Positions 1 through 64,000 are shown, counted from the stretch's first letter. The stretch is 64,000 nt of DNA from Klebsormidium nitens (GCA_000708835.1 DF237126.1:97352-161351); one strand, 5' to 3'. Notes: generated from the sequence alone by a model not told the origin. Program-made: numbers and translations.

Positions 1-2555
1 AGCTCTATCTTTCCGAACCTCATTTTTCCTGACCATCGCATGTGGTAACCCAGGGATACAACACCCTAATCGATTCTATCAACGGACCCAAACTGGCTTC
101 ATTGCCTATTGTGGACGTCTCTTTTCTTATGCCTGAGTTTTGATCCTTGTACAGCGGGAAGCGCTGGGCCCGTTCGATTTCGCCTTCCACAGTGCATTGC
201 CGTACTACATTTTGATGGGGAGTATTGTGTACGCTTTATTAGGCTAGGGTCTTCAAACAACAAATTGATGGCACTGCCTATCAATGTGAAACTTCTGTAT
301 GATTCAAAAGCCGGATGCTTTGAACTTGACAGACCCAAGATCCGGTAGGTCGAGTAGAGATTGTTTTACACATGGTGACGCTTGCTGATGTCAGGAGTGG
401 CGCCGTAGTAAAGCAGGTATATATGCAGACGTCGATCGAAGCCACTGCGCTTTATGGTCAAGTCGATGTCGAACTGATACCGGCGAGGGCAAACTAGCAT
501 GAGCACCAGATCGAGGAGGCGATGACATGTCAGACAGTATTATAGAACCGCAGGCTGGCTCGCATTCTTATCATGGAAGCTGGATTGCAACATGACTCTG
601 AAAGTATCTGCTTGTTTGTATTTCGTATCCCCTCATGTGGAGGATCAAAACGACGGTCGAAACCTACCGTAAGATTCAGCCGGTGGATCTCACAAGATGC
701 CGCAAAGATGATCCAGACCGCCGACCAGGCTGCATCAACTGATGGCCCCCTGATGACTATCGCTATATACATCCCTTGCTTACAAATTCTCGCTTATCCA
801 AGCCAGCCTATTCAATTGTAGGCCCGACATCGTAGCTCGTGGCTCACTCATCCAATGCTGCATGAGCACTCCATCATAATATTACCGATCGCGGTAAATT
901 TAGAGTGAGACGGATGCACATCAACTTCGCTACTGAGACACTAGCAAAACGGGCTAGCCGTTGCTATCATGGTGCATGTTGTCTGTATATGCACGCTTAC
1001 AATGATCGACGCGCTCAACAAACTCCTGATCGGAAACAGCCCATGCCAGATCCAATTAAGTGACAGCAACGACATTTTTAATTAGACGGAAATTGTATGC
1101 CATGCATGACCACTGCATGCAGTATGTACGTAGCTGGCATGTATGCATCATCATGTGAGCGGAGCTTTGGAATAGCGGGGCGCTGGGGCGCGCTCTCTGG
1201 CTCTCTAGTAATGGTAGGCTTTTGGATTGACTAAAATAGACCGGCCCGGGCACAGCTGCAACATTGACACCTAAGTTCAACAATGAGCCTTCAGGAAGTC
1301 CACTGAGGTAGTGCCTGTAGTGCGCCGCACCGTGCGCATGACTCAGGCTGCACTGCCACGCAGCGAGCCGCGCGGCCGACCGGCTGGCCGGCGCCGCGCG
1401 CGGGTCATGACGCGCGGGCGGAGGTTTGAGCAAAACCGCGCGCTGACCTCATCAAAGTCAAAGGCAAAGGAAAAGTCAACCGGTTGCGTGACTGAGAGCT
1501 TTTGATTGGTGGACACCAGAGCCACGTGATCAGAGACGCATGAAAGCTTTGACCGACATGGTAATGTCCCGAAACATACGCGTCGAATTGTTCTCTGCAG
1601 CGTTCCCAGTTATTGGATGGTCGACGGAGGAGGTGTTGGCAACGACGGGACTCAGATTCGTAACCGACAAGACGACAGTTAAAAGTTGCGAGCATCAACG
1701 GATGGTGCACAATTGAGCCTTGGACGCAGCACTAGGACTAGCGGTTTGGTGGCGCCCTGCATGGAAGATTCCAGCAGAGCCTGTTAGAATGTCGGCAAGT
1801 AGGTAGGGCACAGGAGAGACAGAAGAGTTGTTGACTGGGCATGGGGCGAGATCGCGAGATCTGCATCATGTCCATCTGGCACCACCAATTGAACCGTGTT
1901 GAGAGTGATCTCGGTCATCGACATGATCACAGGCAAACCCCCATTGGGGACGAAAGTCCGCAGCACTGTCTCGTCTAGCGCCGCTGCTTGTCACGCACCA
2001 GTTGCGTAGTACAAGGGGGCTACACCAAGCAGCTGCTCTGCCCAATTGTCGCGTAGAAGTCTGGCCAGGCAGATCCAAATGACTTTGACTGCCAACAAGT
2101 GATCTGCCTTAAGGTCTCTGCTTCAGGACTCAGAAGCTTTAACATAAGCAGAAGGCCAAGTGACGGTGACCAATCTTCAAAGACAAACTTTGCACGCTAG
2201 TACACCCACCACGTACTGACTTGCACTGCAATTGCCATAGCACAAATCACGCTCCTGAGAGCCACTCCGCTCGCGAGCAACAGTCTCAGTGCAATAGTCA
2301 GTAAGAAAGATTTGAGTCTTAAGCATACTGACTGATCAGCTGAGAACAGCCATCTACCTGAGCGGTAGCATCGCCGCAGTTGATCTTGGATCTCTATAGC
2401 AGACTTCTTCTAGATCTGCAGGTCTGGCTCTTCTAGTGCCTGACCAGTCAAGAGTCAAAGCCAGTCGAACAATCTGATCAGCCCGCACTAGAGGATGCAA
2501 AGGAGTGTCCTTCTGATTGATCCAGTCCAGGCAGTTCAGAAGCAGAGAGTCCAAG

Positions 2556-5500
2556 ATGATTGGCTCAAGTCTAGCTCGTGTTAAGGTTTCTTCTATCGCA
2601 TTTGCAACTCCTCAGCAGCAGGGAGCAAAAAGATCCCAATCAGCGGTGCGTCAAGCACCCTACTCTGCAGTACAGTCTGGGAAGTCAGGCGCTCAGCAAT
2701 TGACAACTGTAACTTTGAACAGTGACCCTCATTTGCGGAGCTTCAGGCACCAGATTATCCCAGCGGTGCAGAAGGTGCAATTCGTTGTCAGTGTTGAAAG
2801 AAGGAAGCCGGCCTTGGTTCAGTCGATTCAAACGGCCAGTCCTAGCCTGGCACCTCCTTCACCAAGAGGCTTCAGAAAGAGGGCGGTGGAGTATCCAGTT
2901 AGCACTGAGGAGTCTCCAGTGAGGAGGAGAGCTGCTGAGAGATCAAGGCCGGTTCACACACGGGGTACCGCACAGGTAGACGCTGATCCAAAGTTCATGC
3001 CTTCACGTTTCCAGATCATACTGCATCGAGAGACATGCTTTTTATGCGTTGTGATCTCGTAGAAACTAGCATCTTAGACTTGGTCTCGTGTCTGAGAAGT
3101 CTTTCCGTTTTCCTTGTAGAGCAGATTTTGAGTGCTTTGAGAAAGTTCTGAGTGCTTGAGCCTTAGTAATCTTTAAGTTCCTGGGCAATTGCTGCATAGA
3201 GCAAGTAGATTGAATGCTCACACGAGCGTGAGGAACATTGCATCATATCTTGAGTACCACTCTCCTTGAATTCTGATCTTTCTTGTTGAACACGAGGAGC
3301 TTCCTCCTTGCATGAAGCACTATGTTTGGTGTTGAGGAGAGATCTACAACCTTGCTCGTTGTGCAGGTGGCATTTCCACCTCTTTCGAGCGAAGAAGATG
3401 TTTGGAGGCAACTGGAAGCGTCGTCAACCAGCCTCGGGTCTTCATCAACCGATCTGAAGTCTGTGGAGGCAGTCATTTTGTCAACTTTCCAGGAATCAAT
3501 CGCAGCTCTTCGATCCCCAGCCACAACGAGCACCCTCCTCCTTCACCTTCTCGCAGCACTCTACGGATCGAACACTGTCGTCGCCAAGCTCATAGACTCC
3601 TCAGCCGCAGACTTGCCCCCCAGTCTGACAACCTTGGCTAGATACGTCATCACGACGCTGCCCTTTGTACCTGCTCTCTGGGGAGCTCTCCGCTCAAAGG
3701 AAGATGGTCTCTTCTTGGGGGGGTGTGAGCTGGGCCTGCAGGCCTTCCTTGGCATCCTGTGTGGATCAGCAGCTGCAAAGTCAGCGACAGCCAGCAACGC
3801 GTCGATGCTGTTCACGTTCACGGTATGTGGCACATGCAATCGTTCAGCTTGATTGAGTCCTTGTAATCTACCTCTTATCTTATACTTGTATCAGCCTCTG
3901 CTGTAGCCTCTTGCCTGACTGGTCCTGCCGGATCTTGCTTTTCATGATGGGTTGCTTGGCTCGCTTTTAGGATTATCCCCCTCCTCTTCAATCAGACAGC
4001 AACGCTGCTCACCCCTGGTACGTCAGGAAGTGTAAAGATTGTCTGCTTTGGATCTGAGCCCGAACAAACGTCTCAATCTGAGGAGATTTCTGCCGTACTT
4101 TTGCACCGGTAGCCTTGCAATGAGTTCCTCTTCGGGAGGGAGTGCTGTCAATGATGTTGGTCACTCCGCAAAAAGAGATGATTTGTTTTTCCCAACCCTG
4201 TACCGCACAGCCTTTCGGTGCCCTAGTTTAGGCCCTTCTCGTCCTGTCTCTTGCAAACAGGACATGAAAACCGGCGTTCTCCGTGCAGACATATTTGCCT
4301 CGCAGAGGACCCATCTCACCTGCCGACCTTTGTTTGTTACGTATGCAGATCATCGTCATGCCAATGATGGAGATCTTTGCGGGCAGATCGGTGAGCAAGC
4401 TGACCTGGGGCGCAACTCTGGCGGCCATATCGGCTATGGGGCTGCTCGAGTGGGAGGGGGCCCACGTCCATGACGCTCTGGCCCCTCACGCAGGCGACAT
4501 GTGGCCGCTTATCGGGTGCGCTTTGTCAGCCGCACAAATCTTCCGTTCTGAGAGTCTCTCGGCGAAGTTCGACCCACTGCACTTGACTGCGGTCCAGGTG
4601 AGCGCACAGAAAAGATGCTTGTCGACTCAAAGAGCACGCTGTTTACGTTTTCAAGGGAATCTCTAAAAAGAGCGTCACAATCGAATTCTGCTCTGCTCTA
4701 ATCAAGCAAGCTTTACGTCTTCTTGCACTTCCTTTCTGATGTTGTAGATTCTGTTTCGCTTCTTCCTTTTCCTCCCCCGTTCCGAGCTTTGCAGGAATGC
4801 TGTACGTCCGTTCTACCTGACTGAAAACTTCGTGCCAGCCGTTGCCTTCTTTTCGCTTTCAAAGGTCATGACTTGCTGACCCCAATTTGCGTTCGCTCTC
4901 AGCTGGGCGTTCTGACCCTCCTCTCCGCCGGTTGGGAGGCCTTCACCCTGATCAGCGGCGGTACGCACCTCGACGCCCTACAAGGTCAGCTGGAGGACCT
5001 TCCTTGGGGGCTGCTCTTGTACAGCGGCCTCGTCTGTGCTGGTGAGCCACGTGAAAGATTCTTCGCATACTCTGAGCTTGCCTCGAGGAGAAAATGTACT
5101 TTCTGTTCTTATGATTCTGTTTCAAATACGTACTTTGTAGGCTTCTGATCGTTTCGGCGTGCTCTGACACCATGGCTGCTCGCTCGGCGGACCCCTCTGC
5201 AACGAAGAAGCGAAATTTCCACAAGTTTCTTGACTGTACACAACGCTCGATGCTGGTCTGCTCCTGCGCGCCAAGTCTAAGTACGTGGGAAAATAGCTCG
5301 TTCTACAGCTTGAGCGTGGTCAAAAGACTTGTATAATGGCTCATCCGTTACTGTTCCTGACGCTCCTTTCCGCCCGTTCCGTCCTTGTCCAGGCCTCTGC
5401 CAGTGGGCGGAGCTCAAGGGCCTGCGCCACGTGCACGCCTCCACCGCGACGCTCATCTACACCACCATCCCCGTCTGGGGCGCTTTTCTCTCCTTCCTCG

Positions 5501-6270
5501 TTCGCGGCGAGCCGCCGGGCAACGCCACCACCCTGGGGGCCGCCCTCCTGGTCAGCCTCGCCGTCGGCGGCCAGGCGTTCCGCGGAGCCGCGGCCGCGTT
5601 CGGCGCCGTCCGGGGTTTGGAGGGTTTGGAGGCGGCCGAGACAGGCATGGCCTTTTTGCCCAAGCTGGAGCTGGCCGCCCCGAAGGCGAACTCGGAGGCG
5701 CTCCCCGCCGCGCTTCTCTCGACGCAGCTCAAGCTGCCGTTCTACGCGGCGGAGGCGCAGCGCGTCATGGCTGAGACGAAGCTCCGCCTCGCGGCGGCCA
5801 AGTCGTCGCTCGAGTCGTGGAGCGGTAGCCTGATCGGAGGGCTTACGGGGCCTAACTCGGAGGAGCTCAACGGCAGTCAAAACAACCCCTCCACGGCGGT
5901 GTCAACCTTGAACCCCGTTCCAGATGCTGCTGCGCTCGCGCACCGCACCGCCGAAGCTTCTCACGCCTATCCGATCCACCCCGGCGTCGAAGCGCCCTCC
6001 TCGCACCTAGTCGGGACCGCTGATGCGGCCATCCACGCAGGAGGAACGCTGGCCAAGTCTTTCGTGGACAAGGCAGAAGCGCTGGGAGCGGTTCTTACTT
6101 CGGGAAGTGTACAGATTACGGACTTCGCAAACGAGGGCCTTCGGACGGCAGCGTCCGCAGAGCAAAACCTGGCTCAGTCGTGGATCACAGCAGTGGAGCC
6201 GCCACTCAGCTGGATCGGACACGTGGCCGCGCTGGATGTGGCCACGTGGTGCCATCTCCTGCGCCACTGA
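2556..6270 (+). CDS. EamA/drug-metabolite transporter (DMT) family membrane protein, probably plastid-targeted; 5 exons
   Basis: In-phase exons at about 2556-2975, 3367-3822, 4348-4597, 4902-5041 and 5393-6270 with GT-AG borders. Two EamA-like halves (LLAALYGSNTVVAK...LTTLARY...GCELGLQAFLG; LLYSGLVCAGLCQWAELKGLRHVHASTATLIYTTIPVWGAFLSFLVRGE). Ser/Arg-rich N-terminus resembles a transit peptide. Confidence 0.85.
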
Positions 6271-7543
6271 ACTCCCCTCCTTCGGAGCCCCTGATTGTGA
6301 GAAGCTTGCCCTATAAAATAAGAGGACGAGATCAGCCGCATAAACAAAAACTTTCGTTGAGTCCAGGATCAATAGATTTGCGAGGTCAAAAAGGCACGCG
6401 CTTGACATAGGAGCAGCCAAAGCTGTGTGTGGTGGGTCAAAACGTAGTCTGCGTTTGATGTGTGGGGCGATGAGGCAGACACATTGTCTGGAAAGCTGTA
6501 AATAATATTTAAGCCGCTGTAATAGTCAGACACATTGTCTGCGTAGGACGTGGATGTAACTTGAGCAGTAGGGCAGCCACATAGCTGGTTCGAATGATTG
6601 ATCGCTTGTTGATAGGCCCTTCGGCGGTGAGGGGAGAGTCTTCGAGGCCTGCATAAGTTGAGCTTAAAGCTAAATTTGACATTGCAAAGACGATGAGATT
6701 TCTTAGATGTAGCAGTTTTCTACTTCACGCGCCCAATCCACGTGTGGCGCAGGGATAAGGCAAAGTCGATTCGATTGAGGGTGATCTGAAAAAGTTCGAA
6801 AGCTAGCTACAGATCTGTGAAACACTATTCTAACCGTCACCCCTCATGCTCCAACTTATTCCTGAGATGTCCTGGTATGGAGCTTGACCTGACCTTACCA
6901 CATGGCAGAAGTGACTCAATCATACATGCTGCATGTCAAGGCGCCTTCGATCAACCTACACCTTGTATACAGGCGGCATCATACGGACACGCCTGTCATC
7001 AGTGCACGAATGATGAAAGGGTGTTCAAATGTGGTCTTATAATGCAATGCGTACGCGCGCACTGCTCAACTTGGCATGGATATGTAACCACTTCGCTATA
7101 CAATGATGGTCTCAGTTTCTTCAAACACGCCATAATCATTCAAATAAGTGGATTTGATTGTACGTTTATGTATGAAAAGAGAGAGCTGTATGCCACAGCA
7201 ACAATTACACGGCTAGATCTACTGCAGATGATCTAGATATTCTGTCAAATTGCCATTGAGATCAACGATCGCGCCTATAACAACGAATCATTGGGCATGC
7301 ATTAATTCAGCGGAAACTCGGAACCCATCAACGATTCTGGTCATTCTGCGGAAGAGTCCTGCTGGTAAGTACTACATATCAAGTCTCAAATACATAACCA
7401 GTTATCATGCTATCGAAGGTTGCATCTTATAACCTGCGTTCAATGTTCAAACCCTGGTTGCTGACAGTCAATGACATAGAACATTTTTGAGCTGAGTCAG
7501 CTCTGGAGCATCTCCATGGCATACTATTCCGCTTTGATCAATT

Positions 7544-8599
7544 CTATCCCACCATTGGCGGCCTTACAACTTTGGCTTCCTTGTTTACATAGATGCGCAC
7601 ACGCAGAGGATTGTAATCCATGGTGACAATGGCATCCTCAGGCACAATGAAGATAGACAGCTTGTTAGGAGACTCTGTTTCAATAACGCTTTTAGCCTGC
7701 AACCCAGTGGCTCCCATAAGCTCCGGCCAGGAGGTCTTTGACATTGGTTCCCCCTGTTGAATGGCACCTGAAGAGAGATTGCAAAAGAACGAGACTACTT
7801 TCAGACCACGTCAGGGCAACTTCAAATGAGACATCATCGACGCCGTTGTAGCGTCCTTCTTTGCTGAATTCGACTTGCAAGCCTACAACACTTTGTATGT
7901 TCATGGGTCCCTGATAGGACCTACGAGCATCGAAGAATAAAACACCGAAAGCAACAGATATCCTGCTGATTGTGAGCTTGATAAACAGCTCAGGGGCTGG
8001 CTCACTAAAATTTTGGGCGCAGTATGAACAGTTCGTAGACTGAGTGAGCGGGGGCAGCTCGCATTCTGCCAATCCCAAGCCAAACAAGCCCCGATGTAGG
8101 CACGCTTCCCTAAGAAGCGTGACGATGCTGCTGGTTTCAAGGGTGTTGACAAGCAAAAACGCTCTCTAGTGCAGGTGTTGAGTTCGAATCACGCTCACCT
8201 TCTGTTTGGCCCTGATTCACCACGCTCTGGAGCTGCAGGATCAAAGGCAGAGTCTTTTCTCACTAAGTTGATTCTGGCAAATCCAGAGGAAATTACAGCC
8301 TTCTAGGGCAATAACAAGCATTATGAGCAGTCGCCTTTAAGCTTTGATGAGAGAGTGCGTGAAACGGGGGTTCTGAAAGGTATTGAGGCAGTAGATTATA
8401 CTGGCACAGGCACAACTGAGGCGTCAAACAACATTGCAATCAGCTCTAGAGCTTGCCGGTCAAGCTGGTTTGCTTTCACCACTGCACTTACCTTGGAATC
8501 GAACGAGTTGATAGTCGGTTTGCTCAGGGCTCCTGCACTCAAGTACAGCACAACCAGGAGAAGAAGAGGGATAGCTGCCCGTCTACAGCACGAGGACAT
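7544..8599 (-). CDS. Potato type I (I13) serine protease inhibitor with signal peptide and pro-region; 3 exons
   Basis: Mature domain KTSWPELMG...IVPEDAIVTMDYNPLRVRIYVN...VVRPPMVG* matches the family signature. Exon 1 8599-8492 (108 nt; MSSCCRRAAIPLLLLVVLYLSAGALSKP, signal-like), exon 2 8232-8199 (34 nt) and the acceptor near 7767 splice in phase 0 then 1 into the inhibitor frame. Confidence 0.9.
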
Positions 8600-9820
8600 T
8601 GCGCCTGCACTTACTTTCAGGGCTGTCCTGCAATATGTAGCAACCTGGGTCCAAGGTCAAGATGGAGGAAACGTATTCCTGTCAAGATGCAGTCCCACAA
8701 GCGCAGACCGGCATGCACAATAATAGCGCTCAAGGTTCAGGCTTCCTAGCTCTGGCTGTACGTCTCTTGATCGATTGAGCTTGGAACCCTAATTTCTCCC
8801 CGTCGATCTGTTGTTCTACTTCCGACTATCTTGAGCCGTCAGATATGAATGAAATTGCGGCCTTCAAATCTATCGACGGCTTAGCAGTGAGCACTGAAGC
8901 TTTAACGGGCTCACAAACATCGACAGGCTCACGCTCTATCGTTCAGAGCTTTCTAGCCTCTAGAAGGAATGGACGGACGGAGCCATCCATCAACTTTGGA
9001 TGAAGCAGATACCGTATACCGATAATTAGATATTGAGAAGCAGGCCGCCAACTTCAAAGCTCGACGAGATTGAACAGTAGGGGAACAGTATAGCTTGACT
9101 CGACGCAAATTAAGATCCGACAGCGCATCAAATTCCGAAAAGAGGCCGGTCTTGGTTCTCACCACATCACGATTGAAGATCGACAAATGGTGTTGCGTCG
9201 ATGGTTAATACTTTTTTTTGCAGGAGACACAACAATCCGATCTTGTGCTGTGGCATGCGTATAGATCTTCCATGATTCCCATGATTTGCCTGATTCTTCG
9301 AATCCACACTGATCGGACATGTTCGAGTCCACATATGCTCATCTTGACCTCTTCTTAACGTCTTGTGTGTACGTGCCGCACTGATCCGATCATGGCTTGC
9401 TTAAGAGAAGCGACCATTGTCGAGTCTCATTCGATTCTCTTAGAGGATCAGAGCAGATTGGAGCATGCTTGGTCGCACATGAGCTTGCAGCACATGATTG
9501 ATTGAATGTGTTGATTGCTTCTGACTTTAAACTTAGCACATGCCGCTGCACCCTTTGAGCTTGCCCCTGCAAACGTTATTTCATAACCCAGATATGGTGT
9601 CATGGGGCATTCGTACCTTGCCATACGTCGTACGGCAATATGTGAAGTTGATCTGGAAACGAGAAAGAGGAGTGACTGCTTATGCTATCGTTGCTTCAGT
9701 GTCACAAATCATCTTCGAATCGTCTGATAACATCAAGACCTCATCAGGTACTAATCAGGGCTGAGTTTGCCTGCCCAACAAGGTTTTCTCGGGAAACAGC
9801 CCTCTTTTGGGCGGTCTTCC

Positions 9821-12800
9821 TCAAACATACCGGTAGTCTCCCATCACAAAGTCCTTGGGCCCCAGACTCGGCTTCACGAGGTGCCGATAATACCGCCCGT
9901 TCATGAGCCTGAGCCCCGCATATGCAACTTTGTCCTGCAACGACAGTTTCACCAATTCGTCTCGTAACCAGGCCTCCATGAGCCCCTGGAAGGCCTTGGT
10001 GACCGGACGGATGTAAGGGGGATCCCTCTGCTGGTAGAGGACGCCCGCTGACATCAGAGCGCGCGCTACTTCGTCCTCGAGGAACTCGCTCGCGGCCAAA
10101 TTGACGTAGTTCACCTGGAGATGGGTGATATAGCTTCCTTAGTCGCTATTATGCGGATTCGTTTTTGCTGACCGGATCAGACGCCGTGTTCAGTTTAAGC
10201 AGAGCAACAAAAACAGGCCATCCAAACCGGCTCGGTAAACCGTCCTTCCGACCTTTCTAAAGAGAGACCGACCGGAGCAGACAGCGTATCGAAGCAGACC
10301 GCGGTGACAGGGCCCCCGTTAGTCTGAAAGAGCTCGAAAAAGTGGTGAAGCGACAGCGGCTGATTTCTGGATCTCGCCTCATGCTAGGAAGGTCGTCCAC
10401 TGTCTGGCTGCAATCTCCCCTGAAGAAATCTCCAACGAAAACTCGCACGAGCAATCAAGACCTACCTTGAACGAGAATATCTCCATGATTAAAAGACTTG
10501 AACCTGCCAAGAGACCATCTGGTTCGCCACCACATTCGAAGTGAAGCAGGCGTAGGCTTCATCGCTTGAATGCTTTTGAAGGGTACTCACGATTTGGAGC
10601 TGAATCTCTGGGATCCACTTTACAACTCTAAAATAATTATTGAAATCTTGAGACCCACTTCTTTATGTTGAGATTTAAGCTTTCTGGAACGGGCCCCTCG
10701 GCCCAAAGGAACAGACGCGTCAAGAAGCGAGGTAGAAAAAGAAGAGATTCAACGAAAAAGCCGGGTGGAGCGAAAGACGATCAAGCAAAAGGTAACTCTC
10801 GTAAGAAAGAAGAACGAAGAGTATCAAAAGGAAAACATGGCTCACCCCATAACGCGCTCGCTGCAGCGCCCGGAGGAAGTCGAGAACTTGGAGCGTCGCC
10901 CAGCGGACCCATCGCACGTCGTCCCATCGCCGAATAAGCCCCCGGGCCCAGCTGCGCCGCGCCGTCCACGCCTCCCGCCCCTTTTCCGCAACTCTGCGCA
11001 CCACGTCCCGCATCGCCGGTCTGAAACTCTCCCGCTCTAGTTCGTCCAGGTACTCGACCACGGTCCTGTCAAAATGCGACCCCTCATCGGATGAGTCCCT
11101 CACCGCTGACGTCAGCCCCGCCGCACGCTCGGCCCACAGCGAATGGAACTCCGCCAAGTGGCGCGCGTTCAGGCCCACCGCGTCGTTCAACCGGGCCCAC
11201 TGCGCGGGGGAAACCAACCGGGGCACCAAGTGCACCGAGGCCTCTACTGCCGTCCAGCCAAAGTACTCGGAGGGCTTCACCCGGGCTTCGAGGAACTTCT
11301 GCTCGGTGTCGAAGTCATTCGAATAGTGCCCGTCGGAAGTGGTCAGTATAACGGGCAGCGTTTTGGCGCGCTCCGTCAACTGCAAGATTAACTGGTCGTG
11401 GAATTGCGCGCCGGACACCACGTGGCGTAACCGTTTCCGGCGGCTGTGCCCGAGCCCCGGCGCCTGCCGCAGCAACTCGATCCCGTGAATAACTAGTTTG
11501 GGCTCAAATGTCCCCGCCTCCGCAGCCGCTGACAGCAGATCTATCATTAACACGCTCCATGCGGTTGCCGCGTCCGCCGCCCCCCGCCCCGGCCCCTGGC
11601 TCCGCCACTCCTCTTGCACCTCTAGTACTTGACGCGCCAAATGAAGCGCATTCAGCGCCAGCCCGATTTGGTTCGGCTCGTGGTACTGTTTCTTTGCCAC
11701 GGCGGGGACGTTAACCAGAGCTTCTAACCATAACCGCCCTGTGTTTGGGTCCGGTTCCCTCCGGAACTGCAACTTTTTGACCACCAACTCCGGTCCGCTG
11801 TCTGATGCGTCCTTTTTGTCCGGGTCCGTCACTTCGAAGATCTCATAAGTGCTCGCTAACTCAGCATAAGCTGGCCCCGCAACGCTCTTGAGCCGCCGGA
11901 AGCTCATAGAGCTGTCGGGGGAGCGGACGCTGCCGTCTGAAAGGTGGCGTTCGAGGGCGGCGTCCACGTGGCGCCTCCACGTGAGCGCCCAGAAGATGTC
12001 TTCCATCTTGATCTTGTTCCGCCGGATTCCTTCCTTCACAACGGAAAGAAGCCCGAGCTCAAGATTGGTGCGGAGAGCTCTCTGATATCGGGGCTGAAAA
12101 ACGGCAGGACCCGGGAAGCTTTCGGAGTCCGGGGACATCGACGCTCCGTCGACGGCGTGCTCTTTGCTACGGGGTTCCTCTGTCTGCGAAGAACTGCTTG
12201 ACAGGTGCGCCAGTCCTGCTCTTGAGGCACTGCTCTCGTTGGAGGGGCTCGACGCGGCTTCCGGGTAAAGTCGGTTGAGCCAGGGGGGAGAAGGGCTAGC
12301 GTCCGAGCGGGGGGTAAGGAGTGCAGCGTAGAGGTCAACATGCGCAACTGCATGTGGAGGACTGGCCCAGTCCTTCAACACCGCTGCAAGGAACGAATAC
12401 TCTGCTTTGAGAAGGCAGTTTCGGGTCACGAAAGCTTTTGAGGGACTGGTTGTTGCTAGAATTCTACGATGAGCGAAACGAAGGTCGTAACTTGGGGAAA
12501 ACCCGCAATGTTCACCGATGCTTTTCAGGAGTCAGAAGTACAGCCATGGGAAAAGGCCCTGAAATACCTTGACCTTATCGGGTGCAGACAATGAAAAGGG
12601 ACAGGGGCGCATGCCGCAGAACGGAAGTATCACAGAATAAGGGCAATTCATTTTCTGATTTGAATTACCTGAGTGTGACCAGGAGGCAACAACAAATATG
12701 GTCTCCCTGAACACCACCGATGAGATGCAGACATGACAAACCTTTCTAACATCTTTGGTCAGGCTGAACTGACATATGAATCCCAGAAAAGCCACCTTGA

Positions 12801-13621
12801 AGGAACCACCCTGACCGAAGGACTGCCGCGCTGAACAGCAGTGAAACTGTGCGGCGACCTTTGGCTGCCCAACAGCCAAAGAACCCAAAAGCCTCAAGAG
12901 GCGGCCCAACAACTTGCAGTTCTCATGAGCTGGATTCCGAGAGTCAAGCTCTCTCACTCCTATGAAACAAAAAAGTGGTGGCAGTTGAACTCGTGTCCCC
13001 CACCTTTGACGGCCGTCCGTTTCCCCACACCGCGTGGTCCGTGTAGGACAAATATGTCGTCCGCAAGCGTGCTGGCGCCGTAGCTCTTGACAGCCGACTC
13101 AACTGCAAAGCGCCTGATGATGGGCCAATCTTTTGGGGAGGTGGACTTTCCTGCATCTGCTGGGGGAGCAGCCGCGCTTTCTGGGGGTGATGCTGAGGGT
13201 GGTGCAGAAGGGGGGGGCGCCGACGAGCAAAAGGAGTGGCCGGAGACGGGGGGCCATTGGTCCAGGCCAATGCTGAGCGCCACCTGTCAGATGTGGAGCA
13301 GGCGTGCTGATTGCTTCTTGATTGAGAACCAGTTGTCCGCCATGGTTGCAGGGGAGCCGCCAAAGACAACAACCGGTTTTTGCTGCTTAAGGTGCATGCA
13401 TGATGAACATTGCTGACGCTACTTAGATCTGTGTGGGAAAAGGCATTGAAGCCTGCATCTTCAACTGAGATCAGCATGAGGGCAGGATTGCTCACCGCTC
13501 GCAACCGCGCGATGCCGCAACCGCTTCGAAGCGCCCCGCTGCTCGAAAGTGCAACCGCCCACTGCTGTTGCACGGCGGCGCTGTGGTGCCATGAGGCGGA
13601 TTGCTGCACCTGTCTCAACAT
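9821..13621 (-). CDS. EMB1381: EMB1381-like P-loop protein (similar to Arabidopsis EMBRYO DEFECTIVE 1381), organelle-targeted; multi-exon
   Basis: WPIIRR...FVLHGPRGVGK Walker A, LPVILTTSDGHYS, YFGWTAVEASVHLVP, LEDEVARALMSAGVLYQQRDPPYIRP, all matching my recollection of the plant family. Large exon about 12429-10850 and last exon 10117-9821 join in phase. The start codon and the small exons at 12500-12950 are uncertain. Confidence 0.75.
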
Positions 13622-16004
13622 GGTTATTGACGTGTCACTGTCACCAGAGGTGCAAACAATCCGCAATGACTTTTCTGATGAGCGGCGCCATTGTCACATG
13701 GCGCTTGCAAGTTGCAGCAACTCCTGTGCTCCTATTAATGTGACGCTTCGTACATAAGTATGCGCGCGCGAGGGCAAGTTGGTAGGGGGGCAGGAATTCG
13801 TTCAGGCATTTGATTAGAAGTAGTTGCCCTTCAAGTTGGAAACCACGGGCAGCAGCCGCTGTATTCTCAACACATGAGTTCACCATTACCGAGCGATAAT
13901 GCTTTTCAATGAGCCCCCTTAAAAAGGTCAAAGCTGCTCGCTACCTGCTCTGTAATTTTGTGTGTGCGTGTGTGTTTTTACAGATTCATTGCAGGAAGCA
14001 GGTTGGTGGCGCTTTGCACGGAGTGGCGCATGTGGACAAAAGCTTCCCAGACTGTGGCACCCCTGGTGTCTCAGCATGTCGGCACATAGTTTTCAATCTG
14101 AATTGCCCCCTGCAGCCGGCGCCGCCCCCGCTACCTGATTTGCCAGTTCTGTTTCAGAGTTGTCGGCCTGATGATGAGCTAGAACGGAGATCTGAGAGCG
14201 CTGTGTCGAAGCCTCCATTTAGGGGCTCCACCGCTCTGTCCGGATGAGAACCTAGCACAAGCAGCTGATGGGCCGAAGTAAGTCTTTTCTCGTCGGTTGG
14301 ATCTTCTTGGCGCCTGCTTCTTTTCATTCTCGGTTTCTTTGAAGCAATCTTTTCATCAGAAGCTGACACTGGTACGTGTCAAGCTGGGAGAATTGCCTTG
14401 GTGCTATTCGTAGCTCAATCGACGAGGTGCTGAGTTGTGATTCCTGCATCTGCTGTCCTGCAATGCCAGGGGCACCCTTTGCAGTCAGGATTGCGTTTCT
14501 GGTGTCTTTTAGGTGGAACAGCAGTTTGTTCTTGTTTAGAGTTGAGCTGCAACCAGGTTCAGATGCGCGACGCCACAGCAGCAAGTTGGTTGCAGACTTA
14601 CCCTTGTTTAGGACACTTCAATGTCTATCATATTTGTTGCCCCGCTTATTTCTGTACCTCAAAGTCTGGCTGAACTACTCTAATTTTTCTCTCTTTTGTT
14701 CCTTGACAAGTATTCCTGTCAAATGATCTTTACAGCTTGGACACTTGGACATTGTCGATCTTGCCACTTTTGCCAGACACGCCTCAATCCGTTCTGTCAC
14801 GGGTAGAACTTCCTGGAAACTTTCCTGGAATCAACACGCTGGAGAACTTGACGCTTGCCTTTCCTTTTACTGCTCTGCTTTGACCTTCCCTCCGGGAATG
14901 TCTGTTTATCCTTGTGAGTCACACTTTTGCTTTTGTTTCAAGCTCAATCGCTTGGACAGACCCACATCAAATCCAACATGCACCGAAAACGTACGGTCAA
15001 AAAGTCAGACGTTTGATGCAAAGAGCCTGGCACTGCCCTTTTGAGTACAGGGAGACTTGTTCTTTTCGTGACAGCCCCCTTGAAACACCTCTTTGGTGTT
15101 TCTTAGATCATCAAATCGAAAACCGTTCAGACACTACGCTTGCAAGATGTTTAGGCACCTGTTCAGACCCTGGCGATTAGCAGTGGACCGAAAGACAGCG
15201 CTCAGTTTGAGCGCCGCTGAAAATTTACTGATTTGACAATCCTATGACTTGCAACTCTTAGCCCCAATTGTCTCTATGCCGCGGGGTGGTCGTAAAGATT
15301 AATCTTGCATCATGAACCTCCATGATGACAATTGATTTTGCTGGCATGCGCAACGGTTACTCCTCTTATACTAAGACAGCTGGAATGAGAGCAGCGCACA
15401 TGTCCGATCGTCATTTAACGATACGTGTGCATATCATGGCAGTATGCTTCGCGAGGTGTGGTGTGAGCAATCAGATAATCACTCGAGCGGCCGGGTAGTC
15501 TCCACAAGCTATCATGCATCAGACAGCTTGTAGGACCATGCCGCCATGAAGCTCTGTAGTTTATATCATCTCGTCCATGCACCATGGATCTGATGTAGTT
15601 ACGTCCTGGCAACATAAGTATGCGGCGGGCATACTTTAGAGCTAGAGATATCGTCCACCCTTGCTTGATTAGATACATTCAGACGACATCCGTATGAAGC
15701 ATACTTTTTTCTGGAAAGAGCAGCACCATAAACGCGGGTGCACTCATGGCGTGCTGACAATACAGCCATATATTTGGGGATGGCACAATTGCAACCTGGA
15801 TGTGCGCTGGATAGCACAGGGAAGGACGCGACAGAACATTGCTTCGAAAACGCCAGCAGCACCTGGGTATTCAAGCATAAACTTCGAGAGATTGCTTTGA
15901 GTAAATTGTAAGAATTATGCTGACTGAAGGTGAAGTCAAAGGGTCTCCGCGCTTACAAACGCTGCAGAGTAGACAGCGTCACCAACGACACTCAGGGACT
16001 CCGC

Positions 16005-19000
16005 TCAGAGACTGCGGTAGTCAAGCACTGGGACCTCGTCACTTGGTGCATCCAAATCCACGTACCTGCACAACCACCAGCTCAATAAGCCTCACGACAA
16101 TCCTGCCCTTAGAGCAGTTTTCTCAAGCATGCGTGTTTTGCATATCCCAGGCAATCGTAATGTCGAAATACCCCAAATACCTTCCTGTAAAATTTTGACG
16201 AGCACGCAAATTGAAAGAATGAGCTGAACGACTCACTCTCTCACTCCCCGCGGGTCCTGCCTCATGTTTGGCGGCGGCGGCATCATGGGCATGAACCCTC
16301 CCCGCATGAACCCACCCCTGCCCCTCCCCCTGAAGCCCCCTCTACCCCGACCGCGCCCCTCCTGCCTGCCCATCTCCTCCGGAGACATATCCTCCCGCAC
16401 CGGTCCCAGTCTCGCCGCCAGATTCCTGTCAGGGGGTGGGCCTCTACCCTCCGGCGGGCCCAACTGCTCAGGGGGGCCCCGCGGTTCGATCGGGCCCCGT
16501 TCGGGGGGCAAAGGCCCCAGTCGATCCGCCAGGGGGGGACCTCGGGGAGGGGGCATTTCGGGGATGAACCCGTCGTCGAAATCCTGGTTGGCGATGACCG
16601 GGCCCGGGCCGAGCGGGATGCCGCCTGCCTCGCGCTGAGCCAGGATGCGGCGGGCGACGTCTGGGGGCGCGGGGACGAAAGGACCGAGAGGGCTGCAGCG
16701 ATAGGAATACTTCGTTCCTTGACGTTGTGAAAGAGGAGAAAACGTTGTTCGAATATTCAAAGCGCTGGTAAAATGAGAAGCGCGACTTTGGAACCGTGGC
16801 TAGACGCTTTTGCGAAATGATCAAAGGCCGCTCCGAAAACCCGACAAAAGCGGCTTCAGCTCAAACCTGTTGACCCTATCGCAAACCGATTGGAAGCGAA
16901 GCCATCATTCTTGCAAGGCGGAAGGGCGGCCGCTTGCCAACAATTCACAAGTACAGCCGCCCGCTCATCCAAAGCACCTAGAAAAGAAAGACGGGCACCA
17001 GCGTGCGTCCCTTACCCTGCTCCGGGCACTGGTATGAGCACTTGCGGCATGGGTGCGAAACCCGGGCCCCCAGGGCCGCGCGGAAACGGGTCGTCGAACA
17101 TGGGCCCGTCGAAGTCGACTGGCCGCCCGGGGCCAAACTCGTCGTCGTACATGGGCACGGGCATCCGCTCCCGGGGAAGATAGCCTGCGCAAAAGCACCC
17201 AGCAGAAGAATCAGCATCTGGAAAAGAGCGCAACACATTCCCGACAAGAGGCAGCGAAATAGAAAAGATTCTCGAGAGAAAGACTTACAATGAGGAGGTC
17301 AGAAACAATCGAATCTCTTAGCCAGAAACAATGAATGGCAAAAAAGACCCAAAACCCTGCAGCAGATTCCCACAGAAAGGCCTGGGCAGCTCACCATCTC
17401 CCGGCGGTTTGCCCGGCCGTCCGTCCATCATGTCCCGCGGGTCGTCGAATGGCACTATCGGACGGTCGTCGAACGGAGGGCCCTCCATCCCCGGTCCCCG
17501 GAAGGGCGGCGCCCGAGGGGGGGTAAAGCCCCGGGCGAGGGGGACGGCCCGACCCCGGCCCCGGCCCCGGACCCCCGTGGCCGGGGGAGGGGGCGGGAGG
17601 TCGCGCTCGAGCAGCTCCCGGCTCTGGGGGGGCAGGTCCCGCTCGTCGGCGATCCCCGGGCCCAGCCGCTCGCGCATGGGTCGCCGAGGCGGCTCGTCGC
17701 GGCGGAAAGGGCCACGGTCGCGGGGGGGAGGCTGGAGAAGAGAGACGACGTGAGGCGCTTCATACAGATGTATTGACCGTCCCCTTCTATTTGCTGGGCC
17801 GATTTGATCAAAAGCAGCCACGGATCTCTTTGTTCTGGGCGAGCTCTTGCCGCTATATCCCCATCGTCCACAAAACGTAGACAAAAATCGCCAAAGCCGA
17901 AAAAGCGTGTGTTTCCGAAAAAGAGCGTTGCTGACTTGTGCAGAGTTTCTAGTCGAGTCTTGAGAAGAGAGGTGCACGTTCGTTGCTCCAACGAGCGCCC
18001 AGGAGACCAGTTTGTGGAATCTTTGTGAGGGTGGTTCATTCACCTGACAGCCTGATACAGCCTACCATTTCAAAGAGCCACAGAAGCATCATGCCGCGGC
18101 TTACCTGGTTTCCTTTCGAGGGTGGAGGACCAAGGTTGACGGGGGAGTTCGGATCACTGCAAAAACAAATGACATGATCTGAGACCTCATATCCAGAATT
18201 AATTAGTGGTTGGTAATTATCTCAGATGCACACGCTCGATTCCAACTAAATCCATGTCCCTGAAAGAGTAAAATTCGAAGCGAGAGTAGAGTTGACTCCG
18301 CCACCTTTCGACAATCAACGTTTCCATTCCCTTGCAACTTTGTGATATTTCATTGATCAGCTGTCTGATACGGAATCAAAGAGCGACTATCCGTTCATTT
18401 GACGAAAGCCATGAAGCAATCAGCATCGTCTGACGGGAGCGCTCACTTGAGGTAGTTTGCAAAATAGACGTCGTTCAGTGCCCGCTCCTTGAGCGGCTCG
18501 ACTAAGCTCGGGTGCTTGGCCTTAAGATGCTTCAGGACGAAGTCGGGGCCGTGGAACAGCTGCAAAGCAGAGCGTTTGCTTTAGAGCACAGAGGAAATAT
18601 AACCCGCACATCACGTTCACGTCAGAGCACAAACTGGGTAGCGTCGGGTTGGGTTGGAAACAAAGCACAATAAATGGCAATCGTCTAATCCCGGCTTCTT
18701 TGCCGCCGAGAAGGCACAAGAGGAACTAGAAGACCAGAGCTCTAGGCGTAAACTGAAAAAGAACGGAAACTATGTAGCCTTGAAGATCGCAATTGGTCAC
18801 TTGCATGACACAAGTTCCCCACAGAATTCGAAGTCGACAGTGACACGTTCTTTCTCCAGCATGGGCTTGCTATCACAGCCTCACCTTGGTACAGCCCTGC
18901 GCTCCGCAACCATATTTCCAGCCGTACTTGGCATCCTGGGTCTTCTTGGTGTACCCATCCAGGCCCTTGTCAATGGCCGCTTGGACCTGCAGAAGACCAT

Positions 19001-22000
19001 GACGACGCTCGCCACGTCAGACTACCCCCAACACTGTCTGCTCGCAGGTTGCGTTCAAGCACGAAACATTCTTGGAAGAAAATCCATCCTCAGAGAAGTG
19101 CAGATTTCTTCAAGTCAAAGAGGAAGGATAGACGCTATTTGCATAGCCGCGAGTGAGCGCCGTCGACTAGAATCTGATAAACTCTGGTGAACGCGTTACC
19201 CGGACAAACGGCGTTCAGGCCCAATCCTTCATTGGCAAGGCCTTACATCAGCAATGAAAGGTGCAATGAAGGTGGTCAAAAGGACTGCCCTACTGTCCCT
19301 CACCTTATCCGCACCAAGCAGAGCTTCGATCGGATCCCCCGTTTTCAGTCTCGCTTGCCAAACGGCGTCGATCTGCAAGCAGTGCCATTAGCCGTTAGTG
19401 ACTCGCCGCGTCAGACTTGACAGCTCGCTCGAAGACGACCCACCTTCCCGGTCATTGCAACTGCTTCGATGGATCGAATCATGGAACATGTAAATCATCC
19501 AACTAAGCCTGGATTGATTGAAATCAAGCTGCCGAGCCACCTCGAGAAACCGGCACGCTGTGATCAAAACCCTTCATGCGAACGTCGGAAGAGAATTGGA
19601 CTTGCCCCAGGAAAGGCAGATGCACGAGCAGAGACCAACCTTCTGTTCCCAAGCGGTCCCCTCTGGCGTGGCCGCTACCTCGCTGACGGGGGCACTCCGA
19701 TGGTGACGGTCCCCGCGCCCCGACCTGGCCTCTAGCCCCCCATAGTAGTCCACAAAATGGACCAGCCACAGGTACGTGAGCAGCGCATCCAGCAGCTTGT
19801 CCCCGTCCAGGCTAAAATCTGCGGCCCCGGCACCGGTTTCTGACGCTTCAACAGACGCAATCAGCTTGTTTTCCGGGATGTTCTTTTCAGCGTCCTGCAA
19901 GAGCGTCCGAGAAGGTGATGAGAAACTGGTTGACCGCTGGGAATGTAACGCATGGCTTTTACGTCGCCTTGGCCTTTCCAGGAGCAATGTGCACGAAATA
20001 AAAGCTGGGTCGCAACTGCTAGCAAGAATCACAACTTAAAAATTTCAGGACGAAAGGCATGCGCTTGCTTTGAAGCGGTTTTGAGCGCAGGAGAAGATGG
20101 TGTTCGCGAATGGAACAACTCACAAGCTTCTTGATGAGCGCCGTGCACTGCTTGATGTCCTGCTGTATCCTTTGGGGGTCTGACGCAATTGCAGGGACCT
20201 TGTCATCACGACGCCTGTCATCGTCTCCATCCAGCGGACCCCTGCAGAACCACGAAGGTTTCACTCCAAGTTAAGCATAACCAGCGAAGGGACAAAAACC
20301 AGAGACCTATCCAACCAGCCTGCAAATTGCCTTCCTTCATCAGCATATGTTGCATATGATAACCTTACTCTGAATCCTAAGAACGGAAGACTTGAAATGC
20401 CATTGGAACTTACGTGCGTAGCTTGCCCTCATCCAGATCCTTTGCAAAGGTAGCTGCTGCCGCCTGCGCCTTTTCCAACTTCCTGCATTCAGAACGCAAC
20501 ACATCTGATGCACAAATTGCAAAACGAATCTTCCTAGAACCCCCCCAAATCGCTGAAGCTTCGAGAAAACGTACTCGGAAAAACTCTGAAGCCAAAAGTT
20601 CACTTTGAGAACGGTGCAGTGGATGGACCAGGCACCCCCAGGCAAAGGAGACCAAGCAAATGGATGCCAGATGAGCGCATGCCAACGTCACCATCAAAAT
20701 GTATCGATGCCACAGTTTTACCACAACACTCTTACTTCTGGCCCTTCACAATATGCAGACCAGTCAACTTGAGTCAATGCCTGCTCTCTTTGCGAGAACG
20801 GGAATGGGAACAAGCTGGCTGCCTCACCGCTGCCAAATTTCTTCGAGCTTCACAGGGTCATACTTCTCGCGAAGCCTGCATGAACAATCAACAGGGATCA
20901 GATAGAAAAGTTCCGGTGCAAGAGGAGCACAGGCCACGGGGCACAGAACATCGATAGGGTCACTTCTTCATAGCGGCACGAGCAGATTATAATTGGAATC
21001 GACGCTGCTGCTTAACTGAATCCATGGATGATCAGCTGTGGCAGAAAAGTCATGAGCATCTTTTTTCTAAACAGGTTTAACTCACTTACCACACACAAGA
21101 AGAGACCTTACATCAGGAAAAATTGGTGCAGCGGCTCTAACGTGCATTGCCTTTGACATCAAAGGTCAGTGAAGCTGGCAGGGGTTACAAGGGTACTTAC
21201 TCTGACCGTTTCTTGTTCCGCTCAAAATACTCCCGTTTGCGTGCTTGGACAAACTGTGTCTTGTATTCTTCGTACCTGCAGGGTCATGAAGTGGCGCTCT
21301 AGATTCTTGGCGCCTCATTAATGCATGCCGGCAATGGATCAAAAAAACGGCGACCCTTCCCGAAGCATCGTGTTCAATCTCCAATCACCTTTGATTGGGG
21401 GCAAAAGCAGGTGCTTCAACAGATAGATTACATAGATACTCCGTTTGTCAACAAAACCAGTCAGCAATGAAATTAGATTGCTCCAAAAGGATGTGTCCAC
21501 CGGCAAGTACCAAGAACTGACCTTCGCTCTCCTTCGGCTGGACTGATGTCATCAGGTAGCGTGAGTAAGAACTGCTTGTAGCTTTGAAGTCCCTCCCCAT
21601 CCTCTTGTCTGGAAACACAACAGCAAAAAGAGACATCAAGTTCATTGGTTTGCATAACTTCTTAAACGAAGTTGCAACATTGTCACGAGGAAGGCACTTC
21701 AAACACAGTGCACATAGCAGAGTGAATCTTTCTTTACTAAGCAGAGGACACAAGTAATACCAAAAACATCTTGGGCACGTCTGTTTTCGTTATACCAAAT
21801 GCTGGAAATCCATTCGCACCTTCTGCCTGGTGGAATATCCCAGCCACTTGCAAAAGCAGGGTCTGCGGCCCCGTTGCGTGGTCGGCGACCTGCAACAAAT
21901 GAAAATGAACTTGGAGGGCTGGGAAAACAAGAATGCCGTCTGAGAGTTTTCCAATCCACATGGTGGCATCGGTAGCATCATTGAACCACCACTCCTCCTT

Positions 22001-23387
22001 TACTTGGCAGAACTGCAACATATCCAGACCCAAGGGGTCGAAAGAACCTGATCAAAGCCCATCAATGAAAGCACGTTCACCAATCTTATGAAGCACGTTC
22101 ACCAATCTTATGCAGCACGACCCACACGACAGACCACCTTCCAAATATGCTGTCAGTAATAGAAGCAGGTATGGAACTTTACCAGCATCATCAAAAGGTG
22201 GCGGTGGGGAGTCTCCTCGCGCGGCTTCAAACCGGAACTTGTCAGCGTTGCTGTCAATGCACGGATCATCCACATTAGAATGCAGGCAAAACCTTGCCTA
22301 CCTTCAATCTAAGCCTGCCGCGCTCATCAAAGGATAGACTTGCATTACAGCTTTCGAAAGCATATAAAAGCATACAAAAACTGGCATACCACCAGCTTGC
22401 TAAGAGGATGCACGCTTGAGGAATTACTGATACCTGTCGGACCCTTCCTTCAGCTCCCTCCCACTCTGACGATTGCTGCTAAATAATCTTACATCAATAC
22501 TACCTTACTATTGAATTCGGATGGATGGAGAAGATGGCTCCATAGAGGAAGGGGTAACTTGATTCAATGGCCTCCTATCACTTGAATTGATTTCACACTG
22601 CGGGATTCACCAGTGGTTGTAGCTACCAATGGAGCTTGCAATTTCACTAGACGATTGAAAGCGGGGTAAAATCGGCTCATTACTTGAAGCTGGTGAAAGG
22701 CGGGCAATATCTGGGAGCCCTTGAAAAGGAAGGACTGCGATGACTTGTATGTTTGGTATATGATCGACCTCGACAATCCAACGATGCTGGGATCTCGATA
22801 ATTGGAGGCCTTCTGACGTTTCTTGCTGCATTGAGCGTGTTGTTGGCCTCCAGGGAGGCAGATTGCTGCCCTGCTCATGCTGGCCACATATGCAGCCCTC
22901 CACCTTCGTTGCCCTTTCTTGGCACCAGGATGCCCCAGATGTCCGCTGGAAAACCGCGCGACTAGGACCGAAGGACGCATGACTAGCCCTCTGAAAACCA
23001 GCGGCTCCTCAGAATGGTAAACAACTGACGATTTTGCAGCTGTTTAGCCAGTTATCTATGGGGACATTTGCCAGCAGCATGACCCTTTCCTGGCCGTGGC
23101 TGCTCGAACTTGATTAGGCAAAGAGTACCATTCTCGGAGACTTGGATCACAAAAACAAGGTAGCCATCTAGCATGAAGCCTGCGCGTCTTTACCTCCTGC
23201 CCCCTGATCGCCTTCCACCTCCATCGCGCTCATCCTCGCGCCTGCGCTTGCCAGGTGGCGACCGGCGTCTCTCCCTTTCTCTGAAAGGCGGACTCGGGCT
23301 CTTCTCTCGAGCCCGCTTGGTATCTCTTTCTCTATCCCGCCGGTCATTAACAGCCCGGTCCTCCCTTGCGACAGCCCCGCTCCCCAT
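16005..23387 (-). CDS. SE: SERRATE/ARS2 RNA effector (miRNA processing, cap-binding complex); multi-exon
   Basis: LQSYKQFLLTLPDDISPAEGERR|YEEYK, LLDALLTYLWLVHFVDYYG, KYGWKYGCGAQGCT, LFHGPDFVLKHLKAKHP (C2H2 zinc finger), VLIPVPGAGPLGPFVPAPPDVA and terminal YVDLDAPSDEVPVLDYRSL* (stop at 16005-16007). The true start may lie slightly upstream of 23387. Confidence 0.95.
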
Positions 23388-23867
23388 CCTTCTCGTTGCA
23401 GACCCCTATAATCCCCCTCACTGTCAGCACACAGAAGGGCGCCCGCACGATCCCCCCTTCTTGAAAAGCAAGCGTGGAAAGAGAACTTTCCCGAAATTTT
23501 CAACGAGTATGAGAGCTCGGGTTAGGATAGTCGAAGGCTGTCCGCTAACCCTTTGAATCCACATCAGCGCTTCATGCATGAGACAAGCTAGTAGGAACCG
23601 GTTAACCCGAATGTTAAACCAACACAGCAACCCGCTTCCTTGGTGTTCCTTTGATGAGGAGCTTACTAGTTGTATCACCTTCCTCCCGCACATCTTGTGC
23701 AAGCAGTAGCCCTGAAGCCCACGCTTGGCGCTTGAACCCCACCATCACACAGATCTGCTGTGAGCTTTTGTCATTGAAGTGCAGCAGCAGTTGCCATAGT
23801 CGGGACTGCAAGGTGGTGGAGTCTTTGATTCAAAGGACTTCATACTGTGGGAGCACAACCAGGGGCA

Positions 23868-26800
23868 ATGGCGCCTTCGAAAGCTGGTCTGATTGTGACC
23901 ACCACGCAAAGTCTGCCGTTCTCAGTGATTGGCAATTTTCAGGCACAGTTCAGTCTAGGCAGCGCCGTCCATGTGGTGACACAAGCCGGACAGCTAGGTG
24001 AGCTTTCCTGCAATTGTGAGCAGCAAGACATATTAGGGTTTGTTTCCCGCCTTTCTTGTCTTAGGGTGGTGGCAAGCCGCACCTTGAATCCATGGTCGCA
24101 CCTAGGGTTTCTTATTTCGTGCACCAGGTTCTCACAATTTGTCTCATCAACACACCCTGCTTGATGTGCGTCTGTGAATGAACTCACTCCTGGTTCCCCA
24201 GCTTGTTGACTCTGAAGTCACTTCTGCGATCCCTTTCATCGATCGCCTGAGTATTCATCTCAGATGCCGCTAGGCTCATGAGATGGTGGTTGACAAGTCC
24301 GTTTAAAGCATCTCTGGTTTTCTCTCAGGTACCTTGGATGCGGAGCCATCCTCCTTTGGCGCAGTCCTGTCCCTCTCGGATGTTCCTGGCCACCACACAG
24401 ACGCCTTCTTGGCGGAGCTCTCTAGGGTGCTCCAGCCGGGGGGCACCTTGCAGCTGCAAGAGCCGGTGGCCCGCCGCAAAGCATCCCAGGATGAAGCAAA
24501 GGTGCTTAAACACCACCCCGCAAAGTTGAAAAGTTAGGGGCTGAAAGCACAAGAGCTGCTATGCTAGCAGGTTCTTCAGTTTGAGCGCGGTTGTTCTGGT
24601 GTCAAGGGTGCTGTCACTCACAAGTCAGCCCCTGGAACTGCAGATTTCTGAGCAGCGTGTGTTGTTTTGCGGTTGGTATTCTTCCCGGTCTTCATTAAGG
24701 AGTGGTGGCAAGTACGGAGACTGTTACTGTCAGCACATGCTGACTCCTGCTTAAGCTTGCAATCCAGCCTGTTTCAAATCCAACCAAACCTTCACTTTAG
24801 GCGAGTGGGGAGATCACCATGCTTTGCAGTTAGTACCTTACTGGCCATGATCATGTTTATCGAAATGGCACATTCTAGGACTTTTCTTTAAAACAGGATT
24901 GGGTTGAGCAGAATCTTTCGGGCCCTGACTAATTCTTGATGACCCATCCTTGTTGCAGAAGCTTGGGGGGGCGCTTGTATCCAGGCTGCAAACTCAGGCA
25001 GACGTTGAGAGGCTCCTCCTACTGGCGGGCTTCTCAGCAAAGGAGAACATCCCCGCGCTACCAGAGGGGGGCCTGGCCAAGCAGTGGACTGGCATCACAC
25101 CCGCGTCCATAGGTTCGATACAAGGGCCTCTCGTACAGCCTTTTGCGGTGAGTTCAACAAGAGTGGTCATGGGAGTATGTTCCTTACAAGAATGGTCGTT
25201 GGAGTACGTTCCTTGACAGAGTTGCTACTTTGTCAAAGAGCTTCTTCGAACTCGTGGAATCGCCTGTTTCCTCTACACTGGATAGTCAATGAAAGAGTAT
25301 TGTGCAGCATTATCTTGATAACCTGTGTGCCGCCGTGCAGGTGAAAGTACAGAAGCCTCAGTGGAGCACAGGGACGTCGTTTGCCCTGAAGAAAAAGGTC
25401 GCAAAGTCAGGTGCGCAGTCTATCTTGTGGGAGGCTGACCACATTCAATCGAGGATTGCAATTGTAACCGCCCGTGTGCTCAGGTCCAGACTCAACGATG
25501 GGGTTTCATCATGCCGCAGGCAGCAAAGAACGTGTTTTGTCGGTCATAATTGCAATATCCATTCCATAGCTATGCTCATGGTTTTCGTTTCATAGCAGCT
25601 TTTAGAAGCATTCTCGGGCTCCGGAAAGTCTCTCTTCTCAGTTACTTCGCTTATCACTATGTCGGCAGAGCTCTCGTCTGTGTTGGATAGACAACTTGGT
25701 TTCCTGTTCCTCGATCTGGTCTCCGAGTTCCCCGCGCCAACCTTTCCCTCCGTCCCTGTAGCCGCTTCTGCAGCACCCAACGGCGCCGCCAAAGCGCCCG
25801 TGCGCCTCTCCGCCACCGACATGGATGACGTCATCATGGCCCCACAGCCCCCTGCGCCCGCAGTCCCGAGCACGAGCGGGCAGAGCAGTGTGTGGAAGAT
25901 GACGATGGATGACGACGATGCCGAGCTGGTGGACGAGGATGCGCTGCTGACAGAGGAGGACATGGTGCGGCCGGCGCTGCCAAATAACCCCGTCAGTGAG
26001 TGACCGCTCGCGAGTTTTTAGTTCACCTGTCTTTGCTTGTTATCCCTTGCGGACTTTCCTTGAGGAGTTTTGTGTTTTACGAGGTACTTTCAGGGTGGAT
26101 TTGGGGCTCAGGTTGCTGAGCGGTACTTGCTAGGGTGGAGGCAAAGGTGGGACTGCCGCTCTTCCATTCAGGGTTTAGCGAGTCCTCGCAGCTCAGGGGC
26201 CTCTCCTCTGGCAGAGAAGTCCCTGCTGACTAAGGCATCTCTCCGAACGAATCCGAGACGAAACTCGTATTCAAACGGTCCATAAACGGTCTGGCATGCG
26301 TCTAAACCCTGGGGTCTTGAGTTGAGGCGCAGAAGGCCTGTGAATCTTTTTGGGTCGTCTCCTCTGCTCGAGATCTCAACGTGTTCCCGTCCGACTTGAT
26401 CAAAGACCGAGACTCTCAGTGTTTCAGACGACGGCCCTCAGCTCCTCCGGATCCAGAGTTAGAGCACCTTTCGCAAGTTCTTGTCATTTGAACTTCGCTG
26501 TTGTTACAGGCAGACTGCGGGTGATAAAAACCTTGCTTCTCATGATCCTGACATCTTTTGGTTGTATGCAGCTGACGACTGCGGGGCGTCTGGGCGCAAG
26601 GCGTGCAAGAATTGCACCTGCGGGCGGGCCGAGATGGAGGAAGCGGACCCCAAGACAACTGTGAAGGCCGTGCTGACCAGCGACCTGCTGGAGAACCCGC
26701 AGTCAGCATGTGGAAGCGTGAGCACCTTTTTGAATTTATCCGCCCTGCCGTCATGCTTGGCGACCTGTTATCTAGCGTTTGCATGCTTGATTGGGTATGG

Positions 26801-27352
26801 CGCGGATGCCATCTACGGTCATCTATGAGTTTTACGAGTGGTGATTTCCTGCCAAGGACGGGGTTTCTTCAAACCTCATCTCACTGTCTATGCGAGTGAA
26901 CTCAGGCGGAAACAAAGACGGGAAGGTTTTTGAACGGGTTGCCTGGGCCACCGCCTCACTTTTCTCACTATCTTGAATGACGCCTCTTTCTTGCAGTGCG
27001 GCCTAGGTGACGCCTTCCGGTGTTCCGGTTGTCCGTACAAGGGGCTGCCTGCGTTTAGACTCGGCGAGAAGGTAAGCGGAACACCATGGAACATTGTCGA
27101 GAGGCCGTTTGAAAGACAGCCAGTTTCATTGGTGATCGCAGCCGGGTGAATTTGCAGAAGGAGCTTTGCCAGCAAGCCCCCCCCCCACCCCCCTGGAATT
27201 GCAGCACTGCATCTTGCGAAAGCTTCTTGCGGGAGAGAGCCTCTTTCTCTCCGCCATTCGTTCAGAGCGGCATGTTGATTGGGGCTGACTCGATTCGCTT
27301 GCGCCGCTTGCAGATTAGCCTACCAACCTCTTTTTTGACCGCCGATGCATAG
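23868..27352 (+). CDS. DRE2: Anamorsin/DRE2 (CIAPIN1), cytosolic Fe-S cluster assembly factor
   Basis: Exon 1 23868-23997 joins in phase 1 to [11 protein letters not shown] (methyltransferase-like fold). C-terminal Fe-S motifs [18 protein letters not shown] and SACGS|[25 protein letters not shown]. Last exon [12 protein letters not shown]. Confidence 0.95.
24033..24110 (-). promoter_or_regulatory. Telo-box cluster (AAACCCTAA / AAACCCTAG on the minus strand) in DRE2 intron 1, about 0.7 kb upstream of SE
   Basis: TTAGGGTTT at 24033-24041, TTAGGGT at 24061-24067, TAGGGTTT at 24103-24110. Function is inferred from plant telo-box knowledge. Confidence 0.35.
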
Positions 27353-28077
27353 GGGGCTGCTGAGGACGTGGGCGCTCATCGTCTAGTGTTTGAGGAGTTA
27401 TGAAGAGTCGATTGTGATGAGGACTTTGATAGTAAGGACTGCAGCAAACTCTTGGTAATGACCAAGGGCAATTCTGCAACTGGGATTTAGCCATAACTTT
27501 CACGTTCTATACCTCTACCGCGCGATGAATTGACGCTTCATCGCGGGGGGTGATCTTCTCGGATCAGCGGACCTAAAATGCGCTTATCCGTGGCCAAGCG
27601 CATGATTTTGCAGGATTGTACGCAATCTTTTCGGCCTTTGCACAAAATTGTATCGCAATGAGGTCATGCCTCGAGCAGTGTCACGACCCCTTTCGTTTGA
27701 CCCTCCAGTAGCATGGACATCATGAGGGAATACGAGGATGAGTGCATAATTGAGATGCAGTGTCGATCTTCGAGTCACTCTTCAACTTGGAGCCGGAAGT
27801 TTACCATCGACCTGGATCCAAGTATGTTTATCACCACTAGCTCAGATTTTGTCTAGCAGCATCATATTCACACTTATCCTTATGCAAATTTGTACTCAGT
27901 GCTACATTTTCGTGATCAACAACACGTGGAACTCACCGAATACGTTGTCTCCAGTCAGCTCAGGAAGCTCGCGGTACTTCCGATCCAGCTTAGTAGGCCG
28001 CGCTACAGTTCAGCCTGCGCCGCGGCTGCGGTGAATGGGAAGGAGATGCCATGATGAGTCCCAATGATGCAAAACGG

Positions 28078-28385
28078 ACAAAGCAGCCGAACTTTTCTTG
28101 GAAAAAAGCTGCGGACGCCAGTTTGCTACAGATCGGACCTGGAACCGCCGACAGGCAACCCGGGCCCCGTGTGACATTAGGGTTATGTTGCAAGCCTGTG
28201 ACGGTTTGTTAGGGTCGTGCCACCTTACTGTGACTGCACTACGAGTAGGGTTTATACTAACGGCTTAGGCATATTCTTAGGTTTTTAGTGTTGGTGAGGT
28301 TCCCGGTAGTCTTGAATCAGTGCCCGGTTAGTCAAATTGGACGGTGTCCGCGTCCGTTGTTCCGAGAAAAGTTCGGCTGCTTTGT
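28078..28385. repeat. Inverted-repeat element (MITE-like), about 310-340 bp
   Basis: Perfect 21-bp inverted repeat ACAAAGCAGCCGAACTTTTCT (28078-28098) / AGAAAAGTTCGGCTGCTTTGT (28365-28385), extending imperfectly on both sides. No TSD identified. Confidence 0.55.
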
Positions 28386-28609
28386 GCCTCTTGCATGATG
28401 ATCCGATCCATGATCGGATAGCCCTTACCGCCCGCTCCGACCAAGTTAAAGATTCAAGAGTGCCCTCGATCTAGTAGTCGGATTGTGCCTGGCGTAGGCG
28501 AGCCTGCATTTGTGAACCCTGGACAGGCTGAAGCGCGAGGTGGCAGGGCTGATCGCACTCAAGAACTGACCTTGCTGATTTGAGCTTCCCACTCACCACA
28601 TTGCACCTC

Positions 28610-31600
28610 ATGGCGGCCTCCTTGTCTGCCGCGGCCGGCATCTCGCCTTGCTTCTCCCCTTGCGCCAGGCAACACGCCGCGGCATCCTCAGAGAGCCTCG
28701 CTGCGTCCTCATTGCCCCTCCGGCATGCATCTTCTTGTTGCATAGCACCGTCTCTGGGGCTGCCGGCGAAGGGGAGAGGAGCTCTGGGTTCGAGATCTAA
28801 TGCGGGAAAGTTGAGACGGCCGGCGCGGGTTGTTGTAGCTCAGGCTGGGGAGACCGGGGTGACGTCAAGCACTGGGGTCACAAGCAAGGGCAAGGAGATT
28901 GTACCAGACAATGACTTCAATGTAGCCAAGGTGAGGCACAGGCGCCCCGGAAGGACTGCCGTCTGCTTGGGCATGAAAAGCATTGACTGTGGGGTAACCG
29001 GTCTCTGCGGATCGAATGCTGGAAAGGCAGACTGCTTGAGCTTGGATTAGAGCCAAGAGGGCATGTCCGGTTCCTCAATGCGCCACCCTAACAGAAAGGC
29101 GGACCTCCTCTCATGGGTTTTCTTTTATTGCAGGTGTCGTTCGGTACCGTTGGCGCATTTTTAGGTGTTGGCTTGCTAACGTAAGCCCTCAAACTACGCG
29201 TCTTGCGCGGTGCTTTTTTCCAGGCTCGCCAACTCAGATGCTGCATTGGAATGCTGATAAGCTTAGAATTCAAGCCCCATTCCCTGCCTGTGTTTCCCAT
29301 TGCCTTCGGCCCTGATGCCAGCTCCCTGCCACCCTCCGCCTAGGTGCTTTCCCATAGTGTTCTAGACGCTCCGCTGAGTTTCTCAATGCCCTTTCTGCCC
29401 CCAAGGTGGCACCTCAACCCAGCTTTGACAGCGCTTTCTCACTGAAGCTCAGCACACCCTGCCAGGTTCGGTTTCGGTTCATACTTCCAGCTAACCCCCG
29501 GGGGCGACTTCTCCGCCCTTCTCCTCACATATGGCTTCCCCCTGTTTCTCATCGGGTGCGCTCTCAAGGTTGGTCGCACTACTTCACTCCCGACAGATTG
29601 TCTCTTCATTGCTTACGCTTCCAAACGCCATCTGTTGAACAGCAACGCCTTTTGAGACCTGCTGCGGTTGTTTTGTTGTGACAGCCGCCAGTCATCAGCC
29701 CCACTCGTTTGGCGCCCGTTGTGCAGTATGCGGAGCTGAAACCAGTGCCGTTGATCAGCTACGCGGATGCGTATGCGCTGCGGTCATCGCAGGCCACCCC
29801 GATCCTGGAGCAGGTAAGGCTCCTTTCTTCTTCGTCTTTCCGCTGCCCAGAGGAATGCTGTCGAGACCTCTCTCAAGATCCTGTGCGCAGTTGATGAGTA
29901 CAACATCCCAAGTTTTGTGAAGTTACTGCCTGCCGGGGGCTAGTCTGTTTCCATTTCCTCCAGTTCTACTTTTTAGAGTCAGCTGGCCCAGAATCGTCAC
30001 TTCAGCTGCTATCCGACTTGGCCAATGTATCCCCTTGCCGACTACAAGTTGGTCCATGACAAAAAGAACATGTGTATGTGTGCTACAGGTGCGAAATGAT
30101 GTCACGCGGTATCGCTACGGAGATGAGCAGCATCTAGAGGAAGCCCTCAAGAGGATCTTCCGGTACGGCCAGGTAGGGCGCACAGAGGAGCCCCTGATTG
30201 CTTTCTTGCAATTATGAGCACTTGCAAGAGTAGATCCGTCATCCCGCCGGTTGCCTTCGGACGAAGCGCTACGTCTGCAGGGGGTAGAGTCTTCCACACT
30301 GTTCTGCCAGTCATGCATACGTCACTCGCCCGGCTCTCGAGAAGTGGGCCGTTTTTGAAACCCCTTGGGACAAAAGACCCAAGTAGCTGCAACCCGCTCA
30401 GAGCGTGCTTCCTCGTTCCAAAGCTCGATTGAAGCATTTACATTTTCAACAGTGTATGGTGATGTGCAATCATTTGAAGCAGGTCGTTTCTCCTTTTTCC
30501 TTACGCGAGCCGTGCTGTGCTGGCAGGGAGGCGGCATCTCGCGCCGGGACGCTCCCGTGCTGACCGCCATTCGGGAGGAGGTCCAGAACGGGCGCTACAC
30601 GCTCGCGCTCATCTTCGACTCGAAGCTCTCCAAGGAGCAGTGGGAAGAGAAGCAGGTGCGCCGCCCCGTATCTTCTCTTTTCTTTTTTTACCGTTCGTCT
30701 CTGCTGTTTCCAGGATTTCGCTGCTGTCTTCCTATACGAGGTCTTCTCTTAACTTTTGAATTCCTTCCGTCACGGCATCTTCTGTTGTTCAGCAAGACTC
30801 TCGCGCCGTCCTCTTCTGCGTCTCCCCTTCACGGCTACTCGTTTCCTTTCTTTTCTGCACTCGTGTTCCCAAAAGTCCCCGTCCAAGGTGCGTCGTAGGC
30901 TGGTCGGCCCAATGTTGGCGTTTCGAGAAGTTTGGCGAGTGGATCCTGTTCGATTCACAATCGCGCTTCGTGATAGGGTGACAAGCAGTTTTCACGTGGC
31001 TAACGACGTCATCCGGGACGCTTCTTTTTGTGATGTGACCACGTATTCGGGTACGGGAGTCGGTTGCACGTAACCAATCGAAAGGGGCACGCATCAGCAC
31101 AATCAGACAGATGCCGCCTTGCTAAGAAGCGAAGGCATGTACACTCAATTGCATTCCGAGCAGTGATGTTATTCTCAGGAGTATACCAAAGCTAACTGTC
31201 CCCTCGTCGTTCACAGACAGTCAATCCAGCGTCGACACTTCCAGACGTTTCTTGTTGGAAGGCTGTGGTTCTCACAAGTGCGGCCTTCGGTCCCGCTGCC
31301 ACGCAGTAGACCTCCTGTGTTTCTAATAATTCTAATAATTCTAATAATTCTAATAAATCTAATAAATCTAATAATTCTAATAATTCTAATGATTCTAATA
31401 ATTCTAACAATGCTGATGATTCGCGCTGCGGCTGGTTTGCAGGCGAAGTTCACGTCCTTCTTTGGCCCCGGGGTCACAGCAGATATTCGTGAGCCTCTTC
31501 TTTCACAGTCTATATATGTCCCCATTTTGTTGCGCCAGACGCTTCGCGCCATCTTCTGCACTTCCCGCGAACTGATCCGTCTCGATAGGGGCACTTTAAA

Positions 31601-32005
31601 GCCATTCACTGGTTGTGGAAGCAAAAGCAAAGTTTGCGGTCCTTCATTCTACGCTTCTGGCAGCAAGCAGAGAGTCGCATCGAGTTGGTTGGAAAGCCGC
31701 GGGAAAGACGCAACATTCCTTTCATGCACTGCCTGTCCGCAGCTTCTGCATTTACAGGTTCAGACCATGTGAGTCCGGAGCATCGATGAAGGGAAATTGT
31801 GGTCTGAAAGTGCATGCCGGCGTGAGTATTCGAAGCGTGGGGTGGGTTAAGTACCGGAAAGCAACACTTCGTGTTTGCTAAGATCTTTGACTCCCTCCAA
31901 ACGTTCCTGCAAATACCTGTTCAATCAGCTTTGTGACTTTGTGCAGTTGAGGCCGGGAACAACGTTTTCGAAGTCAAGCTGGTTGCGGACGGAGGTCCCA
32001 AGTAG
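28610..32005 (+). CDS. APE1: ACCLIMATION OF PHOTOSYNTHESIS TO ENVIRONMENT 1 (DUF2854 thylakoid protein)
   Basis: Transit peptide, then VSFGTVG, TYGFPLFLIGCALK|YAELKPVP, ATPILEQ|VRNDVTRYRYGDEQHLEEALKRIFRYGQ|GGGISRR, KQ|AKFTSFFGPGVTADI and last exon EAGNNVFEVKLVADGGPK*. Confidence 0.95.
31321..31410 (+). repeat. AT-rich 9-bp tandem repeat (TTCTAATAA) x10 in an APE1 intron
   Basis: Read directly. 90 bp with a few variant units, ending 32 nt before the acceptor (exon starts at 31443). Confidence 0.95.
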
Positions 32006-33143
32006 GTCAACAGTCCAGCTTTACGTTGTCGTGGGGAGAAGACCGCAATTTTTGAAAATTCTTGGAACATTTTCCAGGTCGACAGGTTCGTTTTGTGGGG
32101 CCTGAGTACAAGCCCAAATTCCCTCTTCATGGCGCTGTTCCTCTTGCACGTTTGGCAGCAATGCTCCACGTCTGCCTGTTGAAAGCCCCCAAACATGCTG
32201 TGATCGAGCCCTCATGTCTCCTCCAAAGGATCAAAAAGTGGCTGTATTGGAGCGGGTCGAGAGGCCCCGTGGGCCTCTGGCTGTGTGTCAGAAAGGATCG
32301 CGGGCCCGCCTCAAAGAATCACCGTCACGATTGGGGGGATTTCTTCAAGTCGCTCAATTTTTCTCATTCAGTCAGCCTTTGCACGGTGGGATTACTGGGT
32401 CCACGCTCACTCGGCAAATTACCACACACCATCGTCGTTATGAGGAACCTGCATGTACGTATTACCAGTGTTTCAAGTGTCAAGGTCTATGTACAATTCC
32501 GGATATATTATCATTTAACGGTCATCCGCCGCGATTGCGGACTTACCATCCGGCGCCGCGCAACGGATCATGGCCGGCCATGTGAATGCATATGTCGTTC
32601 TACTTACTAACTTGAACTATAGCTAGCACTGAAGCCTGTCATCCATGGCATGCGCTGGCATCATTGGCACGCGTTGGCATGCTAGCTTCATATATGAGTC
32701 CGCGGGATATGCCGTGCATATATGCGGGCCGTGCATACTACATTCTATGAGACCGCACACATGAGGGTCGACCACGGCAATAGCTTTTGATCATGGGCCC
32801 GCGGATCTGCCAGCCCATGTGATCTCCTCTTGCGGATCATTCCCGATGCGACAATAAGCGCCCTCGCATGTCATGGCCGTCCGATCGTTGATTTTGCTAG
32901 CCAGCCGCGTGCTTATAGCTGACACTGGCTTCAATTGTTTCATTTGAGCCCAATGCCATCAGCAATTTTGAAAGCAGCATATGCATGAACCGGTAGCTTT
33001 AACCAGCCTCGATCGAACCGCGCACATGCAGTCCCCAGCTATATCGAGAACGGTTCGACCTAGACAATGTCTGCAAACAGTTGTAGTAATAAGGTTGCTG
33101 TCATTATTATGTGTGTTCAAGTGCCTGTCAAGTACCAAATTCT

Positions 33144-36100
33144 TTAGTCCTCGCTGATTGTAACAAACGTGTCTTTAAAAGACCACTTACGGGGTTTGTC
33201 TTTGTCAGGTGGATTAAGCATTGCCTTGTCCGCGCTGGCTAGCTTGTAGCCAAACATGATCTCGTTCAGTTGTCGGGCACGAGCCATCAACTGATAAAAT
33301 GTCAACTCTTCTCCATCTTCGCGTAAATAGAAGAAAGATGGTCGAATATATAACTCGTTGCCCTGCAAAAGGAGAACGAGATGTCAGATAACACAACTTC
33401 CCGATAGCGATGGTTATGGTCGTCCGATTGCAAAAATTGCGATGTCATTCCAACAGATCCATCTTGTTTTCTTTCCTCTCCATTGACACGTTGCCATACT
33501 ACCCGTTCAATTTTCCAACCTGAACATCATTAAGGAAACGGAGCGAAAGCAAAAACACCCGTCGAGCATCAAGGGACTCTAGACACGTCCCGCGGATTGC
33601 ATCGAAGGAGCACTAACCAACCGACCATCAATGATGCACTTTTAGCTCACCTCTTCGTCGAACAGCTCGTCGAGCACCCGGTTGATCTGCTGGTCCTCGG
33701 ACACCATCGCGAGCGCCATGCTGACCAGCTCGTTACTCAGCACGTAATCACTGATCTGCGCCACCGACACCAGGTCTTTGGTCCGCGAGTCCAGAATTTC
33801 GCTGATCACAATCGACCGCGCCGACGCCTGCTGAATCTTCCCGATCCACGAGTCCTGGTCGGAGTGGCCCTCCTCCCGTTTGCTCAGTTTGCTGCTGCGC
33901 TTCTTTGGCTCTACAGCCTTGACGAATGATTCGGGGTATAGGGGAGAGAGGGGCTGAGCGGAGTCTGCAGAGCTTGCGGAGTCGGCGCTGAGCTCGAGCG
34001 GAGCGATCGGAGAAGGGACGGCGATGGAGGAGCTAGAGGAGGATCCAGAGCGCGCGCGGAGGAGCGCCTTCTCGGCGATCTGCCGGCGCTGCTTGTGCTG
34101 GTCGGCCTTGAAGCGGGCGAGGTCCTTGGGGAGCCGCCGAGACTGCGGAAAACGAAAGCTGAGACTTGAAAAAGTCGCAGTAGAAAACCAACACAACCTT
34201 TCAATTGGATCATGGCACGAACAGCAGCAGAAGGGGGTCATCGCCAGCCAGCAGAAGCCCAAGCTCGGAGCTTGTCGAACGAGATGCTCGGCTCTCTGAC
34301 AGCTTCGAAAAGCCGATCTTTGACCAGAAACGACTGCTAAGTACCTGGATGTCGCGAATCAGGAGCAGCGTTGCGAGAGAGCGGCTGTCCGCCGCAGTCA
34401 CCGAGTCCTCCAGATCCTCGTCCGCAAGAATGAGCACCTGCAGAGGTAAGGGGAAACGTTGAGCAAACGAAACGTTGAGCAAACGATGTCTCGGGACCAA
34501 CGAGGACGAGAGGAAACTTCACGGCCTTCCCAGCTACAAGGAACTGCAGTGGGAGTGCTACCGAGCACACGAGTGGGCTAGCAGGACAATCGCTTTACCA
34601 TGCGCAACTCCTACGGACGTCCAAGCCGGGACTCCCAATGTCCAAGCAGGCACTACCACTCTCCAGGTCCTTTCAATTCCAGAACGCTATGCGTAGGACC
34701 GATGCTCTGGCAATACAAAGAAGACGTTCTGTGGCACTCCACCAACGCGCTGCTTTATCTGACTACTCATCCTTGGCTTTTCCTCACCAGAGCCGCAGGT
34801 TTGCCACGCCTTCGACCGAACCCTCGTCTTTTCTCAGAACCTTTCTTTGCTTCCCTCAGATCCAAAGAACTCCAGCTCGTCCGCCACTCACCGAGTCGAA
34901 GTCCTCCATGGGCAGCGTCTCCAGGTGGCGCCGGTTGACGGGGTTCCCCTTCTGGTGCACCAGCGTCACGTTCTTGAGCGTGGCCGGGTCGAGGCCGCCC
35001 TCTTTCAGCCGCTCCTCGCGGTCCTCGACCGGCACCTCGCTGAACAGCCACAGCTCGCTGCCGATCGGCAAGAACGACTCGAGCACCTGGATCATGTCGT
35101 CCATGTCGCGGCGCCACCCGCAGAACAGAATGCGCTCCGGCAGCTTCTCCGGGAGCGAGCGCGAGAGGACCTTGCCAGCGCTGACCTGCAGCAAATGGGG
35201 CGTGAGCGTGCGACAGGTCAGGTTCGCAGCTCAAGTGTTTGAAGCAGTCTCCGCACTTCGTCGTGTTCTCTTCGCTGGCGTGACGTTTGAACGCGGTGCT
35301 CGGCGGAGCTCTTTGCGAGGCGTCGGGTCGATGTAGATTGGCCTGATTGGGGCAGGCCCTACCATCTCGGCGAATTCCGCGTGCAAAGTTCTGTCCTTAA
35401 TGATCGCAATCAGCGGGCACACTTGAATTGCACCCAAGCAGAAGAACGACAGTGATTCCTATAGTAACTACTCCCCAGCGACGGGTTTCTTCCACCTTAT
35501 ATTATGTATACCGGCAAACACTTGCCAGATCCCACCTATTCGAGAAGTACCTAAAGTAAGAGAGACATTTTGACCGACAGGAACGTGACGAAGGAAGCCC
35601 TGCAAAAGACTCGCCTTGTTGGGCGGCCCGGGCTCGTAGGTGTCGTCATCCTCCGCGATCACAAGCAGCTCGTCCCCCGCTTGCAACACGTAGCTATCCG
35701 GCGGGTTGATATTGACCTTGCCGCCTTCTGCTGCCACTCTGATCCCGCACGGCACCGCGTCCGCGAATCGCAGCAGCACCTCCCCGAACGTGCAGCCGGT
35801 CAGCTCCGGCCAGTGCTTGAAGTAGAACTCGCACCCGTCGAACCCGAGCAGGTCCTCCCATACCTGCGGGAATCAGCGGATCAAGGAAAGAACCGTAGAA
35901 ACGCCCCGTTCCTGATCATCCGCATACATTACAAGCGCCTTCAAGGTCCCCACCTCACAAGACCCGTTCCTACCAGTCAACTTCAGTCTGCCAGAATCCA
36001 GCTTCAAAGCTGTTCTCCTCTTCCTTCGCCCTTACTTGACAGCCCCTGGACCCTGACCAGCAAGTACCATGACTTGTGTGCCCAACATCGCTCTCCTCTT

Positions 36101-39100
36101 CGAACAGGTAGCCACCTTTCCTGAAGCTAGAGTAGAGGCGGGAAAATTGTTGGAAGAACCAGTTCCCATTCAATGAACCGTCGCCTCACCTGCGCAAGTC
36201 CCGGTTGCCTGGCGCACTGGATCATGAGCCGGCCGATCACATCGTGGGCGACCACCGTTTCGACACCGATGCCAGACCCGACCAGTTTCACTAGCTGCTC
36301 GTTATCGATGTCCCCCATCTCCACGACCACGTGGCCCCTGAGGCCCCCCGGCACTCCCGAAAGGCTCAGAACGATCCGCAGCGCCTTCGCATCGCTCTGC
36401 AAACGGCGGACTCAGAGAGCTAAATTGGTGCCTTTGGAACTTTCCGCAAAAGCGCAGGACTAGAAAAAACCTAGCCTATGAAAAAGTCAGAAAGGAAGCA
36501 TGCTGATTCCATCACAGACAGAGACAAAACTCTGGGCGCAGAGACACAATCTGGAGAAAGCTCGCTCCTGCTCCTTCACATGACCAGGGCATCTCGCCGA
36601 GAGCTTGCGCGCGTTGTTTTCCGTTTGGAGTCCAACAACTCACCACATCCGCCACGCCTTCATCCAAGAGCACAATGACGGACCGAGCACTCCCAACGGA
36701 CACCTGCAGGAAACAATCTCCCGCAGTTACATTTGAGAGTCCTGGAGCAGCCCCAGTTCATGCCAATAGAGACCCCCTCACATGATTTCAAGAGCTTCTT
36801 AGGGCACCTGCACAGACTTGACAGCGTCCTTCACAACTCAAACAGCACAACGATGACGTTCAGGGTTTGAGTCGTTGAAGCAGAAGGCTACAAGAAAGCA
36901 GCCACCAGAAAGCGAAGCGAAAGTGCATGTTCGATTGGAAAGAAAGATGAGATGATTTGAGCGGCCTGGTAGTGCACAAAATACAGTAGTCTAATGGCAG
37001 CCGAAGGTGCTGCACGGTAGCTTCTCACCTTCTTCAGATCGGCCATGACAAGCGGGCTGCCACTGCGGCAGATGACGATGGTGCCCCGCATGTCCGACTC
37101 GAATCGTGCGATGTCGAGCTCCATCTCTTCCTTATCCTTCTCGGCCAGAATGACAACGACGCCCCCCTTTTGACTCTCGTTTGCCAGCGCAAGCTGCTTT
37201 AACAGTGAACCCTGGCAGGAGAGTAGGTTTGTAAGTGCTTTTGGTCGCATCAAGCAAAAGGCTGGGGGCTGAGTTACCGCTTGGGGGCCACCGAATCCAG
37301 GTCTATCGTACTTTATTCGATTACTCGAGAGTACCTACGCACATGGAAACTAACGATCTTGGGAGAGCTACGTGGCTGAACTTTATGTTTGCGTCGGGAA
37401 TCTCCTCTTCCTGATCAGGGTCAAACCTCATGACCAAGGGGATACTACCAACCAGTGATAGCTTTGAAGCGACTGCTCAAGAGAGCGTTGATCTTACTGC
37501 CTCCTACATTTCCGAATGCCCAGCTTCTCACCAGTTTCTCGCTCCAGCCGAGAATGAGCGTGTGGTTGCTCTCGATCACAGAGCTCCGACCCTTCTTCAA
37601 GCTGTCCACCTTCTCGGATATGGCATCGCTGACCTGAAATACGGGCGCATGATGAGGCAGCACCATGTTGACATGCTGAAGGCAAGCAGAGTCTCATCTC
37701 TTCAAAGCATGACTTCTGTGCAGGCAGAGTCGTATTGCTCCAACAACACATGCAATCGAAGGTGCATCAAGAACGGGTGTCGGAAGATGATGCTCTGGTT
37801 GGAAACCAGCCAGCCTGCTTTCTGCCCTTCATTCGTTAGCAGGAGCCGACATCTTACCAGTCCAAGCATGAGTGCGAAGATGAGCATCCCGCCAAAACTG
37901 ATGAGAAGGCTCACAAGCCGGTCCCCAAAGCCCTCTCTCTCCACATGATTTCCTGCGGAGAGGCAGCATGTTGTGACCGTGCAACTCAAGGACTCCCAGA
38001 TATTTCCGAGATGAGGTCTTTGGCGCGCCAATTACCAAGCACTCTGTATCTGGTGCTTGTCATAGATTTCCAGAAACATCGGCATTTTGAGCTCTAAGTC
38101 GCACGCGTGAGATGGGCGACCCTAGCAGTGAACACTTTCCGCAGCGCACAGTAAAGCAATTGATCAGCAGATGCATGAAAGAATCGGTTACCTGCATCCG
38201 CTAAGTAGCTCCAAGCATTCCATGCTTCAGCATGGAATGGCGCTTCGCTCACAGAGTAGAGGGCCAAGCCGCCAACCCCGATAAGGAAAAGGGTCAGAAA
38301 GAGCAGACCTAGGGGCTTCACCGAGGGATAAGCGGACATCCAGTAATCCACCCTGTGAGCACAGGCAGAATGTAAAGTGAGCATCTATGCAAGTATCAGA
38401 GTAAGAGCTTGTCCAGCGAGAAAGTCAGAGGCAAAGGAGTCGATAACAACATGCATCAGAATTTGCAATTGTTGCAAGTCACAACATGAATACCAAGCTG
38501 GCAACCTCAGCTACAGAAACAACTAAGACAGGACCGCTAGCTCGAGACAGATGTGAGCAGCTGATCCGCTCAGACAGCATAAATGCAGAGCCACTTACTT
38601 GTACTCAAATCTTCTGCTGAAGGATTCGACTCTGCCGTCGCCACCTTTATCCCCTCCCAGAACACGTGCAACTGAATCCACGTAGTGTACCAGTACAAAA
38701 GGGCTTAGTGCCAGGAGCAAGGCGGCGAGAAGGGCTATTCTCTTCCAAAACACAACTGGGGTGGACTCTCGGTCATCGTCTCCGCCACCGACAGAATCTT
38801 CGCTGTCAGCTGAGTCCCAAAAATCCGCGATCTTTTCCATTCCTTGTACGGCTAGAGATGACAACTTGGTCTCCAGCGACCGCACAGCTTGTTTAAGCCC
38901 GGCAAGGGATTCCTGTGGGAAGAACAGATGACAATTTTCTTCACCGTGCTGGTTGAGCTCACAGTCAACATCCAAAATCAAAATGCCTCAAACACGTTGA
39001 AAATCCTCAGCACACCCTGGAATTGCTCGCAGCATATTGCTAGCATTAAGTGCGCCTTGAATTCGTTGTTTGCACTCTTCTATACCGTCTACGCTACATG

Positions 39101-40334
39101 ACCAGTGCTGAAAATGTGGTGCATCTCCTTGGCTGTCAGAGGCACTTCAACCACTGTCAAGTGGATGATGTCAAGCCCTACAGCTTTCCATACTTGTGCA
39201 AAAATCTCTACGAGCTCTGGATCCTTAGGTTCCGTGCACAATCTTGTGACGTGAGAAACTAGTCGATGTCCGGCATTGACTGCTCATCCATTAGGCCAGT
39301 TTTTGTCTTGACCTTAATACTTTATGACTGGATTGTGTGAGGGGCTTACCACGACGGTATGATCCTCGGTGGTGGAGGCGGGTACCCTTCCAAGTCGACC
39401 AAGGATAAGAGCGCCACTCTGCAAGAATATGATTACCTGATTGAATTGATAAAGAACTGAAAGGGTTTCTTGTTGTAAATTGAGATCTACTGATGAGGAC
39501 TACTATGAGTCACACCGTGCAGCAGACGGAAATGCAGTCGTACTCAACGACAGTATGTCAACAACAAATTGAAATAAAGACTAAGGTCAACAACTGGGGC
39601 ATTGCGGAGGACCGACGCCAGGCAGGAACTTGAAATTGTTGCCTAATCACTAAAAAAGTGCAAGGAGTCATTTGAAATACATGGGCAAGACGAGGTTCTG
39701 GTGGCAGAGACTAACATTCCCTACCCTATCAAATCAAGGGCTTCCCCTTTGGACTTGAGTTGCAATTGATAAATGGACAAGCACTTCCTTCAGGGCTCTA
39801 TGACCTGGAGCATCAGAACTTACCAGGACAATGAGAGCAATCAGCAAACCCTTTCTCCATCCATTCCCCTGGGTACCAATGGGCGCCTTCAGCGCAGCTT
39901 GACACACATCAGTGCCAAGCTTTGTGTTCCGACTGGTCTCTGAATCAACATCCTCTGCCTTGGCCTCTGAAGAGCCAGCCTTACTCTTCTGCATTTTATA
40001 AAGTGATTGAGAACCAGGCAGCGGCCCAGATTGTTACGATAGTCTCCAAGAAAAGACAGCAACGAGCTGTGTTTGCAAAACTTGTCTTCAGACATTCACT
40101 GCTCGATAATAGTGAGACCTCCAAAGAAGTCCATCTATAGCTCTGCTGGCGCGATTTCTTTGAGAACAGGGACCCTGTCTAACGTGACGTGTGGCAACCT
40201 GCTCTACCCAGATTCTTGATTGCATGAGCGGTGAGCACAGCAACTAATATGCAAAGACTTTCCCTTTGCATTGGCTTTCTTCCAATTGGGTTAACATAGC
40301 TCGGGCACGGGATTCAGGGACCTACCTTTCCCAT
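33144..40334 (-). CDS. DMI1: DMI1/CASTOR/POLLUX-family nuclear-envelope cation channel; multi-exon
   Basis: DYWMSAYP..KPLGLLFLTLFLI, filter WSYLADAG|NHV, VSDAISEKVDSLKKGRSSVIESNHTLILGW, CRSGSPLVMADLKK|VS, VETVVAHDVIGRLMIQCARQPGLAQ, ERILFCGWRRDMDDMI, SEILDSRTKDLVSV.QISDYVLSNELVSMALAMV, stop at 33144. The start (MGK micro-exon 40334-40326) is tentative; alternative ATG at 39994. Confidence 0.95.
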
Positions 40335-40888
40335 GAGTGCTCAACCTTCAAGTCAAAATTCCACAAATGTGAAGCAGATCAACGTGAGATTAACAATGGA
40401 TAGGGGAACCGACCATAATCGAGTTCGAGCATGAGTTTGTGGCCAACTGCTTCACTCCTGAAGCTCCTAGAGGGTTGTCAATTGGGTGAACGGATCCAAC
40501 GTTTGTGGACTCATTCAGGTGACCCTTCAGAAGGCTGTGTTCAGCGAACAAACGTCCTACTTCGACCTCTCCTTAGGCTATACTAGGCACCGACGACCGT
40601 CACAGCGAAGGACCTTGATCTGCAGGGCGCCGGCCGGCCCCATGTACCTGTACCCTGTATTATAGGCTGTATATGCCTGGGTACGGTAGTAGGGGGACCC
40701 CGGACCAGAGGTTCTAGCAATTTTTCGCCGGCCGTGCATTCTGCACGCCGGGCTCCGCCCGGGCGTGCAGAGCTGGCTCCCCGGCGTGCACGCTCGGGGC
40801 CCGGGATAAAAAATATTGTACAGGTCGGGGCGTTTTTGTGAGCGAAAATGGGGGGTCGAGGTCGCCGGAGGCGGCCCCACGGGGTCCT

Positions 40889-40930
40889 CCGGGGCGAAGC
40901 CCCGGGGCCAGGGGGTCCGAAAGGACCCCC
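40889..40930. other. Two perfect GC hairpins in the transposon left subterminal region
   Basis: CCGGGGC-GAA-GCCCCGG (40889-40905) and GGGGGTCC-GAAA-GGACCCCC (40911-40930). Confidence 0.8.
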
Positions 40931-41487
40931 GAAACTTGTCGGAAGTTGCTTGTCAACGTGCAGCGCGTGTACTCGCGCTGATAGGGCGCGATGCGCACTC
41001 ACATTTGTAGTTGTGTCGCATGATGTCGCATTAGACTCGTGTAATGAGGACAGTAGATCAACGGTCGCAGGAGCACGTCATTGCTTTGGCCCTGCTATGA
41101 CACGCTCCCGGCCGTCCATCGGACTGTGCCTAGTGGCAATAAGCCTGGTGGGCTGATTACAGTGCAACACTGAGGTAGTGCAACATAGGTACTCTTGACT
41201 GCCACTGCCACTGCCATGAAGCTGCTATTGTCGTCCCAATTGTAGGGCCTACTTTCATAATGCGCAACAACGCTGATTGGAAATATCATCACTATTGCAA
41301 ATCAGGATAGTAATCTGTAAAGCTAAATATGTAAATCCAGCGACAGTGACTCAGGTCATTTTAACCTTTCATAATGAATCATCGCTCAATTTCTCGACTA
41401 TCTTTATCAATGGCTTTGATTAGTGCCTCAATAAATGAGCAATCCCCAAAATTGCTAACAAAATTGTTTATCGTACATAAATATTAA

Positions 41488-44400
41488 TCAACCTTTTGGG
41501 CATCTACACTGTCCTACAGGTTTACCGCAACCTTTTCTACAATGCTTCTTAACACCCTTGCCGCCCCTATTATTCTTTGCCGGAAGAGAAGGGAGCGATT
41601 GACAACCATGAATCTTGGATGTTGTGATTGTGAGCGACGGGTGGAAGAGAGGGTGTGCAAAACCGGCCCCCATGGGCACGGCTGCAAACGGTGAGTAATT
41701 TGCGGTGGATGGGAAGTGAGGGTTTTGAGGGAAGGTGGGCGGGTACGAATGGATGCCACCAGGAACCACCGGGTACATGGTGGTTGAAGGGGCATAGCTG
41801 AAATGCTGCAAGGAAATGGAGTTGTGAGCGGCGAGGGCGTTAAGGGAGTCTTTCCGAATAAATTCTTGGACCAAGCCCTTCTCGTACTTTTTCAGAAGAA
41901 CGATATTCTTCTGATGAATCGCGTTGTCTGCCCCTGAAACCTGGGAGGCTGTCAAAGCAGCCCTTTGATTCCACTCGTGACACATATTCACCCAATTGGT
42001 GGAGGATTTGGAAGAGTGCCTAGAGTAAAGCTCTGTGAACAATCGGATCTCAGCAGGGGTGGTGACTGGGCGGATCAGCTCGCGAAGCGCTGGCCGTCGT
42101 ACGCCATGTTTCTTAATGAACGGAAGCCGCCCATGTCTCTTCACCTCTTCGCCGGACCCTTGCAGGTGTCGAACGTCTCCACCAGACTGTTGGGTGGATC
42201 CGCCTAGCCCACCTGCTTGACCAAAAACTCACAAAACTTTAGGCTTCAATGCTGGGATAAGGCTTAACAGACTCCTCGCCAGGTCTTGAATTGCTAGATG
42301 CCATCCAAGAGAAACAGATTTACTGCCGCAACTGCAACCTGGACGTGTGATCCACAAATTCGAAGACGGAGGGCAGCACTGCGTGAGTTTCATTAGAAGA
42401 ACATCCGCAAGATCGAGGGATTGCGTGAAAACTGTCTTGAAGAGGATCTGCTAAAGCCCAACTCCAAACTCTTGACTCTTCCCTCCTTACCTAGCAAAGA
42501 GCCCTGGGGCGGGCCTCCACTGGTTTGCGGGAAAGGTGCACGTTGCTCCTCCAATCCTGAAAAAAAGATTGGGACGCCGCTGACATGAACTTCGTTTTGC
42601 TCTCCTGCAATCAGCGCTTATGAAAGAGACCGCATGTCATCTTGCCGTTTTATAACAAGATTATATGTACGGTCGGGGTGACACTTGAGTTTCCTTCTTG
42701 TTCAAAAGTGGAAGCAATTGGACAGATCGGAGTAGCTGGGATGATAAAAAGGACGACTCGGAACTTCAAACAACTCAGTCAGCGATTTGCAACGATTAAA
42801 GAGAGTCTGCAACTCACTTGATGCGGAGCTGGACGGAGCGAAACCTTCTTGGTCGACCCGTTTTCTTTTTGATGCTGCAGTTTTCAAGATAAAACGTCAA
42901 AAGAGTCGCTTACCACATACCTTATGACAACTCGGGCCACAGTACCACTGCTGCAATCAATTCTGTTAAACAACAAAAGCCTCATGTCGATTGGATTGCA
43001 ACCAGAGTGCTCATAAGCTTTCAACGAACATACAGATTCGAGACTCTTGTGTTCAGCAGGTGAGAGACAAAGAGAAGAGGTATTACCAAGCTTTTCCCGG
43101 CGGAACACACGAGCTGCAACTGGCAAGGCGCTACCAGGCAGCCGGCTATCCGCACTCTGCCCTCCCCATTGAGCCACGGCCGGCGCGATTGAAGGCTGGC
43201 CGCCCTGGGAAGTGGGACTGAAGAATCCGGGTTGCTCTCCCCACGGTGTTGCTGTCGGCACAAGTGGAGGCGAACCGCCCTGGGATGGGCCCGTGTGGAA
43301 GGGAACGGACTGGCTTCCCGGATGCGGCGCGGCGCGGAAGTTGAAGCTTGCCTGCCCGTTTTTTGAGGGGGCAAAGGGAGAGACGGGCTGGCCCCCCGGC
43401 TGAGGTGCGGCGCGGAAGGAGGGAGGCTGCCCGTTTTGGGGGGGGACAAAGAGATGGACCGGCAAAGCCCCCCGCTGCGGCCCGGCGCGGAAGTCGGGAG
43501 GCTGCTCGTTTTGGGGAGCTGCCAAAGGAGGGGCGGGCTGGCCCCAAAGCTGCGGCGCAGCGCAGAATTCGGGAGGCTTCCCGTTTTAGGGGGGGGCGGA
43601 AACGAGGGGCGAACTGGCCCCCCACCTGCGACGTGGCGCCGACGTCAACAGGCTGCCCGTTTTGGGAGGGGCGAAGTGAGGGGCGAACTGGGCCCCCAGC
43701 TGCGATGCGGCGCTGACGTCAGCAGGCTGCCCGTTCTGGAGGGGGCGAAGTGAGGGGCGAACTGGCCCCCCAGCTGCGATGCGGCGCTGACGTCAGCAGG
43801 CTGTCCGTTTTGGGCAGCGGCTAAGCAAGGGGCGAGCCCATCGCTCCGCTGCGGCGCGGCGCTGTCAACGGGAGCCTGCTCGTTCCCAGGGGAGACGAAG
43901 CGAGGAGGGGGCTGGCCCCCCAACTGCGGGGCCGGCACGACCGGAGGCGGTCCGCTCTGAGAAGGGGGGCAGAGCTGACTGGCCTGCCCCCACAGTTGCG
44001 CTGCAAAGGGCGTGACTGAAGGCGGTCCGCTTTGCTGGGGGGCGTGTGCGCGCTGCTCCTCAGGTCCTAGCGCATGTTGGGCAGGCCCATTTGCGTCTGC
44101 AAGAGGGCCACACTTCACTTAGCTAACATTCGCCAGGATAATACGGCTCAACGAATCCAAGGCATTCTTTGCTTCAAGTCGAGCAACGTCTAGTAAAGCA
44201 AAAGCAAAAGCTACAACGTGACCAAGTGCGCAATAGAACTCCAGTCCACTCGAAGCTCAAGAAGCTTACGTGTTTGTGTGCACAAAATGACTAAGTGACT
44301 GATTGTCCAAAACTTTTTCTCGGAATCTACTTGATCTCAAAATGAAAGGAAGCTTAAGTAGGAAGCGCACCACCCAGATGCACTATAACGTGCATCTTGC

Positions 44401-47400
44401 CAGGGACATGAAAAGAGCATGGGCTGCCTACCCTGTTGGGCCGTGCGCACCGGCGCAGGCTGTTCGTTCTGGCCCGGGGGAACGAAGAAGGGCGCCGGCG
44501 ACGAGGCGCACGCGGTTGCTGGTTGCCCAATCTGGCCTGGGCGGTCGAAGGAGGGCTCCGGCGGCGAGGGGCGCGCAGCTGCAGGCTCTCTGTTTTGGCC
44601 CGGGGGGGGGGAAGAGGGCCCCGCTTGCGGGGCGCACACAGCCGTGGCAGCTTGCTTTCGAGACGCTTCTTTGGCAGGCCCGGCCGCGCCTGCAAATTGC
44701 ACGATAGATTCTGAACAACCAACCAACGTGAAGACAAGACTAAAGGACGACAAAAGCAAGCTAAAGTCTGGGACCAAGCAACACCCCGATTGTGCAAGCA
44801 AGAACCCCGACTTTGAGGAGCAGTCTTAGTTGAACACTGTAGGCGGGCATGTCAACCAGTTGCCAAATTTTGTTAATCTCAAATGCTCACCTATCCCTGA
44901 ATTCAAAAACCTGCATCAACTTTGCACCTTTCCTTTCAAGACGGAATCACAGCACTCGTTCTCACGTTGTCAATTCAAACACTCAACATATCAAACGAAA
45001 CTGCCTGATTGCATGTCTGCTGATGATCAACAATCTGATGAGCAACCTGTTGCGGATGCTGAGCTTACAACTCTCACCCCCCCTTCTAGTTACTTGCTTT
45101 GGTGCAGACAAGCTTCCTACTTAATCTGGTTGCCTAACAGCCCCTAAATGGCAAGAATTGACAAGATTGACTTGACATTTACAACAGAGAAGTAACCAGT
45201 CTCGTTCTAAGCCTTGTCTTCTCGCCTTCAAAAGGTAATCCGAATGACGGTGGGTAGCTCACCAGCGGCCTGCTTGCTTCTCAGTTCTTGCTCGCTCAGG
45301 AGATTCTCGACGAAAACAGCTTCCTGATCCAGGAAACCAGCTTCGTCCTCCTCATCTCCCTGAGACACCCCTGCCCGCAAGACGGCGGGAGCCGCATGGA
45401 CGCCGAAGCGCTCCTGAGTAGGCGGAGCGCGCTGCCATTCGGGACAGGGGTTTGGCCACCCCATATCTGCGCACGTGTTCTGCATCGCCTCTAGCAGCCA
45501 GTGGTCGAACATTCCCCAGTCTTTTGCCCCCTTGCTGCGTACGGCGCACTCGTAGTTCCAGCGGTACTTGAAGAGGGCGATGAGAGCCCCCGCAAGCTCG
45601 GGGGAGTAGTTCCCCCCGCCAAGCAGCGCGTTGAGGTGGCGGTGATAGCCCTCAAGCGAGGAGCAACCCCGTACACCGATGTAGCGGGGCATACAGCCAG
45701 GAGCACTGACGGGGATGTACATCTCATCCACGTTGAGCGGATCTGCAAGTGACGACAAAACCGTTAGATATGCAGGTCTACTTTGTTACTTCCCTTTGAG
45801 CAGCACATAAGCATTGCAAGCTTGCTCGATCAGGATTCAAGTTTCAATCACAAAGGACGATTGCTTTTCTAAAGGCAGCAGCGTCAGTATGCAACGAGCT
45901 CAAATAGGGAAGTTTGACAAGCACAAGCGACAAGCTTTCAGCAGGAAACACATTCCGGAAGCATACAGATAAGCAGATTGTGGACAGCAGATGATGTCAA
46001 GGACACTATACAAAGCTTACCACTCAACAAACCCTCTTGCATGAGCTGGAGCTGCAGGTTGTGCACGCGCTGCACTTCTTCGGTGACGAGAGGGTCACCA
46101 TTGATGGCGCATATTCCTCCTGCATACTTCTTCATCACCGCTTCAACTCCGATGACCAGCTCCTGCGGGGCAGGGATGGTGTGCCGGCAGCGCGCTCGCC
46201 AATAGCTTGCAGGCTTAGCTGCCACCTCAGCCTGCGTCCACTTCCGCCTTCCCGGACCTCCATCCAGGAGAAACTCGCGCAGAGCCCTCTTGTCCGGCTG
46301 GTGGATCTTGAACATCGCGCTGGAGTAGTCCCGGCAAAAGTCAGCTGCACAAGAAGGCCAAGCCCTCTCGTTAGAGCAGTCTTTAATTAGATCTTGCAGA
46401 TGGCCTGAAGTAGCTCGTGTTGCGCACAATTCTTGTACAACCTAGAAAGCGCACAATTCTTGTACAACATGAGAAGGCAATTGAATCCAGAAGTGCCACA
46501 CAATCTGATGAAAAACTGCATACTTAAGGCAGCCAAATTGACATTCACACATACACAGAACCAGCCACAACAGGTTTGGTTGTACACCTGTTGTTCACCT
46601 GTTGTTTTTTTCGCAATCTTCCGACTGAAATTCATTAATATAGGCAGCAAATTACAGGTCTAAGTTGGAAGTCCTCCCGCGTCCTAAGCACTTGACACGA
46701 TTGACCCCTTCACTTTTCTCACCTTTGAGAGAGTGGGCATCTGGAATGGTCTCGAAAACCCGCCGCAGAACATGTGTGGCATCTTCCAGAACACGACTGA
46801 GGCTGGGGATGGCCCCGTACAGCTGGGCAGCCACTGTCCGGGAGTTGTCAACCCACATGAACTTGGGCAGCTGCAATCAGGAAGGTAGAACACTTTGGAT
46901 CAGACTTGGCAAACTAGCAGCATGAGAAGACACGTGCAAAATGACACCAATCATGCCACCTCGACCCTTACTACCTGAGCAACTGATTGCATGATTCTCG
47001 TATGCACACTGGCATAGAAAGGAACACTGCTTGGCATGAGCCTCGAGTTGTTGCAAACAAGAGGAACCTCAATTCAACATCTAGATTGAAGGCTTTTTTG
47101 AACGCACCTGATACCCAAGCTCATCATAACGCTTGAGCACATCTTGAATGCCAGGGGCGTACTCGTCAAAGGATGTATCCCCCACGGCCCACTGACCCAC
47201 GATCTGCGACCACTCGTTCATGACGGAGTAGATGGCTGCATAGTCTTTGCGCCCATCTGCTGAGCGGATCCGCGAGGCCGCTTGGAAAGTGTGATCCCCC
47301 CGCCAGAACATTCCGTCAACCGCAGCCAGGTGGCGTTCAAGGAACGCAAGCCGCGAAGTCAGGGACGCAAGGATGACGCCTGCATGAAGAAAAGGTGCGG

Positions 47401-49074
47401 GGTGAGGCTTGCAGTTAGAATATTTCCTGATCTCACGGCACATCAAACTGCAAACATCAAGCAGAAGCTAACACTGACAAGAAAGTGACACGTAACTACA
47501 AGGCCAGCATCAAGCAATGCTTCTTCATGCGAAAGGAAGGGCAAACATACTGTAGACAGCATTTGTGCAAGAGAAGATCAGAGAAAGCATCCAACAAGCT
47601 ACTGCTAAAAAAGAGCATTGTTCCTCCAGTCACCACAGATTGGAAAGCACCTTCAGTACAAACGACTGTCAACTTTGGTTTCCAAGAACAATGATGAACA
47701 AACCTGCTATCCAGGAGGTTGACGGTATCCAACCCCTGTACCCGTCCTTGTCACCGTACTCCCCAAAGTCAGCAGGGGCAGGGGGAGTCTGCTGAACAGC
47801 TCCAGGAAACAGGAGCGAACCACCCTGCTCTTGTCGCCGCCTAGCGCGCGCTGCAGCATACTGGATGTATGTACACTTATGCTGCGTAAACGTGCGCATG
47901 TGCGCTTCACGGACCATTCTCTGCTGGTCAGCAATAGACGCCCCGCTAACAACGTTGCGGACCATGGTGTCCAGAAGACTGCGCTCAATGGCCCCCCCTC
48001 GAGTGAACACGATTGCAAGCTGCTCCAAGACAGCTGGCTGCTTTTGCCGTATCTGGTCCAGCACGCCCTCATCATGAGAGCGGAACTGGTAGGCCTTGCC
48101 ACCATTTGCTGCAAGACAAGCAACCCCTTGGTAAGCAGATTGCCGCTTAAGCAGAACAGAGGCATGTATATCTGGTTTTGCTTGCAGATTAGATGCAGAC
48201 TTCGAAGCTATAATGAATGCTCAAGGAAATGACAATGCATTGTCCAGCTTGACCAGACTTCAAACATTGGGTAATTGTCAGGAACCACAGAGGAACCACA
48301 GTGCAATAGAAGTGTTGATGTAGCTTTAACAGCTTGAATGGTGGAATGCGTGCCCAGCTATGAAATGTCAAAGAGCTGTGTCAGTGTGCCACCACAATCC
48401 CAGCATTAGAGTAGCTCAATTGCGGAATATGCAGGTCTCAGCAGGGCCAGCGTTTCGATGCATACTTCAAAACGCAGCCGCAGCCAACTTTCCAACACAA
48501 AATAGTATGACGTGTACTCACCTGGGCAACCCTCTCCCACCTTCTTGCCCTTCCCACACCGAAAAACTTTGCTGAACAGGAAAGCAGGCGCGTTTGCACT
48601 GCACACTCTCCTGATCTTGTCAATCGACCAGCCGTCATGACAGACCCTGTCGACCTTTCCACACTTGGGACAGTAGATGATGGGGATCAGCTCTCCAAAA
48701 AAGAATTGCCAGAAGACAAAGTAAACGACTTTGCCAGCCAAGTGGAAGTGATTGGGTTTAAGACAATCTTGGCCCCTGCTAGCTTGCACGGCATTGGGGT
48801 ATTCCCTTTTCATGCTTGGCCAGTACCGAGGGTCAGGAACCTGATCTTTTGATGGTCCTTTCTTGGGGTCTATGTCAGGGATTATCCAAGGGGGGAGTGA
48901 CTTCTTGTCTTTCCAGTCGGGAGGTGGCATCACTTGGCTGTGACACCAGGCTGCCAAATTCTTTGCACAAACTTCGTCCTCACTTCTTGGATCGTAGGTT
49001 GCGGCTCCCGCAGCTTCAACCGGGCCAGGCGCCATGGTTCGGTTGGTACCTGTCATGGAGCTCCTCCTTGCCAA
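41488..49074 (-). CDS. Large multi-exon DDE transposase (DUF6729-like by recalled motifs) with Pro/Gly/Gln repeat region and C-terminal Cys cluster; net -1 frameshift in the repeat exon
   Basis: N-terminal IIYCPKC...GW...RRV...FRC; putative catalytic D in GDHTF (about 47295), D in MWVDN (about 46848), DxxH in LEDATHVLRR (about 46783), E in RGCSSLEGYHRHLN (about 45652), RWN motif; C-terminal PVTTPAEIRLF...NWVNMCHEWN and KHCRKGCGKPVGQCRCP. The exon junctions I checked from 45270 downstream join in phase 1. Confidence 0.82.
43194..44095. repeat. GC-rich minisatellite, about 12 units of about 75 bp (25-aa QNGQP..AAPQ.GGQ peptide); three further 63-bp related units at about 44458-44645
   Basis: Unit anchors (GGCTGCCCGTTTTG-like) at 43194, 43269, 43350, 43425, 43500, 43575, 43651, 43725, 43799, 43874, 43946, 44021. 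Confidence 0.9.
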
Positions 49075-49351
49075 AACAAAGAGAAGCCTGCAAGCCAGGC
49101 TGATCGACGTTCAAATCATCAAACCTTAACCAAGGCTCAGACCTACCTGTTCTGAACCCTGGTTTCTGCTAACCAGGCTTGCGGCTCGCCGAAGCGGAAC
49201 GGAATTGGAGCTATCTGGTCGCCAGCGCTGTCACCCCCCAGATCAGCGCAGCCTTCTGCACCTAATGACCCCCCCAGAACAATTTGTTAGCAGCTGCCAT
49301 TTCCGCCGCTCGATCGTGTGCCACAGTGTAATATCGCACGGGCGCTAAATG

Positions 49352-49465
49352 ATCGTTAGTCCGACTTTGCGCACTACTTTCTGGCTTGTCGTGGCTCGTT
49401 AGTCGGACTTGCAGCAACCAGATGGCACGTTAGTCCGACTTCAAATCCAAAGTCGGACTAACGAT
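49352..49465. repeat. Four copies of CGTTAGTC(C/G)GACTT bounded by a perfect 17-bp inverted repeat, upstream of the transposase
   Basis: Copies at 49354, 49397, 49428 and inverted at 49450-49463. ATCGTTAGTCCGACTTT (49352-49368) / AAAGTCGGACTAACGAT (49449-49465). Confidence 0.85.
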
Positions 49466-51019
49466 GCACCACAGAGCTGCATTCGACCCCGGCCTGCGGC
49501 CGCTCGCCCCAAAGCTCTCGACCGGGAGTTACCGGCCTGCATGGCCGGCATTCATGCCGGCCCCATCACCCCCCCATCATAATCCGCGAACCCCAGATAT
49601 CATCGATAGCCTGGCCGTAAGCCAATGCATATTGGCCGGACCGGCCCAGATCTTCCCTTCGGCCAGTGACCAGTCCCAGATTTCGATTCATACCGATACG
49701 TATAGCCACCGACTCTGACGGCCTCAGCTCAAGTTGCTTCTATCCACGGTTGTTGGTCGTTCAATTCTTATCGAACGGTCATTTTGGCTACAAACTGTAT
49801 GTAAGCTTTTACAGGGGTTGTAAGTTTGCTCGGGGCTCAAGCGAAGAAGGAATTGGCCCGATATTCCGTCAGCCCGAGATATAAACGGAGAGGTCTGCAA
49901 AAGCTTCAATGGTCATTTCTGAGTCACTTGCTGAGCCGCATCTTCGAAGTCATGACTACCGGGCATTGGGTTTAGACCCCTGGGAATTCCTGCACGCTAA
50001 CCTGCACGCCGGGCTGCCTGCAGACAATCACCCGGGCGTGCTATGCACGCCAATCTGCACGCCGCTAGAACCACTGCCCCGGACGTCCAAGAGTCAAGAC
50101 TCAGGAGAGAGGCGAAGCTTCAAACCCAATTCTGATAGGTAACGCATGGACCACCTCGTAGGCAGTTGCATGCATACGGCTGCGCACCTACCTATTGACC
50201 ATGGTACGGTACATTGGTAGTGCGGGCGTTACACAGTAAGTTACAGGGATCATGCAGGATGTAAACCCAGCGACTTTTCTCGCAGAAGCGCTGTGCGCAT
50301 ATGCAGGTTGCGTTTTGAACGGCCGCAGAATCCAATCATGGTTCAATTAATTATGGGTCGGCCGGAGCGAACCACCTAGGTAATATCCTCCTGAGTCCAG
50401 CCTGAGTCCTCGTCTCATGCATGTTGCCATCGCTGGCATGCCTGAATTCGGCTGCATAATCGGCGTTTGAAAAGAGAACATCGGCCGCCATTGCTTGAAA
50501 ACTTGTTGAACGCTTTGATGGGGCAGAATGCAGAAGTAAAAACAATTAATATGTTATATCAGATGCTTGTTTTGCTCTAAGCATGCACGGTACAGAAAAC
50601 AGTATGAAAGCCGTTGATGCTTTACAGCGCAGATATGTAAGCATACTCGGCTCAAAACCTAGTGATCTCAGTCACTGTGTACAAATTGGTGAAGCTTTCT
50701 GCTGCAGCTTGCTTTTGCCATCAATCAAGTTGGATGCCTTGATCGTTGAAAGGATCATTGCCAAGACTCCCACACATAACATTTTCAATCTCATACGAAA
50801 GCAGAACAAGCATGGACAGCCCTCGACCTCTTGACCAAAAGAAGTGGCGGACAAAATGCAAGTTCAACAAACAAACCAGCCATTGCTTAGGCTAGTGGAA
50901 GAGATGGCAACAAGAAACCCTACCATCATCCTTTATTGACTTAATTGACTTGACTGCTCTCGTTACTGCCGGTACACAAAAGGGTAACACTCTGCATCGG
51001 TGGTTGGGTCTTCATCCGC

Positions 51020-54000
51020 CTATGGTGTGAAGTTTACCGTAGCTTGTCGTCGCAAGAAGGCTTTCGCCTCTTCAAACTCGATTTTCTCATTGCGAGCAAC
51101 CTGCAATGCAGAAAGCGATGTTTTGGAAATCGTGGGCCTTGTCAACCCCATGTGAGCGGCTCAAGGACGCTCTCTCCGCAGATGACGTAGCTCACACTTA
51201 TGTCGGAGAATCGGGGCCAACGGGGAGTTCACTGAGAGCGTCTTGCATAACATCACGAACATTACGATCGCTTTGCCGACGCACAGGCATGTGAAGGGGA
51301 CCACATTCAAATCGAGGAGAATGTGAAGAACGTCGCTTACCTCTTCTAGTAGAAGATTCCACTTAAAGTCTTGAAGCGACTTCTCCCCGAACTTGGCCCA
51401 TGACACGCTAGCAGCCACCTGAAGAAAAGCAGAAATCACCTCGAGGAACGAAGACACATGAAGCAATCAAATGTTGCCATCACGCTCGGAAAAAGGACGA
51501 CAAAACAGTTACGAAGCTTTGGGGAACAAGCCAGCACGCAGATGCGACATTTTGGCGCTACTTAACCAGACCGTCGACTCCCGAAACGTTGCACTTGCGC
51601 GAGGGCACCCCACCTTGTCTACATCTGCTTCGCTCGTTTCCAGCAACACTCTCCGAACCTCTTGGTCGATCAAATCATTCGTCTTCCGCTCCGCGGTCGC
51701 CCGAAGGTCCGCCTCGATGTCCGCCCTGCCAGACCGGAGCGCAAGTCCGAGTGAGCACAGAGGGTGTTCATAAGGCGCCGTTTCGAAGTGAGCTCGATGG
51801 CTCACTTGGTTCCTAAGTGGGGGCCTTTACAAAGGCGTCTTTGGATAAGGGACCTGAAGCCGCTTGCGCAAACCTTGAACGGATGCGGAGAAGGTGATTG
51901 GATACAGGGGAGCAAACGGCCGCTTAGGATTACAGCATGACTTGGTCATCGTAACCTGGATACGAAACCGGAGTTGGTCACTTTCATCCGAGCCTCGACG
52001 CCTTGCTTAGCGGACGGCCTCTTTGATGGACGACGCATCCAGCTCACCTGATCGCCGCCTCTGGCCGAGGGTCTTTCTCCAGCATTTTCTTGATGCCAAT
52101 CTCGTGCACGGTTACAGTAAACCGGGCGCTGCACAAGCAGAGAGCTAGACCAAGTTAGAGACGAAGGCATCGCTGCGCCGACCAGAGCATTCGGCAGGCC
52201 TGACATCATGCACGAATTGGTGGGCCTCTTGAGAAAGGGAGCCATCAAGCGGTGGAAAGCGGGACTTCAGAGAAGGATAAGAGCGAAGAGGCGAGGGCCG
52301 ACCGGTATGCGGTCAAGTTCCAGTAGAATGCTAATCAGATTTTAGCACTCTAATCAAATTTCAGCACGGGAAGGAGCCGCTTGTTCCAACTCACGACGTC
52401 CCAAGGACCAAAACGACGGTTGCTTTAAGAGGGAAGGATGCGTCAACGAGCTCCTGTGATTCATTTTGTGCACTCGAAACAAGAAATTTTAATTCCTTTC
52501 GACTTTCCGGAAGTGAACACAAGCGACTGGGTACTCACGCGACGTTCCTGAGCGGCACAGCCTTGTAGTCCGCAGGGAATGTCAACGTGAAACTTTTGCT
52601 CTCCTCCTGCGGGCAAAATTCCCATGAATTGCGGGAGCGCAGGTGTCACTGAAAGCGATCGACGCTGTACCTATGGACACAGGTGCGGCAGCTTGCACGT
52701 CATCACATCGTCAGATTTTGACAGCATTACAGCTGGCTTGAAACTGGATGCGGAGAATTGCAACCGTACCTGGCCCATCCCGTTCTTCACAATCTGCTCC
52801 ACGAAGGTCTTCCAAGGGTCGTCCTCTCTTGGCTGCGAGCCGGATGCTCTTTCGTTAGTAATCTGATCACAAGCTCGCAGCATACTGGATAGGGCTGATC
52901 TGGACGGAGAGACTTGCCAAGGCACTCGAGAAAGCCTGGGACGAAGTTAGCGGGTTGATGGAAGGTAACTCTGCTCTTCCACCAAACGGCATCCGATTGG
53001 ATGAGTAGATTTCCCAAAGAAGGCAAGCAATGAGGCACAGGTCAAGCAAGCGGACTGACTGGCGCTTAGGTCCCCTTATGCCAAACAGAGCGGAACGAAC
53101 AGAACAGAAGAGAGACCAAGGAACGGACTCCTCGTCAAACAGGGCAGGGTCGTAGCGGGGAAACTCGAGACTGCGCAGGCTCGCCTCCAATCGACACCAA
53201 CCCTCAAGCACTACTTCTCAAATTTCAGCGAGACCAAGGGAGGGCTTGGCAGCGGGCGGAATCGGCTTTGAAACCAGGTTTGACGAATGGTACCAATCTC
53301 ACCTGAAGCTCCAGCTCGAAGAAGTCCGCCTTGGTGCCCCGGATGAGTTGCCCTGCGTTTGGCCCGTCGGAATACTTGCCCTCAAAGCTGACCTTGACCT
53401 TCACGATGATGACTCGAGATTAAGTAGCGGATAGATCGAAACCAGGAGGAGAGGAGGACAGCCAAGCTCTCGTTTTCAGGTGCGCGAAACAACCGTCCTA
53501 AACCTGGACCGAACGTCTCAGCAAAACTGGGATCAGTAAAGCTCAAAAGCACAGCTGATCCACGGAGTCACATGTGACGCGCTAAACAATCCTTGAAGCA
53601 CATCATTTACTTTTAGGATAAACGAGTGGAGTACTCTTCGAGCAGAGCTAAAGCTGAAAACAGGGTTGTGCCCGTGCTTACCATGTGCCCGATTTTGGCT
53701 CCAGAACCTGCGAGCAAACAGAATCTGCTTCAGCATTCCCACTAGCAGTGAAGACGCGATGTGATAGCCATTTCCTGCACTTCAGTCTCAGATTACTACT
53801 TACGGTCGAAGTTTACGAGCAAACAAGATGCTCAGAACTAAGGCAGAGTCGTATTTCAAGGCAACGTTTTTTTCCTCAAAGTCTACGTTTGTCCCAGTGC
53901 CTTCTGCTTGTGCGATTCTGGCCATTTGCATAATGTGCAGAGCTTCATATGGCATACCTGTGAAGTTGATGCGCTCAAAGTCGTAGGTCTTTCCAAGCTT

Positions 54001-55661
54001 CGCCTTGAGAGCCTGTCGAGATTGTAAGCCGACACTTCAGTATAAGCAACGGTGAAATACTCGTAATTTTTCTAACTCGGAGAATCACAGTCATTGAAGT
54101 AGAGGTCACTTCAGGAAATGAAAGATCCAATCCGTGCTGAGCAGTCGGTCTGACATGTGGAAAGAATCGATTCTTGATAAGTACCCAGTGACAACCACCC
54201 ACCTTCTCAATCTCGTCGTTGGAGACCTGCATGGCAAATTCCGGTGTCAGCGCAGCATTCAGACCAGTCCACTTATGGCAAGGTGAACAAGTTGCATTCA
54301 ATCAGATTCGAGCCTGAGTCATAGGAGCTAAGGTCTCTGCTTGCTCCTTGCACATTTCAACACATTGGATGGGAACCGCTGGGATCACCGTACATATCGC
54401 TTGTTCTTCTGTGCACCTGAATGCACGCAGTGCTCACCTCAAACTTTTTGGCAGAAACCTTGATCGCTCCATCTTTGTAGGGGCCGAGAGCGATCTTCAC
54501 CTGGAACGTCAATGGAAACAACCAAGGTCTCGATAAGCAAAGCTAGCGCAGCGAGTTGCCCATAAAGGAATACCCTTTGCAGAAGTTAAGGGAAGCAACC
54601 ACATTTCACAACAGGAATACGTCAAAGAATGGCGTTTCATATGGAAACACCCTGCTGATACATTGAGATCTTGGAAATCTCTTGAGATTTGTAGACAATT
54701 GGATCAAGAACTGGAAGGCACCAAGTTGCAAGGTACAGAGCCACAAGGGAGCATCCACAATGTTGGATACAAAGTAAGGGGTCAGCGCACCTTCTGTTCT
54801 GTTCTTCCCCTACTGTACTCGTCTGTGAAGCTGTCAGCCGACGCCAGCACAAGGGGGCGATGGATCCGGAGAATCTGTAAGACCAAGGGGACGGCTTCAG
54901 GCAATCTGCAGCATTGGGTAGATTTTACTGGGGCCAGCCGTTCGGTTTGCTGTCCAAATGTTAATCGCTCAACGACTACCTCTTCAACAACTTCATGATT
55001 ATGTAACAAGTATCTCCTCATGTTAGCAAGGAGCATTCGAAAAGTGTCAATGAGCTCAGGCTTTAGAGCTGGCACTGCTGTCCACTTTACGACATTTGAC
55101 ATCGCCCTCATGACAGTGCACATTGAGCAGCTGGACATGCTTCAGCCAGCAGGACTGCTGTCTGATACATTCTTGGTAATGGTGTTTACTCTAATGAGGC
55201 CCAAGTCCAACAAATGTGACGCTAATGTGCCAAGGCGCCGCTTCTATGAAACAGTTGACAGACCAGGGCTTGCAGGTTAATCGAATTGCGAGTTTGAGCA
55301 AGGCTTTTTAAAAGGATTGTTTGCTGGTTCGAGATTGGCTGTGCCTTTCTGAAGAGACAACCTTAGAAAGAACGCGTTAAAAAGGAAGTCTCATTCCACA
55401 AGCTGAGCGTCTCAAAGCACATTGCTTGACCAATATGCTCACCTGCCTTGGCCTAGCATCGAATAACTGGCTTACAGGTGGACCTCCTGAGCAGAAAGTA
55501 TTTTGCCCAATCGATGATGTACCAGGCAATGCAGCAGCGCGCAGCCAGCTCTCCGCTGGAGAAGCTCGTGAAGCCTCGTTGATGCCCCCAGCATTGTTGA
55601 GGGTGGAGCTAAAACAGCTCAAGGCATGAGCCGTATGCAAGGTGCACGCCATTGCTGCCAT
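51020..55661 (-). CDS. Plastid trigger-factor-like protein (FKBP-type domain plus shortened C-terminal domain)
   Basis: Assembled exons give GAKIGHM|VKVSFEGKYSDG...FFELELQ|PREDDPWKTFVEQIVKNGMGQ|EESKSFTLTFPADYKAVPLRNVA|ARFTVTVHEIG...ATAERKTNDLIDQEVRRVLLE...EEAKAFLRRQATVNFTP*, which follows the TF PPIase and C-domain pattern. Transit-peptide-like first exon from ATG 55661. N-terminal exons are uncertain. Confidence 0.7.
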
Positions 55662-56598
55662 CTTGTCCAGCTGAAAGAGAATTGTGAAGGCAGTGATTTT
55701 GCAAATGGTTTTCTGGCATTTCTGGCAGTATTCCACGGAATATCCTAAGATATTTGTTGGGGTCGCCTAGCTCGTCGTGCAGACTTCAGAACCGTCAGTG
55801 TCGGCGTCAGTGGCGAGAGGATTATGCGGGGCAGAGCTCAGCGGCTGTGCAAAGAGCCGGCAGGTTCTACCACCGCCTTTCACGACAATTCACCAGATAT
55901 GTCAAAAATGGCGCTCGCAAATTGGAAAATATCTTCCAATGGCAAGGGCACAAATTGATTTGTCATTGCCTTGAGCCTTGAAGTTGAAGTTGAAGAGATC
56001 CAATTGTTCAGCAACTTGAAGCCATGAGAAGTCAGCATTGGCGCGCCTGCACTGGCAGCTCTTTCCACTGCCAGATTGCTTTTCCTTGGACAGAATCTTG
56101 TTTTCCCTCCCTGTATTCTGTCTGCCCCATATAGCTTGCTGATGTTCTCTCACGATGGCTGCTGCACTTCAGGGCTTGGACTTTTCCGGCTACATGGATC
56201 CACTCATCCAGGCTGCAAGATCTGAGCTGCAGAATAAGACAGCATACGCCAGGGTGTGGCTGGAGCCTTTTCATGACGAGTTGAGAGCTGTTGGCAAGCA
56301 CTATGATTGGTGAGCACGTGACCAATGACAGGACCTATTTCTGTTTAGCTCTCAACAAGCTTCCCCGATCAGGTTGTTGCCGAGAAACAAACTTAATTAG
56401 CGAAAGCTTATAAGGTGATGTCCTTCATGATTGCCAGAGACGGTCCTTCTCAGTTGACAAGCAGCAAGTCAAGCTTTTCTGGTCAAGATAAAATCCAGGT
56501 TGAGCTTTTTCATCACAGACCTCGTCTTTCCTCACTATCCAGCTTGAGACATTCAGTTCCAAATGTTCGCCCCCACCCAAAAAGATGTTCCTGAAGTC

Positions 56599-59124
56599 AT
56601 GATGGTTGCTGAGGATATGGTTCTGTTCTCGTTGATCCACGGTTTTTCTAGGAGCTTTGAATCTTATGCATCAGAGGAATCAGTTGACGGAATCTTGACA
56701 TCACTGTCAAAATCCACTCCAGTATTCAATCCTGTTAGTTCCTTTCTCAAATGACCAAAAGTATTTACCTCGCCGCAGGCTTCCCTTCGAGCTGCTTCTA
56801 GTGATGCACTCCCTGTACGTCGCCTCCCTCTTTCGCCGGACTGAGTACACACGCTTCTGGCCGGCCCTCTTCTGGGTGTCCTTCATCGCCGCCTTTGGGA
56901 GTGGCAGCCTGGTCAACATCTGTTTTCACGACTACCCAGCCTGGCTCAGAAGTGACGCCATCCTGCTGACCTACGCAGTCTGCTGGTATCTGGTGTTGTT
57001 CAGTCCTGGGGACGTAGTCTTCAAGGTGTACAGTATGCTGCCTATCAGGGTGAGTAGTCCCGTCGGACGCAAGCCGTGGGATGTAGAAGCGCTCTCTGAT
57101 GGACTTTTCTCTCCTCTCTCGCTTGGATAGGACTTGCAAACCGAACTTAACCTTGCTAGCAATGCCTTGATATCGCTGGAGTTTGTTTCTGAGCTGACTT
57201 CAAACAAGGGAGGCATCTACAAAACGTTTTACTGTTGGAAGAAGCCTTTCCTAATTGTTGCATCTCTCTCAGCTGGAGGCCACGAACCTTTTATAGGTGT
57301 CCTTTTGAAAACGAGCCCTCGAGACGCAGCCTGACTGTTGACCTGAGAGGCGTACTGGCTACCTTTCCCTTTTATTGGACTGAAGTTTCAATAAAACCTC
57401 CGGCATCTCTGACACCTCCTATGACGTGATTGGACGGCAATCAATGGAAACAACGTCATTTTCATCCGCCGACTCCCAGGCGACTCTAGACAGTGAACGG
57501 TTTTCTCTACAGGCTGCTTGCAAGCTGGCCACGACGCTTCTCAAAGCCCGCAACGTCGCCAACTCGGTCCACCGCGCCGTTCAAGTCTTTGGCCCTAGCC
57601 AAATCGTGGCGCCGCTGTTTTTCGGCGTCCTGGGGGGGTGTGGGGGCACCTATCTCACGGACATGGCTTCTTATATCTTGGGGATCAAGAAGCCTATCGA
57701 ATTCCTCGAACCGTCCTGGTAAGGGCAGGTGTCGAGGGTCGTTAGTCAAATATCGAGATACATCTGACCCCAGCAGTCTACAGTTGCAAGTCGTGATCTG
57801 ATTGAAGACGGTGAAAACGGGTTCGTAGGTAGAAACTTTCGTCTCGATCCAGAGAAAGTCTGTGCCGTAAAACCGAGAAACGGATTCTTAGGTGGAATTG
57901 TCCGGCTCGATCCAGATAAAGGCTGTTCCGTAAGACCGTTTTGATCTTTATGCTGTTCCTTCTAGTCTCAACTTTGCCAGATAGCCCATTGGCCGTTTGG
58001 TCGCCTTGATGTTCCCTTTTAACGGTCACCTGCCAAATACCTCCGCACCTTCTATACAACAGTGTCCGTCCAGCGTTCGAGGATGGGCCCTCGATATCTT
58101 TGCTGATTGGAAGAACACCCTATTCCCTACGAGACTTGGCATAGTACGATACTTGACACAGTACTCTTTCCAGTCAAAAGCAGCTCTCACGCTTTGGATA
58201 CTCACGTTACAATGGCTTGCTGTCTGCTTCGTCTTTGCCTTTTCCCTTTCTTGCAGCGACAGACACCTTGATTCCTCGTCCTCCGCAGGGCGACTCGGTC
58301 CGTTTTTCTGAGCGCCGCCTTCTACCTGTTCGCTGTGCACTGGTACGCCATTCTTCCGCAAGACGTGGCCACCACTATCGGTGTCTCCGTTCTGGTAAGC
58401 CTGCCGCTCGTTCCTCCCGCTCGTCTTCCGCTGAGCTCTCAGCTTGCCCTTCTTTGCGCGGCCATCAAATTGTTCGTGGCTTTCGGGATCCTCCTATGGT
58501 CGATTAAGGCTTTCTAATGAAATGTGTACGCAAAGACGAGAGCTTGAGCCTCTTCAGTGGAGTTTGGTTTCTTGCGAGAACAGAACGGCCGCAGAGCCAG
58601 GATGAGTCGATGACGCCCTGCGTGCCTTCATTCTGAAAGCTTCTTCAACGCAATGCAATTTGCGAGGAAGAAATAACGGTGATGAAACGCCGTCGTTTTG
58701 TTGCTGCAGGCCGCGCAGAGTTTAGGGGCCGAGCTGACAGGCTGGCCGCTTGACTTCACCGCACCGTTTGAGTACATGTTCCATTCACTGAGGTGGGCCG
58801 CGCCGAACACTTGAGCCCGCTCTTTGGGTCGAATTGTGCCCACTTCATTGCACACAAAGTGGGGAACCAACTTTCTGTCGACTTAGGCATTCAAAGTCTT
58901 CGGGTTCGTGTGGTGATTGCTGCCGGAAGATCTGCCCGCGACTTGGAAGCGCACAGAGGTCTTTCCCTGTCTGCGAATCGCCAATTTCTTACGGTCTCGA
59001 TATGCCCCACAAACCCGCGTTGCGTGTTTGCAGCGGCATCCCTGTCGCTTCGATTTGGAAAGACGGGGGGCATCAACCAAGCGGGAAAGCCGTCTTTGAG
59101 GCACGAAAAAAGAAGGTCATGTAA
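56599..59124 (+). CDS. TRIC: TRIC/TMEM38-family trimeric intracellular cation channel
   Basis: VMHSLYVA...FWVSFIAAFGSGSL...DYPAWLRSDAILLTYAVCWYLVLFSPGD, GVLGGCGG, WPLDFTAPFEYMFH (compare the TMEM38 PF.PFE motif). Exons join in phase. Ends EARKKKVM* (KKxx). Confidence 0.8.
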
Positions 59125-60123
59125 ATACTGCGCAGCGCTCAAGGTATGCCATAGATTTGGACAAGCCACCTGTACATGTTCTTACAGATTAAAAGCTAGC
59201 ACTTGCCACGATTCGCCGGCCACATCGAGGCCTCAAATTCACCAACAAGATGCGCGCACTGATCAGATTGATTGAGCTCACGGAACCTGCAGCCCGCAGT
59301 TATGCAGATACCTTGCAGGCACTTAAAGTGCATTAAAGTGCAATTCGTTCATGTGCATCACCATGCCGGCCATGGGCTGGCCGGATTTCGGTAATGATGG
59401 CGGCATGGCGGAATATGTATTCTTGTGCTTTGCTCAGATCCCAAAATCTAATTAAGCAGAAATCTGTGTATATACATTGCACCTGTATGCTGCGCATAAG
59501 CGCACTGACATAGTAGAATGCAAATGCAAGTAGACGTAGTTATCGTTACATGGTATCATGGAGATCTTTAATTGTCGACTTGCATGACGCGACCGAGACG
59601 CGAGGCTGCAATTAAGCCGGGTAATGCATGGCGTAGTGCAACCGGCCCGCGCGACCAGGCGGCAGCTCAATCATGTGATCGGATCGAGTAACATGAGACA
59701 CATGACGGTATAATGCATTCACGATCCGGCGATCCGGCCTGAGCCGCCGCGTCGGACCTTCATTGGCGGGAAGAAAGTGCGGCATGCAGAACATGGCGTA
59801 CATCTGTCTAACTGATATGTACACCAACTTGTGCGGCAAACGGCTCAGTGACAGAACGAAAACACTAGGCTGCAGCTCTTTGGTTTCCAAGCGCAGATTG
59901 AAAATCGGGCAAAGGATTGTTTATGTGCACTGGCCGTACGTTACACAAGAATGACCTGGATGCGTGTTCCTATTCCCTATATCCAACAATTGTCTCCACT
60001 CAGGAGCGAGCCAGTGCTATATTGCACATTCCGATCACCGATTTTGCAGTTTTGTTAGGGTATGCACTTTCTCGCGATCCCGCTATGGTACAACTGTACA
60101 CGGTATCATAGAACCTTTTGCGC

Positions 60124-63100
60124 CTACACCACTGGGCCGCATGACATCCACTTGGCAACCCGGCCCAAGGGGGAATTCTGCGCTCTTTGCGCGTTGCTCG
60201 ATAGGTCCACCGTTCTCATGCGTTTGTACCAAGCGTGCAGAACCTTGCCTAGGTTACCAGACGGCTCCCACGTGTCGCACCCAGAGCCATCCATGTTCCA
60301 AAAAGCCTGCGTCAAGTCCTGCGAGCGAAAACCCCTCGCTCAGAGCCAAGGTAAAATGCAATCTCAAGCGTTCAGAGTGTGTGCAGGAACCTGTTCTAGA
60401 CTGCATACAAAGAGTCATCGGGTACATTCACAGTCACAGACTCGGTGCCTGATGAAGACAACAATCTATCCGTTGAAAGTATCCTTTGGCCTCGCAACAC
60501 ATAAGATACGTGAGGAACCAGACTTGCGAGGGGAAGACCAGGAAAGCTCCTTCATAAGTACATGCTATAGCAGTCAACGATGCAGTCTGCAATCTGCTAT
60601 TCCCAACAAACGCCCATCGACCATGGAGCAAGGAGCTTTCCAATTCAGAACAATCGACCACATTTGTACCATTACAAGAACCGAGTCTGGCTTTCGAGCC
60701 AATCCGTCTCTTCCTGATTGCGCAACCGTTGAGTGACGTTCTCAGAAGTCGGCTTACCTTCCGGGCGACAAAGGTCTCCATCGCTTTCCGAGCAGCAGCG
60801 ACATCGGGGGGCGTCTGCAGCAGGTTGAGGCGGGCCAGGTGGCAGAGCGCCGTAAGCAGGAAGCGGCCGGAGGGGGCGTCGTCTTTTTGCTGCGCAGACT
60901 GCTCCAACTCCACAAATAGCTCCAAGTCCGCCTTCGCCTGCAGAGCAGTAACGCGCGTCAGCAGTGGTGGGAGTTTGTTTTGCGAAGGCAGTAAACTTCA
61001 AGACAGAGTAAAGAGTTCAGCAAGAGATGGAAACCGTTTGAACGAAGGATTGGGGACGGATGTAACAGGCAAATGCCACGAACTTGAGAAATATAATCTA
61101 ACCAAACCGAACAGTCAGTTTCCGAGCAGACTCGTTGAAACGGCACTTGGCGCCTGCCTGCATCAGTCTGAAGGAGCCTTTCTGAGCACAGCATATGGCA
61201 GAGGCAACGTCAGTCTGGCGAGAGGTCAACTTCAACCGCAAAACTGTTTGGCAAACGATTTTCCATAATCAGAACCGTCTTCCCCGACCTTCACATGACC
61301 CGACTGCCGGCGAACGGCTCACCTCCCGGGTCTGTCCCAGAGCCCGCCACGTGAGGCCCCGGAAAAAGTAGACCGCCCTTCGCTCCTGCAACGTTTCCAG
61401 CTCAAGCTCGGGCCGATGCAGCAAAACAGGGCCCGCCACTTTCGGGTCCGCTTCCTTTATCAACCCTAACACATCCTTCGTTTGCGTGCACAACTGATCG
61501 ACACACAAGCTCTGCAGTGACCCCACCCCCCCCGAAGGTTTTGGCACCGTCAATCCGTCCCTAGTTGCCTCCGAAAGGTCCCTGAGAGCGAGTTTCAAAG
61601 CCCGGTCCCGGTAACCAACGTCGTCGAAGATCGGCTCCTGGGGTCGCACGCCTAGTTCTTCCTCGATCAGAAAAACCACGATGCGCTTCTCGTCGTCTTC
61701 GGTGTAGTGCTTCTTGCGCGCGATCTCGATGAAGCACGCCGCCCGGAAGAGCAGGAACTTCCAGCGGCGGCGCTTGATGAGCTCCGGAAGGGTGGCGGCG
61801 TCGCGGCACCGCTCGTGGCAGCGAGTCCACAGGGGGAGCGCGCCGCGGCACACCTGGGAAGAGTTGGAATCATGGGCGAATGATATCTTTGTGAACCTCT
61901 TTTGAAATTGTGGAGACTTCAGATTGCTTTGAAGGTTTTGGAGTGCCTCAGAATCATTTTGAGAAGCAGCGCGTTCACCGGGGAGTGTGCCGGGCCTCAC
62001 CAGAGAACGTGCAGGCCAAGGTCAGGAACTTGAGCTTCTTTGAAACTGGAAAGGGTTACGAACAGTTCAGGGTTCTTTCAAGGTATTGACCAGTGGCTGC
62101 GACCTGTGTGACGGGCAGCGGGTCAAAAGGGGAAGCGTAGGACTGTTGAGGGACTTGAATTACTTCAAGGCTATCCAAGTTCGAGGTTTTTCAACATCGA
62201 CTTTACAGAGGGGCACGGGCTGACATGGGGAGCACGCAAGGGCAATTCCTCAAAAGAAGGGTGAGACTAGCTGGGAGCTTTACGAAATCAAGATGGCATG
62301 TGTCTGCAAATCTTGAGCATTCTGAGGATATCGGAAAATTGACAGACAACTTTGACAGACCCATGGAATCACTTAGGAAAAGCCTGGGCGCTATTCTGTC
62401 AGATTGGGTACTCGATGGGACTATTCGAAACCGTCATAGAACCAGCCAAACGCTCTTGAGCAATTTGAGCATAATAGGATGGATGGATGGCCGATCTTGA
62501 TTATGCGACACAGAGTTTGAACACCTTGCGCGCTACACATCAGCATGAGAGAGGAAGAAGCTCATAGAAACATAGAGGTTCAAAAGAGTCGACAGCACGC
62601 AGGGCCATCGAGATCCGACACCGAGGCATACCTGAAAGCTCATGAATTGCACCCCCATCACGACCAGCAGCAGCAGAATGCGGCTCCGGATGTCCCGCTC
62701 GTGCGCCGGCCCCGACAAACTCGTCCCAGGGGGGTCCAGGAACAGCGCCGACCGGTTCACATCATGCACCGACCTCCTCGAGAAGCACGTGCACACGTTC
62801 ACAATGTCCTCGTCATTGAGGACCGCACACGCGTAAACCTCGAACGCTCCGTTCACCGCCTCCGCGCGCTTGCGAGACGCACTGCGGCCCCCGTCGTCCA
62901 GGGGAATGCTGACGTCATCCTGGCTGGAGTAGACGCGCTGTGCATTCTCGGCCCAGCGGAGGGACTCGGCGAGCGAGGAGCGCGAGATGGCGAGGCCCTT
63001 GCTGGCGATGAGCGCCTGGGGGTTGGACAGGTGCTTGCGCCGCAGGTCCACAAATAGGGGGGGTGGCAGGAGTGCCTCTTCGGAGAGTTCCTTGAGCTGC

Positions 63101-63204
63101 CGGATGATGTTGGATTTTGACAACTTTGGCCAGGTGTCCGGTTCGTCCGGGTTCGTGCGGGAGGGGAAGCGCGCGAGGAAGGTGAGGACGCGCCGCCAGC
63201 ACAT
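60124..63204 (-). CDS. Uncharacterised TPR-containing protein; at least 4 exons, 5' end may lie further upstream
   Basis: Exons about 63210-62628, 61855-61325, 60938-60757 and 60325-60124 join in phase 0. The junction creates AVYFFRGLTWRALGQTRE|AKADLELFVELE, a TPR consensus. Confidence 0.7.
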
Positions 63205-64000
63205 CGTGCTGTCCGACTAGCTCCCAGGGGCTACAAGAAGCAGGGGTTGGCTAAAATGAGTAGATATGACGAACTGGAACGCTTATCAACTCATTGCCTT
63301 GCGCTCTGTCTCTTCTTCCGCAGCAGTTCAGAAGCATTCGCCCCACCCTAATGATTATGATGAACACTTCCAAAATTGTGATTGATGATCAGAGGCAGGC
63401 TATTTATTGGCTTATCTGAGAACTTCACCGAGCCTCTTTTCAGTGTCCTCAAAGGCCTGCATTCTTGGCTCAAAACCTTCCGAAAGGTTTCCTGAGCGCC
63501 GTGCGTTGACCTTAATCGAGTTTTATTGCACCAGGGAATGAGAAGGTGGTCGTGCAAGTAAATATGCAACATGCAGTCCCACAGCCTTTGGTGCCCACCT
63601 CGGAGATGATAGGTTTCCCTCAAATTCTGAGCTGCTTCCCGACCTGTCAATCAGGCGCAGCCATGTTGCATCATGCGCTCCTTTCTGAACCTGCAAGCGC
63701 CCCCTCAAGCGCCCTGGCAAACTCACGTCAAGGTGGACTGTTTTGCAACTTTTGGACTTCAGCTTGCGATTCACCGTGCGCACATGGTGCATGATGCAGC
63801 CTCACATAAGTACCCATGCAGAAGCATCCTCAATGTTTGGCCGGTGTCAAAATTTGTCAATTGCTTTCAAGCGACCAGTAAGGTAAAAGCACCAATTCTC
63901 GGACACCTAAGCGCGTTCAGGGTAAAATCAGGTCAAATGATGGTCAAATTTTGAGCTTGCTACATTGGGGCTATCTGCCACATAAAATCTGGCTCAAAAC

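Follow-up and report, generated by a model that had tools for sequence, protein, structure and literature searches.

The element described here has a length of 9,371 bp and lies on scaffold DF237126.1 of Klebsormidium nitens NIES-2285, to which the analysed stretch of 64,000 nucleotides (the window) is 100% identical; all positions are counted from the first base of the window. Two copies of CCCCGGAC, at 40698-40705 and 50077-50084, flank it and match each other at all eight positions. Immediately inside this target-site duplication (TSD) are 13-bp terminal inverted repeats (TIRs), CAGAGGTTCTAGC at 40706-40718 on the plus strand and CAGTGGTTCTAGC, read as the reverse complement, at 50064-50076 on the minus strand, which are identical at 12 of 13 positions. 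When 4 kb x 5 kb position pairs (2e7) were scanned for a 13-nt TIR with at most one mismatch and an adjoining exact 8-bp direct repeat, the sole pair found was the element's own ends; 40 shuffled controls gave none, and the analytic expectation was approximately 2e-4. The complete, bounded element with an 8-bp TSD and CAG-type 13-bp TIRs that the preliminary description had reported is therefore confirmed.

All six occurrences of the 8-mer GGCGTGCA/TGCACGCC in the element are located within 100 bp of its ends, mostly in one orientation relative to each end. On the left, TGCACGCC at 40742 and GGCGTGCA at 40762 and 40783 belong to a group of subterminal repeats (40733-40795) that are putative transposase-binding sites. 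On the right, the positions are 50003, 50044 and 50056, and the subterminal repeats there (49991-50063) comprise TGCACGC(C) at these three positions and at 49991. Near the left end is also a GC-rich 125-bp block with two hairpins (40808-40934, minus strand), which shows 92-94% identity among K. nitens copies, exceeding the conservation of the coding sequence. A cluster of palindromic CGTTAGTCCGACTT repeats is found upstream of the gene at 49352-49473; a similar palindrome is present in the copy L002 (9623-9672).

Between the ends there is one transposase gene, as had been proposed, namely KFL_001770280, a multi-exon gene annotated on the minus strand (42491-48813) as encoding a hypothetical protein of 1031 residues (P0151). 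Its exons, all on the minus strand, are at 48813-48523, 48109-47702, 47377-47108, 46870-46724, 46345-46022, 45743-45261, 44687-44433, 44097-43717, 43548-43135, 42874-42818 and 42556-42494. On the 5′ side, the open frame continues as far as 49074 and contains an ATG at 49056; the real start is probably upstream of the annotated one. An open frame of 218 codons with a Cys-rich tail (41488-42144, minus strand) is kept in all the K. nitens copies, in a 45%-identical K. nitens family, in Pleodorina and in two wider relatives, and is probably a C-terminal exon or domain of the transposase that is absent from the annotation. The whole enzyme exceeds 1,000 residues. Its predicted order is a zinc-ribbon-like CPxC...C...C segment, which in P0151 precedes the DUF6729 region, then that helical region itself, the DDE core, a DxxH motif, an all-helical insertion of approximately 145 residues, a proline-rich low-complexity region encoded by 75-nt and 63-nt tandem repeats (43135-44687, minus strand), and the conserved Cys-rich C-terminal domain.

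The Pfam search, which covered the exon pieces, the full-length relative P0001 and 13 family members with matches listed to E 1, returned a single domain, DUF6729 (PF20499), in the N-terminal part of the protein. It matched residues 65-191 of P0151, spanning an intron (47828-48621, minus strand), at 15.7 bits (E 0.012; the Pfam gathering cut-off is 27 bits); relatives scored above threshold (32.6 bits for P0014; best E 2.4e-8), the domain was listed for 9 of the 13 members within the E limit of 1, and P0153, P0154 and P0162 carry precomputed matches. The preliminary description had linked the protein's motifs to DUF6729 proteins, and the family is the right one, although the domain is N-terminal and does not include the motif-bearing core. 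At E up to 1, none of these queries gave a match to zf-BED, Dimer_Tnp_hAT (PF05699) or other hAT-associated domains, in agreement with the earlier failure to recognise a BED finger or a hAT dimerisation motif, nor to the KDZ transposase and CxC cysteine clusters or the THAP and Tnp_P_element domains. Pfam also gave no match to MULE (PF10551), Transposase_mut (PF00872), FAR1/WRKY or SWIM, and the NCBIfam models of IS256 gave none, the only NCBIfam match being a zinc domain at E 9.6.

Residues 1-650 of P0151 were modelled with AlphaFold2 from 65 sequences (pLDDT 85.3, pTM 0.84), and the model predicts that the core is an RNase H-like DDE fold with an all-helical insertion domain, encoded by exons 3-6 (45261-47377, minus strand). 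The model has strands at 257-263, 281-286, 292-298, 327-330 and 349-352, helices at 303-320 and 509-520, and the helical insertion at 372-500. D261 (47296-47294) is placed on strand 1, D331 (46849-46847) just after strand 4 and E511 (45653-45651) on the helix after the insertion, all read on the minus strand; these are the D, D and E to which catalysis had previously been assigned, and both their coordinates and the motifs reported with them map correctly onto P0151. The three residues are invariant among the aligned relatives covering each site (19/19, 20/20 and 60/60, respectively) and on the model constitute the conserved candidate catalytic triad. Further core motifs are D353/H356 of the LEDATH motif (36/36 and 35/36 of the relatives covering each site), H514 and RWN. 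The DxxH motif is located 22 residues beyond D331, and the fold and the motif layout agree in assigning the enzyme to the DxxH-type DDE group, as had been suggested. Relatives without the sheet bearing D261 and D331 retain the equivalents of E511/H514 and D353/H356, and for this reason E511 may, additionally or alternatively, serve in a structural metal site.

The top Foldseek match of the model was ISCth4 of the IS256 family (E 4.6e-7). One VIA search gave ISCth4 a Z of 13.8 over 277 aligned residues (rmsd 3.5), and a second gave 13.1 with 315/401 residues aligned. Hermes, a hAT transposase, was the second-best structural match (Z 10.2/9.9, approximately 240 residues), followed by the P element (8.9), Transib (7.6) and RAG1 (6.8). 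The lead of ISCth4 over Hermes, approximately 3 Z units, is clear but not overwhelming. Alignments with the retroviral integrase cores start at the same distance from the first acidic residue in both, 7 residues ahead of D261 and 7 ahead of their D64.

With an E limit of 0.001, 315 relatives were matched among cluster representatives; they come from at least four classes of green algae and are so far labelled "hypothetical" or DUF6729 in the databases. Relatives occur in volvocine algae (Pleodorina), and one relative (P0155) is transcript-derived. Six K. nitens proteins of the family are in GenBank, and there are multiple diverged family copies per genome. Against four paralogous K. nitens copies dN/dS was approximately 0.1, which demonstrates strong purifying selection on the transposase gene, and dS to the paralogs examined was 0.66-2.1. 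These four copies have no TIR in common with the element and no TIR and TSD pair; on the left, resemblance to other K. nitens copies breaks off sharply approximately 100 bp into the element, and on the right at least approximately 570 bp into it. A scan of JGI metagenomes for the element's ends gave chance matches only. Accordingly, neither other copies nor empty sites with the same ends, by which the preliminary description had proposed to judge the element, were found in the four paralogous loci or the JGI metagenomes, and its estimate of the copy as probably young is not supported, given the dS of the paralogs and ends common to none. Inverted repeats of 239 bp border one relative from Pleodorina, and no TSD was seen at that locus. 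Because recognisable ends occur in this copy only, mobility is deduced from a single insertion.

We consider it probable that the element is a class II cut-and-paste transposon, apparently autonomous, the transposase of which belongs to the [C/D]xxH DDE group and is nearest to the IS256/Mutator type, not to hAT. In MULE and IS256 enzymes the first D is part of D-x-T-F-K, [C/D]xxH follows the second D by approximately 20 residues, and the catalytic E belongs to E-G/S-x-H/N-x-x-L-N/K; the motifs of the element are similar. IS256 insertions duplicate 8-9 bp. The match to ISCth4 (PDB 6XG8, 6XGX) extends over the DDE core with its helical insertion and includes N-terminal parts. MULEs have a TSD of 8-11 bp (PMC6446971), and the 8 bp of the element fall inside the MULE/IS256 range. 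On the other hand, the placement is opposed by the lack of a sequence-level match to the MULE, Transposase_mut and IS256 models and by 13-bp TIRs starting with CAG, as in hAT, whereas most MULE TIRs are tens to hundreds of bp long. The zinc ribbon and DUF6729 at the N-terminus and the longer D-to-E spacing, approximately 180 residues, also differ from typical MULE/IS256 enzymes.

Other superfamilies share part of this pattern. The P element and THAP9 resemble the element in the 7-8 bp TSD, in the insertion domain of their DDE core and in a motif of the DxxH type, but differ in the THAP and Tnp_P_element domains, which the family does not match, and the P element scores under both ISCth4 and Hermes. 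Zisupton/KDZ elements have an 8-bp TSD, like the element's. They are known from Chlamydomonas (PMC8226300).

In the IS256/Mutator-type reading, the transposase would bind the GGCGTGCA repeats beside the 13-bp inverted ends, probably through the DUF6729 region, and the ends would be paired before the element is cut out. On insertion, the target would be cut with an 8-bp stagger, and repair would yield the CCCCGGAC duplication. The element may still be active at present.

It is possible, although we lean against it, that the element is a member of the already named Novosib superfamily; the mechanism would be the same, and the lineage would then not be unnamed. Novosib (Repbase; Novosib-1_CR of Chlamydomonas) has an 8-bp TSD. 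According to a citation in PMC5751038 it was originally reported from a green alga, and it has been grouped with the MULE/P/hAT/Kolobok-type superfamilies with Archaeplastida as main host (bioRxiv 10.1101/2021.09.26.461848). No Pfam model exists for the RNase H-like domain of Novosib, which agrees with the lack of a Pfam match on the element's core, and the occurrence of relatives in volvocine algae is also in its favour. This likeness (8-bp TSD, green-algal hosts and a rare, poorly characterised transposase) is one of description. Against this reading, a survey from 2021 that took Novosib transposases as its seeds recovered just 10 proteins from 2 phyla in 2 kingdoms and therefore cannot cover both Chlorophyta and Streptophyta, despite the six K. 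nitens proteins in GenBank. Moreover, streptophyte hosts are not reported in the published Novosib surveys, and Muszewska et al. could not confirm the RNase H fold of Novosib, whereas that of the element is clear.

We think it unlikely that the ends are the true signal and the enzyme is that of a very divergent hAT without recognisable BED and dimerisation motifs. The ends had been described as hAT-like, and the 8-bp TSD and short CAG-type TIRs do fit, but the combination is not unique to hAT because an 8-bp TSD is also within the Mutator/IS256 range. Short TIRs starting with (C/T)A(G/A) are the hAT consensus, with which the element's CAG(A/T)G agrees, and the start CAGAG resembles hobo, Hermes and Tol2; short subterminal repeats, the helical insertion within the DDE core and the second rank of Hermes (Z 9.9-10.2) point the same way. 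Nevertheless, zf-BED, Dimer_Tnp_hAT and other hAT domains are absent from every member at E up to 1, and ISCth4 is 3-4 Z units above Hermes with more residues aligned, including N-terminal parts. D and E are spaced 180 residues apart, compared with over 300 in Hermes, the motif reads DxxH where hAT has CxxH, the insertion domain is much shorter, and there is no sequence-level similarity.

Slightly less likely still is a composite, in which a short non-autonomous hAT-like element, consisting of the TIRs, the TSD and the outer approximately 100 and 570 bp, houses an unrelated transposase gene or element. The sharp loss of similarity to the K. nitens copies at these distances and the restriction of the ends to this copy would suit it, but no inner TIR or TSD is present where similarity stops, the outer segments were absent elsewhere in the window, the loci and the metagenomes, and non-coding ends are expected to be unalignable at dS 0.66-2.1. 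Chance inverted ends and a direct repeat around a stationary, possibly domesticated gene are highly improbable: the strong purifying selection (low dN/dS) and the absence of the ends from other copies would be in keeping with host genes, but the expectation and the shuffles of the end scan, the restriction of the 8-mers to both ends and the multiple diverged copies per genome oppose this.

It is possible, though less likely than not, that the IS256/Mutator-type transposon is the first bounded example of an unnamed superfamily-level DDE lineage, sister to Mutator/IS256 and distinct from Novosib, in streptophyte, chlorophycean, trebouxiophycean and prasinophyte algae. The helical half of this lineage (DxxH ... 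E..H ... RWN), minus the catalytic sheet, would then also have been taken over into proteins with a fused WRN/RNase D-type 3′-5′ exonuclease, in a chytrid fungus and in metagenome organisms. The novelty of the lineage is moderate and uncertain, the comparison with Novosib being by description only. If distinct, it would be a new deep branch beside Mutator/IS256; if it is Novosib, an obscure superfamily, the fold of which one published study could not confirm, would gain a confident RNase H-like model. The element further indicates that short CAG-type ends with an 8-bp TSD are insufficient for calling an element hAT. Several hundred hypothetical or DUF6729 proteins would gain a transposase function, a fold assignment and a catalytic triad, and the K. 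nitens copy provides the family with defined ends, subterminal repeats and an 8-bp target-site length, which allow the annotation of copies and MITEs and the design of an activity assay.

The element is flanked by two exact copies of an 8-bp target site duplication (TSD), CCCCGGAC, which are read in the sequence at 40698-40705 and 50077-50084. Directly inside them lie the terminal inverted repeats (TIRs), CAGAGGTTCTAGC on the left (40706-40718) and, on the opposite strand, CAGTGGTTCTAGC on the right (50064-50076), identical at 12 of the 13 positions. When every pair of positions between 38-42 kb and 48-53 kb was scanned for 13-nt inverted repeats (one mismatch allowed) lying directly against a perfect 8-bp direct repeat, this pair was the only one found; the same scan of 40 shuffles gave no pair, and the analytic chance expectation is about 2 × 10-4. 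The element bounded by these ends in the preliminary description is real and complete. In addition, counting both strands, the 9.4-kb element contains the 8-mer GGCGTGCA at six places, each within 100 bp of an element end and mostly in a common orientation relative to the nearest end. This arrangement is typical of subterminal transposase-binding repeats, and the sites are putatively of this kind. Over 11.4 kb around the element, the sequence matches scaffold DF237126.1 of K. nitens NIES-2285 (GCA_000708835.1) at 100% identity. The insertion is intergenic: it lies upstream of a CASTOR/POLLUX-like channel gene, 372 bp from that gene's annotated start, and downstream of another gene, whose 3′ end is 936 bp away. 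A cluster of perfect palindromes based on CGTTAGTCCGACTT is located upstream of the transposase gene (49352-49473), and a similar palindrome occupies the corresponding place in another K. nitens copy, L002 (9623-9672).

The gene inside, KFL_001770280, is annotated as a hypothetical protein of 1031 aa (P0151), which maps back to the minus strand in eleven exact blocks from 48813 to 42494. This annotation is probably short at both ends. The frame of the first exon stays open up to 49074, and the alignments of relatives, including the transcript-derived ORF P0155, begin upstream of the start given in the annotation. Past the annotated stop, the minus strand has an open frame of 218 codons (41488-42144) whose tail is rich in Cys. 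All four of the other K. nitens copies have it at 62-79% amino acid identity, and it can also be recognised in two wider relatives, in Pleodorina and in a K. nitens family of 45% identity. The annotation has probably missed a C-terminal exon or domain of the transposase here. At another copy (P0001, locus L004), the adjacent gene model at 5706-9452 has Pfam matches to PIF/Harbinger transposases and overlaps the region homologous to this C-terminal frame, which is probably due to a nested Harbinger insertion or to the merging of gene models.

The sole Pfam match of P0151 is to DUF6729, in the N-terminal part of the protein, and the catalytic part gave no Pfam match. The score is 15.7 bits against a cut-off of 27, and single-exon searches likewise returned only a weak DUF6729 match. 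Among relatives, DUF6729 rises above threshold (32.6 bits in P0014; best E-value 2.4 × 10-8) and is matched at E up to 1 in 9 of 13 family members. The DUF6729 assignment of the preliminary description thus holds for the relatives, but in this copy it is weak and limited to the N-terminal part. No paper mentioning DUF6729 was found in a literature search. At E up to 1, Pfam gave no BED, hAT dimerisation, MULE, Transposase_mut, KDZ, THAP or P-element domain, which agrees with the initial failure to recognise a BED finger or hAT dimerisation motif. NCBIfam returned only non-significant ISL3/ISLre2 and zinc-domain matches. Nothing relevant came from a profile search against PDB sequences, so the tie to known transposases comes solely from fold comparison.

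Word-indexed homology searches found few relatives outside K. nitens, Nannochloris and Pleodorina. With the sixth exon as query, a library-wide phmmer search returned 315 proteins with E-values of 0.001 or lower; the named members belong to K. nitens (six genes), Nannochloris, Pleodorina, Nephroselmis, Trebouxia, Myrmecia, Apatococcus and one chytrid, and all are labelled "hypothetical". At locus L003 (K. nitens DF237294.1), most of P0152, which GenBank names "acetamidase/formamidase", is another copy of the transposase. The genuine FmdA_AmdA gene lies next to it, and the name looks like annotation carry-over or a chimeric model. Conservation was counted in a 65-sequence alignment, with the sequences covering each position as denominator. 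D261 (19/19), D331 (20/20), D353 (36/36) and E511 (60/60) are invariant, and H356 (35/36), H514 (59/60) and N543 (58/61) are nearly so.

An AlphaFold2 model built from residues 1-650 of P0151 with this alignment (pLDDT 85.3, pTM 0.84) has a core in RNase H-like order. Strand 257-263 carries D261 and is followed by two further strands and a helix, strand 327-330 leads to D331, strand 349-352 precedes the helix of D353-x-x-H356, an all-helical insertion spans 372-500, and helix 509-520 carries E511. The D, D and E proposed from the sequence map to D261, D331 and E511, and the predicted placement of all three on or right after core elements bears out the RNase H fold expected of them. The closest structural match was ISCth4, an IS256-family transposase (Foldseek E-value 4.6 × 10-7; VIA Z 13.8, 277 residues aligned, rmsd 3.5), and a Foldseek-independent wide search gave the same protein at Z 13.1, with 315 of 401 residues aligned to model residues 24-552. 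Hermes (hAT) followed at Z 10.2 and 9.9, retroviral integrase cores at about 9, the P element at 8.9, Transib at 7.6 and RAG1 at 6.8. The integrase cores align from residue 57 with model residue 254 onward, which would place D261 opposite integrase D64 if the first seven aligned residues contain no gap. Judging from the predicted core order and these matches, P0151 is a DDE transposase, and among solved structures the nearest to its model is an IS256/Mutator-type enzyme.

Many distant relatives match only from the DxxH motif onward, that is, over the helical half running from DxxH through E..H to RWN, and carry a 3′-5′ exonuclease domain (DNA_pol_A_exo1) upstream. Such fusions are P0056, P0105, P0106, P0069, P0033 and P0109. 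A SAP domain is present as well in one of them, and all are metagenomic except one from the chytrid Siphonaria. In a model of P0056 residues 150-700 (pLDDT 79.6), the exonuclease fold is followed by a disordered linker and then by helices only, with no RNase H-like sheet for the two aspartates between exonuclease and helical half. The equivalents of D353, H356, E511 and H514 are nevertheless at least 90% conserved in these sheet-less relatives. Either the four residues serve in a structural metal site as well, or the exonuclease-fused proteins are derived and non-catalytic. Because the E511 equivalent is kept in the absence of the sheet, we are slightly less confident that catalysis is the only role of E511.

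Four more K. nitens copies (L002-L005) show 70-85% nucleotide identity. Over about 750 codons of these copies, dN/dS was 0.09-0.12 and dS 0.66-2.1, indicating that they are old lineages under selection for protein function and not recent siblings. Apart from the perfect TSD and the open frames, nothing supports the young age first suggested for the element. The TIRs of this element were found in none of the four copies, and no TIR and TSD pair was found around the two of them on long contigs; around L002, L003, L006, L007, L009, L010, L011 and L012 such pairs were at chance level only. In JGI metagenomes scanned for both ends, 94 matches turned up, the count predicted by chance, and neither blastn nor tblastn showed any of them to resemble the element further. 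The expected further copies sharing these ends thus did not appear in either set, and mobility of the element rests on a single insertion.

About 100 bp inside the left end, the copies abruptly cease to resemble one another, at the outer edge of a GC-rich block of 125 bp (40808-40934) that contains two hairpins. This block is 92-94% identical among the K. nitens copies and better conserved than their coding sequence; Rfam gave no credible RNA and no match to the block, and folding of the block gave modest z-scores only (-1.6 and -1.9). An inner TIR at the boundary, a sign of nesting or of a composite element, was sought and not found. Around the Pleodorina starrii relative (L009), two nested pairs of inverted repeats were found, of 239 nt at 99% identity (9765-10003/23165-23403) and of 143 nt at 97% (7197-7339/25376-25518), with no clear TSD. 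The ends of the family may differ greatly between lineages. Two other K. nitens copies are followed, a few kb downstream, by genes with a Prim-Pol domain (L002 23676-26795; L006 15687-17537); this may be coincidence or reflect a shared larger element.

MULE/IS256 transposases have the motif layout D-x-T-F-K, [C/D]xxH about 20 residues past the second D, and E-G/S-x-H/N-x-x-L. P0151 shares this layout as well as the core fold; it differs in matching no sequence model, and the TIRs of the element are short. The MULE TSD is 8-11 bp, with which the present 8 bp is compatible (PMC6446971). The element might instead belong to Novosib, described from Chlamydomonas and lacking a Pfam model (PMC5751038). 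Novosib is listed with the MULE/P/hAT/Kolobok group, mainly in Archaeplastida (bioRxiv 10.1101/2021.09.26.461848). It is very rare, with 10 proteins in a 2021 survey whose hosts were 2 phyla in 2 kingdoms and therefore excluded streptophytes, although the K. nitens family proteins were already public; this is a weak point against membership, which, Novosib being compared by description only, we consider possible but rather unlikely. The element resembles hAT in its ends and TSD length, whereas the hAT-defining domains are absent from P0151 and the fold match to Hermes is second to ISCth4. Pfam lends no support to KDZ/Zisupton or P, as searches up to an E-value of 1 brought up none of the KDZ, THAP and P-element domains, and Gulliver of Chlamydomonas was dropped as a relative, being classed in the literature as a true hAT element. 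The transposase belongs to an unannotated, algae-wide family whose fold, going by the predicted structure, is closest to IS256/Mutator, not to hAT.
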